Assembly (NCBI GenBank): GCA_963828845.1 | Contig: CAWHGE010000009.1 | Span: forward strand, 106,660 to 170,659 | Source of the DNA: an uncultured Chloroflexia bacterium | GTDB taxonomy: Bacteria > Chloroflexota > Anaerolineae > Anaerolineales > UBA4823 | Direction: 5' to 3' | DNA length: 64,000 nt | Part shown: one piece after another, positions 1-64,000 of the stretch | How the letters are laid out: every line of letters begins with the position of its first letter | Position numbering within the stretch: the first letter of the stretch is position 1 | The notes under the pieces: generated by a model | Told to the model about the DNA's origin: nothing | What the model saw: only the letters and a program-made list of their open reading frames with translations | Database searches by the model: none | Program-made: the position numbers and the translations under genes

Positions 1-1066
1 ATATCGCTTTATTATGGATATAGTCACGTACGTAATTATCAGAGACATCAACCGAGATCCAGCGCATAATATCACTCAAGGAACACATATTAAGGATCTC
101 TGGAAGGTTCTCGCCCAATCCGAGCCCTGGGTGGATACTTAATCTTAAATCTCCGGAAAATGCCGAAGCCACAGTCGTTGCTGAGGCACCGACGTCCACC
201 CCCAAAACACCTTTATGGGTGTGGGCGTATTCCTTGCTGATATAGCGAATGGTTCTTCCGAAGGCAGTTGCAGATGGCATTAACTGATTGCCGGTCCATA
301 AATCCACTTCATGGATGCCCCGGATTTGGCGGGAGCGTACCTGGCGAAATACTTGAGCCAGAGCAGGCTGTGAGGGTGTGAGCTGTTCGCTATCATAAGA
401 TTGGCGGACATTTGGAGCAATGTGTAAATTTGCCAGGGTCCCGATAGATTCCTGCACGTCCGTAACCAATTCTGAGTTGCCTGCATACAGCACTTCCGGA
501 CGCTGATCTTTGGGCATCAAATAACAAGCCAGCCCAACTGCTTCAAGCAGGTTAATTACCGATTCTTTCGCACCACCTTCAATTCCTCCGGCGACCACGA
601 TCAAGTCTGGGCGCATCTGCAAAATGGAATCCAATCGGGCAACGTTACCTCGCCGGTCGTTCAAACTCATCGTCCCCACCACGCGGGCGTAGGTGGTGGA
701 AGCTAGATTTTTTGCACTCTCGGTGGAGACGTCTTCTAATAAACCAATCGCCACCACTTTTAGCGGAGGACCCACGGATACTGTCGCTACACACGCATCC
801 ACCCCGGACCCATTCGGTTGAGAGGGGATTACGATCTGCCCTCCGGAATCAAATAAGACCCGCCCAGTGATGTCGTGTAACTGATCCAATGCCTCCTTCA
901 CACCCACACTAACGTCATTAAAGGGAGCGCCCAATGTAGTCGGCACACTGCCCTGCCCTAAAAAGCGATAACGCCCCTCAACAACATCGAAAAGGATCAC
1001 CCGTGTGGATACAGTTCCGATTTCTATTGCAAGGACCGAGTCAGCATCAATGAGTGAAGTTGGCAT
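1..1066 (-). CDS. Glutamate mutase L (GlmL/MutL)-like ASKHA actin-fold protein, 3'-truncated by the window edge
   Basis: Missing from the ORF track because it runs off the window. Manual translation from ATG 1066 gives MPTSLIDADSVLAIEIGTVSTRVILFDVVEGRYRFLGQGSVPTT...PDLIVVAGGIEGG...VLYAGN...APNVR...GVLGVDVGASATTV, matching GlmL-family motifs. Confidence 0.8.
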   Translation of the reverse strand, partial: MPTSLIDADSVLAIEIGTVSTRVILFDVVEGRYRFLGQGSVPTTLGAPFNDVSVGVKEALDQLHDITGRVLFDSGGQIVIPSQPNGSGVDACVATVSVGPPLKVVAIGLLEDVSTESAKNLASTTYARVVGTMSLNDRRGNVARLDSILQMRPDLIVVAGGIEGGAKESVINLLEAVGLACYLMPKDQRPEVLYAGNSELVTDVQESIGTLANLHIAPNVRQSYDSEQLTPSQPALAQVFRQVRSRQIRGIHEVDLWTGNQLMPSATAFGRTIRYISKEYAHTHKGVLGVDVGASATTVASAFSGDLRLSIHPGLGLGENLPEILNMCSLSDIMRWISVDVSDNYVRDYIHNKAI

Positions 1067-1078
1067 GTCGATTAACTA

Positions 1079-1807
1079 TCAGAAGAAACGAAGAATGGTA
1101 TCCCAAAGAAAACCTATCCGATCAATGAGTGCAGTGAGGGCTGCGATATATACACCGGCAAACAAGACTCCCAGGGTGACAACAATAAATCCATGCCCGA
1201 CCGTGGATATGTATTCCATGAAAAGGGGACGTTGAACTGGTACACCCTCTTCTTGATGCTTGATGCCGAACTGGAAGTAAATAAGCGTCGCAACGGTTCC
1301 CACCAAGACGATCAGACCATTGATGAACCAACCGACCAAATTGCTTATCTCAGCTGGAGCTGAGTGGATATTTAGCATATTTATCGACGCTCCAACTTGA
1401 GGAAATATCGTCCCTTGAACCGCTCCAGCAACCACCGTAGCCGCCCCAACCCCGGTCAGAAAAGCCAACACCGGCGTTCCCCAACGTGACAGGCGCGGTG
1501 ATGCCTTGGTCAGCATCCAAAATCCCAATATTACCGCGGGTACTACGCGAACCGCATAAATGCCCAATCCGGCCGTTTTACCTGTGGTAATTATTTGTAA
1601 AACTGGCACAAGTACCTGGAACCAGATCACATTATATAGGATTAAGACCGCTGCATAACCCGATGCTACACCGATGAAAATATGGATCACCAGCCGAAAC
1701 AAGGTATTATCACCGATGATATAGCTGAGTACCATAATCGTCAGCAAGAAGCCGATAATCGCTCCGATTGGGTCGGCCAGATTGTTGATACGCTCCAACA
1801 AGGTCAC
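1079..1807 (-). CDS. Polytopic membrane protein of the GlmL/DUF6754 operon
   Basis: 242 aa, about 6 hydrophobic segments, motif LSYIIGDNTLFRLVIHIFIGVASGY; 12 nt from the GlmL-like gene. Confidence 0.75.
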   Translation of the reverse strand: MTLLERINNLADPIGAIIGFLLTIMVLSYIIGDNTLFRLVIHIFIGVASGYAAVLILYNVIWFQVLVPVLQIITTGKTAGLGIYAVRVVPAVILGFWMLTKASPRLSRWGTPVLAFLTGVGAATVVAGAVQGTIFPQVGASINMLNIHSAPAEISNLVGWFINGLIVLVGTVATLIYFQFGIKHQEEGVPVQRPLFMEYISTVGHGFIVVTLGVLFAGVYIAALTALIDRIGFLWDTILRFF

Positions 1808-1809
1808 TC

Positions 1810-3738
1810 CTAGGTCTCCTTCTTCTTACTTGCTGCAAGCATCTTTACTACTACACTGGCGATACTGCCAATCAGAATGATCAAAACTGAAACCGTTACT
1901 CCCACGCTAAAAGCATCCCAAATACCATTTTGCTGGATGTTGCCAACCGTACGACCGTAAGCCACACCACCCACCAAACCAGCAATCAAACCTTGAACCT
2001 GAGACGGATTGGACTCGTAATACGGGCGAATCAGTGGTTCAGCTTGTGAGCTTGTAACCATTAAAAGCGGTGTACCTGCTTCCTGAAGCTGTGGGCCGAC
2101 TTGTTCTATCCAAATCCGGGCTGTATCTGAGTCGTTCGTCAGTACGATCACAGCAGAGAAGTCTTTTACGCTCGCAATCGCATTCAATGGTGCCCCTGCC
2201 CAAACATTGTAACCCGCCAGCGAGTAGGGTAATAAATTTCTTGGGGAAGAAGCCAAACCGAGCAAACCAATCGTACCACCGGGAATATAGCCAAGGTTTG
2301 CATAATTCGAATAAGAACCTGGGGCTCCTGACCAACTCGAGCTGGCATTCGTAATCATACTTTCTGCCAACGCCGGGCCTGATGGGGCCGTCGCGACCAA
2401 CGTCAAATATGCATTTTTGTTCATCAGCTGGATGAGCATGTTAGTAATCGTGATATTCAATTCACCGGAGAAACCTGCTTCATAGTCAAAAGCTATCAAG
2501 ACTGGTGCTCCTGAAGGTAACCCTTGTATCCGTTGGGTAAAATCAACCACGCCAGGAATATTACCGGGTTGCGGGGTCGATGTATGTTGGCTTCCGCTGA
2601 TGATCATCCAGAGCATTGGCAGCAATAAAATAACTGCAACAATCAATCGAAAGATATTGCGAGTGGTGATGATGGGTTGGGATGGTAATGGCTTTGGTTT
2701 CCCTTCATCGGCCAGTAATTCTTTCATCATCTCCACGCGTGCTTGCTGTTCATCTGTGACGCGCAATTTTATGGAGTATGTGGGTGGTTTCTGCGCCTTT
2801 ATGGCTGAGGGGTGAGCTGATATCACGCCGCGTAAGCCCACCAAAGGACCGGCTGTAACGATATCTGCACCTGATAAGTCCTCAACCGGGCCAGTGGGTG
2901 TGACTTTATCCGTGGGGCGGAGGGCTTCCAGCCAGTTTGGAAGCTCGGCTGGAGCAATCGCGGGTTCTGGTTTCTCAGAGCTTGGTGGGGTTTCTTCAGA
3001 ACCCGACATGGCTATCCAATCTGGCAGTGATTGTTGTTCCTGACCCTTTTCCTCAACAGGTTCAGCACCCACATCTTCCTTTTGCACTGGCTCACTGGCG
3101 AATATTTCACCTTCCAGCTTAATTGTGGAAGCTGCTTCCAGGTTTTTTAACCAATCAGGTTTATCTGCAGGTTGGGCAGGTAAGGGTTGCTCTTCTTCGG
3201 TCGATCCCTCGACTGCAGCCCCAGAGCCTTCCATAAAGACCTCTGGCTCAACCTCTTCTGCTGCCTCTTCCGATGTCTCTTCCTGCGTCTCTTCCGATAT
3301 CTCCGCCTGCAAGTTCGATTGTTCAGGCTCACCTACACCCGCTTCATCTAGCAAGCTCGCCAGCCAGTCATCGTCGATTGCGTTTGCCTGTGCGCCTGGA
3401 GGAGTCAAAGGCGGACGTAATATAGAATCTAATTGCTCCGAAGGCTCTTCGGGGGAAGGTTCTTCAGGCTTACCTTCTGACTGGTCTAGAAAACCAGCTT
3501 CGGTTTGTTTGAGCCAATCTGGGATGTTTCGTTTCAGATTTGCTGTAACTCCTGGTTTGGGGGCTTGATTTTCTGCTTCACCCGCCTTTTCAGATGATGC
3601 AGGTAATGGACTTGTTTCGTCCTCCCCTTGAGATGGAGGGATAAAACCCCCTGATTTTAATGGCGCCTGGCAATACAGACACTCATCCAAATCAGGTGGA
3701 TTAGGCTTGCCACATAGCGGACAGATGATATCAGTCAT
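1810..3738 (-). CDS. Membrane protein: N-terminal Zn ribbon, acidic disordered linker with PDWL-type repeats, TM segment, globular domain, C-terminal TM
   Basis: 642 aa; CPLC...CLYC at the N-terminus; E/P-rich linker with five (P/D)(D/N)W(L/I) motifs; TM near IFRLIVAVILLLPMLWMII; VLIAFDYEAGFSGEL and NLGYIPGG motifs. Confidence 0.8.
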   Translation of the reverse strand: MTDIICPLCGKPNPPDLDECLYCQAPLKSGGFIPPSQGEDETSPLPASSEKAGEAENQAPKPGVTANLKRNIPDWLKQTEAGFLDQSEGKPEEPSPEEPSEQLDSILRPPLTPPGAQANAIDDDWLASLLDEAGVGEPEQSNLQAEISEETQEETSEEAAEEVEPEVFMEGSGAAVEGSTEEEQPLPAQPADKPDWLKNLEAASTIKLEGEIFASEPVQKEDVGAEPVEEKGQEQQSLPDWIAMSGSEETPPSSEKPEPAIAPAELPNWLEALRPTDKVTPTGPVEDLSGADIVTAGPLVGLRGVISAHPSAIKAQKPPTYSIKLRVTDEQQARVEMMKELLADEGKPKPLPSQPIITTRNIFRLIVAVILLLPMLWMIISGSQHTSTPQPGNIPGVVDFTQRIQGLPSGAPVLIAFDYEAGFSGELNITITNMLIQLMNKNAYLTLVATAPSGPALAESMITNASSSWSGAPGSYSNYANLGYIPGGTIGLLGLASSPRNLLPYSLAGYNVWAGAPLNAIASVKDFSAVIVLTNDSDTARIWIEQVGPQLQEAGTPLLMVTSSQAEPLIRPYYESNPSQVQGLIAGLVGGVAYGRTVGNIQQNGIWDAFSVGVTVSVLIILIGSIASVVVKMLAASKKKET

Positions 3739-3741
3739 GCT

Positions 3742-4365
3742 CTATCCACCATAAGGACGATCGATACCGATAAGAATGCGTAAACCAGTAGCTACTGTTC
3801 CCAAGGCAACACCCAACAAGAGCCCGCGTGCCCCAGCAATAGCAGGGACTTGGGCTAGCCATCCTCGCACAATGCTTAGTGGGGTAATCTCTCCAATAAA
3901 GAACAGTGGGACAGACCCCACCAAAACTATCAGCACAGTCACCAGGAATAAAATGGTGTTCCATTTTGGACGACGAGCGAGCAGACGCGCTGCGGCATAC
4001 ACTAGAACAACCGCCAAGACCGCCAACAAACTTACCTCTACAGGTACCTGAAAGGAATTAAATACCCACATAGACCAGGATCCGGTTGGACCACTGATAC
4101 TGACGATGAGAATTGTGACGAACAAAGATACCAACAATACGATACTATATACACGGCTCGATCCTTCACTTCCAGTTTTTTTCCAATGCACCATCGCCAG
4201 GTTAAATATACCTAACAACAAGGCAAATGCAGCCAGGATGATTGCCCATCCAATCAGAGTGGATTGAATACCTCCCAACGCTGCGGGGAAAAAATATCCC
4301 AATAATACAAACAAACCAGAAATAACGGCAATTATTGCATTTGTAATGGGTAGAATTTTCTTCAC
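3742..4365 (-). CDS. Polytopic membrane protein (about 6 TM) of the GlmL/DUF6754 operon
   Basis: 207 aa, hydrophobic, C-terminal GARGLLLGVALGTVATGLRILIGIDRPY; 4-nt overlap with the upstream gene. Confidence 0.75.
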   Translation of the reverse strand: MKKILPITNAIIAVISGLFVLLGYFFPAALGGIQSTLIGWAIILAAFALLLGIFNLAMVHWKKTGSEGSSRVYSIVLLVSLFVTILIVSISGPTGSWSMWVFNSFQVPVEVSLLAVLAVVLVYAAARLLARRPKWNTILFLVTVLIVLVGSVPLFFIGEITPLSIVRGWLAQVPAIAGARGLLLGVALGTVATGLRILIGIDRPYGG

Positions 4366-5129
4366 GGGAATATTCCCAATAGCTTAAGGATCGCACCGAT
4401 CACGATGGCACCCACCAGCACCCAGCGTAAGATGTCCTGCATGCGTAGGCTGGCTGAATGTACCCCTCCTGCTCCCAGATATGCACCTGCCGCATAAAGT
4501 TCTTCGCCTAGTAAAGGCTCATCTGATGTGGCATAAAGCACGGCCTGAGCGGGGATGCTGTCACTCCCCGCCACGGTCAGTGATCGGCTGCGTTCGCCTG
4601 CTTCGGTCAGCAAGGCAATCTCCGTCCCAAAATGACCAGTAAGAATATTGGCGGAGATTTGCTCATCATGGATGACAGGCATGGCTCCAGCAGCATAAGC
4701 CATGGGTGTAAGACCGGTCAGGCGTGCATTTGTGGGATCATAACGCTGCTCGGCCGCCAGACTGTGATATGTGCTTCGTAAGGTATCCTGACTAAGGATG
4801 GTGATTACCCCATCGCCTGATGTCGTTACCGGGGGCTTGTCACTGTTTGAGGCTGCTCGGGCGCATCGGTCAAGGATGGTAAGGCCGATAAAAGCAGCTC
4901 CACCTTGCAAATCATTGATATTTCCACGACCAAGGGAGATATGAAGACGTTTTCCCGCTTCCACAGCCAGATCGACCTCACGCCGAAAGTGGCTGAAAGC
5001 CTGGATACCTCGTAAGTTGAGCTTAGCTCGAGTGCGATCTGATAAGAAATAGAATAAAATCAGACCCAGACATAATAGGATAAATAATAAGCCCAGGTAA
5101 TTGGTGATTGAACTAAGCACCTGATCCAC
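4362..5129 (-). CDS. DUF6754-like membrane-anchored protein
   Basis: 255 aa; N- and C-terminal TM segments; motifs AVEAGKRLHISLG, GHFGTE, LLGEELYAAGAYL, ASLRMQDILRW resemble DUF6754. Confidence 0.7.
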   Translation of the reverse strand: MDQVLSSITNYLGLLFILLCLGLILFYFLSDRTRAKLNLRGIQAFSHFRREVDLAVEAGKRLHISLGRGNINDLQGGAAFIGLTILDRCARAASNSDKPPVTTSGDGVITILSQDTLRSTYHSLAAEQRYDPTNARLTGLTPMAYAAGAMPVIHDEQISANILTGHFGTEIALLTEAGERSRSLTVAGSDSIPAQAVLYATSDEPLLGEELYAAGAYLGAGGVHSASLRMQDILRWVLVGAIVIGAILKLLGIFP

Positions 5130-5397
5130 GAGTAGGCGCCTCCCTTAAGAAGGATACAAATTCCTGCCGGTCAATAGGATTTTCGAGCACCTGAGCAAAT
5201 GCTTGAAGTGAACGGGACGACACAGTTCCAGATAGCAGGGGTTGACTGAGATACAGTACTTGTGCGAACAATATACTCAGAGAGCCTGCAGCCTCAAGCG
5301 CGGAAGCCACTCCTTCTCTTAATCCCCAGCGTTGCAATGTACGCGCCCAAATAATCCAGACAGGCTGGTTCTCACTCATGATTAAAGTATAGCACAA
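5113..5397 (-). CDS. Small hypothetical protein, first gene of the operon (start may be ATG 5379)
   Basis: 94 aa ORF overlapping the DUF6754-like gene; motif LEAAGSLSILFAQVLYLSQP. Confidence 0.6.
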   Translation of the reverse strand: MCYTLIMSENQPVWIIWARTLQRWGLREGVASALEAAGSLSILFAQVLYLSQPLLSGTVSSRSLQAFAQVLENPIDRQEFVSFLREAPTRGSGA

Positions 5398-5552
5398 AAC
5401 TGCTCCGCAGTTTTATCGCTGTCAATTTTATTAGCGTGCATTTTTACTAAGAACACCATGCCTGCCAGATAGAATTGAAATATGACAGGGGACAGGTGAT
5501 TTTTATGCCATATATAACTGTCTCTTTCACTGTAGTACGACTAAACTAGTAA

Positions 5553-9167
<3,615 letters not shown>

Positions 9168-9191
9168 TCCAGGGAAATAAGGAGATAAACC

Positions 9192-10198
9192 ATGGTAGAC
9201 CTGACCACTACTTACCTAGGACTTAAGCTTAAAGAATCCTCTGGTGGCTTCACCATCGCCGCTTTCTGAGAAGGTTGAGAATGTAAAGCGCATGGAGGAG
9301 GCGGGCATTGCGGCCGTCGTGATGTACTCGCTCTTCGAAGAACAGATCATCCACGAAAGCCTGGAGCTGGACTATTTCCTTAACCGAGGCACAGAATCCT
9401 TTGCTGAAGCGCTCACTTACTTCCCAAATATCGGCAGATACAGCCTGGCCCCCGATAAATACATCGAGACGTTGGAAAGAACCAAGCTGGCGGTCAATAT
9501 CCCCGTGATGGGCAGCTTGAACGGTGTTTCCACGGGCGGTTGGATCGAATATGCCCATAAGATCCAGGATGCCGGCGCGGATGCACTCGAGCTCAACCTG
9601 TATTATTTGCCCACCGATGTCAACCTCACCAGCAACCAGATTGAAGATAATTACCTCAAGCTGGTGAGCGATATCCGGGCTAAAGTCAAGATTCCGTTGG
9701 CAGTCAAGCTGGCACCCTTCTTCACCGCCCTGCCCAACTTCGCCAAGCGCCTGGTGGAAGCTGGTGCCAACGGGTTGGTGCTCTTTAACCGCTTCTACCA
9801 ACCTGACTTGGACCTGGAAAATCTGGAAGTGGTGCCCAACCTGGTGCTGAGCAATTCGGATGATCTGCGCCTGCCGCTGCGTTGGATTGCCATCCTGTAT
9901 GGCAAGGTGAAAGCCGACCTTGCCCTGACCAGCGGCGTGCATACCCCCGAGGATGCCATCAAAGCCATCATGGCGGGTGCCAATGTTGCCATGAGCACCT
10001 CAGCGCTGCTCAAGCGCGGGACTCAGGCCATCCAGCAAATCCTGACCGGCATGGAAGAGTGGATGATCGCGCATGAGTACGAGTCGGTTACAGCAAATGC
10101 GGGGCAGTATGAGCCAGGGTGCAGTGGCAGATCCAGCTGCTTTCGAGCGTGCTAATTATATGAAGGTGCTCAACTCGTTCAACCCAGATTTTAGCTAA
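9192..10198 (+). CDS. Dihydroorotate dehydrogenase-like protein (PFOR-associated family); frameshifted near both ends
   Basis: [57 protein letters not shown]; GGAG RBS upstream. Confidence 0.85.
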
Positions 10199-10228
10199 AT
10201 AATTGCTAAGTCCATAGTGTCTTAAAAT

Positions 10229-10260
10229 AAACGAGCGGGCGCGTAGCGTCCGCTCGTGTC
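10229..10260. terminator. Hairpin terminator between the convergent DHOD-like gene and infA
   Basis: acgagcgggcgc-gta-gcgtccgctcgt stem with an A-rich left flank (U-tract on the minus strand). Confidence 0.6.
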
Positions 10261-10286
10261 TTATTAATAATAACTAGGGATGCAGG

Positions 10287-10538
10287 CTAGAGGATTTCAG
10301 GCTCTCCTTCGTGAGCCTTCTTGTGACGGTAAACAATCCGGCCACGGGTGAGATCATAGGGTGACATCTCCACCCGCACGCTATCTCCCAACAGGATGCG
10401 AATATAGTACTTGCGCATCTTCCCCGAGAGATAAGCCAAGACTTCATGACCCGTCTCCAGGCGTACTTTAAATTGCGTCCCAGGCAAGGCTTCAATCACC
10501 GTGCCTTCGACAATAATCTTATCTTCCTCTTTCGTCAT
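10287..10538 (-). CDS. infA: Translation initiation factor IF-1
   Basis: [61 protein letters not shown]. Confidence 0.97.
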
Positions 10539-10603
10539 GCATGCCTCCAGACATACTGGTCTGCTGCCTGTTTATGGCAGCAGAGCCACTCACCCAAACG
10601 AGC

Positions 10604-10801
10604 TCACTCGATCTCTGGGCGTTCCTTTCGCCTGATGCGGCGAATGGCCTTTTTCTTTTGAATCCGGCGCAGCTCGCTTTTCGAGACGAACCAGCGCTTG
10701 CGGCGAACTGTGCTCAAGATACCGCTTTTGGCAACCTTTTTGCGAAAGCGCTTGAGCAACGCGTCTTGCGACTCGTTCGGGCGTAGATTTACCGTGGTCA
10801 A
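10604..10801 (-). CDS. rpsU: 30S ribosomal protein bS21
   Basis: VNLRPNESQDALLKRFRKKVAKSGILSTVRRKRWFVSKSE; TTG start at 10801 with GGAGGT 7 nt upstream. Confidence 0.92.
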   Translation of the reverse strand: MTTVNLRPNESQDALLKRFRKKVAKSGILSTVRRKRWFVSKSELRRIQKKKAIRRIRRKERPEIE

Positions 10802-10831
10802 CTTCCTCACCTCCTAACCTTCCATTACTCT

Positions 10832-10911
10832 TTCAATATCCTGGTTTGCCGGGCGTTTGGGCAAAAAAAACCCGGCTGACGTTCACGCTCTCAGCCGAGC
10901 CAGGTATTGAA
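10832..10911 (-). promoter_or_regulatory. Structured leader or terminator upstream of rpsU-infA
   Basis: Hairpin cggctga...tcagccg followed by gg and U8 on the minus strand, enclosed by an outer stem (10832-10844 with 10900-10911). Confidence 0.5.
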
Positions 10912-11107
10912 TGCAATCCTGTGTTCAGTCTTTGATAATAGATCTTCGTTCACCATCCATCCAAAAGAGCGATTTCTAAACGTCGTCACGATTTTAATCG
11001 AAGTATTGGTTTCTGTCAATTTTAATGAACACATTAGCCGGCATAAAGTTATAAAATATCAAAACGGGGGAAAAACTCACTATTCCTTGCGGTTAAAACA
11101 ATAAAGT

Positions 11108-11227
11108 CTCTTGGCAATGACCTACTCTCCCAGGCAGTTACCCACCAAGTACCATCGGCGCTGACAGGCTTAACGAACGGGTTCGGGATGTGTCCGGGTG
11201 TACCCCTGTCGCTCCAATCACCAAGAG
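11108..11227 (-). rRNA. rrf: 5S rRNA
   Basis: Reverse complement reads CTTGGTGATTGGAGCGACAGGGGTACACCCGGACACATCCCGAACCCGTTCGTTAAGCC...GCCTGGGAGAGTAGGTCATTGCCAAG. Confidence 0.95.
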
Positions 11228-11308
11228 ACTCTATTTACATGTTAAGATACCAACCAATAGTGATTTATGATCATGGCATACGAAAAGTGTCGAGTTCTCC
11301 GTACCACG

Positions 11309-14275
<2,967 letters not shown>

Positions 14276-14594
14276 ACGTGATGCGGAGAAATCGAAACTT
14301 TTCGCTTTACATCTCGCTTTCTATCGCATTACGCATGATTTGATATAAATCACTATTCAGTTGGTAAGGTTCAAAGGCCTTGTGGCCTTCAGCGTTTGAC
14401 CGCTGAGAGGTGATCCCGATTCCAGTTCTCTGTTCCGGAGCACCCTTCAAGGGTCAATCGTTGCTTTTGGAGACAAAGCGACCCGGCTCACCGCCGGGTC
14501 GCGAAATACCCATACGATGGCTCAAAAATGGTTGCTATGTCTTGATCACGAACTCTAAACGCAAGTACACCTCATTCTAGCTAGGGTGGCCCTG

Positions 14595-14667
14595 TGGAGA
14601 TGAGGGGATTCGAACCCCTGACATCCGCCTTGCAAAGGCGGCGCTCTCCCAACTGAGCTACATCCCC
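14595..14667 (-). tRNA. tRNA-Ala(TGC)
   Basis: GGGGATGTAGCTCAGTTGGGAGAGCGCCGCCTTTGCAAGGCGGATGTCAGGGGTTCGAATCCCCTCATCTCCA. Confidence 0.97.
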
Positions 14668-14690
14668 AGTCTTTTCTACTGGTAAGGTAG

Positions 14691-14764
<74 letters not shown>

Positions 14765-14922
14765 AGTCAGCCGGAGCCTCAACAACTGAGAAGTGACAGG
14801 AAACCCTCCAAGGGTTATAACGTCTCGCAACCGCATGCGAGTCTTGCACCGAAATAGGTGTTTGAAGTCTATTCCGGGTTGAGTAGAGTTTTTTGCCCTG
14901 AGGCAAAAAACTCAAAACTCTA

Positions 14923-16436
<1,514 letters not shown>

Positions 16437-16544
16437 AATTTATGCATCTTTCGATGCGTAAAGTCTGCGTTTTTGTCGTTATAACGACTGGCTGATTTCC
16501 TATCACTATTCAGTTGTTAAGGTTCCTTCAATCGAGCGGGCAGG

Positions 16545-16573
16545 ATTTTATCACTGCCCCTAGAGCCTGTCAA
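16545..16573 (-). promoter_or_regulatory. rRNA operon promoter P2 (sigma70 type)
   Basis: TTGACA (16573-16568), 17 nt spacer, TAAAAT (16550-16545), with an extended -10 TG. Confidence 0.75.
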
Positions 16574-16733
16574 GGCTTTTTTCTAGAGACTAAATTGCCG
16601 ATGCTTAAAATACATCGGCACGTCAGACTGAGAAGTGTAAACACTTTAGTCTCTGACGCAAGGGCGTCATTGCTCGGTTGTAAGTGTTCTGCCTATTTCA
16701 GGCGAGAACGAAAAAAATCAATCGCGAACTTTG

Positions 16734-16761
16734 ATTATAAGCCATTAATTAGTGTTGTCAA
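16734..16761 (-). promoter_or_regulatory. rRNA operon promoter P1 (sigma70 type)
   Basis: Perfect TTGACA (16761-16756), 16 nt spacer, TATAAT (16739-16734). Confidence 0.8.
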
Positions 16762-16812
16762 GGGTAAATACCAAACCAATTGTCAGACAACCTTTGGGCT
16801 TTTACGGACTGA

Positions 16813-17418
16813 TCAACCCATTTCCTGCCGCCCCATTAAAGCGCGCAGTAATGTGGTCTGGTCAGCATATTCCAGGTCCCCACCAACGGGTAAGCCGCGT
16901 GCCAGGCGTGTTACTTTGACACCCGGGATGTTGATCTGTTGCTGGATGTACATGGCGGTAGCATCCCCCTCCATGCTTGGATTGGTTGCCAGGATCAGCT
17001 CCCTTATATCGCCTGCTTTCACCCTCTCAATCAACGCCCGCATAGTCAGGTCTTCAGGACCAACTCCCTCTATCGGCGATAGCACCCCCCGTAGAACATG
17101 GTATCTTCCCGTGAAACCACCCGTGCGTTCCATCGCCAATACATCCAGCGGCTCTTCGACCACACACACGATACCTGGGTCTCGCTCAGAGCTGGCACAA
17201 ATCTCACACTCTGTCCGCCCTGCGCTGGTAACGTTATAACAGATGGGACAGTCAACGGTGTTCGCCTTCAAGTCGTGCAGTGCCTCTGATAGCTCCCCCG
17301 CCACCTCCTCGGGTGCATTCAATAGGAAAAATGTGAGCCGCGAGGCGGTTTTCGGACCAATACCCGGCAAGCGCGAAAATGCATCGATCAGATTTTGGAT
17401 TGGCGTGGGCAGGATCAT
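16813..17418 (-). CDS. recR: Recombination mediator RecR
   Basis: LPGIGPKTASRL HhH, C4 zinc finger, TOPRIM CVVEEP, ILATNPSMEGDATA. Confidence 0.96.
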   Translation of the reverse strand: MILPTPIQNLIDAFSRLPGIGPKTASRLTFFLLNAPEEVAGELSEALHDLKANTVDCPICYNVTSAGRTECEICASSERDPGIVCVVEEPLDVLAMERTGGFTGRYHVLRGVLSPIEGVGPEDLTMRALIERVKAGDIRELILATNPSMEGDATAMYIQQQINIPGVKVTRLARGLPVGGDLEYADQTTLLRALMGRQEMG

Positions 17419-17438
17419 TGGTTAATCCATCCGCTGGA

Positions 17439-17777
17439 TCAGAAAGGCAGCCCTCCCGCCAGTGGACCCAATCGCTCAGAGGCCAGGGCACGCGAAGCCT
17501 CCAGAGCCCCATTGACCGCCGCCAGTACCAGGTCTTGCAGCATTTCTACGTCAAGGTCTTTCAGCAGCTCCGGATCAATTTCCACCGACTGGCAGCGCTG
17601 GTCACCGGTCACGACCACTTTGATCGCTCCACCACCCGCTGAATAATTTACGGTCTCCTGAGCCAGCTGCTCTTGGGTTTGAGCAAGCTGTTCCTGCAGC
17701 TTTTGGATTTGCTGCATCATTCCCATCTGCCCACCTTTTTGGGGGATATTTGGACGAAACCTCGGTTTATTGGGCAT
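17439..17777 (-). CDS. ybaB: YbaB/EbfC nucleoid-associated protein
   Basis: SAGGGAIKVVVTGDQ...IDPELL...EMLQDLVLAAVNGA; canonical dnaX-ybaB-recR order. Confidence 0.92.
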   Translation of the reverse strand: MPNKPRFRPNIPQKGGQMGMMQQIQKLQEQLAQTQEQLAQETVNYSAGGGAIKVVVTGDQRCQSVEIDPELLKDLDVEMLQDLVLAAVNGALEASRALASERLGPLAGGLPF

Positions 17778-17792
17778 AATTTACTCCTGCTT

Positions 17793-19379
17793 TTATTGGA
17801 TATCCACAATTTCACCACCCAGGTCACGCAGAGCTGACGCCACCATCCCATCACTATCCACTTCATCAGGAGGTGTGCTCTTCGTGCCGGAGGTTAATAT
17901 TACCTGCACATATATCTCTTTCCCCATGACCTGCTTTAGGACCCTCTGGAGCAGCTCAAGTTTGGTGGGGTCTTCCAGCCGCGTTTTGAGTGCATCACCA
18001 CTGAGACCAAGGGTGAGGGTATTGCCTTTCAGGACACGCGACTTGACTGAATTCACCAGCGCATACAGGCTCGAATTCTGCCCCCTTAACTGTGCCAGCA
18101 CCAAATTCCAACTCTTATCCAGGCGCTGGTTGGTGAGTGCATCCTCCGGGGTCATTTCCCTTAGCTCAAGGGGCGCAGTGCGGGTTTCTTTCATCGCACT
18201 TGCTGCGCTGGGTGGCTTACTCGCCGAGGTGGCAGCTGAGGTCATTGGTGCAGCTGGTATGGTTGGTGCGAGCGGAGTCGTTTTATTCTCTGTGGTCGTA
18301 CCCTCCAACGCTATAGCTTCAACAAAAGCCATCTCCAGCGGCAGAGCTGGCTGCCAGCTACTGCGGGTTTCCGTCGCGGCCTGGTTGAACGCTTGAATAA
18401 TCCTGAGCAGCTCAGTCACGGTCAAGGCTTGGGCATGACGCGCCATTTGGTTGCGTAATTCGGGGGTGGCTTCCACCTGCGCCGCATTGCCCATTGCCAC
18501 CAGCAGCAGGTTACGCAGGTAATCTACAATCTGACGCGCGAACTGGCGCGGGTCAGAACCTGAATCCAGGCTGCGGTGGATGGTTTCCAATCCTTGCGCA
18601 GATTGGTGTTCTAGCATGGCTTCGACCAAGTCAAGCACCGCCTGACTGGTAGCAGTACCCAACACATCCTGGGCTAATTGTAGTGTAATGCTTTTACCTG
18701 CCGAAACCAGCTGGTCAAGCAATGAGATGGCATCCCGCATGGATCCTGTAGCCTGGCGTGCAACCAGGTTGAGTGCTTCTGGTTCTGCCTTGATTTTCTC
18801 CTCATCTGCCAGCATCTTTAAATTTTCTACAATCTCTTTCACCGGTATGCGGCGGAATTCATGCCGCTGGCAGCGCGAAAGCACCGTCGCCGGGATTTTA
18901 TGCACCTCGGTGGTCGCCAGGACAAATATTGCATGCTGCGGTGGTTCCTCAAGAGTCTTGAGCAGGGCGTTGAAAGCTGCCGTGGATAACATGTGCACTT
19001 CATCGATGATGTACACCTTGTAGCGTCCCTGGTTGGGGGAGAAATTGATCTTGTCGCGCAAGTCACGCACGTCATCCACGCTGGTATTGGAAGCCGCGTC
19101 GATCTCTATCAAATCAAGGAAACGCCCCTGGTTAACCGCCTGGCAATGTGCACATTGGTTGCATGGTCGCTTGGCTAGATCCTTATCCAGGCAGTTGACC
19201 GCCTTTGCCAGGATGCGTGCGGTGGTGGTCTTGCCCGTGCCGCGTGGACCAGCAAATAAATACGCATGTGCCACCCGGTCAGCAGTGACTGCATTGCGCA
19301 GTGTCTGCACTACGTGTTCCTGGCCGATGACCTGGTCCCAATGGAACGGGCGCCATTTTCGATAGAGCGACTGTGACAT
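17793..19379 (-). CDS. dnaX: DNA polymerase III subunit gamma/tau
   Basis: LYRKWRP, GPRGTGKTT, EIDAAS, IIDEVHMLS, SRCQ motifs. Confidence 0.96.
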   Translation of the reverse strand: MSQSLYRKWRPFHWDQVIGQEHVVQTLRNAVTADRVAHAYLFAGPRGTGKTTTARILAKAVNCLDKDLAKRPCNQCAHCQAVNQGRFLDLIEIDAASNTSVDDVRDLRDKINFSPNQGRYKVYIIDEVHMLSTAAFNALLKTLEEPPQHAIFVLATTEVHKIPATVLSRCQRHEFRRIPVKEIVENLKMLADEEKIKAEPEALNLVARQATGSMRDAISLLDQLVSAGKSITLQLAQDVLGTATSQAVLDLVEAMLEHQSAQGLETIHRSLDSGSDPRQFARQIVDYLRNLLLVAMGNAAQVEATPELRNQMARHAQALTVTELLRIIQAFNQAATETRSSWQPALPLEMAFVEAIALEGTTTENKTTPLAPTIPAAPMTSAATSASKPPSAASAMKETRTAPLELREMTPEDALTNQRLDKSWNLVLAQLRGQNSSLYALVNSVKSRVLKGNTLTLGLSGDALKTRLEDPTKLELLQRVLKQVMGKEIYVQVILTSGTKSTPPDEVDSDGMVASALRDLGGEIVDIQ

Positions 19380-19435
19380 ATCTAGAGTGTATCAGACTGA
19401 AACGTATCGGTCAATCTGTACCACTGTCTGAAAGG

Positions 19436-20887
19436 TTATTTGCTTACACAACCCAATCGCCATGACCTTCCATCGCCAGCCAGCAGCGCATTCGCTTCAG
19501 AAGGACCCCAGCTTCCACGGCGATAAAGGGAAAGGTCGGGGGTATTGCTCGTCTCCCAACCATTGACGATCGAATCGATCAGCTTCCAGGCAGCTTCAAT
19601 CCCGTCTGAGCGGGTGAAGAGGGAAGCATCTCCACGCAAAGCCTCCAGGATGAGCCGTTCGTAGGCATCCGGTAACACCCCGGTAAAAGAGTCACGGTAG
19701 TGAAAGTCCATATCTACCGAACGCATATCCTGGTCAGAATCGGGCACCTTGGCTTCGAACATCAGGTGGATGCCTTCATCGGGCTGGATGCAAAGCGACA
19801 GGATATTGGGGATGAATTTATATTCGTCCGGAAGGTGGAACATCAGGTGTGGCGGTCGCTGGAACTCCACGATGACTTGTGACGTTTTGTTAGCCAGGCT
19901 CTTCCCCGAGCGCAGGTAAAATGGCACACCCTTCCAACGCCAGTTATCAATATATAACTTTATGGCAGCGTAGGTCGGCGTTTGTGAACCTGGTGCGACG
20001 CCCTCGGTTTGTTGATACCCCTCATATTGGGCACGCACCGTGTCGGTAAGAGCGACGGGGCGAATGGAGGACAATACCTTGAAGGTTTCATTCCGTACCG
20101 CATCCGCCTCAAACGAAGCCGGAGGCTCCATCGCCGTCAGCGAAAGTAGTTGTAGCAGGTGGTTCTGGAACATATCGCGCACCACCCCCACGCTATCGTA
20201 ATAATCCGCCCGGTGCTCGATGTCCACCGTCTCAGCTACCGTAATCTGGATGTTATCTACGTAGCGCCGGTTCCAAATGGGCTCAAAGACCGTGTTGGCG
20301 AAGCGGAAAAACAGTATATTCTGAGCCGTTTCCTTACCCAGGTAGTGATCGATGCGGTAAATCTGACTTTCATCAAAAACTGAATGAAGAATCTTGTTCA
20401 GCTCACGGGCAGAGGTCAGATCCTTGCCAAAAGGCTTCTCGACGATGATCCGGCGCCAGCCCTCACTTTGATCTGCCAAACCTGCCTGACCCAGGCAGTT
20501 GACCACCGGGATGTAATGCTCTGGAGCTGTTGCCAGGTAGTAAAGCCGGTTGGCTGGATTTACTTCCCGTTCTTTAAGGAATTCTCCCAGGCGCTTGAAG
20601 TCTTCGGGGACGTCCAAGTTGCCCTGGAAGTAGATTAGCTTCGGAGAGAAGTCCTCCCACTTAGCCTGGTTGTAGCTTTCGGGGGTGAATGTCTGTACCC
20701 CTTCCTGCAATCGCTGGCGGAAGGTTTGGTCGTTATACGGTCGTCGCGCAAAGCCGATGATCTCCCCACACCAGGGCATGCGCCCCTTAATGTGGTTATT
20801 GTATAAGGCTGGCACCAGCTTACGCCAGGTAAGGTCTCCTGAGGCCCCAAAAATGACAATCGTGGTGAGTTTATCGTCATTTGACAT
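19436..20887 (-). CDS. zwf: Glucose-6-phosphate 1-dehydrogenase
   Basis: [32 protein letters not shown]. Confidence 0.96.
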
Positions 20888-20968
20888 TGTCTTATACTCC
20901 CTCGTTTGTCAGGTGAGTATACCGCGGACCGGATAAAAAAAACTATCTCTATATAGAAAAATATAGAT

Positions 20969-22213
20969 CTATCTAAAGTACTCGCTGGCTGCCTCGATGC
21001 GCTGCAGCACCTCAGCCGCCTCATCCGGTCCGGCTATGTGTACTGTGCCATCCCCATCCACGTGTGTGGGGATGAGGTCGTAACCGGTGTAGTCTGTCCC
21101 GCTAAAATGCAGCAGCAGCATTACCCCCTGCTGGTGGGCTAAATCCCAGGTCTGGTCGAAGACAAAGTTGCCCAGCCCATAAAACACATCAATGCCGTTG
21201 ATCTGCTGGATGGCCTGCACCACATGGGTGTGATTTCCCACCACCACATCTGCCCCCGCCTCCACAGCCACCTGAGCAAAGTGCAGCTGGTAGCTATTGG
21301 GTTCGGAGGTGTCCTCCGGTCCCCAGTGAGGCATAGCGATGACTATATCCGAGACCTCCCTTGCTGCTGAGATGGCATTGCGCAGGTTGTCGTCCGTCAG
21401 CTCGGCAATCCCGGGTGAATCCGCACCGGCAAATGCCATTGGCTCGACCATCCCCAGCGAGACGATACCAAAGCGCACGCCTTGAACCTCGACTACCACC
21501 GGCTGGAGGGCCTCAGCCTGGTTCAGCCCCGCTCCCACCGGAATGATGTTGTTTGCCCTCAGGTTGTCCAGTGTGTCCAGGAAGGCCCGGTTGTAATCAT
21601 CAGCACAGCTTGCCCCAGCGCAATTCTTAATGTGGTTGGTAGCCACACTCATCACATCAAAACCAGCAGAGGCAGCTGCTGATGCGCTGCGGGAGTCACT
21701 TACCAGCACATAGGTTTCGATGCAACCTGTGTGGGTGGACAGGTCGCTCAGGGTGGTATTCAATGTCCCCACTGCCAGGTCAGCATTGGAGATGGTCTCT
21801 CGCACCTCATCATAGATATAATTGGCATCTCCGCGCCAATCAATGGCAGATTGCACGCAGCGCGCGGGCACGATCACCCCCGTGAACAACAGCGTGATTT
21901 GTGGTGCAGGCAGAACCGTGGGGGTTTCCATCGGAAGGACGGTATTAGTCTGTGTAGGGCTGGCTATACTGACCATTTCAGGTGTGGAGCTCGCTTCTGG
22001 TGCAGACTGCATGACGAATGGCAGCGAAACTACCATGTCTGTGGGAGTCAGCGTGGGTGGTATGGCTGGAATGGACGTCGGAGATACGGCTGAGGTTTGG
22101 ATCTGGCACCCGCTTAAGGCAAGCCAGAGTACGCATATCAGTCCTACGCGGCTAATCACCTGCCAGATATTTTTTAAGTCATTTATCATAGTCTGTAGTC
22201 TCACCTCACCCAT
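20969..22213 (-). CDS. CapA-family (PGA_cap) metallophosphatase-fold lipoprotein
   Basis: Lipobox LALSGC, T/P-rich linker, VATNH, MPHWGPE, GNHTHV, YGLGNFVFDQ. Confidence 0.85.
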   Translation of the reverse strand: MGEVRLQTMINDLKNIWQVISRVGLICVLWLALSGCQIQTSAVSPTSIPAIPPTLTPTDMVVSLPFVMQSAPEASSTPEMVSIASPTQTNTVLPMETPTVLPAPQITLLFTGVIVPARCVQSAIDWRGDANYIYDEVRETISNADLAVGTLNTTLSDLSTHTGCIETYVLVSDSRSASAAASAGFDVMSVATNHIKNCAGASCADDYNRAFLDTLDNLRANNIIPVGAGLNQAEALQPVVVEVQGVRFGIVSLGMVEPMAFAGADSPGIAELTDDNLRNAISAAREVSDIVIAMPHWGPEDTSEPNSYQLHFAQVAVEAGADVVVGNHTHVVQAIQQINGIDVFYGLGNFVFDQTWDLAHQQGVMLLLHFSGTDYTGYDLIPTHVDGDGTVHIAGPDEAAEVLQRIEAASEYFR

Positions 22214-23346
22214 CAGCCAATGAATTTTGTATCTCTGCCTTCACCAGCGGGTCATTTTCATTGGCAGCAGCCCTTTCCAGGGCTTGTCTGGCGGTGGCTC
22301 CATCAATCTGCCCAAGCGCCCAGGCAGCATGCGCTCGCACCAACGGCTCATGGTCAAACATCAATGCCTGTGTAAGCGGTGCTGCAGCCTTCGAACTATG
22401 CAGGTTACCAAGAGCTATGGCTATATTGCGCAAATAACCTCTGCGTTTGGCACGCCTGAGTGGGCTGTGGCGGTATTTGTGGTTGAATTCAACAGTGGTA
22501 AGAGCCAGCTCATCTAGCAAATCCGGGTCTGGTTGGGTCAGGGAGGTATCGAATGCCGGGTCAACCTCTGAATCTGCAAATCGGTTCCAAGGGCATACCT
22601 GTTGACACACGTCACAACCAAAGATCCATGCATCCATCAACGTTCGTATTTCAGTCGGAATCGTCCCTTTTAGCTCGATGGTCAGGTAAGAGATGCACCG
22701 GCGGGCGTCCAGGGTGCGATCAGGCAGGATGCAGCTTGTCGGGCAGGCGGTGATGCAGCGCGTGCATTTGCCACAACGGTCAACTGTAAAGTGGCTGGTC
22801 TGCCTCGAGCTCAATCCCAAGCAGGATTTCCGCCAGTAAAAAATAAGAGCCTTTGTCAGGGTTGATCAGGCAGGTATTCTTGCCAATCCATCCCAGCCCG
22901 GCGCGCTGTGCCAGCTCGCGCTCCAGCAATGGACCCGTGTCGGTGTACCACCGGTTTGGAATGGGATGCCCAATGAGTCCTTCGATGAATTGAACCAGGG
23001 ATTGCAATCGAGCTGACAGAAAGACGTGATAATCCTCCCCCCAAGCATAGGATGCAATCTTTCCGTGCGGCAACTGGTCACCATTGTCATTCATAGCCAT
23101 GGCTAATGGTGCCGGGTAGCGAACACCCAGGACGAGGATCGAACGGCATTCAGGCAGGATTTCAGCCGGATGTGCCCTGCAAATCAGGGAGCGAGGCGTA
23201 TTCAGGTAAGTCATCTCACCATGCCGTCCCTGCGCTAACCAGGCTTCAAAGACCCGCGCATGTGGCAGTGGGTCACAGGTGGTAGCGCCAACCAGGGAGA
23301 ACCCCAAACGATAGGCATGCTCTTTGATGGCTTGGGTGAGATTCAC
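22206..23346 (-). CDS. queG: Epoxyqueuosine reductase; frameshift at about 22790
   Basis: YAWGEDYH, TDTGPLLERELAQRAGLGWIGKN, CGKCTRCITACPT, CISYLTIE, GCDVCQQVCPWN, C-terminal HEAT repeats. Confidence 0.92.
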
Positions 23347-23372
23347 GATCGGATTGGCTCCTTAAATAAATT

Positions 23373-23399
23373 GTAGCGCAAGATGAACTCTTGCGCTAC
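23373..23399. repeat. Perfect inverted repeat (GTAG-type REP-like element or terminator)
   Basis: GTAGCGCAAGA-tgaac-TCTTGCGCTAC, 11-bp stem. Confidence 0.5.
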
Positions 23400-23426
23400 C
23401 TATTGAAATTGTGAAAGATTGCCAGG

Positions 23427-24475
23427 CTATGGTGTGCAGGTGAGGTTGAACGTCGCCTGGTTGGAAGTCATGTCCACCGGGGCGGTGATATGTAAGCGCA
23501 CCCAACCCGTCCCAGAGTCAGTAAATTCCATCGGGAAGGTCAGTGAATATGTCCCTGGACCAAATATGCTGGTTCGCGATCCGGGTAGATCGAATTGGAA
23601 GCCGGGTGTATCTGAGCCCGCCTCCAGATTGTAAGTCAGGGTGGCTCCCGGATTGAGGGTAAAGGTGGCCGCGAAAGTGAAAGTATATGGGCATGGGCCG
23701 CTAAAGGTATCAGCATCAACCGACATGGTCAGACTGCTGATTGGGTTGGCGGGAACCCCTGTGGAGGTGGGTGTGGCGCCTGGGGTGCTCGTCTGTAACT
23801 GGTTGGGTCGCTCCTCCGCTGCCAACCTCGATCAAGACATATACCGAATCATTGAAGAATTGCCCGGATGCATTCTTCATTTTCCAAAAGCCCTGATATT
23901 TGCCTGTATTGGTCGGCGCCACCAAATCGACCGAGATATCGATTTGCGCACCAGGTGCTACCGATTGTGCCAGGGGTACAGATGTGATGGTACCCATCTG
24001 CTCACCACTGACATAAGCCAGGGAATAAGATGTCGTCCAGGTTGTGGTGCCTGCGTTTTGCAGCCTCCATGTTTTGACGAAGGCAGCCCCAGGAGCAATG
24101 ACGGTGCCATCCGGGATGGTCACATCTGCCACAAATACCGCCCGGTCACCAGACGGTCCTGGAGGCACTGGGGTGGAAGAGGCTGTTCCCTGCGGGGTGG
24201 CTGTCACGCCTGCCACCTGGGTAAGCACGACTGAGGCGGTCTTCGAAACTGCGGTCTGGGTCGCATCAAACGTCGGCGTGGGTGTCACGGGCGTGGCAGA
24301 TGGGGTGGATTGAAATATCTGCGTCAGTCGGGTATCTGCTGTTTGGGCAGCCGCGGTATAAATCAAATCCGGATTGGTGGTGGGTGAAGCGGGTGTCTTC
24401 GAGCTACAACCCATCAAAACAATCGGTATGGATAAAAATAGCAAGGATAAAAATTGTTACGTTCTTTTTCATCAT
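23427..24475 (-). CDS. Lipoprotein with NBR1-like Ig (FW) domain and a C-terminal beta domain; frameshifted
   Basis: LMGC lipobox, PDLIYTAAAQT, FVADVTIPDGT...FVKTWRLQNAGTTTW...VDLVAP...YQGFWKM. Confidence 0.8.
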
Positions 24476-24663
24476 TTCTCCTCAACAATTGGAGCACAAA
24501 TCCACACATGCCCCGATCTTTTCCTGTCAAGCAGATTAATTAGTTTGTTTACTCAGCCTATTTTATCAACGAAGAAGGGCGGCAGGTGCGCCGGGTTTAT
24601 GATACCACGGTTACCCTGCCGCCAGGAGTTTGCGTCTATTTCGCTGGGATGTGTTTGCGCAGA

Positions 24664-25872
24664 CTATCTTTCGATGCGAGGTGCTACCCACAGCGCTAGA
24701 TCATTGTTCCATGGACCATTCGCCAGCACTACCAGCTCAAACTGAACGGTATGACCGACCAGGAGTCGCAAGATTGATGTCCAGGGATGGTGATATAGCA
24801 TTATCACAATTCTCTATCCATTCACCCACAGTGACTTCCGATGCACCTTCAATATAGCGGATTTGGAATTTGACACTTCCAGAGCCACAGTCAGCTCGCA
24901 GACCGATCCTGGTGCGTAGATGGTCGTTCGTCTGAATGGTGTAAGCTGGATAGAGTCCCAAAATCATGCCATCAGTGATCTTTTGGGGGTAGGTTGCCAA
25001 AAGGCTACCGTATGTAGTACCATCTTCCATTTTGACATTGGCAACATTAACCACCACGCCCGGGGTGTCATTATCTGGGTCACCCCATGGAAGATTGGTC
25101 GTGGCATTACGCCAGGCAGCATCAGGTCCCTTGGCAATGAAGTCGAACGAAAGTGTGTATGACGGGGTTGGCAGTGGAGTGGGTGTCGGCGTTACCGACT
25201 TGATCTGCACCCAAAAGCTCTGGTCAGCATTTTCACCGATACCAAACGATGTGCCACCTGCGTTGCGCAAACGCCAGTTGCCTTTGTAAGTACCGGGAGT
25301 GGTCGGGGCGATCAAGGTTACTGAGATATCGATCGTGCTACCAGGAGGCACGGTGCCGTTGGTGAGTGGAGCTGAAGCGAGGTCCACTCATCGCGTCGCC
25401 GTTATAGAAATACCAGGGTATAGCCTGACGTCCAGGTGCATGAGCCATTGTTCTTAAGCTGCCAGGTCTTCACAAAGGTGGTCCCGGCAGCAATCTCAGT
25501 GTTATCTGGCACGGTTATATCCTTAACAAATTGCCCCCGGTCACAAGGGATGGGGATGGGTGTGGCAGTCGGCGGTACAGGCGTATTGGTCGGCAGCGGT
25601 GTGTTCGTTGGTGGCAAGGGTGTATTGGTAGGCAGGATGACCACTGGCGAGGTGGGGGTCGCAGGTGCTACACCCGTTGTCGCACTGGGCAGAAGTATCG
25701 GTGTCCCTTGAGCTGCCTGGGTTTGTTGAGCAATCAGGGTTTGTGCAGCTGCAGTGTAGATGAGGTCTGGGCCGATCGTCGGTTGGGCAGAAGTGCCGGG
25801 AAAATTGCATGCCGTTAGCAAAAACAAAATACCGGCCATAAACAATAATGGGCGTAATCTCTTCGTAAACAT
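24664..25872 (-). CDS. Lipoprotein with NBR1-like Ig (FW) domain and a C-terminal NPCBM-like domain; frameshifted
   Basis: LTAC lipobox, PDLIYTAAAQT, CDRGQFVKDITVPDNT...FVKTWQLKNNGSCTW, YKGNWRLRN, ends ...ALWVAPRIER. Confidence 0.8.
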
Positions 25873-25993
25873 ATAATCCTCCTTGATTAATACATTTCAT
25901 ATGACGCAAATAAGGGGGATAAAGTTCCAGGTATGCTACGATCTGACCCTCTTTATCATCAACAGCCCCTCACTGAATTAAATATACACGAAA

Positions 25994-27378
25994 TTATTCA
26001 AATTTGTTCATCAGGTTTTCCCCACTGCCCAGCCTGACTGATTCACCCTGCATGGACCATGGACCAGCCCAGGTGATGCGTACGGGTAAAACCTGCCCTG
26101 TGAGATCGTCTTCAGCTTCGATGAACACTAATTTATTGGTGGTGGTACGCCCCTTCCAGCGCCCTTTCACCTTCTCTTCAAACAGCACCTCCACCTTCTC
26201 CCCTTGGTAGCGTGCAGCAATCTCGGATGCGATGCGTTCCTGCTGCTCTTCCAACAAGCGGAAACGCCGCATCTTCTCAGCTTCAGGGACATCATCGACA
26301 AAGCGCCGGTCGGCAACAGTTCCTGGCCGAGCGGAGTAACGTGCCAGGTGTGCCACATCCAGCTTGAGGTCTTCCAACAAATCATATGTGCGCTGGAACT
26401 GTGCTTCCGATTTCTCCTGGGAAGCCCACGATGATATCGGTGGCAATGGAGACACCTGGCATGTGACCATTCAAGCGGCTGCGGATCTTCTCCACCAGGC
26501 GGCGATAATCCTCAGAGGTGTACCCACGGCGCATATTCGCCAATACCTGATCATCCCCAGCCTGGACAGGCACTTCAATGTGCGGCATCACTTTGGGCAG
26601 CTCAGCCACCACATCCAGCAATTCATCCGTCATCCAGCTCGGGTGTGAGGTGAGAAATCGAATACGTTCCAACCCTTCGATCTCGTTGGTCATCCGCAGC
26701 AAAGCTGCCAGGTTGGGTCCATCCGGGATATCCTTGCCATAACGGTCGACGATTTGCCCGAGGAAGGTCACCTCGCGCACCCCCTGCGCCACCAAAGCTC
26801 TCACCTCAGCCAGGATGGTCTCAGCCGGGCGACTACGTTCAATCCCGCGCCTATAGGGGATGATGCAGAAGGTGCAGGCATGCTGAACAGCCCAACACCA
26901 CCGGCACGTGAGCGGAGACCAGCTTTCCCCGCTCAGCCACCGGCAGAGGCATGGCTGAATACAGCTCTAAATCATCATCCATCAGCGCGAACCGGCGGGT
27001 TGTTTCTGCATGTTCCAGAAGCCGGCTTTCTTCTTGGGTCAGGTATGCAATCAACGGACCTGTATCGGAGGGTGGGGAAAACACATCCACGAACGGAAAA
27101 CGTTTTTGCAGCTGCTCATGCCCTTTAACCCCCACCATGCAGCCCATCAGGTTGATCACCAGATTCGGGTGTTTCTCTTTAAGTGGCTTAAGCGAATACA
27201 ATCGCCCGTTGGCTTTATTCTCCGCACTTTGGCGTACCACACATGTATTCAAAACGATCACGTCAGCTTCCTCTGCACTCTGTGAGCGGCTCAAACCCAT
27301 CCGCTCGAGCGCAGATGCCACACGCTGTGAATCGGCCACATTCATCTGGCAGCCTTCGGTCCAAATGTGATACTTCAT
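25994..27378 (-). CDS. miaB: tRNA methylthiotransferase MiaB; frameshifted
   Basis: GCQMNVADS, LNTCVVR, GC...CTFC radical SAM motif, RIRFLTSHP, TDIIVGFPGE, C-terminal TRAM domain. Confidence 0.9.
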
Positions 27379-27502
27379 GTCCGGTATTATAACTGAGTGG
27401 TTTTTTATCCTTGATGAGTAAATTATGAATTCTGAGTTACACTCTCTCGCTCACAAATCTCTAATCCCGAAAGCTTTAATTTCAGATGGTAGAATTGCGC
27501 CT

Positions 27503-28775
27503 ATGCCCAAAAACCAAAGTAAGAGAAGTATTGCTTTTTGCACTCCTTGTCATCATCGGGCTGGCATTGGTTGGATTGATTGCGTACCAGATTCCATCCG
27601 TCAAAGCCAGGCTTGGCTGGCGGGTCGACATTGCCATGACCTACCTGCGTGGGGTGAGTCGACCCGGTTAAACCCTTCCCCACCCCCGCTGAGTCCATCG
27701 TACTTGTCAACCCAGGCTGCCAACAACACACCAACCAGCCTCCCCACCCAAATTCCCGATCTACCAACAGCAACAGTTGCCCCTACAGCCACCGCACAGC
27801 CCAGCCCAACCCCCATACCTGGTAAAGTCGAGCTGCCAACACCACTCTGGGAGCAGCAGGGGGCGAATAATTGTGGCCCTGCCACCCTGGCAATTTACCT
27901 GCACTATTATGGCTGGGAGGGCAATCAGGAAAACATCACCCAGGTGGTCAAACCTCTCGAGGAAGACCGCAACGTCAATCCCGAGGAGCTGGTTTACTTT
28001 ATCCGCACGCATGCCGGCTGGCTGAACGCTGAGTTCCGCGTGGGGGGTGACCTTGTGCTTATCAAGCAGCTGGTTGCAGCCGGCTTCCCTGTGATGATTG
28101 AGGAAAGCTTCTATTTCGACACACCCTATTGGCCTAATGATGATCTGTGGGCCGCCCATTACCTGTTGATTACCGGCTACGATGACAGTGCCCAAACCTT
28201 CATCGGGCAGGATAGCTTCCATGGACCCAACCAGGTCATTGCGTATACCATGCTGGATAGCTACTGGCAAATCTTCAACCGGGTCTATCTGTTGGTCTAT
28301 CCCCCTGCTCAGGAAGGTGCACTGAAGTCAATCCTGGGTGATAATTGGGACCCGGATCTCAATCGCCAGCATGCTTTAGAAGTGTCGCAGGCTGAGACGC
28401 AATCCACGCCCAACAATGCATTATACCTGGTTCAACCTGGGCAGTAACCTGGTTTATTTTGAGCGTTATGGTGAAGCCGCCAGTGCCTACGATACCGCTC
28501 GCAATCTTGGGTTGCCCCAACGCATGCTTCGCTACCAGTTCGGACCATTCTTCGCGTATTTCCACGCTGCAATGACCACTGAGCTGCTGGCAGTGACGGA
28601 GTATGCCCTGGAACGCACCCCCAACTCAGAAGAAGCCCTGCTGTGGCATGGATGGGCTCTCTACCGCATGGGAAAGAAGCTTGAAGCTGCGGCCGATTGG
28701 CGGAAAGCATTGGAGTACCACCCAGGTTATCAGGACGCCCAATACGCTATTGATTTTCTGGCAGCCAATCCATAA
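27503..28775 (+). CDS. Membrane-anchored peptidase C39-like protein with C-terminal TPRs; frameshifted
   Basis: N-terminal TM, T/P linker, QGANNCGPA, HYLLITGYD, DSFHGP; TPR region WFNLGSNL...YQFGPF. Confidence 0.78.
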
Positions 28776-28811
28776 TAAGAGGTAAAGTCTCTGTCAACAA
28801 CATCAACAAAA

Positions 28812-29186
28812 TTATCCGGATGTTCGGGCGTAGAAGTTGATGATATTTCCATCAGGGTCGCGGAACCAGGCTGAGCGACGCCCCCAAGGATAGGTTTCGG
28901 GTGGTTTTACGACCGGAACGCCCATTTTTGTCAATCGTTCATATTCAAGATCTACATCTTCGACCTCAAATTCGAGGCTATAGTTTCCCCAACCAGCTCT
29001 GGTTTTGGTTCCGGGGGCCATACGTTCCATGCCTTCACCAGTGAAGAAAGCCAATTCCATACCCTCAACGCTGATGGGGGCAAAAACATCGGACCCATCG
29101 GGTTCTATTTGCAAGATGGTGTAGTAAAAATCTTTTAATTTCTGCGCATCCTGTGTAATGATACATATGCCGTTAAATCTTTTCAT
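28812..29186 (-). CDS. VOC/glyoxalase family protein
   Basis: LEFEVEDVDLEYERL, PWGRRSAWFRDPDGN. Confidence 0.88.
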   Translation of the reverse strand: MKRFNGICIITQDAQKLKDFYYTILQIEPDGSDVFAPISVEGMELAFFTGEGMERMAPGTKTRAGWGNYSLEFEVEDVDLEYERLTKMGVPVVKPPETYPWGRRSAWFRDPDGNIINFYARTSG

Positions 29187-29283
29187 GATGGATTCCTCTG
29201 ACCGCTTATGCTCATCGACCTATGAAACCTATGCTGGGTCGGAATGACTGTTCGGCTTGCCTTCCTGCTTAACCGTAATGACA

Positions 29284-30133
29284 TTATTTGGTTAGTGTTT
29301 CGTACATATACGAATATTTGCCTGGTGCAGACGTTCATATTTCTCTCCCGGAAAAACCGGGAACGCTGGATCGGCTGAAGTCTCCTCTGCGCTGTGCCCC
29401 AAGCGGATGTGCTTCTTAGTTAGCTCCCAGGTACTGCTGTAAATATTCCTGCAAGCGTAATGATATCGGCTTCACCACACCTCACTCCATGACCCGGGAT
29501 GATCACTTCAGCCTCGAATTCCAGCAGCTGGCTCAATGCCTCAATCCAGGCAGGGATATCTGCATCAAAGATATAGGGGTAGCGACCCTGAAAGATCAGG
29601 TCAGAGGCAAAAAGCACCCTTTTCTCGGGCAGCCACACAATGGATAAATCGGGGGTATGCCCACCCATATGGATGACCTCATAACTTCAATCCACCCAAT
29701 TCTCCATCGAACCGGTCTTCAAACACCTGATCGGGCAGTTTGATCTGCAAACCCTTCACCGTCCTGGCGAAAATCTTCAGCCTTTTTGGGATCTGTTTTT
29801 TCCAGATCAGAGATGTAAGATTGGAGCTCTTCCAGGCTCCAATCACTTTTGATGCTGGACTGCATCCGCTCCTGGCACAAGCGGTGTGCCAGTATGGGGC
29901 AGGTGAAAATCTGATTGCCCCAGGTGTGATCACTGTGGGAATGTGTGTTGACCACCAGATGCACCTCTTCCACGTGCGCACCCACAGCCGTCAAACAAAG
30001 CCTGGATTTCGCTCGGCGAGGAGGTGGTATCAATCAAGATCATCCCTTCGGGAGTGTGGATCAATCCAACATTGGCACCCTCATCAGGACGGATAAAAGC
30101 CGTAGCAAATGAGTCGATCCTGGCAATCTCCAT
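29284..30133 (-). CDS. MBL-fold metallo-hydrolase; frameshifted
   Basis: NTHSHSDHTWGN, GGHT, FASDL, IPGHG; GGAGG RBS before ATG 30133. Confidence 0.8.
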
Positions 30134-30143
30134 AAAACCTCCT

Positions 30144-30905
30144 TTACTTGAATATGTTATATCCTGCCCCTCGCCATAAGAGGCTGTCCAGCTGCACCGC
30201 CATGGCTCCTGCTGCCAGCATGGCATTTTTATGTTCCTGGGTATAGTTATGCCTCCTGCACCAATCGTCGGAATGCCGAGATGCGTCAGCTCATGCACTA
30301 CCCGTAATGCCAACGGCAGGATTGCCGGACCATACAACCTGCCATGCAACAATTCACCACCTTGGGTGGGGACTATCCCGCGTGGTGGTGCCAGGCTGAC
30401 CGCCACTGCCCCTGCCTGAATGGCTGCGGAGGCCAGCTCGATGGAACGTTCCATGGGCAGTCGCATGATCACCGGCAGCTCACCAGAGGCCGCCTGGGTG
30501 AGTGCAGTCACCATTTCGTCGCTGACATCACTGACCACACCCACTTCCAAACCACTGACACCTTCCACTGTTTCCAGCCGCCGTGCCATCTTCGCCACCT
30601 CTACCGTGCCCCGCGCCAGCAAATGCACGATCACTGGCAGAGGGGAGTGGCTCCACTGCCTGGCATACCGGCGCAATGACTAGTGACAAACCGGGGTTTG
30701 GATAACCAGTGTGAAGGAGAAAACCACCGGGATAGGCTTCAAAGCGACTTCCATGAGCAGGTGTACGTGGTGACAGGCTGATCGGATTGGTGATGAATGC
30801 TCCCAACATCCCCCAATCGATCGGTCCGTGGCGGTCGGGGAAGAATCCCAAGACACCTGCCGCGTTCATGATGGGTGGCTCGAAGGTCAGATCATGCTTC
30901 GCCAT
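30144..30905 (-). CDS. Degenerate dihydroorotate dehydrogenase (PyrD 1B)-like TIM-barrel protein; frameshifted
   Basis: PIMNAAGVLGF, GAFITNPIS, HTGYPNPG, GRLYGPA, IPTIGAGGI; the catalytic NxSCPN motif is absent. Confidence 0.7.
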
Positions 30906-30969
30906 GCTCAATCCCACCACTTTCAATCAGGCAGTGAACTATCCACAATAATTTCAGCTCCCACATTCC

Positions 30970-31661
30970 TCACCATTTAAGACTATTTAGATCAAACACC
31001 GGTCCATCTTCACAAACCAGTTTCCAACCCCTCCTGGCAGGTACGGCACAGGCCCCACACTGTGCCATCCCTGCACACGGAATGGGGGTGGTGACCAGCA
31101 CCTGCGCCGGGCAGGGCATCCCGGTTCCATTTGAGAGACCGAGTAGTTCCCTTAACTCAGTCATACGTGTCAATGGAACATCTAGCGCTATAAAATCCGG
31201 CCAATCCAGAGCCTCCTTCAGAGAGGCGAGCGGGTAAACTTCTAAGGCTACCGGGAGCAATGGAAGGGTCAGGTCGGTGAACAAGGTCATACCACCCAGC
31301 GATTGTGCTGTCATGTGTATTAGCGGCAGCAAGCCGTGAGACCGTCTCACCCAACGCGACCAAACCCAGACGTTGAATGTTATGTGGAAAGTCAAACCCA
31401 TGCCCAAGCGGTCCCACCAGGTCCAGGTTTGTCCCTGGCGTCCAGGCAACTGGATATAATGGAGCTGCCCAAAAACCATGTTTTGATTTTTCTACCGCAA
31501 ATAAAGGGACTCCCAGAGCACGCCTCCGGGTCATCCACATCCGAAGCCAGCAGATACTGCCCTGCGGCTGGAATTGCACCAGCCGGGCAGGCGATGCGTA
31601 GCTCCATGTGCCTGCCCGTTTCAAGGCGGATTTCATTCACCCTACCCCAGGATTGCCCCAT
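30970..31661 (-). CDS. PyrK-like electron-transfer subunit with a C-terminal [2Fe-2S] motif; frameshifted
   Basis: AGQYLL, LVGPLGHGF, CAGMAQCGACAV...LVCEDGPVF. Confidence 0.75.
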
Positions 31662-31843
31662 GTCTGCATAGTATCACATTTTGTTGTTCTCATGATGAAA
31701 CCCAGATAATCATAGGTGAGCTGGGTCTACCTGGGATTAAAATCAGCATGAATATGCTGGCGAATGCCGGCACACAAGCAACCGTAGAAATACGGTTATA
31801 ATCTATCAGGAATATGAAAGGTACCTACCTGGGAGGCTCTCAT

Positions 31844-32902
31844 ATGAATGTTGCTAGCTTTATTCAAATCTTTGCCGCAGTTGCCTGGTTGGCGTTCTTT
31901 GGTTTGATCGTTATTGTTGTATTGCGTACCTCACGCGGCAAAAAAACCAGAGGCGCGGTGACTATCCTGCTGGTAGTCCTGGCGGCTGCTCTGGTCTTAT
32001 CCAGTGTCAGTGCCGGCATGGTGTTCATTAAGCCGGAAGAGCGTGGGGTGGTCATTTCAGCGGTCCAACCCACTGGCTACCGCCTTCAGCCCCTGCAACC
32101 GGGGCTCCGTTGGATCATTCCCTTTCTTTGAGAGCGTGATCATCTATCCCATCTCACGCCAGACCTATACTATGTCCATTGCTCCCAATGAAGGAGCTAT
32201 CCAGGGGGATGATTCGATCACCGCCCGAACCTCCGATGGGCAGGAGATCTTCGTGGATGCCTCCGTGATTTATGCCATTGACCCCGAAAAGGTGGTGCAG
32301 GTGCATATCGACTGGCAGAACCGCTATGATAATGAGCTGGTGCGCCCACTGGCGCGTGGGGTGATTCGTGATGTGGTCTCTCAATACAAAGTTGAAGAAG
32401 TGGTCACCACCCAGCGGGTTGAAATGATCTCCCAAATATCCACAGATATGAACCAAAAGCTAGAGGACAATGGCTTGTCCTTGGTTGAATTTCATCCTGC
32501 GCAACATCACCTTCTCGCCTGAATACGCCGCCTCGGTGGAGCAGAAGCAGGTGGCTGAACAGCTGGCACAACAGGCCGCCTTTGTGGTCGAGCAGCGTAG
32601 GCAGGAAGCTGAACAAGCCCGCCAGGTTGCCCAGGGTCAGGCAGACGCGGTAGTGATCAACGCCCAGGGTGCTGCCGATGCGCGTATCATCCAGGCTCAG
32701 GCTGAAGCCCAGGCGCTGCAGCTGATTGCGGATGCCCTGAAAAACAACGATAAGCTGCTGCTCTACCAATACATCAATCAGCTCGCTCCGGGCATCCAGG
32801 TGATGCTTGTCCCGAATGACAATCCTTATCTACTGACGCTTCCTACCCTGACCTGCGACAACTACGCCTGTTCCAACCCCATTGCCGACCACAGCACCGT
32901 AG
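31844..32902 (+). CDS. SPFH/prohibitin family membrane protein; frameshifted
   Basis: Two N-terminal TMs, ERGVVIS, PGLRWIIPF, ITARTSDGQEI, LRNITFSPEYAASVEQKQVAEQ. Confidence 0.88.
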
Positions 32903-32934
32903 AGTATTCAATAGAAATATCGACTTTACCAAAT

Positions 32935-34011
32935 ATGATGAGCCAACCCGAAAGTTCCCCCTCCGGACGACAAATCCGCCTGACGACCCTCTCAAGCTGT
33001 GCAGGCTGAGCGTCCAAGCTGAATGCGGAAACGCTGGCGCAGGTACTGCGCCCCTTGCAGGGAATTTTTAACCCCGCAGATTACCCCAACCTGCTCGTCG
33101 GGTCTGGGAGAACCGGATGACGCGGCCGTCTGGAAGTTGGACGACGACCGCGCCCTGGTTGTGACAACCGATTTCTTCACCCCGGTGGTGGATGATGCTT
33201 ATGATTTCGGTGCCATCGCGGCTGCCAATGCCCTCTCCGATGTGTATGCCATGGGCGGTCAAGCCGTTCCTGGCGCTCAATATCGCCGCCCTGCCTCCCG
33301 ATTTGCCCACCGAGGTGATCAGCAATATCCTGCGCGGTGGAGCCGATATAGCCCGCCAGGCTGGGGTGGTCATCGCTGGTGGCCACACCGTCCAGGATAA
33401 AGAACCCAAGTATGGGTTGGTCGTTTTGGGTTTTGTCGACCCACAGCATATGCTCACCAAAAAGGGACTGCAACCGGGAGATATCCTGGTGCTCACCAAG
33501 CCGCTTGGGTTTGGTACCACTACTACCGCCCTTAAACGCGAACAGGCGAAACCAGCCGACGTCGCCGAGGCAGTGAAGTGGATGAAAAAGCTGAACAAAG
33601 GTGCTGCTGAGCTGGCGCAGGAATTTGACCTGCACAGCGGTACCGACGTCACTGGCTTCAGCCTGCTTGGGCATGCCTATGAGATGGCCGAAGCTTCGGG
33701 TGTCGGCATCCGCTTTAGCTACAGCAAAATCCCCTTCATATCAGGTGCGCGCAACCTACGCTGAACAGTTCATTTTCCCGGGTGGTTCTTACGATAACCG
33801 TCTCTATTTCGGCTCCAATGTGCACTTTGACCCTGCGCTCGACGAGCCATCCCAGCTGCTTCTCTTTGACTCACAGACCAGTGGAGGCTTGCTCCTCGCC
33901 GTGCCTCCCGATAAGTTAGGCCAGCTCCTTTCACGTGCAGCACAAAAGGATCAATCCGTGTGGGTGATTGGGGAGGTCATCCAGGGGAAAGGAATAGAAG
34001 TCACTCGGTAA
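32935..34011 (+). CDS. selD: Selenide, water dikinase (selenophosphate synthetase), Sec-containing (UGA 33007-33009); frameshifted downstream
   Basis: [84 protein letters not shown]. Confidence 0.93.
33036..33052 (+). promoter_or_regulatory. Putative bacterial SECIS hairpin
   Basis: GGCGCAG-GTA-CTGCGCC perfect 7-bp stem with a G-starting loop about 33 nt after the in-frame UGA. Confidence 0.65.
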
Positions 34012-34030
34012 GTAAAATTACAGTCGATAT

Positions 34031-34073
34031 GCACACAGAGCCAAAGGGCTTCCAGGCTTCTGTGTGCTTTTTA
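34031..34073 (+). terminator. Intrinsic terminator after selD
   Basis: gcacacagagcc...ggcttctgtgtgc followed by a T-tract. Confidence 0.6.
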
Positions 34074-34089
34074 TTCAAAAGGGTGCCAT

Positions 34090-35743
34090 ATGCCTACAAG
34101 CTACTGAATTAAAATTTACCTCCCGCCGCTCACCCGTCTATGGTCTTGGGTGGCATGGTAGCCACTTCTCAACCCCTGGCGGTTGCGGCTGGATTGGAAA
34201 TACTTTCTCAAGGGGGTAATGCTGCAGATGCAGCGGTAGCCACCGCGGCTGCCTTGAACGTCACCGAGCCCACTTCCACGGGTCTGGGTGGTGATTGTTT
34301 CGCACTATATTACGAAGCATCCAGCGGGCAAATTACTGCACTCAATGGCTCAGGTCGTGCCCCAGCCAGCCTGACAATCGAACGCTTACGAAAAGAAGGG
34401 CTGAGTGATAATCTACCACCCCTTCACCCATACACCATTACCGTTCCTGGGGCATGTGCCGGCTGGTGCGACCTGCTGGCTCATCATGGGCGGTTGTCAC
34501 TGACTAAGGTTCTGGCACCTGCCATTCGCCTGGCAGAGCAAGGTTTCCCAGTCGCCCCAATCACCGCTTATTTTTGGGAGCGCAGTACCGAACGGCTGAG
34601 AAATGCTCCGGGTGGAACGGAGCTGACGATCGAAGGGCGCACCCCCGCGTGCAGGTGAAATCTTCCATAACCCAGGTCTGGCACGCACCCTGCGCACGAT
34701 CGTCAGAGGGTGGAAAGACCGCTTTCTACCAGGGGGAGATTGCCGAAGCCATAGCCTCGGTAGTCTAACAAGCTGGTGGCTGCCTGACCGTGGACGATCT
34801 GGCTGCCCACACCAGCACCTGGGAACAGCCCATCAGCACAACTTATCGCAACCTGCGGGTGTGGGAGTGCCCACCCAATGGACAAGGTCTGGCTGCACTT
34901 TTGGCCCTGAACCTGTTGGAGGGTTTCGATATTGCTTCCATACCTCCCCTCTCGGCCCAACGCCTGCACTTGATGATCGAAGCCATGCGCCTGGCTTTTG
35001 CTGATACGCGCTGGTACGTAGCAGACCCGGCTTTCTACCCTGCCCCCTTGGAATGGCTGCTATCCAAGGATTATGCTGATGAACGGCGCAAGCTGATCCA
35101 TCCGCATCATGCCACCCTCGACCAGTTGCGTGGCACCCCCACTTCATCCTCCGACACCGTTTATCTCAGTGTGGTGGATGCTGAGGGTAATGCGTGTTCC
35201 TTCATCAATAGTAATTACATGGGCTTCGGCACGGGCATTGTCCCCTCTGGATGGGGTTTTACATTACAGAATCGTGGGATGGGTTTCTCCCTGGATCCCT
35301 CCCACCCCAATTCCCTGGCACCCGGCAAACGCCCGTACCATACCATTATTCCTGGGATGATCACGGTGGACTCCAGTGAGCCATCCCGTCTCCGCAACAC
35401 CCTGTATGCCAGCTTTGGCGTGATGGGCGGCTTTATGCAGCCGCAGGGGCATATGCAGGTGGTGCTGGGTTTAGCTGACGACGGGTTGGACCCTCAAGCT
35501 GCCCTGGACCGGCCTCGCTTCTGTATCGATGACGGTACTGCAGGAGGTCAGGTAGCCTTGGAAGAGGGCATCTCACCGGAAGTTCAGTCTGAGCTGGGCA
35601 AGATGGGACATGTGCTGTATTCAGTTAGTGGATACGCGCGCTCAACATTCGGTCGTGGTCAAATCATCCGTCGAGACGCTTCAACGGGAGTTCTATGCGG
35701 TGGCAGCGACCCGCGTGCTGATGGCTGCGCTATGAGCTTATAG
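34090..35743 (+). CDS. ggt: Gamma-glutamyltransferase family protein; frameshifts plus an in-frame TAA at 34766
   Basis: GGNAADAAVA, EPTSTGLGGD, TVPGA, PPNGQG, catalytic DTVYLSVVD, LQNRG, GKRPYHTIIP, GVMGGFMQPQG, SDPRADG. Confidence 0.88.
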
Positions 35744-35750
35744 GCCTATA

Positions 35751-36621
35751 CTAGATTACTTTCCCCTTACCTCCGGCTGGGCTTTGCTCCCTTTCACGCG
35801 GTCGGGTTGGATAAGGCATGGGGATATATAGCACGCTTGGTCTGCCCCGACCCGATTGAGGGAACAAGTTCATCAGCTGGTATACCTCTTGGGGGACATC
35901 AGTATTCACCTGCAAGCCCATTTCTTTTGCATCCCCCACCCCGATGGGATAATCATGCGTCCAGATACCACTGGAGAGCATATCTGCCAGGGTCTCAGCT
36001 TTCTCGCGTGGCATTTGCCCGTGGCTGAGGATATTGATGATCAGGTTGCGGATTTGCCCGACTGCCTTACGGGCTACATCGGCCATGATCAAGGTCTCGT
36101 CATCCACCTCATTGGCTTGTTTTTGTTCCACCGCCTTCAAGATGGAATTGGCAGGCCATTGACCAAGCTGGGGGTCAACCGGTCCTAAGCACCGCATTTT
36201 CATCCATCACGATTTCATCTGCGGCCAATGCCAGCAGCGTCCCGCCCGACATGGCGTAATGGGGAACGAACACGGTCACTTTACCCGGGTGGCGGCACAA
36301 CGCCATGGCGATTTGTTCCGTGGCGAGCACCAACCCTCCGGGGGTGTGCAAGATCAAGTCGATTGGCACATTTGGATCTGTCAGCTTGATTGCCCTCAGC
36401 ACCTCTTCGGAATCGTGGATGTCAATGTAGCGCGCCAGAGGAAATCCGAGCAATGCCAGGGTCTCCTCGCGGTGGATCATGGCAATCACCCGTGTTCCTC
36501 GCTTGGCCTCTAAGGCTTTCAGCAAGCGCACCCTGGCAGCCTCAATCATTTTTTGCCGCACAAGGGGTTGAAGCATAACCAGGATGAAAAATATGATGAA
36601 CAAATCTAATATGGTCGACAT
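35751..36621 (-). CDS. SDH/DUF114-family Clp-fold serine protease; frameshifted
   Basis: LILHTPGG, VPHYAMSGGTLLALAADEIVM, LGPVDPQ, WTHDYPI. Confidence 0.85.
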
Positions 36622-36726
36622 TGCCCAGCTCCTATGGAACCAAATGGGGTGTACACCCAATATAATCTACACGACCTGCATCCTTGCCACGCTATCCCGA
36701 CCAGGGTTTCACTACCAGGGTATCCC

Positions 36727-37470
36727 TTACCAAGGATAATATTCATCGGGATAAGCCTTGGGGGGATTCCTCGACCTACCTGCGAATAACCACACCAGCA
36801 GCAAGCCACATATGAAACCTCCCACATGCGCCCAATACGCCACGCCTCCAGAGGCTGCTCCACCCAATGCAAGCACCCCACTAAAGAACTGTAATAGAAA
36901 CCAGATGGCGATAAATACCAGGGCGGGAATATTGACGAACCAGGGTAGGATGAACAATGGGATAAAGGTCACCACCCTGGCGCTCGGGAAAAATATCATG
37001 TATGCTGCCAAAACCCCGGCTATGGCACCACTGGCTCCAATGGCAGGCACCTGAGAAGTTGGAGCCACAAACGCCTGGGTTAGACCACTCACCACACCAC
37101 AAACCAGGTAAAAGAGCAGGTAACGGATGGAACCCATGCGATCTTCAACGTTATCGCCGAAGATGATCAAGACCCACATATTCCCGATGATGTGCACCCA
37201 GCCCCCATGCAGGAACATGGAGGTGATGAGAGGAATGGCACATCCCTGGAACAGGACGCCCAACCCAGGGATGGATGCCAGAGATATTCCCTTCAGGATG
37301 GGTGCGGCACATAAGTCGGGGGTGACGCCATAGGTCCCGATCAGCCGGTTTAATTGTGACTGCCCTAGAGGCAGCTCAATCAGCACAAACACCAGCACAT
37401 TGGCGATGACCAACAGCCAGGTGACCAGTGGAAACGAGCGTGAGCGGATGGTATCTTTGATTGGGATCAT
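36727..37470 (-). CDS. Rhomboid intramembrane serine protease
   Basis: TSMFLHGGWVHIIGNM, GASGAIAG, VAYWAHVGGF. Confidence 0.92.
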   Translation of the reverse strand: MIPIKDTIRSRSFPLVTWLLVIANVLVFVLIELPLGQSQLNRLIGTYGVTPDLCAAPILKGISLASIPGLGVLFQGCAIPLITSMFLHGGWVHIIGNMWVLIIFGDNVEDRMGSIRYLLFYLVCGVVSGLTQAFVAPTSQVPAIGASGAIAGVLAAYMIFFPSARVVTFIPLFILPWFVNIPALVFIAIWFLLQFFSGVLALGGAASGGVAYWAHVGGFICGLLLVWLFAGRSRNPPKAYPDEYYPW

Positions 37471-37523
37471 ATCTTATAGGGATTGCTGCAATTGCTTCTA
37501 CCACGTTATCGCCCAAAACCCGG

Positions 37524-37973
37524 TTAAGGCGTCTCGGGAGGCACACTTCCTGGAACACCCTCCGCCATCTGCCCAACACCAATCTCCACCTTATCTTCCA
37601 TGGTGATCTGACCGCGCAGGAACGCCCCCTCCTCGGTGGAAAACGAAACTGTGACTACATTCCCCCACACCTTTCCAGTGGAGCGGATTTCCAGTCGTTC
37701 TGCGGTGATATCCCCCTTGACCGCACCGGCAACAATCACCGTGTTGGCACGCAAGCTTTGGCAGGTCACCCGACCCGTTTCACCTACCACGAGTAAGCCT
37801 CGCATGGCAATATCTCCCTCGAATGTGCCTTCAATCCGCACCCCTCCGCTCCCACCCAGGTTGCCCGTCCAATTGATGCCTGCACTCAACACTGAGGTAA
37901 TCCGGTCTAATGCAGTTGCGGAAGGGGTGGGCGCAGGTACGGTAGGGTTTGGGTCAGCTTTCTTGCGGAACAT
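37524..37973 (-). CDS. Bactofilin (polymer-forming cytoskeletal protein)
   Basis: VRIEGTFEGDI...VVGETGRV...VIVAGAVKGDITAERLEIRSTGKVWGNV...EEGAFLRGQI. Confidence 0.88.
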   Translation of the reverse strand: MFRKKADPNPTVPAPTPSATALDRITSVLSAGINWTGNLGGSGGVRIEGTFEGDIAMRGLLVVGETGRVTCQSLRANTVIVAGAVKGDITAERLEIRSTGKVWGNVVTVSFSTEEGAFLRGQITMEDKVEIGVGQMAEGVPGSVPPETP

Positions 37974-38197
37974 TAATCCTCCTGACACGCATCACTCCTA
38001 GTGAGCGCCTCGGGTGTTTAGACAATATTGTACCCCGAATCAACCCTGAACACCTTGCCAGCCTAACCCTTGCCTTTAACCACACCCATTGTTTGAAACC
38101 ACAGTGAAAGGTATCCGGCAGGTGTATCTTTCCCGGCACCTGTACAATCGTTGCGCTTTCTGGTGAATCCTGCTACACCTTTTTTTCTCTCCACCCG

Positions 38198-39923
38198 TTA
38201 TGCAATGGTGAATATCGAGCTGCGCATGGGGAGAGGAGCCTCCCCGGCAAGCAGAATCGCCTGCCTGGCGCTTTGCACCTGGGGGAGATGTTCATCGATA
38301 TACATCCGTGCCAGCTCTCGTTTCCGCTCAGACATGCGCCCATCTTGCAGCATCAGCCACGAGTTGACCAGGTATACCGCCATATCCGCCAGGTCGGAGG
38401 CATAATAATCGATCACCTCGCGCTCCTTCTCTTTCAATAAGTCCGTCGTCTCTTTGAACTGCACTGTCTCTTCGTGCAGCCGGCCTTTGAGGTCTGAAAG
38501 CGCATCCCCATAGTCTAACCCAGCCCATTCATCGAAGAGCACGTCCAGCGCGTGCCCGAGCAGTTTGCCGGTGGCTGCCACGATCTGGAGCTGACTGGTG
38601 CCTTCATAGATATTGGTCACGCGCACGTCGCGGTAATGGCGTTCCACGTTGAACTCGCGCATATAGCCCACCCCACCGTGAATTTGCAATGCCTGGTAAC
38701 AAACACGGTTGCCCATCTCAGAGGCGTAATATTTCGTCAGGGGCGTCAGGGTTTCTGCCAGGCTGGAAGCCTGCTTCAGTTTTTGGCGCTAGGGCAGGGT
38801 CTGGGGTAGCGTTTTCTTCAGAGAGCTGTTCATATACCTTCACTCGGTCCACCCATCTCCCCGTTTCGCTGATCAGTGCACGCGTCGCCTCGATCTCACC
38901 CCGCATGGAGGCGAGCATACGTGCGACGGGCGGCAGGTCGCAGATGGGTTGGTTGAACTGGTGGCGTTCTGTGGCATATGTGTAGGCTTCACGATACGCT
39001 GCTTCAGCAATCCCTACCGCCTGTGCTCCCACTGCCAGCCTGGCGCCGTTCATCAGCGCCATGGCATAGCGCATCAAACCATAGCGCCGCTTGCCAAGCA
39101 GCTCGGCTGGCGTATGGCTATACTGCACTTCGCAGGTAGGGGAAGCATGGATACCCAGCTTGTTTTCGATGCGCCGGATGCGCACCGTTTCATCCCGCTC
39201 GACGACAAAAAGTGATAGCCCGCGCGCATCGCTGGAGCCAGGCTCACTGCGCGCCAGCACCAACTGAGATATCCGCACAGCCGTTGGTGGCGAAACGCTT
39301 GACACCATCGATATACCATTTTCCGTTCGTCTCATCATAGGTCGCTTTTGTCTGTACCGCACCCAGGTCGGAGCCGGCATCCGGCTCGGTCAGGATCATC
39401 GCCCCCGAAGCCCCGTCCTGGCTGAAGCGGGGCAGCAGGCGCTTCTTCATCTCAGGCGTGCCGTATTCGTTGATGGCGGCAGAGATCTCCTGCAGCCCAA
39501 AGACCGTCATCAGGCCTGCATCTGCCCGTGAGACAATTTCCACCATCATCTGAAAGATCGACTCGGGTAGATTTCAAGCCCCCATATTCCCAGGGCAGCA
39601 TTGCACCCATCAGGTCAGCCTGCTTGAGCGCAAGCAGCCCTTCCTGGGTGGCAGCTGTGTAGGTCACCTGACCATCCTCAAAATGTGCTCCTTCCAGGTC
39701 AGCTTCAGCTGCTCGTGGGGCGATCACCCTGGCGCATATCTCACCCAGCACCTCCAGCAGCAGGCGGTAGTTATCCTTGGCATCGGCATAATGGCGTGGT
39801 GCAGCCGGGTATTCTTGTATGGTACTGGTAACCCTTCTCTTTGATCTCCAGCACGTCCTGCAGCTCAAGCTGTTCCAGGCGGAATTGCAGGTCTAGATTA
39901 TCCAGGAAAAAGTTATCGCTCAT
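38198..39923 (-). CDS. Acyl-CoA dehydrogenase; frameshifted
   Basis: [61 protein letters not shown]. Confidence 0.9.
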
Positions 39924-39936
39924 TGGATCTCCATGT

Positions 39937-40962
39937 TTATTTGGCTTTTTCACGCAAGGATTTGATCAGCAGCGGCAACACCTCCGCCACATCGCCGACG
40001 ATTTTGTAATGTGCAATCTGAAAGATGGGTGCATTGGGGTCGGTGTTGATGGCGATGATCTTGCTGGATTGGTCCATCCCCGCCCGGTGTTGGATCGCAC
40101 CGGAGATACCAGCTGCGATGTACAGGCGTGGTCTCACCGTGCTGCCGGTCTGACCAATCTGGTGCTCGCGGGAGATGAAACCAGCATCCACCGCGGCGCG
40201 TGATGCACCCACTTCTCCGCCCAACACATTCGCCAGCTCTCGCACCAGCTCAAATTCTTCCGGGCTATCCACCCCTGCCCCTGCCGCCACGATCACCGGC
40301 GCATCTTTTAGCCTCACCGTCGGCTCACGTTTCTCCCGGCTTAATACCTGCAAGGCAAAATCTCCAGGCTCGAAAGCAACTTTCACTTTTTCGATCCTGC
40401 CCTTCCGTCGGGGGTCTGGCTCACCCCGGCGCATCACTCCTTCGCGCACGGTTGCCATCTGCGGTCGTGTTCTGCGGGTTGACGATCGTGGCAATGATGT
40501 TGCCCCCAAAAGCAGGGCGTATCTGGTAAAGCAGGTCTTTGTAGGTTGTATTTTCCTTCTTGGAAGTGTAATCCCCAATCTGCAGGTCGGTGCAGTCAGC
40601 GGTCAACCCAACCTTCAGGGCACTGGCAATGCGGGGTGCCAGGTCGCGCCCCACCGGTGTGGCTCCAATCAGGAAGATATACGGTTTCCATTGGCGCACC
40701 AGGTTGGTGATCACCCGGCAGTAGGGCAGCGTGCGGTACATTTCCAGCTCAGGGTCGATCAGCTAGTAACACCTGGTCTGCCCCATGCTGAATGACCTGT
40801 TCTGCCAGATCACCAACCTGGTCACCGCATAATACTGCCCACACTTCACTGCCCAGCTGATTGGCAATCTCACCACCCTTTGCCAGCAGCTCCAGGCTGA
40901 CTTCAGCAATCTGCTGATCTTCTTGCTCAATAAAAATCCAAACGTTACGCTCAGCGAGTCAT
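39937..40962 (-). CDS. etfA: Electron transfer flavoprotein alpha subunit; frameshifted
   Basis: GRDLAPRIA, GLTADCT, RPAFGGN, GASRAAVDAG, QIGQTG, GISGAIQH. Confidence 0.9.
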
Positions 40963-40972
40963 TTTTATACCT

Positions 40973-41879
40973 CTATCCAACAATATATTCCTGGATCAGT
41001 TCAGCAATCAGCGCTTGAATCCCCTCCGGGGTCGGCTGGATTTCCTTGCTGTCGGTGGTTTCGAGCACCACGTAGTTGACTTTGTACACCTGGGTGGGCG
41101 AGCCCGCCAAACCCAGCTCTGCTTCATCCACATTTAAATCCGCCGCTGTCCATACCTCGATATTGAGCTTTCGCTCCGCCAGGTATTCACCCAGTGCCTG
41201 CTCATTCTCAAACTCACTCCATTTCTTGAGCAGTTTTGGATATTCGTTGGGTGTCGCTGCCATTTTATATTCGATCCGTTTGCGGGCTGAAGCCGGACGT
41301 GGCCGGTTGGCAGACCCGACCACCGTCAGCAGGCATGGCAGCTGGCACCTGACCAGCTCAGTCCCCAGGTCAAAAGCCCGGCGCACCACGATTTCATTCC
41401 CTTGCAGGTCAATGATTGACTTCAGCATAGGTGATCTGAGGGATGCCCAGCTTTTCTGCCACCTGCGGACCCACCTGGGCGGTATCCCCATCGATCGCCT
41501 GCCGGCCGCAAAAGACCAGGTCATACTCACCCAATTTGTCAATCGCGCATTTTAGGGTGTAGGAGGTCGCCTGGGTATCTGCCCCGGCAAATTTACGGTC
41601 AGAGAGCAACACCACGCGGTCAGCACCCCGGAACAAAGCCTCCCGCAAGACCTCCGCTGCCTGCATGGGTCCCATCGTCAGGACGGTCACACTCCCCCCA
41701 TTCTGCTCTTTGATGCTCAACGCCATCTCCAGCGCATTCAGGTCTTCAGGGTTGAAGATGGCTGGCAGCGCGTTGCGGTTCATTGTTCCTTCGGCAGTCA
41801 TCACCTCGCCAGTCACATTGCGCGTGTCAGGCACTTGCTTAACCAGCACCACAGAATGATAAGTTCGATTAAAAGGCAT
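40973..41879 (-). CDS. etfB: Electron transfer flavoprotein beta subunit; frameshifted
   Basis: VKQVPD, NPEDLNALE, FAGADT, GRQAIDGDTAQVGP, GLAGSPT. Confidence 0.9.
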
Positions 41880-41946
41880 TCACAGCTCCTTGAAGAATAA
41901 AATTAGTTATGTAGTAATTAGTAAGCAGTGAGCAGTTAGGGGATTC

Positions 41947-42538
41947 CTAGGTCTCGTACCTGGCTATGAAACGCCAGGGGATGCTCTTCCATGGCTCAGG
42001 TACACTATTTAAACCCACACGTGGGCCAATCGTCACGCATGAATCGGGGATATTTTCCCCAAATTCAACAAAAATCTCTGCCTCTGGAGCACACAGGTCA
42101 GCATCATTTTGTGCCCGGTTGATCGCCAGTGCTATGCAGATTTTCCCCGGTCCATCGGTCCATTGTTTTCGTGGTCGTCCCTGCCGGCGAGCTGCGATGC
42201 GCTCGAGGCCCTCGGTGGGCACGATCCCCCGAATGAGCACCGCGGCAGGGAAACCTTCCCTCTCAGCCACAAAATTGAGCATCCAATACATTCCCATAGG
42301 TAAAGTATACATAGGCGTGTCCGGGAGGCCCATACAAAACCCGCGTGCGTGGGGTAAACCCAACGTGGGCATGGCAGCCAAGGTCCTCTTCGCCAATATA
42401 GGCTTCGGTCTCAACGATGATTCCTGCCGTGCGCTCTCCACCTTCCAGGCGCACCAGACGCGTCCCAAGCAGCTCGCGTGCCACTTGTAGGGTTGGGCGG
42501 TTAAAGAATTGGCGCTCTAAACGCGGTGCAGAAGTCAT
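41947..42538 (-). CDS. mpg: DNA-3-methyladenine glycosylase (AAG/MPG); frameshifted
   Basis: VARELLG, IVETEAY, GPPGHAYVYFTYG, AVLIRG, GPGK, PRVGL, PWRF. Confidence 0.88.
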
Positions 42539-42718
42539 CCGGCAATTTAACCACAAACGCCCCATCCTGCAAAGCCATGCATTGTAACCATTTCCAGGTA
42601 TTGGATCTCTTGTGAAAACTTGACCATCACTGGTTTATTGGGTAAATCGGTGCTTCTTTAGTGATGATTATGTCGTGAGGCTGGCTTTCGATCAATCCGG
42701 CAAGGGTTTCCCCTCAAC

Positions 42719-42746
42719 TTGCGCTCTGTTCCCGCTATGGTATAAT
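42719..42746 (+). promoter_or_regulatory. Sigma70 promoter of tRNA-Val
   Basis: TTGCGC, 16 nt spacer, TATAAT with an extended TG, 11 nt upstream of the tRNA. Confidence 0.65.
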
Positions 42747-42757
42747 GCAAACCTCGC

Positions 42758-42831
42758 GGGCGGATAGCTCAGTTGGTTAGAGCATCGCGTTGACATCGCG
42801 AAGGCCGTAGGTTCGAGTCCTATTCCGCCCA
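42758..42831 (+). tRNA. tRNA-Val(GAC)
   Basis: GGGCGGATAGCTCAGTTGGTTAGAGCATCGCGTTGACATCGCGAAGGCCGTAGGTTCGAGTCCTATTCCGCCCA. Confidence 0.96.
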
Positions 42832-42926
42832 CAGAATTTCCCCCATCCGTGGGGGTGTTTGTTTTAATTGACCTTCCCTGCCTGCCGGTAATATCTATAG
42901 CTCGTTGATAGGTTCCAAATAAAAAC

Positions 42927-44122
42927 TTAGCCAGACACAAGCTTTCTTAATGCCAATGCAGTTATGTCGTCAAACTGGACTGCTTCTCCAATAAATTGAT
43001 CAAGCTCTCGCTCAATATTTTTTAATAGAATGTTACAGCTGTCATTGTGGGTATGCTCAAGTTTGATTAAGTCGACCAACCGCTCCCTGCCAAATGCGTC
43101 CTCATGGATATTCAAAGCATCCGTGATCCCGTCGGTATAAGCCAATAACAAATCGTTTTCCCCCATCGCCATTTCCTTGGCGCAGAACTCTGCATCAGGG
43201 ATGACACCAACAATCGGGCCAGTAGGCCAAAGCAAAGTCGCATCGCCATTAGTTCCCATCAGGATATGCCGGCTCATTCCCGCAGTTAATGTAAGTGAGT
43301 ATGTCATCCTTTAGGTTAATGATACAGATAAAAACCGTGGAAAACATGCTGGTATGACCATGCGTTTCAGCCACATAATTATTGGTAAATGAGATCACAT
43401 GCTGCAGGCGCTCAGCATTATTTAATCCCGTTTCTCCAGGTTTATTGTAAAAATAATCGGTTTTTGAAGTTGCCCGGATGAGACTCCGAAACAGGGTCAT
43501 ATACAACGCTGCTCCCACTCCCTTTCCACACACATCTCCAACTACACAGGTCAGGTTCCCATCGGGTAACAGAAAAGCATCATAATAATCACCAGCCACT
43601 TCACGTGCCGATTTAAAATAAGCAGCAATCTCCCAACCTTTCACTACCAGGCAATTGCAGCAGGTAAAAATCCCATTTGGATCTCACGCCCAATATCTAA
43701 TTCACGTTCCAGGCTTTTAAGGTATAGCTTTTGCAGGTCACGCAGGTGTTTCTTCTCCAGGCTGGATGAGATCCGCGCACTTAATAAGATCGGCTCGAAT
43801 GGTTTAGGCAGGTAATCCTCAGCCCCGAGTTTGATACCTCTCACCACGCTTTTTAAATCATTGCTGGCTGATATGACGATCACGGGGATTTCGCGCGTTT
43901 CAGGATTTGCTTTGAGCCTTGAAAGCACTTCAAAGCCGTCCATCACCGGCATCATGATATCCAACAACACCAGGTCAGGGCTTTCAGCTTTGGACTTTAT
44001 CGAGTGCCTCCTGGCCATTGACTGCTGAGATGTGTCTCATACTCCGAATCCTCCAGCTCCTGCTCGATATAATCCACATTGAAAGGTTCATCGTCAACGA
44101 TGAGGATTTTAGGCTTTGTCAT
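42927..44122 (-). CDS. Receiver domain plus PP2C (SpoIIE/RsbU-like) phosphatase; frameshifted
   Basis: ILIVDDEP, LLDIMMPVMDG, YLPKPF; IQMGFLP, AGDYYD, GDVCGKG, YTDGITD, DDIT. Confidence 0.88.
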
Positions 44123-44128
44123 GCACAT

Positions 44129-44485
44129 TCATCCCAGATATTCGTTCAGCTTCTTTAGCAATAGGTCTTCATCGACCGGCTTGGTCAGAGTAATCGGTGC
44201 AGCCCGCCTCTCGTGGCTTTCTCCGCGTCACCTTGCATGGCGTGAGATGACAGGCCAATGATCGGCAGGGTTTGAAAGGTCTTGCGAATGATTGCGTGTG
44301 GCCTCATAACCATCCATGATGGGCATGGCGATATCCATCAGGATCAGATCTGGCTTGAATTGTTCAGCATATGCCACTCCCTGGGCCCCGTCTTTCGCTA
44401 TGATGAGGTTGTAATCATCCTCCAGGATCTGGGTGAGCAGGTCAATATTAAGCTCAACGTCTTCAACGATCAGGATGGTTTTCAA
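44129..44485 (-). CDS. Single-domain response regulator; frameshifted
   Basis: ILIVEDV, LILMDIAMPIMDG, TKPVD. Confidence 0.85.
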
Positions 44486-44506
44486 GCAGGCCTCCGTTTT
44501 ACATTC

Positions 44507-47500
44507 TCAACTTACTTCGATTTTGGACCGGTACTGGATTGGGATGGTAAGCGTGAAGGTGGAGCCTTCACCTAAAGTACTTTCTACGATCAAATCACCA
44601 CCGAGCAAACGCGCCAGGTTGCGGCTGATGGTCAGACCCAGACCCGTGCCGCCATATTTTCGGGTGGTGGTGGTGTCAGCCTGTTCAAATTCCTTGAAGA
44701 TACGCGGCAAGTGCTTCAGCGCTGATCCCGATGCCTGTATCTGCCACCGAGATGCACAGGTTGTTCTCGCCCTCCCGCCTGGTAGTCAGGGAGATCTTCC
44801 CCTGCTGGGTAAATTTGGCTGCGTTGCTCAGCAGGTTGAGGACAATCTGGCGGATCTTGTCCTGGTCGGAATGGATGATCTCCAGACCCTCATCCAACTG
44901 TTTTTCCAGGGTGACGCCCGGCTGAAGCAATGGTTGGGCTGTATTGGCACATAAGTCGATCAGCGCGCTGATGCGGAAGTTGGCAGCCATGACATCCATT
45001 CGCCCGGCTTCAATCTTGGCGATGTCAAGCACGCTGTTGATCAACTCCAGCAGGTTCTCGGCACTGATCAGCACCTTATCCAGGTTTTCTATCTGTTTTT
45101 CGGGAAGTAAGCCCTCCCCCTTGCGACGGACGATGCGGGTAAAACCGATGATGGCATTAAGCGGCGTTCGCAGCTCGTGGCTCATGTTCGCTAAAAAGGC
45201 GCTCTTGGCATTATTGGCTTGTTCAGCTTCTGCGCGCGATCTTTGTGCCTCCTGAAATAGCTCGGCATTATTGATGGCTGCACCTACGTTCGTGGCAATT
45301 GTGCTTAGGAGACGGACATCATCCTGGTTGAAGATGCCTTCTTGCGTGCAGCTTTGCACGCTTAAAACACCCACCGCCTTCCCACTCACGATGATCGGCA
45401 CTCCCAGGAAAGAAAGCGCTTGCTTACCGACCATGGTTGCTCCAATCTCCATTACTTGTCGGCCCATTTCCTCATTGATCAGCAAAGGTTCATTGGTTTG
45501 AATGATCCTGCTGGTAAGTCCTTCACCAAAACGGATGGGTATTAATTCTTCGCCGTACGTATAGGGAAATTGATGGTCTCATTGGTTTCGTCAAGTAAAG
45601 CCACGAAGGCAATATCCGCGTTAAATATCGAACGAGTTTGTTCACCTACCAGCTGGATCAGTGCATCGAGGTCCAGCTCACTGGCCAGGGCTGAGCTGAC
45701 GGTGTTGACCGCCGCCAGCTCGGCAGCACGCTGTTCGGTCTCCTTGAGCAGGCGCTGGGTTTCGTCGAATAGTCGGGCGTTCTCCAGCGCTACACTCAAG
45801 CTGTTAGCCAGGGTTTCCAGTAGATGCAGATCAGATTCACTAAATGCATTCTCTCGATCAACGTTTTGCAGGCTGATGGCGCCATAAAGTTTGCCCTGCA
45901 TCCTAATGGGGACAGTTAGAGAGCATTTAGGCATCTCACCGGCGGGAGCCTTGAATTCCGGGTCAATCTGCTGCACATATTCCGATAAATGATGGTTGAT
46001 TAACAGTGGCTGTCCCTGATTAATAAAATTCAACCAGAGATTCGGGATTGGATTGGGTTCCAAATAAAAGCGCTCTCCCCGCTCAATCGTGTAATGCCGA
46101 TACATCAAGTTTTTGTCGAGGTCGAATGTTGCCAATACAGTGGTATTGGCATCGAAAATATCACGAATTTTTTCGCCGACCAATTCATAAATGGCCTGCA
46201 TATCCAGCTGAGAAGCCAGACCGGCTTGCACACTGTTAATGATTGCCAGTTCGGCCGCGCGCTGTTGTTCAGCCTGGAAGAGACGCTGTGTCTCGCTAAA
46301 GAGTCGTGCGTTTTCCAAGACGGAACCTATGGCGGAGGAAAGTGTCTGCAAGAGATGCAGGTTGTTATCATTGAAAGCGTGCGGTTGGTTATCCGCCAGT
46401 GCAATTAGACCCAAAACCTGATCTTTGGCCATGATAGGCACACCAACCCACGACTGGCCAAAAGACCCTGTGCCTTGTTCGATGATTTCAGGTGGAAAAT
46501 ACGCGCCATTGGCAAGTTCCTCTTCGAGTGTGCCGAGCAGCAATGGCTGACCGGTCGTGATAACTTTGGATGACAGGCCAGTTCCAAGTGGGAATGGTTC
46601 GACATAATCGATATACCCGCCTTCGTTTTTGTCGTATTCATACGCCACATGAATCAGATTCGTGTTCTTGTCCAACAACATAATTTGCGCAGAATCTGAG
46701 CCGAAAATTTCGCGCATCTTATCGCCAACCAGGCGAGTCAGGGTGTTCACATCTAATGATTTAGCCACCTCGACGCTAACACTATAAAGAATGGCGAGTT
46801 CAGCCGTCCGTTGCCGTTCCGCCTCCAGTGCACTGACGCCGTGCCAGGGCAGTGGCGATATGCTGTGCTACAAATCCTAAAACTTCTTCATCTTGATCGG
46901 TATAATGAACTCCCTTCAGTGTAACTCTGCACGAAGATGGCTCCAAGGATATCGCTCTCTGAGATAAGCGGGGCACCAATATTGTCCACATTGGGCGTAC
47001 CTTCCACCTCACTTCGTTGTTGGCTACTAACTCATTGATTTGATCCCGACCATGCTTTATGGAATTGCCCGTGCGTAACATATAACTGGTCATGCCATGA
47101 AAGTTTTCTAGGGGTTGGGTGGGGAATGGCTCGTCTTTTTCATCTACGAAATACGGGAAGCTTAACAGCCCGGTCGCTTTATCATAAAGGGCGATGAATA
47201 AATTCTTCGCATACATCAGCTCACCGATCACACGATGGATTTCACGATAGAAATCCTGGATGTCTTGCCAGTTACTGGCTGCATCGGTAATCTTGTATAA
47301 CGCAGTTTGGATTTTGTTGCTCTGGAGCAGTTCTGCAGTGCGCGTCTGAACGATTTGTTCCAGGTTCTGTTTCTGTTCTTCCAATAAAGCCTGTGCCCTG
47401 ATCAATTCGGCTTGTTCGCTGGATTCCCTATCGATCACACCCTCCTGGAAATGGTAAAAAAGGATCAGCAGGATCATTCCCACAACCAGCAACATTAGCA

Positions 47501-47981
47501 TGGTACCTAAGGAGCCCCAGGTGTTGCCAGCAATTTCGATTTCCTTAAGAATGCCTCGATTAAATAAATAAGCGAACAGGCTTGCCAGGAAGGCGCTAAA
47601 AATTGTAGTATAGATGCCCGCTTGCCTGCCGACCAGAATTAAGGCCACAATGGGGACGACCATCAGGTAAAGCGGAGCAGCGCCGAGCAGACCACCCAGC
47701 CTCAAGCTGAATATTGCCGCGGCATAACCAACCAGTAGAAGCCCAACCACCCTGATCCGGTAGTCAAGGGCGCGATAAATGGCAAGAACGATCAAAATCA
47801 GTTCAACAACTGAGAACGGGATGACGATGGACCAGAAACTCGTTGAGCCAAGGCTTCTGATAACGGTCACGATAAAGGCGGGCATGGATGCAATGGCGAC
47901 AACGATCAAAAAACCATTCAGGATTTTGGTACGCCAATCACGCAGCACCATTTCCCTGTCTTGATTTATATCTTTATCCAT
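44507..47981 (-). CDS. Membrane sensor histidine kinase with multiple GAF domains; split into at least 4 ORFs by frameshifts
   Basis: N-terminal multi-TM region, about four GAF repeats, [35 protein letters not shown]. Confidence 0.85.
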
Positions 47982-48297
47982 CTTTTCGGCTCCTAAATGC
48001 ACATTCCCAACCCATTGTAGATTAGTTTATTATCATCGTTAGCGTTTTTGGTTTTGGCTGGTCTCAGCAAACCTGTCATATTGGGGGATTCGCAATCCAG
48101 TGTTTGCTGGTCCTCATCCCGATCATATTTTCCCGGTGGAGAATAACCCAATATACACTTCGAGGGAATGAATGTCAATATTTCCTGTTCTTGTAATCCA
48201 ATATTGGAATGTTGTTTTATTAGCCTCGTTTCCTGGAGAAGGCATTTATAATAACAAGCAGAAACAACAATAACGAATTTTATGTTTTTAACTGGAG

Positions 48298-49562
48298 ATG
48301 ATCATGCTCCTCCATTCAGCATCCCAACTGCTCACCATTGCCGGCGTGCCCCAACGCGGGCGTGAGCTCGGCCGCCTGGGCATCATACCAGATGGCGCAG
48401 TGCTCATCCGTGATGGGAAGATCACCGCTGTCGGCACCACCAGTGAGCTGCGCAAGGCAAATCCTCATGAAGAGACTTTTGATGCCAGGGGGCATGTGGT
48501 CATGCCAGGCTTTGTGGACCCGCATACTCATCTTCTTTGGGCAGGTGACCGCGCCACCGAGTTCGAGATGCGCCTCGAAGGCAAGACCTATATGGAAATC
48601 CTGGCTGCCGGGGGCGGCATCCTCTCAACGGTGCAAAACACCCGTCAAGCCTCCCTTCAAACTTTGCTTGATGAGACTCGCCCCCGCCTGAGGGATATGC
48701 TCGCTTATGGTACCACCACAGCTGAAGCCAAGACCGGTTACGGTTTGCAGACCGAGGCTGAGCTGCGTATGTTGCAGGCTCTGCTGCTCCTGGATGCAGA
48801 GGGTCCGCTCGAGATTGCTCCAACCTTCCTCGGCGCGCACGCCATCCCTCCCGAATACAAGGACAACCCAGATGGTTATACCTCCCTCGTGTGCTCTCAG
48901 ATGCTTCCTACCGTGCACCAGTGGTGGGATGCACACCTACCCACCCGTCCCTTGCCCTTTGTGGACGTATTCTGCGAAACCGGTGCCTTCAGCCTTGAAC
49001 AATCGCGCCGCATCCTGGAGACTGCTAAGTCACTGGGCTTCCCGCTTAAGTCCACGCGGATGAGTTCGACAATCTGGGTGGAGCCAGTTTGGCAGCCGAA
49101 TTAGCTGCTGTCTCTGCGGACCATCTGGTGAAGACCTCTCAGTCTGATATTGCTGCTCTGGCGCACTCCACCACGGTCGCAGTGGCATTGCCCTGCACCC
49201 CATTTGGGTTGGCAGAGCGTGAATACACTCCCGCTCGGGCTATCCTGGAGGCAGGTGGCTTATTAGCTTTGGCCACCGACCTTAACCCCGGCACAGCCTG
49301 GGGTGGTAACATGCAATTTGCCATCGCCCTCGCTTGCCGTTACATGCGCCTGACCCCCGCCCAGGCGATCGTTGCTGCCACCCTCAACGCGGCTGCAGCC
49401 ATCAACCGGGCTGATCTGGTTGGCTCACTCGAGCCTGGCAAGCAGGCTGACCTGCTCATCCTCAAAGTTTCCGATTACCGTCACCTGGGTTACCGCTTTG
49501 GCACCAATCTGGTGCAGATGGTGATCAAGCGCGGTGAAATGATTGACACAGGTCAGTCCTAG
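48298..49562 (+). CDS. hutI: Imidazolonepropionase; frameshifted
   Basis: MPGFVDPHTH, GGGILSTV, KTGYGL, TFLGAH, DVFCE, SADHL, ATDLNPG. Confidence 0.92.
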
Positions 49563-49670
49563 GTCCGGGCGAGCCGGTTCTTTTTTTTACCGGATTGAGA
49601 ACAACTCATTTATGATATAACTTATCAAGACTTCCATGCCTCAAACCCAGCTCTAGAAAACAGGTGATTT

Positions 49671-50354
49671 ATGCCCACCATACCCATTAAGCTCAGCCCA
49701 TCTGACCTGACTTTCCTGTGGGACGAGTGCCCACGCTGCTTCTATCTCAAATACATCCACGGTATCACTCGCCCAGCCGCCCCATTTCCTTCCATATTTG
49801 GTGCTATCGATCGTTTGATGAAAGCCCAATTCGCTGGTCATCCTGCTTCCGACCTTGATCGCTCACTGCCTCCTGGTATTGTGACTGTAACCGAGCAGTG
49901 GATCGAGTCGCTTCCAGTTATTCTCCCCAATCATATCCAATCCTGCTTTTTGAGAGGTAAGCTGGACGCAATTCTTGATTTCGACGACGGCTCCTATGGT
50001 GTGGTAGATTTCAAAACCTCCGAGCCCAAACCAGCCCAGATCCCTTTCTACAGCCGCCAGCTACATGCTTACGCCTATGCCCTTGAGCACCCCATTCCTG
50101 GCAGGCTTAGTCGTAGTCCCATATCTAAGTTGGGTTTGTATGTTGAAACCCCGCATGCCACCCTTGCTGCCACAACCAGCGAAATTTCCTTCCATTTTCG
50201 TTCCACCTGGCTGGAAGTACCCTTTCAGGAAAGCGGTTTCCTGGGTTTCCTGGATAAAGTCCTATCACTGCTCGAGTTGCCAGAGCCCCCTCCCGCCGGT
50301 GAGGAATGCACGTACTGCCGGTACCGCCAACATGCCCGTGAACACGGGATGTGA
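49671..50354 (+). CDS. PD-(D/E)XK nuclease (RecB/Cas4-like), stand-alone
   Basis: LSPS...CPRC, LRGKLD, VVDFKT, RQLHAYA, CTYC. Confidence 0.85.
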   Translation: MPTIPIKLSPSDLTFLWDECPRCFYLKYIHGITRPAAPFPSIFGAIDRLMKAQFAGHPASDLDRSLPPGIVTVTEQWIESLPVILPNHIQSCFLRGKLDAILDFDDGSYGVVDFKTSEPKPAQIPFYSRQLHAYAYALEHPIPGRLSRSPISKLGLYVETPHATLAATTSEISFHFRSTWLEVPFQESGFLGFLDKVLSLLELPEPPPAGEECTYCRYRQHAREHGM

Positions 50355-50380
50355 TGCAATCAATCTTCCCAACAAAACAA

Positions 50381-50407
50381 AAATCCAGGAGATTGTCTCC
50401 TGGATTT
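50381..50407. terminator. Bidirectional terminator
   Basis: AAATCCAGGAGA-TTG-TCTCCTGGATTT perfect stem between convergent genes. Confidence 0.7.
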
Positions 50408-50451
50408 AAGTTGCAATTAAGCCTTTGTGCCCTTGGTGAAGGCGCTTTTTC

Positions 50452-51683
50452 TTATGGTAGGAAATTCCACGGGTTCACCTTGCCATAGCTCTCATTCAGC
50501 ATCTCGAAGTGCAGGTGAGGTCCCGAAGAGTTTCCCGTGCTGCCAATGCCGCCAATCACATCACCCTGGTATACACTGAATCCGCAGCCCACGTTCAGGG
50601 CGCTCAGGTGAGCGTACAGGGTCTGCCAGCCACCATCGTGGTCGATGACGATCACATTACCATACCCCCAGTCGTTCCAGCCGGCATATACCACCACACC
50701 ATTATCCGCTGCATACACCGCATTCCCCAGTGCACCAGCAATATCGATCCCGAAGTGGTTGGTGGAAGGGGAATAGTCGTATCCCGACAGGAAGTGGTTA
50801 ACTGTTGGCCAAATGAATGTTCCTGTGCCCACCGCACCGTCCACGATCGTACCACACGAGCCCGGACCCAGAATTTTCGCCACGCCCGGGTTATCACGCG
50901 AGATGCGTGGTGCGCTCCATGTGACGTAATCACGCTCGCCCCCGGGGACGAATAGCATCGTGCCTGGCTCGATGTTGGGATGGGAATAATCGCCCAATGT
51001 GGCCGGGTCAAGCTGATTGCCCGGCCAGTTTAACGATCACATCCGGAGTGACATCATAGCCATGCGCTACGCCATTCAACCCCTCCCCTCCGACCAGCGG
51101 TGGTAAGTGCCGTCCATCGGCATGATATTTAATTCCACCCCTGGGTTGATATTGTGTGGGTCATCCAATAACGTGTAATAATTTCCCCATAGGATTGTTT
51201 CAGGTTTCAGCCCGAACATCTCGGCAATACCAAAGATGGTATCACCCTTTTGTATTGTATATTTGATGATCTCGGTACGCGGGCGGGATGGGATCGTGGT
51301 GTGGATCAGCGCCAATCGTGTAATACCATATTGGTACAGGGGCTTGGCAGATGCAAATTCCGGCATGATAGCCGGGATCGCTGTGGGTGTAGGGGTGGGT
51401 GCTTCAGCTGCCAGGGCTGCTTCACGTGGCTGGCTTACATTTGCCTGTTGAAACCGCAGATAAAACAGGCGCATTCCTACCACTGCCAGTAATATCAGGG
51501 CAATGGTTAAGAAGCAGTCCCCAGGCGATAAACCGTATCACCCAGGCCTTTACGGGATAGGCTGTCCCAGATGGATTGTATCCGGCTTTCTTTGGCTGCT
51601 TCATCCCCAGAAGGTGTCGGTTTTGACTCGTTCACCTCTTCCTCGGCGGCCGGGAATTCGTCGAGATATGGATCATTTGACAT
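50452..51683 (-). CDS. LysM-domain M23 metallopeptidase; frameshifted
   Basis: YTIQKGDTIFGIAEMFGL (LysM), HFGIDIA, YAHL, STGNSSGPHLHFE. Confidence 0.88.
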
Positions 51684-51818
51684 GGTTTTTGTTCCGAGAG
51701 CGCCTCCGGTAATTATGCCAGAAGCTACTGCTCAAATCAGCGAACCCTTTGTGGGACTTGCATGATATCATCCCATGGGTTATGCGTCAAGCCACCCAAA
51801 TTTGTGTCATCAGCACGA

Positions 51819-53166
51819 TTAAGGCTGGTTGATCTGGTCGATCACCGTTTCGGCAGCGGTTTGAGGATCACTTTGAGCTTTGAGCACGCTCACCACCGCC
51901 TGTTCCAGGGCTGGCCCGAGAGTGGCCGCGAGATCCACGGAGGGCATCATCCAGGCAGAGTATGATATTTGCTCGATTACTTGGCGCACCTTTGCCTCCT
52001 GCCAGCTCTGTAAGGCATCTGACCTTGGTGGCAGATAACCTGCTGCATAAGTCCATTCGGCTAGGAAATCCTTCTCAACCAGATATTCAACCAGCCTGAC
52101 GCTCAGTGTACGTCGCGCAGAGTCCTGACCAGCCAACACCCAGCTCCAACCAGTTGCCAGGGTGAAAGGGACACCATCTGGAGTGGGCAGGGGTGCCATC
52201 GCCAGATCATCTTGTTCAGTCTGCATCTGGCTTAAGTAAGCAGATACCCAGGTGACTGCCATTGGATACGGGTTGCCAAGGAAAGCCTCCCAAACCTGTG
52301 CATCATTCGAGTATTGGGTGAGTGAATACGGCATCACCCCCGACAGGCTGGCAAGCTGATCATATTCGAGAGTTTTTATCAGTGATGCTTCATCTAATGA
52401 GGGCCGTCCTTGTGCATCCTGCATTCTCCCACCCTCTGCCTGGTACATATAAAGGGTGAAAAGCGCTTGTGGGTCGGTTGCCGGGAAGAGCAGGACTTCA
52501 CCCAGCGAAAGCGTTGCATCCAGGTTGTGTGGTACGCTTTCAAGCAGTGACGGGCGATGAGCCAGGACCATGGCATCCCCGGCGAATGGGATCCCATAAA
52601 TACTGGCTTTCAGGTATGCGAGCTGGCGTGCATACTCGAACCAGCTCAGATCATCCATTATATGGGTCAGACCATCATATGGATAAAGCAAACCTTTTAA
52701 TCCGGCTGATTCGAGCAGTGGTCTTGGCAGCAACACCAGGTCAGGCAAAGCTAGTGGAGCAGCTGCATTGGCAGCTACCAATGAATTCGAGTAATCCACC
52801 TGGCCCATCCAAGGCTTTCACTCGTACCTCCAGCCTAACTTCAGGGTTCGCAGCTGCATACTCTTCCAGACGGGTATTGAGTAACTCGCTGGCTGTGCTA
52901 TTTCCTTTAGGGTCAAACTCGGGAGGTAGCCAGATGCGTACCAATAATCCACCCATGGGTAGGCTGGCAACCGGAGTCACTCCAGCTGTGGTAGGAAGTG
53001 CAGTTTCGTTTACTTCCTGAGTTGTGGGAGAACTGGGTAAATGCGTTTGCTCGGGGGTGAGGGTGTAAACCTGTGTTCTTGTTCCCAGATTGAAAGGTAG
53101 ACTGGTGCATCCCACCATAGCCAGCAGGACCAGTAATGATAAGAACCTAAAACGGCGGGCGTTCAT
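51819..53166 (-). CDS. Extracellular solute-binding lipoprotein (ABC, family 1-like); frameshifted
   Basis: MVGC lipobox, PDLVLL, YGIPFAGD, AGYLPPR. Confidence 0.75.
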
Positions 53167-53184
53167 CGAAACAAATACCGCTGC

Positions 53185-54198
53185 CTAAAGTTTTACCGGG
53201 TGGCTGACCAGATCGACTAAAAGGTGTACCGCGTTCTGCACATCCTCAAAATCCACCATCTCTGATGGTGAGTGGATATAACGGCACGGGATGGATAGGC
53301 ACCCGGCCGGGATACCCGCCTGGGTAAGTTGCATGGCGCGCGCATCTGTAGAACCCCTTTCCAGAATCTCCATTTGATAAGGCAGTTTTAAATTCTCTGC
53401 CCCACGCACCATCCAATCCACCACCCGCCGATCTGCCAGCATGCCACTGTCACGCACTTTGATGGCGGGGCCTTTCCCCAGGCTGACTTCCATCCGTATC
53501 TTGGTCCGGCGGGGGGTATCTCCAGTTCCGGTTACATCCACGGCAAGACCCAGGTCTGGGCTAATACCAAAAGCTGCGGTGGTTGCACCGCGTAGGCCCA
53601 CCTCCTCCTGGGTGCTGAAGACAAAGTATAGCTGGTGAGGGGTATCCTTGATCTGACGCAGGGTTTCAATCAGTACAGCTACTCCGATCCGATCGTCCAT
53701 CGATTTTGCCACCAGACGCTCTCCCAGATCGAGGAAAGGACGGTCGAAGACGGCTACGTCTCCAATCCTAACTGGGGCGTCCTGGTTGCTGGATAAACCC
53801 AGGTCAATATAAAGCTGCTCGAAAGTGGGAACTTTGAGCATGTCGTCAGACATATCATCAAATAATTCCATAGAAATGACACCCGAGGCACCATTCAAGA
53901 ATCTCACCCTACCCCCAATACAGGTAAATGTGCGCACCCCTCCCAGTGTGGTAAAGCGGACGAAGCCATTCTCATCCACCTGGGTGACCATGACCCCGAT
54001 TTCATCAATATGCGCTGCCAGCATGATCTTTATACCGTCAGCACTGCCCTTCCCTTTTTGGACGATCAGGTTGCCCAGGGCATCCACATGCAATGCATCG
54101 GCGTATGGTTCGACTTCCTCCCGCACGACGGAACGGATTTGGGTCTCATATCCCGAAGGACCCTGGGTTTCGACCAGTTTTTGGATCAATGGTTTCAT
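53185..54198 (-). CDS. M42 aminopeptidase (third copy)
   Basis: AHIDEIG, SMDDR, TQEEVGLRGA, GSTDA, RYIHSP. Confidence 0.92.
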   Translation of the reverse strand: MKPLIQKLVETQGPSGYETQIRSVVREEVEPYADALHVDALGNLIVQKGKGSADGIKIMLAAHIDEIGVMVTQVDENGFVRFTTLGGVRTFTCIGGRVRFLNGASGVISMELFDDMSDDMLKVPTFEQLYIDLGLSSNQDAPVRIGDVAVFDRPFLDLGERLVAKSMDDRIGVAVLIETLRQIKDTPHQLYFVFSTQEEVGLRGATTAAFGISPDLGLAVDVTGTGDTPRRTKIRMEVSLGKGPAIKVRDSGMLADRRVVDWMVRGAENLKLPYQMEILERGSTDARAMQLTQAGIPAGCLSIPCRYIHSPSEMVDFEDVQNAVHLLVDLVSHPVKL

Positions 54199-54269
54199 GC
54201 GAGCTCCTAAATGTATCCTTACACCATTCTAGATAAATATCAAACTCTGCTGGAAAAGATTTTCTGCCC

Positions 54270-55339
54270 TCATCTCTCGCCTGCCAAAACTTCGGGTGTC
54301 AGGCGCGATAAGGCGGTCCCGACCAGGTTACAGGTATGCTGCCAATCGGTCAGACGCACAATGGATGCTGGGCTGTGGTGATATCGCCCCGGGACAGAGA
54401 CCGAAATGCTCGGTATCCCCTCACGTTGCTTATGGATTGTCCCAGCATCTGTTCCTCCCCCGCCAGGCTGCCGTAATTGATATGGAATCTTGTATTTTTC
54501 GGCTGTCTCAATCATAAAGCGTACCAACCGTGGGTCTGATAAAGTACTCGAATCGCCAATATAGATCGCTGGTCCAGCACCCAGCCGTGTATTATAACGA
54601 ACGTTCTCGTCAGCATCCCAGGCAGGTAGGTCGTAAGCCGGGGTGGAATCCAGGATGATGGCTAAATCTGGGTCAAAGGCAAACGCTGCCACCCGTGCCC
54701 CACGCAAGCCAATCTCCTCCTGCACGGTAAACGCAGCCAGCAGGTCAATGTTTGCTGGCGCATGTTTGATCAACTCAATCAACGTAGCCACCCCCAGACG
54801 ATTATCCAATGCCTTGCCCCGCAAGCTGGGCCCAAGCCGGATAAATGATGTGGCAAATGTAGCCCGGTCACCTACTTTTTCTTTGCCTGTCGCTGGACCT
54901 ACATCAATGTGGAGGTCTTCCAGGTTAATTGGCTTTTTATGGTCATCGCCGTGACCAAGATGCAGAGGCTTGAGTCCCGATTACTCCCGGGATGTGGTCT
55001 TTTCCAATCCATACTGCTTTACCGGCCAGGTCAGTGGCAGCAATGCCCCCCACAATCTCAAAGCGATAGATGCCCTCTCCGTTGGTATGGGTAAGCATCA
55101 AACCGACTTCGTCCATGTGTGCTGCCAGCATCACTCGCATAGGATCCTCCCCGGAACCACGCTTGGTAACCAGCACATTTCCCAGCGCATCAACCTTCAC
55201 CTCGTTTGCATGAGGTGCGGACCTCACTCAATACAATTTTGCGTACCTCACCTTCGTCACCTGAGACCGCACAGGCATTCGAAAGGCGCTCCAGGAGCTT
55301 GATCTGCTCATCCCCGATCTGGGGGGAATTGATATTCAT
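54270..55339 (-). CDS. M42 aminopeptidase (second copy); frameshifted
   Basis: AHMDEVG, KALDNR, VQEEIGLRGA, GGTDA, RYHHSP. Confidence 0.88.
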
Positions 55340-55357
55340 CAGCCATCATCGTCATGG

Positions 55358-56420
55358 TCAATCGTCCCAGGTTAATTTATCCATGAAGTTTTCATCCAAT
55401 TGGGCAATAAATTCTGCCGCTAATCTTCCTACGCGGGTGATATCTTTTAGCATAATCATCTCCACGGGGGTATGCATATAGCGCAGTGGAATGCCTAACA
55501 CGATATTCGGGATTCCCTCTGCAACCACCTGCATAACATCAGAATCTGTAGCTGAATACCACGGGGCAGGCTCCACTAGTAAATGGAATTTCCAGCCGCT
55601 CAGCAAGCTCTTTTAGGGTTTTATATAGGAATGGATGAACAACCGGTCCCCACATCAAAGTAGGCCCTTGCCCCATGGAAAAGTCAAATGACTCAGGACT
55701 TCTAGGTTCGCTGCCAAAAGTCACATCGATGGTCACACACAGACTGGGATGAAGTCTGAAAAGCTGAAGTTAGAGCTCCTGCGGTCGGTAGTTTCTTCCT
55801 GGACAGTAGCCACTGCCCATACATCCCAAACATGTGGCCGTGAATGCAAGCATTTCCAGGCAATGAGTCAAAGCAGCCACCGCTGCTCGATTATCCAGGG
55901 TGTGACCAACCAGGGTCTCTCCGCCAGTCTCGAACGGTGGTTGTGCAAATGAGACGGGATCTCCTACTCGCACCAGGCGGGTAACCTCATCCGGCAGCAA
56001 CCCAACATCCACCAGGAGATATTCTAGGGGCACTACACCACCCTGCAGCACTGGAAGGCAGCAATCGCGGCGGGGTTGGAACGATCATGCCAGGTAGCTC
56101 CTGGCGCCCATGCACGGTCACCATCTGACCAGGCAAGACGCGCACATCAATTCCTCCAATGGAGGTAACCCGCAGGAAGCCATCGATGATCGCATTCACC
56201 ATCAAGCCAATAGCATCCATGTGGGCCGCAACATGATACTGGGCCGTGGCTCAGGTCCTGTACCCTTCTGCAATCCATGTAAGCTGCCTAATCGACTGAT
56301 GCTCAGATTGATCGGTAATCGGTCCCCAGGCATTTTCGATGATGGGCGAACGACTGCTTCGTAGCCGCTAATGCCTGGCGCAGAGATTAATTCTTTTAAT
56401 AAGGGAAGGAGTTCGGTCAT
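55358..56420 (-). CDS. M42 aminopeptidase (first copy); frameshifted
   Basis: PGISGYE, HMDAIG, GGID, TLDNR, VQEE, IDVT, RYMHTPVE. Confidence 0.85.
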
Positions 56421-56462
56421 ATTTATATCTTCATGAAGATGCCTGGCCTCGATCAATGGAGA

Positions 56463-56936
56463 TCAAGGCATTAATTCGGATGGCGCAAGGTTTGGTCTCG
56501 TTGCGTCAGTGGCTGTAGCTGTGGTGGGTTGGGAAGAATGTCGGAAACGGAGTACGCGTAGCAGAAGGAATGGGTGTCTTGGTAAAGATAGGTGGTATGA
56601 AGGGTGTATTGGTGGGGGTTGGCGTGGTGCTAATGGTGGGTGTCTGAGTGATTGTAGGGGTAGTGGTTGTGGTAGCAGTCGTCGTTACGGTTGGCGTCTG
56701 GCTGGGGGTTACAGAGCTGGTGGGTATGGCGGTGTGAAGCTGGTCGTGGGTGTTCGGGTGGCAAATACCACTGGCGTCCAGGAGGGGACAAGGGTGGGCG
56801 TAATGGAAGCTTGTCCAGGTCTCCCCGGAGCCAGGAGTATCGCAACCAACCCGGCACAATAGCAAGGAATGGTAGCGAGAATCACGGCAACCAATACTTT
56901 GCGCAATCGGGAGCGGGCAAACGGATCAGATGTCAT
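56463..56936 (-). CDS. Small membrane-anchored Thr/Pro-rich protein; frameshifted
   Basis: ILATIPCYCAG TM segment followed by a long T/P low-complexity tail. Confidence 0.55.
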
Positions 56937-57042
56937 GATTATGACCTAGTGCGGGTAGATGATAACACCAAGTCTATAAAATGGCAATCAAGGCATGTTT
57001 GGTACGACAATCGCCAGTTCATCCTGCGGTACAATGGTGGAG

Positions 57043-57784
57043 ATGTCTTGGATCTATCTATCACCCCACTTTGATGATGTTGCCTTTTCCTGTGGAGGCC
57101 TGGTGTGGGAACAGGCCCAGGCTGGCGAGATGGTCAGTATTTGGACGGTATGTGCTGGTGAGACCCCCCTGTTGGAGATTTTTCACCTTTTGCCCAGGAG
57201 CTCCATGCGCGCTGGGAGCTGGGTCAAAATGCGCCTGGACAGCGCAGAATGGAAGATCATAATTCCTGCCAACGCCTTGGAGCAAGCTACCGTCATTTCT
57301 CCATCCCCGATTGTATTTATCGTCGCCATCCACAAACCGGTGAGTTCATGTACGCCTCTGAGGCGGCATTGAATGGAGCTCTTCATCCAGGAGATACCCA
57401 GATCATTCACATCTTACAGGAAGAGCTTGAGCCAATCCCTGCAACCCAACGTGCTCCTCGTCTGCCCATTGGGGTTGGGAAATCATGTTGATCACCAGCT
57501 TACCCGCAGGCGCTGGAAGGATTAGGCCACACTTATGGTATTATGCCGATTTCCCATATGTGCTGCGCCGTAAAACCTTATTGGAGCAATGGAACAGGAA
57601 GGATGGATAAGCCAGGTCATTCCCGATCTCCCAGGAGGGATTGACAGCCTGGCAAGATTCAATCAGCGCCCACGCCTCGCAGATCAGCACCTTCTGGGAC
57701 AGTGACATCGCGATGCGGCAGGCAGTTGCAGATTATCTGCATTGGAATGGCGGGATCCGCTTGTGGAGAAAGCCTGCACCTTGA
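57043..57784 (+). CDS. PIG-L/LmbE family deacetylase; multiple frameshifts
   Basis: YLSPHFDDVAFSCGG, RRMED, DCIYR, PLGLGNHVDH, YADFPY, AHASQ. Confidence 0.8.
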
Positions 57785-57969
57785 ATAATCCTTGCGTTTC
57801 CATGCGATATGTGCTAAAATCACGCCACGCGGTAGTCGGGAAAGGTTATTTCCCCTCTTACCGCATACTTTTCATAAGGGGCAGCCCAGGTTAATCGCCA
57901 GCTTCCCAATTTAATGCAAAGAATCGCTCATCAGGAGTGGTTCTTTCATCTTATAGACAGGATAGGAAG

Positions 57970-58432
57970 ATGCCTCCCTCATTCTTGACCAAGCAAGGCT
58001 ACCAGAAACTGCAGGATGAGCTGGAATACTTGCGAACGATAAAACGCCATGAAGTTGCCGAACGTTTGCACGAGGCAATGGAAGGCGGAGAGCTAATTGA
58101 AGACGCCGAATACGAAGCAGCCAAGAACGAGCAGGCTTTCGTCGAAGGGCGCATCCAGGAGCTGGAAATGCTCCTGGCGAATGCGCGCGTGATCGAAGAT
58201 ACTGCCAAAGAAGACCACGTCCAGGTTGGCTCAACTGTTACGATTAAGGAAGGCGACAATCCAGAGGAAATCTACACCATCGTCGGTCCAGCAGAAGCCT
58301 GCACCACGTGATGGTCGCATATCGAATGAGTCACCATTGGGACGGGCGTTGATGGATCATCATCCCGGAGATGTGGTCCGCGTCGACGCACCAGGTGGAT
58401 CCTTCACCGTCAGTCTTTTGAAGGTGGAGTAA
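57970..58432 (+). CDS. greA: Transcription elongation factor GreA; frameshift at about 58300
   Basis: LTKQGYQKLQDELEYL, EDAEYEAAKNEQAFVEGRI, ISNESPLGRAL. Confidence 0.92.
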
Positions 58433-58450
58433 GTATAGGGGCTAACATCC

Positions 58451-58484
58451 AGCCCCGCGCATGGATTCCTTGCGCGGGGCTTTT
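58451..58484 (+). terminator. Intrinsic terminator between greA and lysS
   Basis: AGCCCCGCGCA...TGCGCGGGGCT followed by TTTG. Confidence 0.65.
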
Positions 58485-58535
58485 GCTTAAATAAGTGGCA
58501 GATTGACTGATCGCCAAATATTGTGGAGTGATGGC

Positions 58536-60075
58536 ATGATGAACGAACTTACCAACTTGGAAATGAACCGACTGGAGAAATTGGAACGCCTGCGGGCCAA
58601 AGGGATCGAGCCCTATCCCACCCGGACCATACGCACCCATACCAGCCAGGCTGCCAGCCGCGCGTTTGAAGCTGCCGAAGCCGCTGCAGCAGCTAAGGGT
58701 GAGCAGGTGCCACCCGTCAAAGCTGCTTTGGCAGGTCGGCTGCGCTCGATGCGACCGATGGGTAAGATCACCTTCGCACATATCGAGGACGGCGATGGGC
58801 GTATCCAGCTGTTCTTCCGCGCCAATGATATCGGGCAGGATCAGCTGGATCTTTTCAACCGTGAGTTTGACCTGGGCGATTTCGTCCAGGCCAGTGGTGA
58901 GATGTTCCGCACACGCTCGGGTGAAATCTCCCTGCGGGTGGAAACCTTCCAAATGCTGGCCAAAGCCATTACCCCATTGCCAGCCGCTAAAGACGAGGTG
59001 GTGGATGGCGAGATTGTCCGCCATGCTCATCCTGGCTGACCCTGAGACGCGTTACCGCCAGCGCTATGCCGACCTGGCGGTGCAACCCGGAAATCCGCCA
59101 AATCTTCCAGACCCGGGCAGCCATCGTGACTGCCTTGCGCAGTTTCCTGGATGGACAGGGTTTCCTGGAAGTGGAAACTCCCATCCTGCAGCCAATCTAC
59201 GGCGGGGCAGCCGCCAAGCCTTTTATCACCCATCACAACCAGCTTCACCAGGACCTCTACCTGCGCATCTCGTTTGAGCTGTATCTCAAACGCCTGCTGG
59301 TGGGCGGGATTGAGCGCGTGTATGAGATCGGGCGTGATTTCCGCAATGAGGGCGTCTCCTTCAAACATAATCCCGAGTTCACCCAGCTGGAGTTCTATTG
59401 TGCCTATGCCGATTACCTGAAGGTGATGGAGATGACCGAGCAGATGCTCGCCTATCGTGTGCGATCAGGTGCTGGGCAGCGTAAAGTCACCTATAACGGC
59501 CACGAGCTCAGCTTTGAGATCCCATGGCCACGTTTGGAGCTGCGCCAGGGGATCGATCAACACCTCCGGGATCGATATCGCCTGCCTATCCGACAGCGAA
59601 AAGCCTGGAGGCCGTGATGAAGGCACGCGGAATCGAAACCAAACCCGGTGAAACGCGCGGCAAGCTGATCGACCAGTTATTGTCAGATTTCCTTGAGCCA
59701 ACCCTGATCCAGCCCACCTTTCTGTATGATTATCCACGTGATCTTTCACCCCTTGCCAAGAGCAAACCCGGTGACCCACTGACCGTGGAGCGTTTCGAAG
59801 GTTATGTCGCCGGCTTCGAGCTTTGCAATGCTTTTACCGAGCTCAACGACCCGCTCGACCAGGAGAAGCGCTTCCTGGAAATGGGACGCGATTACACCGC
59901 TGAAGATGAAGAACGCCACCCCATGGACGAGGATTACTTGCGCGCCATGCGCTATGGTATGCCCCCCAGCGGTGGCTTTGGCATGGGCGTCGATCGCCTG
60001 ATCATGCTCCTGACCGACCACCCCAACATCCGCGAGGTCATCCTGTTCCCACATCTACGTACCCGCGAAGAATGA
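58536..60075 (+). CDS. lysS: Lysine--tRNA ligase (class II); frameshifted
   Basis: [59 protein letters not shown]. Confidence 0.95.
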
Positions 60076-60091
60076 ATTTACCAGGTGATAT

Positions 60092-60126
60092 AAACTGGCG
60101 GAACTCAATCCGCCAGTTTTTGTTTT
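60092..60126 (+). terminator. Intrinsic terminator after lysS
   Basis: AAACTGGCGGA-actcaa-TCCGCCAGTTT plus T-tract. Confidence 0.75.
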
Positions 60127-60130
60127 AAGG

Positions 60131-60319
60131 GCCTCTCAGATTGGTTCCTTCCCGTTCCACCTGTGGATGCTGCAGCGCGTCCTGTTGCGTTGGGGCGCTG
60201 AAGCGGCCTCGGAAGAATTTCCCGCCAGAGGCCTGGTGTGGTATGGTAAAGTCGCGCTGGTGGTGCTGTCATTGGTAATCATGCTTGGAGCTATGTTCCT
60301 GGCCATGCAGATCGCCTAA
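60131..60319 (+). pseudogene. Orphan 3' fragment of a membrane protein gene
   Basis: Open frame ...FPFHLWML...WYGKVALVVLSLVIMLGAMFLAMQIA* directly after the terminator, with no convincing RBS. Confidence 0.4.
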
Positions 60320-60601
60320 GGATGATCCAGAGGGAGCTTCCCCAATTTTTATTCATTAATGTTGAGGCTGACATTTAGGTTTCAGGACAAAGCTATCCTC
60401 GATGATCAGGAATCTTTGAACATTGAGAAGCTTCAAAATGTATTCTTTAATAGCGTAGGGAAATTATCAACGCTAGGGAGGCACGCTCAGGGCAAAGAGT
60501 GGTGGAAAAAATATAGCTATATGTTTACCATCCAATTCCCCCTGAGTAACTGCTCGATTGCGATCAGCTGTGAAGAATGTACCTGTTACGGAGGAATTAC
60601 C

Positions 60602-61747
60602 ATGATCCACTATCGGGTGAGTGCATGGCTCGTGATTATTTTAATCCTTAGCGTTGGCTGTGCTAAACCAGAGCCGGCGCTCGTTGTAACTTCTACAACC
60701 ATTCCCCCCATAATGACGGCGACACCATCCCGCACTACCCCTACTCTACCGACCATCACCGCCACCTTATCGCCGACCACCTCCCCGACCCCGATGATAT
60801 CCGCCGTAAACACTGTCTTGCCGACTGCAATCAGCCTCCAAAACCTGGCCGTCATCTCCGCCGAAACGGCTGATCAGGTGAAACGCCTGGGGACCCTCAC
60901 CGGTCACACCGACAGAGTGATGACCCTGGTCTTCTCCCGGGATGGCACTTACCTTGCCTCGTCCGGTCGAGATAATAAGATCAAATTGTGGGATATCTGG
61001 AATGCGAAGGAGGTAATTGCCTTTCCGATAGTCGAGGGCGATCTGAATGCCATTGCTTTTTCACCCATCGAAAACTGGCTGGCATCTCCAGATACAATCT
61101 GGGATGTGGAAAGCAAGCAAGTCATTCAAACCCTCGGGCAGGGCAGGCGTGAGCCTGGTCATGTGGCTTTCTCTCCAGATGGCTCGACCCTGGCGGTTGC
61201 CATTATCGGTAAGCCGACCATCCTTTGGGATATTGCCAGCGGGCAGGTGGTGCGTACATTCGAGCAGCAGACTGACGCCCCCACGTTTGGCATCGAGTTT
61301 TCACCTGACGGCACACTGCTCGCTGCCGGCGAATCCTATGGCACTGTGAGACTTTGGGATGTGGCCACTGGACAGGTCGTTACCACGTTTGAATATAGCA
61401 AAGACGATGACGTTCACGACGTGGCTTTTTCACCTGATGGTCGCTTCTTGGCCTCGGGCGGTACCGACAACACCATTCGTGTTTGGGACCTCGCCAGTGG
61501 GCAGATGGTGCAAACACTCTGGCATGGGAATGGTATGTATGGCGTGACCTTTTCACCGGACGGCAGCTTGGTGGCATCAGCAGTCTGCGACCGTACGGTA
61601 AAGCTGTGGGAGGTTGCCAGTGGGCGACTGTTACGCTCCCTTCCTCATGCGGACGAGATGATTACAGTAGCCTTTTCACCCGACGGTACTCTGTTGGCAT
61701 CTGGTGGCTATGATGACTTGATCTATCTCTGGGGTGTGACCCGTTGA
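60602..61747 (+). CDS. WD40 beta-propeller lipoprotein
   Basis: GGAGG RBS, SVGC lipobox, T/P linker, about 7 repeats of FSPDG..LASGG.D.TI.VWD. Confidence 0.88.
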   Translation: MIHYRVSAWLVIILILSVGCAKPEPALVVTSTTIPPIMTATPSRTTPTLPTITATLSPTTSPTPMISAVNTVLPTAISLQNLAVISAETADQVKRLGTLTGHTDRVMTLVFSRDGTYLASSGRDNKIKLWDIWNAKEVIAFPIVEGDLNAIAFSPIENWLASPDTIWDVESKQVIQTLGQGRREPGHVAFSPDGSTLAVAIIGKPTILWDIASGQVVRTFEQQTDAPTFGIEFSPDGTLLAAGESYGTVRLWDVATGQVVTTFEYSKDDDVHDVAFSPDGRFLASGGTDNTIRVWDLASGQMVQTLWHGNGMYGVTFSPDGSLVASAVCDRTVKLWEVASGRLLRSLPHADEMITVAFSPDGTLLASGGYDDLIYLWGVTR

Positions 61748-61797
61748 CCTGCCAAATACGAAAGCAAAAATGGACTCACTGTTAGATTTAATATGAG

Positions 61798-62079
61798 ATG
61801 TTGATAGATAGAAATATGTCTAAGCGGCAGCGCTTGGCACGCGAACGACTTGAAATTTATCTGCTTCATCTCCTCCTGGCATACCGACCTCTGATATTCA
61901 TTGTCGGGCTGATTTTGCTCTTATATGCCTTCGCAGCTTTGTTTACAAACTCATTGGTAGCCTTTGCCAGTCTCTTGCCTGCCTTTTACCTGCTCCTGCT
62001 GAGTAATTCCTACCCTACCGTCCTCTACACTGCCCGGCTGGGTGCCTGGATTGCCACGCTGTGGAGGCGCGAAGAATGA
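61798..62079 (+). CDS. Small membrane protein
   Basis: 93 aa with two hydrophobic segments; ends in REE* on the same 12 nt as lysS. Confidence 0.55.
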   Translation: MLIDRNMSKRQRLARERLEIYLLHLLLAYRPLIFIVGLILLLYAFAALFTNSLVAFASLLPAFYLLLLSNSYPTVLYTARLGAWIATLWRREE

Positions 62080-62167
62080 CCCCATTTCTCCTCTATAGAC
62101 CCGTTACAGGGATTCGCTGTTGGCGTTTAGGCTAATCTATTAGGCTCCCACCGCCCCAAAATTCTAC

Positions 62168-62208
62168 AGGTCATCCTGTTCCCGCGCCTTCGCACCTACG
62201 AAGCATAA
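62168..62208 (+). repeat. Diverged direct repeat of the lysS 3' end (att-like)
   Basis: AGGTCATCCTGTTCCC is identical to 60035-60050; the copy continues in frame as VILFPRLRTYEA* versus lys[13 protein letters not shown]. Confidence 0.75.
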
Positions 62209-62328
62209 TCTGGGTTAACTAACAATAACATATAAGCTTGTATTCCTTATGAACATAAGCGGTGATAAACTGTGTCCTGGCTAGATATGGATAAGGAAAT
62301 TTGTATATCCTAACGTAGGAGTTGCTTC

Positions 62329-63540
62329 ATGAAGGATCAAACCTATCGGGTATATGGCTATCGCTGGGTGGTGCTGGCAGTATTTATGCTCATCAACCTC
62401 ACTGTGCAGATGTTGTGGATCACCTATGCCCCCATCACCGGCCCGGCAGCCAAATATTATGGGGTCACCGACTCGCGCATTGGTTTGTTAGCCATGACCT
62501 TCATGATCGTGTATATTCCTCTCTCCATCCCCGTTTCCTGGGTGATCGACAGGTATGGTTTCCGTCTGGCGGTCAGCATCGGGGCAGTGTTTATGGGCGT
62601 GTTCGGAGTAGCGCGCGGTCTGGCAGGGTCGAATTATGGTCTCGTGCTGGCAAGCACCATTGGGATCGCCATTGGCCAGCCATTCTTGATGAACTCTTGG
62701 ACGAAAGTCCCCGCTAACTGGTTTTCCATCCATGAGCGCGCCACTGCTGTCGGTATGGTCACCCTGGCCAATCTTCTCGGGACTGCCCTGGGAATGCTAT
62801 TGACGCCCATCCTCACCGAGCAGCTATCCATCCCCATGGTCCAGCTGATCTTTGGCGGGGTGGCAGCCCTTGGCACGGTGTTATTCATTGTCCTTTCCCG
62901 TGAGCACCCACTCACTCCACCTTGTCCACCCGGGATGGAGGTACGCTCTCTGATGCTGGATGGCTTAAAACAAATCCTACGTTCTGTGCCATTCTGGCTG
63001 TTTGTGATCGTGATGTTCTTTGGAATGGGGATTTTTAACGGCATCAGCACCTGGGTGGAGAGCATTATCCGGCCACGCGGGTTTACCCCCACCGATGCAG
63101 GCACCCTGGGAGCCTTGATGGTCATTGGTGGAATCATCGGTGCGGTGGTCATCCCATCTCTGTCTGATAAACAACATAAACGCCAGCGCTATATGCTGCT
63201 CAGCCTTGTATTGGCAATCCCTGGCCTGGTGGGGGTGACCTTCGCCCACTCCTTCTGGTTATTACTGGTATCCGCCTTCTTCCTGGGTTTTTTCCTGACC
63301 AGCGTCCTACCCATTGGTATGCAATACATCGTTGAGGTCACCTACCCCGCCCCCGAGGGTACTTCCACCGGGTTGCTCCAGCTGTTTGGACAGTTATCCG
63401 TGGTCTTCGTTTATATTATGGAAGCGATGCGGAGTGCTAATGGCGCATTTACCCCATCATTAATCCTGGCAATCGGCCTGTTGGTGGTGATGGTGGGTGT
63501 GACTACCCAGATGAAGGACCCACCCCTCCGAAATATGTGA
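62329..63540 (+). CDS. MFS transporter (FLVCR/SLC49-like)
   Basis: YRVYGYRW, WVIDRYGFR, WFSIHERATA, about 12 TMs, EVTYPAPEG. Confidence 0.88.
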   Translation: MKDQTYRVYGYRWVVLAVFMLINLTVQMLWITYAPITGPAAKYYGVTDSRIGLLAMTFMIVYIPLSIPVSWVIDRYGFRLAVSIGAVFMGVFGVARGLAGSNYGLVLASTIGIAIGQPFLMNSWTKVPANWFSIHERATAVGMVTLANLLGTALGMLLTPILTEQLSIPMVQLIFGGVAALGTVLFIVLSREHPLTPPCPPGMEVRSLMLDGLKQILRSVPFWLFVIVMFFGMGIFNGISTWVESIIRPRGFTPTDAGTLGALMVIGGIIGAVVIPSLSDKQHKRQRYMLLSLVLAIPGLVGVTFAHSFWLLLVSAFFLGFFLTSVLPIGMQYIVEVTYPAPEGTSTGLLQLFGQLSVVFVYIMEAMRSANGAFTPSLILAIGLLVVMVGVTTQMKDPPLRNM

Positions 63541-63553
63541 GGGGTTGGGTTTT

Positions 63554-64000
63554 TCATGCCATTGCCCCTGCCTCATCCGCCACGGCTTCAAATTGAGCGT
63601 CCAGCTCCCCTTGTGATACTTTGGCGGAGAACAGCATACCCCCAACTAAAAACAGGATTGCCGAAATGATAAACAGGTTCATGAAAGCGGTCCTGGTCAT
63701 ATTGACCAGCAACACCCCAAAGATCACCGAGGAAAGCGCTCCGGATAGCCCGGTTGACAGGTTGTTATAAGCCATATATTTCCCCGCTTCATCCTTCGGT
63801 GAGAGGTCACTCGCCAGGGCTGGGGCAGTCGCCAGGATTGGTCCCATGGCAATCGAACGCAGCGCTGTGAGCACCAGGAAAAGTAGGAAATTGCTGGTTA
63901 GCCCCATCAACAAGGTACTCACCGCACAGGCGTACATTGCCCATAAGATCATGGAACGCCGCCCGATCTTATCCGAAAGGATGCCCGCACCTAACGCTGA
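63554..64000 (-). CDS. MFS transporter, C-terminal part (5' end outside the window)
   Basis: GILSDKIGRR MFS motif at the window end, followed by hydrophobic helices. Confidence 0.8.
   Translation of the reverse strand, partial: SALGAGILSDKIGRRSMILWAMYACAVSTLLMGLTSNFLLFLVLTALRSIAMGPILATAPALASDLSPKDEAGKYMAYNNLSTGLSGALSSVIFGVLLVNMTRTAFMNLFIISAILFLVGGMLFSAKVSQGELDAQFEAVADEAGAMA

Follow-up and report, generated by a model that had tools for sequence, protein, structure and literature searches.

Gene organization of the locus

The window, a 64,000-nucleotide stretch of contig CAWHGE010000009.1 from an uncultured Chloroflexia bacterium, begins with six co-oriented, tightly packed genes, here called g1 to g6, which the ORF list places on the minus strand, running from position 5397 toward position 1 (Table 1). 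By the coordinates, g1 and g2 overlap by 17 nt and g2 and g3 by 4 nt; the remaining genes are separated by gaps of 3, 2, and 12 nt. All six genes of the initial annotation are present with uninterrupted frames, but the set of six was incomplete. To the left of the window, g6 continues to a full length of 588 aa and is followed on the contig by g7, g8, and then a convergent gene of the phosphoglucomutase family (four PGM/PMM domains). The whole operon has eight genes, and the window part is its 5' three quarters, with 3.5 kb more lying beyond the left window edge. Two wetland metatranscriptome contigs match the operon: one of 213 nt spans the g4/g5 junction with 1 mismatch, and one of 151 nt is identical to g6. 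Both are possibly contaminating DNA, and they give a weak hint of expression.

Table 1. Genes and features of the operon (positions in the window unless a contig is named)
Feature	Position	Strand	Basis
g1, 94 aa, first gene of the operon	5113..5397	-	ORF
g2, DUF6754 protein, 255 aa	4362..5129	-	PF20539, E 1.1e-30
g3, 207 aa, six predicted TM segments	3742..4365	-	hydropathy scan
g4, 642-aa bitopic protein	1810..3738	-	ORF, hydropathy, alignment
g4 zinc ribbon, aa 6-23, CPLCG...CLYC	3670..3723	-	weak Pfam matches
g4 acidic cytoplasmic arm with one DDDWL and four PxW[LI] boxes, whose W lies at aa 75, 196, 241, 269	2674..3651	-	
g4 domain between TM helices, aa 381-611	1906..2598	-	conserved motifs FDYEPGxSGE, WIEQVGP, RPY
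g5, 242 aa, six predicted TM segments	1079..1807	-	hydropathy scan
g6, first 355 of 588 aa	1..1066 (ORF 1066..2, running off the window)	-	PF13941
g6, full length, 588 aa	own contig L003:13960-15726	-	
g7, 358 aa	own contig L003:12836-13912	-	
g8, 191 aa	own contig L003:12220-12795	-	

Small and membrane proteins

The g1 product has no Pfam or NCBIfam match and no transmembrane (TM) segment in a hydropathy scan. It occurs in the Anaerolineales and in two families related to them; in 45 of 55 related loci, tblastn finds a relative immediately upstream of g2. The DUF6754-like label given to g2 is borne out by a Pfam match (PF20539; 107 bits, cut-off 27). Hydropathy places TM segments at aa 12 to 30 and 230 to 248, on either side of a ~200-aa domain that we infer to be cytoplasmic, and R40, E57, G165, L206, and G208 are invariant in 20 orthologues. 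DUF6754 is present in 38 of 41 relatives and in 58 of the 201 genomes of a phylum sample.

The hydropathy scan also gives six TM segments each for g3 and g5, as initially described. For g3 there is no Pfam or NCBIfam family and no PDB sequence relative by profile; for g5 there is no PDB relative by profile and no significant Pfam or NCBIfam family, its sole Pfam match being at chance level (E = 0.082). Judging from these searches, neither protein appears to belong to a characterized transporter family, and hhalign detects no homology between the two (probability 0.1). A C-terminal segment, GARG...DRPYGG, is conserved in g3, and g5 has 11 invariant columns among 18 orthologues.

g4 and its PxWL boxes

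The g4 protein consists, in order, of a zinc ribbon, an acidic disordered arm carrying PxWL boxes, a TM segment (aa 362 to 380), a domain of ~230 aa, and a second TM segment (aa 612 to 630; both by hydropathy scan). Pfam sees the previously noted zinc ribbon only weakly (Zn_ribbon_RanBP, E = 0.046; DZR, E = 0.068), but a CxxC...CxxC pattern is kept in 51 of 67 orthologous arms. Ahead of the first TM segment there are 72 D/E residues versus 27 K/R. The 67 arms hold 529 PxWL boxes, compared with 16.3 expected from shuffles; at least one box is found in 62 of them, and the number per arm reaches 45. The consensus is [DE]-[LVI]-P-x-W-[LM]-[RSQK], and of the 7166 frames in the source genome that reach 100 aa, g4 alone has three or more boxes. 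In the three loci of family f29, g4 forms are short or undetected and boxes are absent; locus L075 has no boxes and L081 has one. Since the PxWL arm is not universal, the boxes cannot be essential to the core function. Because the arm varies, g4 orthologues span 294 to 1909 aa. All of them keep the C-terminal module, in which R364, E426, G454, G483, W543, Q546, P572, and Y573 are invariant. Its domain between the TM helices is presumably extracytoplasmic, and the C-terminal tail has 4 K/R in 12 residues.

Over about six residues, the boxes appear to resemble the C-terminal peptide of FtsZ. Chloroflexota FtsZ tails (DLDIPTFLRNR, DLDVPTFLRNRR, and VIDIPAFLRKR) have the pattern D-[LI]-D-[IV]-P-x-F-L-R. 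The resemblance may reflect convergence or coincidence.

g6 is a distinct paralogue of GlmL/Or-4

The window part of g6 matches Pfam MutL (PF13941) with 181.9 bits and the full-length protein with 215.9 bits, in agreement with the GlmL/MutL-like label. The scores against GlmL (NF040745, 93.3 bits; cut-off, 475) and TIGR01319 (73; cut-off, 204) are far below the NCBIfam cut-offs. The initial annotation regarded the phosphate motifs as diverged and argued from this for a scaffold role. This argument does not hold: G17, D291, G293, and G411 are invariant in 22 aligned orthologues. The first acidic residue of the phosphate motif is D in most orthologues and E in the source genus, and a canonical Or-4-type paralogue adjoining an aminomutase likewise reads EIGS. 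As judged from the alignment, the nucleotide-binding motifs are intact, not degenerate.

The best structural matches of the AF2 model of g6 (pLDDT 89.9, pTM 0.91) are FtsA (Z 13.0 and 12.7), BcrAD-type proteins (12.9 and 11.9), PilM (12.1), and EutJ (12.0); further matches are type III pantothenate kinase (PanK-III; 11.3) and ParM (10.3 and 9.9). The model predicts that g6 is an ATPase of the actin/Hsp70 (ASKHA) fold. Because FtsA, BcrAD-type, PilM, EutJ, and PanK-III matches lie within ~1 Z, the fold alone does not favor a docking ATPase over an enzyme. Among PDB sequence families, the g6 profile reaches PilM alone, with a marginal E value of 0.02. The protein also contains a flavodoxin-like insert and, at its C terminus, an additional beta domain and helix. 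This C-terminal extension of ~120 residues has invariant D557, R559, P562, and W579, the last in the conserved helix in the context K-W-x-x-x-L. In families f31 and f47, the g6 tail bears PDWL boxes (seen in locus L072) and a basic end.

g7 and g8

The model of g7 (pLDDT 89.7) has three domains. The N-terminal barrel-sandwich hybrid domain aligns with RnfC (8ahx_C; Z 7.9; 64 residues, 28% identical), the swivelling beta/beta/alpha domain aligns with phosphotransferase system (PTS) enzyme I (Z 11.3), and the KOW domain gives Z values of 7.4 to 8.6. The middle domain also aligns with SteA, a division regulator of M. tuberculosis, at a Z of 7.9 that is within the aligner's chance range. In the nearest named atlas clusters, 11 to 19% of members carry RnfC_N or Biotin_lipoyl, and the g7 alignment contains no invariant or near-invariant Cys, His, or Lys to carry a cofactor. 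The Pro/Thr-rich g8 protein ends in an LPxTG-like sorting signal, in which P157 and G160 are invariant in 14 of 14 sequences; sortases are present in all 5 genomes checked. g8 was detected only in the Anaerolineales and one related family.

Conservation across the Chloroflexota

In 45 of 55 Anaerolineales loci, all eight genes are collinear, with g6 at 43 to 93% identity; contig ends truncate the remaining 10. A gene order kept to this extent is not due to chance. In other Chloroflexota families, 8 of 12 loci have the order g2-g3-g4-g5-g6 at 24 to 47% identity, three have partial gene sets, and one is cut. In the phylum sample, a MutL gene lies 2.8 to 8.5 kb from DUF6754 on the same contig in 40 of 58 DUF6754-positive genomes. 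The gene set does, as anticipated, recur in other genomes.

Six loci from five further families (two in f41 and one each in f44, f50, f53, and f60) have g6 and g7 adjacent in every case, and profiles of g2, g3, g5, and the membrane module of g4 have no match there. Directly upstream in five of these six is a gene for a zinc-ribbon/PxWL-box protein; the C terminus is a basic amphipathic tail in four of the five proteins and a TM helix in the fifth. In f31 and f47, g7 is encoded elsewhere in the genome, away from g6. The most conserved unit is g6, g7, and the zinc-ribbon/PxWL protein: g7 accompanies g6 in all cases, and the gene for the zinc-ribbon protein is next to g6 in nearly all. In most lineages the PxWL arm is fused to the TM-domain-TM module as g4 and encoded with g2, g3, and g5. 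The initial proposal of an ATPase working with a multi-subunit membrane complex is consistent with the conserved g2-g6 order, but the membrane module is not the most constant partner of the ATPase, since g6-g7 are retained in the six loci where the profiles find no such module. A targeted literature search found no published description of this operon, which would make it an undescribed system.

g6 and B12-dependent enzymes

Relatives of g6 are called "glutamate mutase L" by NCBI, and this name would make g6 a reactivase that acts on a B12 enzyme in trans. The Pfam MutL score is consistent with such a role, as is the g7 swivelling domain, which occurs also in the reactivase DdrA (Z 7.2). However, no GlmE (Met_asp_mut_E) scores over the cut-off in any of 41 relatives, and Lys-AminoMut_A (the lysine/ornithine aminomutase alpha family) is found in only one. 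That relative has a separate, canonical Or-4-type MutL gene directly after the aminomutase, and its g6 orthologue is 1.4 Mb away. No mutase homologue is present in any of 74 g6-type loci (1.16 Mb), whereas each of the 7 canonical MutL genes in the phylum sample, where any MutL occurs in 114 of 201 genomes, has a B12 mutase or B12-binding protein encoded next to it. In the tree, the canonical sequences group as a single branch apart from g6, with support of 100/100, and g6 is far under the NCBIfam cut-offs. The reading of g6 as an in-trans reactivase is therefore close to refuted, and we consider it highly improbable. The initial annotation had taken g6 not to be a B12-enzyme accessory, and this is supported; the B12 mutase immediately downstream that it had named as contrary evidence is not there. 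On sequence grounds, g6 is a distinct paralogue of GlmL/Or-4, and the database name is a mislabel. The operon is very probably a conserved, Chloroflexota-wide system unrelated to B12 mutases.

Possible functions of the system

FtsA and PilM dock on partner peptides, and FtsA reads the C-terminal peptide of FtsZ. By analogy, the PxWL boxes may dock g6, by itself or together with g7, so that several copies collect at the membrane. By binding or hydrolyzing ATP, g6 would then drive assembly of, or a conformational change in, the g2-g5 membrane module, which could in turn affect the cell envelope by way of the g4 domain presumed to lie outside and of wall-linked g8. We regard the chances that the operon encodes such a putative ATP-driven envelope complex with g6 docking as evenly balanced; its role may or may not lie in the envelope, and we lean neither way. 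g6 or g7 is a candidate reader of the boxes, although a doubtful one.

The boxes could instead mimic the FtsZ peptide so as to attract the proteins that read FtsZ itself, such as FtsA and SepF, or to compete for them. The operon would then regulate or scaffold cell division or the synthesis of the septal wall, and g6 would not be the reader. The similarity of the box consensus to the FtsZ tails is in keeping with this, and a reader is available, since FtsA scores over the cut-off in 38 of the 41 relatives. Locus L071 has ftsA-ftsZ directly upstream of g2, but this is the only one of 67 loci searched with such adjacency, and the alignment of g7 with SteA is within the chance range. FtsZ_C is found in 199 of the 201 sampled genomes, compared with 58 for DUF6754 and 114 for any MutL; the system therefore does not track FtsZ. 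The boxes are also tied genetically to g6-g7 even where the membrane genes are missing, and we consider a link to the divisome unlikely. A membrane-tethered cytoskeleton, in which g6 would be a polymerizing actin, the multivalent g4 arm would nucleate or tether filaments in the manner of WH2-repeat nucleators, and the membrane proteins would be anchors only, could account for the polymerizing actins FtsA and ParM among the structural neighbors of g6 and for arms with up to 45 boxes. It would also fit the box-bearing f31/f47 g6 tails, whose basic C-terminal end is like a membrane-targeting sequence, and the invariant W579. Nonpolymerizing ASKHA enzymes (BcrAD-type, EutJ, and PanK-III) score equally, however, and the flavodoxin-like insert and C-terminal beta domain of g6 have no counterpart in known bacterial actins. 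No GlmL-family protein is known to polymerize, and filament formation by g6 seems improbable.

The four membrane proteins, two of them small six-TM subunits, could also be a transport, secretion, or ion-translocating complex energized or gated by g6-g7, for example, for export and wall attachment of g8 or as an Rnf/Nqr-like complex with g7 as the RnfC/NqrA-like subunit. The sorting signal of g8, the sortases, and the RnfC and Biotin_lipoyl affinities of g7 and its atlas clusters are all compatible with this. On the other hand, g3 and g5 match no transporter or Rnf/Nqr subunit among Pfam, NCBIfam, and PDB profiles. They are not homologous to each other, unlike RnfA and RnfE. The absence of a conserved cofactor-carrying residue in g7, the retention of g6-g7 without any membrane gene, and the restricted distribution of g8 also make a transporter quite unlikely.

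Comparison with known systems

GlmL/MutL and Or-4 proteins (PF13941, NF040745, NF040744, and TIGR01319) share with g6 a homologous ASKHA core with a flavodoxin-like insert, the phosphate motifs, and an AGGxxGG motif, and a canonical Chloroflexota paralogue is 25% identical to g6 over ~450 residues. g6 differs in its subthreshold family scores, its ~120 extra C-terminal residues, its separate tree branch, and its mutase-free loci. The diol dehydratase reactivase DdrA/PduG likewise combines an ASKHA ATPase with a swivelling beta/beta/alpha domain (g7 to 2d0o_A, a weak match), but here the domains are on two chains, g6 and g7, and the genome neighborhood contains no B12 enzyme. Rnf and Na+-NQR resemble the operon in the barrel-sandwich hybrid domain of g7 and in encoding a single peripheral protein together with several small membrane proteins; in contrast, g2-g5 have no detectable Rnf/Nqr homology, and the g7 alignment shows no conserved cofactor-binding residue.

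In the type IV pilus, the actin-fold protein PilM docks on a short cytoplasmic peptide of the bitopic membrane protein PilN, much as is proposed for g6 and g4, and g6 matches PilM in structure and marginally by profile. The operon differs in having no PilN/O/P/Q-like or pilin genes, and g6 has extra domains. g6 is also outside the FtsA family: the sole match of the ftsA model in the source genome is on another contig (C21), and genuine FtsA and FtsZ are present besides g6 and g4. The g4 boxes have Trp in place of Phe and number up to 45 per chain, compared with one in FtsZ. The two systems are nevertheless alike in the structural match of g6 to FtsA, in peptides that resemble each other and are carried on long disordered linkers, and in being tethered to the membrane, whether by a TM helix or by a tail that is basic and amphipathic.

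Results

Anatomy of the operon

The six co-oriented ORFs that the initial annotation had described at the left edge of the window are all real and lie on the minus strand, and no frameshift is present in any of the operon genes, as had also been claimed for these six. The junctions from g1 to g6 are overlaps of 17 and 4 nt followed by gaps of 3, 2, and 12 nt. When the contig is read leftwards past window position 1, the remainder of g6 is followed by two further genes, g7 and g8, and then by a convergent gene of the phosphoglucomutase family; we therefore conclude that this is an eight-gene operon with no B12 mutase after it. Promoter and terminator scans of the region gave nothing above shuffled expectation. 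The source MAG comprises 2.99 Mb on 26 contigs, with a completeness of 61.6%, and the window is positions 106660-170659 of its contig C9.

Genes of the operon, with positions in the window and transmembrane (TM) helices counted by hydropathy
Gene	Position	Strand	Length (aa)	Features
g1	5397..5113	minus	94	ORF
g2	5129..4362	minus	255	ORF; DUF6754; two TM
g3	4365..3742	minus	207	ORF; six TM
g4	3738..1810	minus	642	ORF; two TM
g5	1807..1079	minus	242	ORF; six TM
g6	starts at 1066, runs off left window edge	minus	588 (in full on own contig)	
g7	left of window, 47 nt after g6		358	
g8	left of window, 40 nt after g7		191	

The g2 protein matches DUF6754 (PF20539) with 107 bits versus a gathering threshold of 27, over model positions 9 to 249 of 257, and its PDB sequence and profile searches gave chance matches alone. 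No family in Pfam or NCBIfam matches g3; g5 has a single, chance-level Pfam match (E = 0.082) and no NCBIfam family, and single-sequence and profile searches of the PDB gave no match for either protein. No known transporter family was thus found for g3 or g5 in these databases, in keeping with the earlier description of them as uncharacterized. No homology was found within the operon between g2 and g4 (hhalign probability, 2.7) or between g3 and g5 (hhalign probability, 0.1).

Two genes outside the operon were also recorded. Beyond the phosphoglucomutase-family gene, at positions 8812-10587 (minus strand) of the contig segment left of the window (L003), a gene encodes a membrane protein of 591 aa that contains a cyclic-nucleotide-binding domain (E = 1.8e-7) and, as a weak match, a bacterial PH domain. 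At window positions 5562-9167 (plus strand), a pyruvate:ferredoxin oxidoreductase (nifJ-like) gene is spread over three overlapping frames (5562..7055, 6875..8056, and 7569..9167), and its two apparent frameshifts represent either a pseudogene or assembly indels.

Conservation and the core unit

A search covering one genome for each prokaryotic species located 55 loci with relatives of g6 (43 to 93% identity), and the close relatives come from MAGs of Anaerolineales, Anaerolineae, or Chloroflexota. In tblastn searches with all eight proteins, 45 of these loci have the complete set of eight genes with order and strand unchanged, and the remaining 10 lack only genes that would fall past the end of a contig. 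DUF6754 is present in 38 of 41 related genomes and in 58 of 201 genomes of an evenly drawn sample of the phylum. Of these 58, 40 have a MutL match 2.8 to 8.5 kb away on the same contig, 15, whose assemblies are fragmented, have it on a different contig, and 3 have no MutL among the matches listed (a tally that takes in the unpublished genome G077, on which no specific claim depends). The atlas clusters matching g2 are all DUF6754 clusters and are commonest in Chloroflexota. For g7, the atlas's nearest look-alikes outside Chloroflexota come most often from Planctomycetota and Fidelibacterota, and detection of g8 was confined to Anaerolineales and one related family.

The initial annotation had tied g6 to the membrane genes, and this is true of most lineages but not of all. 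Among 12 loci taken from other families within the order and phylum, 8 keep g2-g3-g4-g5-g6 at 24 to 47% identity (three of the other four have partial sets, and one is truncated by the end of its contig). In contrast, at the six loci without detected DUF6754 that we examined (two from family f41 and one each from f44, f60, f50, and f53), HMMs detect g6 followed directly by g7 in every case and none of g2, g3, g5, or the membrane module of g4. Directly upstream of g6, four of the six encode a soluble protein that has a zinc ribbon at its N terminus, 6 to 15 repeats of the extended box LID-x3-5-[AS]-L-P-x-W-[LM]-[RK], and a short basic amphipathic tail at its C-terminal end, and a fifth encodes a double zinc ribbon with one box and a C-terminal TM helix. 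This zinc-ribbon/box protein is the cytoplasmic half of g4 minus its membrane module. Based on these loci, we conclude that the zinc-ribbon/box arm, g6, and g7 are a unit that travels together, and that most lineages, but not all, supplement with the membrane module. Families f31 and f47 have g7 elsewhere in the genome and a g6 that carries a C-terminal tail with a basic end, which at locus L072 also contains PDWL boxes. Judged by eye, the product of the gene next to the unlinked g7 (L097 322-1437; L095 2649-4100) resembles a response-regulator receiver domain, with a Pro-rich linker after it in L097 and a histidine-kinase-like region after it in L095.

Nearly identical DNA occurs in wetland, freshwater-sediment, and soil metagenomes from 11 studies. 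One wetland metatranscriptome has four short contigs on the stretch studied, including one of 213 nt with one mismatch that spans the g4/g5 junction and one of 151 nt that matches a part of g6 exactly. These contigs hint only weakly at transcription, because DNA can occur in RNA libraries; the RNA run covers the stretch in part, and its uncovered parts are not evidence of silence.

Relationship of g6 to GlmL

The g6 protein matches the Pfam MutL model (PF13941), which is broad and operates at the superfamily level, with 215.9 bits versus a threshold of 27 (model positions 1 to 444 of 450). The more specific NCBIfam values are far lower: the part of g6 within the window has 93.3 bits versus 475 for GlmL (NF040745) and 73 versus 204 for TIGR01319. 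Among the 41 related genomes, none has Met_asp_mut_E (GlmE) above the cutoff, and one, G039, has Lys-AminoMut_A. G039 has two MutL copies. The canonical copy (E = 5.6e-147; 272.1 bits versus the TIGR01319 cutoff of 204) is directly after an ornithine/lysine-type aminomutase, while the g6 orthologue (25.7 bits) is in the membrane operon, 1.4 Mb away.

Each of the seven MutL genes that score highly in the phylum sample adjoins a gene for a B12 enzyme or B12-binding protein, which is an OraE-type aminomutase at L089, L104, and L105, methylaspartate mutase E at L102, L103, and L107, and a B12-binding-domain protein at L106. Homologues of OraE, GlmE, and B12-binding proteins are found at 0 of 74 g6-type loci (1.16 Mb), and the same queries were positive in control loci, so the earlier claim that g6 has no B12 mutase partner stands. 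Maximum-likelihood analysis of 33 sequences places the seven canonical proteins together on one branch (support, 100/100). A search for g6 homologues gave close, mostly unnamed relatives, a few of which carry the name "glutamate mutase L" or "MutL protein." Based on the absence of a mutase, the gap in scores, and the separate branch, we conclude that the database name "glutamate mutase L" is misleading.

Locus L089 (G039:C1:832000-846000), from a genome of the order Anaerolineales, is a complete ornithine-fermentation-type cluster with genes for 2,4-diaminopentanoate dehydrogenase, a PLP enzyme, an OraE-type B12 aminomutase, and a canonical Or-4-type MutL, plus two alanine-racemase-family genes. 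Having both this cluster and the g6 operon, G039 is a natural control for two distinct paralogues.

Predicted structures of g6, g7, and g8

The AF2 model of g6 (pLDDT, 89.9; pTM, 0.91) predicts with confidence an ASKHA core of two RNase-H-like subdomains with the actin fold, which agrees with the fold first proposed for it. Foldseek gave 331 matches to this model at E ≤0.001, and the matches listed are ASKHA proteins. The core matches FtsA (Z = 13.0 and 12.7), BcrAD/HgdC-type activators (12.9 and 11.9), PilM (12.1), EutJ (12.0), type III pantothenate kinase (11.3), ParM (10.3), and BiP (9.9), with the top whole-core matches tied within ~1 Z unit. A flavodoxin-like insert (approximately residues 99 to 247) has Z values of 10 to 11.7 to receiver and flavodoxin-type domains, and residues 470 to 560 are a beta domain followed by a C-terminal helix with an invariant W579. 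Single-sequence phmmer searches of the PDB with g6 gave nothing. The FtsA model TIGR01174 has no match at g6 on contig C9, and its only match in this genome is on contig C21 (E = 2.8e-6); related genomes carry a separate, true ftsA (385 to 437 bits). Neither FtsA nor FtsZ was found in the MAG itself, which at 61.6% completeness is uninformative on absence.

In 22 orthologues, columns G17, T21, G160, G161, G165, D291, G293, and G411 of g6 are invariant or nearly so, and we take [DE]15-x-G17...T21, D291-x-G293, and G411 to be the phosphate-1, phosphate-2, and adenosine motifs. Residue 15 is D in most orthologues; this genus and a few others have E, and a canonical paralogue likewise has E at this position. 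The phosphate motifs, which the initial annotation had considered diverged, thus show normal variation. Residues 569 to 587 (L003:13960-14019, minus strand) are a conserved helix with the invariant Trp in a K-W-x-x-x-L context. This helix is loosely PxWL-like and could be a pseudo-ligand or a subunit contact, which we offer as an idea only.

The g7 model (pLDDT, 89.7) has three domains. The N-terminal barrel-sandwich hybrid has Z values of 7.7 to 7.9 to biotinyl carriers and RnfC (28% identity to RnfC over 64 residues). The swivelling beta/beta/alpha domain (approximately residues 151 to 283) matches PTS enzyme I (Z = 11.3), aconitase X and rifampin phosphotransferase (Z = 10.2), and diol dehydratase reactivase (Z = 7.2), and the C-terminal KOW/SH3-like barrel has Z values of 7.4 to 8.6. 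PDB sequence and profile searches with g7 gave a chance lysozyme match alone. The g7 alignment has no invariant or nearly invariant His, Cys, or Lys residue, and, judging from model and alignment, g7 seems to be an adaptor and not a phosphoryl- or acyl-group carrier.

The g8 protein has an acidic N terminus, a TM helix after an invariant R-T-F, a Pro/Thr-rich spacer, and a C terminus consisting of LP-x-[TSG]-G, a hydrophobic stretch, and RRLR. This architecture is present in 14 of 14 aligned orthologues, in all of which P157, G160, R185, L187, and R188 are invariant. These are the features of an LPXTG sorting signal, and g8 is a predicted sortase substrate; sortase (PF04203) is present in 5 of 5 genomes (this one and four relatives).

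PxWL boxes

The motif P-x-W-[LIMV] occurs 529 times in 67 orthologous arms, versus 16.3 expected from composition-preserving shuffles, with at least one box in 62 of the arms and at least three in 60. The position frequencies of the box are [DE]-[LVI]-P-D-W-[LM]-[RSQK]. Among 7,166 ORFs of at least 100 aa in this incomplete genome, g4 is the only frame with at least three boxes. The box arm is not universal: loci of family f29 have no boxes, and g4, where detected there, is short (294 to 306 aa); the L075 arm has none, and that of L081 has one. The disordered arm of g4 is variable in length even between near-identical strains. Behind window position 3264, in the acidic arm, a wetland population has an in-frame 12-nt insertion (one DNA contig; depth, 15).

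The FtsZ tails of five Chloroflexota genomes include DLDVPTFLRNRR, DLDIPTFLRNR, DLDIPAFLRRERR, and VIDIPAFLRKR, and a sixth, DLDIPPFLRNR, is found in a shifted frame at locus L071. At positions 1-2860 of this locus (G075:C5:2147000-2149860), ftsA and ftsZ are directly upstream of the DUF6754 gene, and the ftsZ frame shifts before the C-terminal peptide.

Discussion

We are highly confident that g1-g8 is a conserved system without relation to B12 mutases. Its anatomy, its conservation, its separation from GlmL, and the enrichment and pattern of its boxes are directly supported, as are, at the level of models, the folds of g6 and g7. In the library of papers searched, we found no description of DUF6754, PF13941, or "glutamate mutase L" in Chloroflexi and, for PDWL, nothing relevant among the matches listed; as far as we can tell, the eight-gene system is new to print. 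FcmB, the one protein that looked relevant among the listed papers on GlmL and actin-fold proteins, is by its published description a ParM-derived actin and is unrelated to the g6 family. Separating g6 from GlmL corrects a widespread annotation error, since the name "glutamate mutase L" would falsely imply B12-dependent glutamate fermentation in MAG reconstructions.

The cell biology of Chloroflexota, a phylum abundant in sediments, soils, and wastewater sludge, is poorly understood. The gene set, whose order is kept across families, brings together a predicted actin-fold ATPase, a membrane module that is unstudied, and arrays with as many as 45 FtsZ-tail-like boxes, and it therefore offers a testable entry to the building or remodeling of the envelope in these bacteria. 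By analogy with FtsA and PilM, which dock on partner peptides, g6, alone or with g7, would be gathered on the box arm, ATP turnover by g6 would alter the state of the g2-g5 module, and the output would be in the cell envelope, through the g4 domain that is probably outside and through wall-linked g8. We consider the chances of an envelope role for the operon to be about even, and we put forward g6 or g7 as the candidate reader of the boxes tentatively. The PxWL box, an orphan short linear motif, gains candidate readers in g6, g7, or FtsA. The fullest version is a speculation that we think improbable: g6 would found a new membrane-associated bacterial actin-fold family whose assembly is organized by a multivalent FtsZ-tail-like Trp-box array on a zinc-ribbon scaffold, a prokaryotic counterpart of tandem-motif actin nucleators, driving a phylum-wide envelope machine (g2-g5 and g8) beside the FtsZ/FtsA divisome.

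Other explanations assign the parts differently. It seems unlikely that g6 is a polymerizing actin tethered by the box arm. Binding of the boxes to FtsA or SepF, with the system linked to the divisome, is suggested by the FtsZ-like sequence of the boxes, but ftsA-ftsZ is next to the operon at only 1 of 67 loci searched, so we do not treat it as conserved context, and FtsZ is present in 199 of 201 sampled genomes (a tally that takes in the unpublished genomes G077, G200, and G219, on which no specific claim depends) while the system is not, which leaves FtsZ presence without discriminating power; a divisome link is unlikely. A B12-enzyme reactivase acting in trans would share the MutL superfamily match of g6, but with no mutase at its loci this is very improbable. 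A transporter or an Rnf-like complex is also quite improbable. The likeness to RnfC is confined to the barrel-sandwich domain of g7 (Z = 7.9), g3 and g5 are unrelated to each other, and homologues of the polytopic RnfA/E/D (NqrB/D/E) and of the cofactor subunits of Rnf/Na+-NQR were not found in the operon with Pfam and NCBIfam.

The sole PDB profile match of g6 is to PilM and is marginal (E = 0.02 over 70 residues), its structural match to PilM (Z = 12.1) is tied with those to other ASKHA proteins, and the operon contains none of the Pfam pilus families of a PilM/PilN system. Canonical GlmL-type paralogues are 443 to 470 aa long, whereas in g6 the MutL model ends at residue 463 of 588. Beyond it g6 has a 120-residue C-terminal region (IDARGRPL; invariant D557, R559, and P562) with the conserved beta domain and helix, which canonical GlmL lacks. 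The boxes of g4 are similar in sequence pattern to the FtsZ C-terminal peptide, [DE]-[IV]-P-x-[FY]-L-[RK], with W replacing F, and the two have in common a core of an acidic residue, an aliphatic residue, Pro, any residue, an aromatic residue, Leu, and a basic residue.
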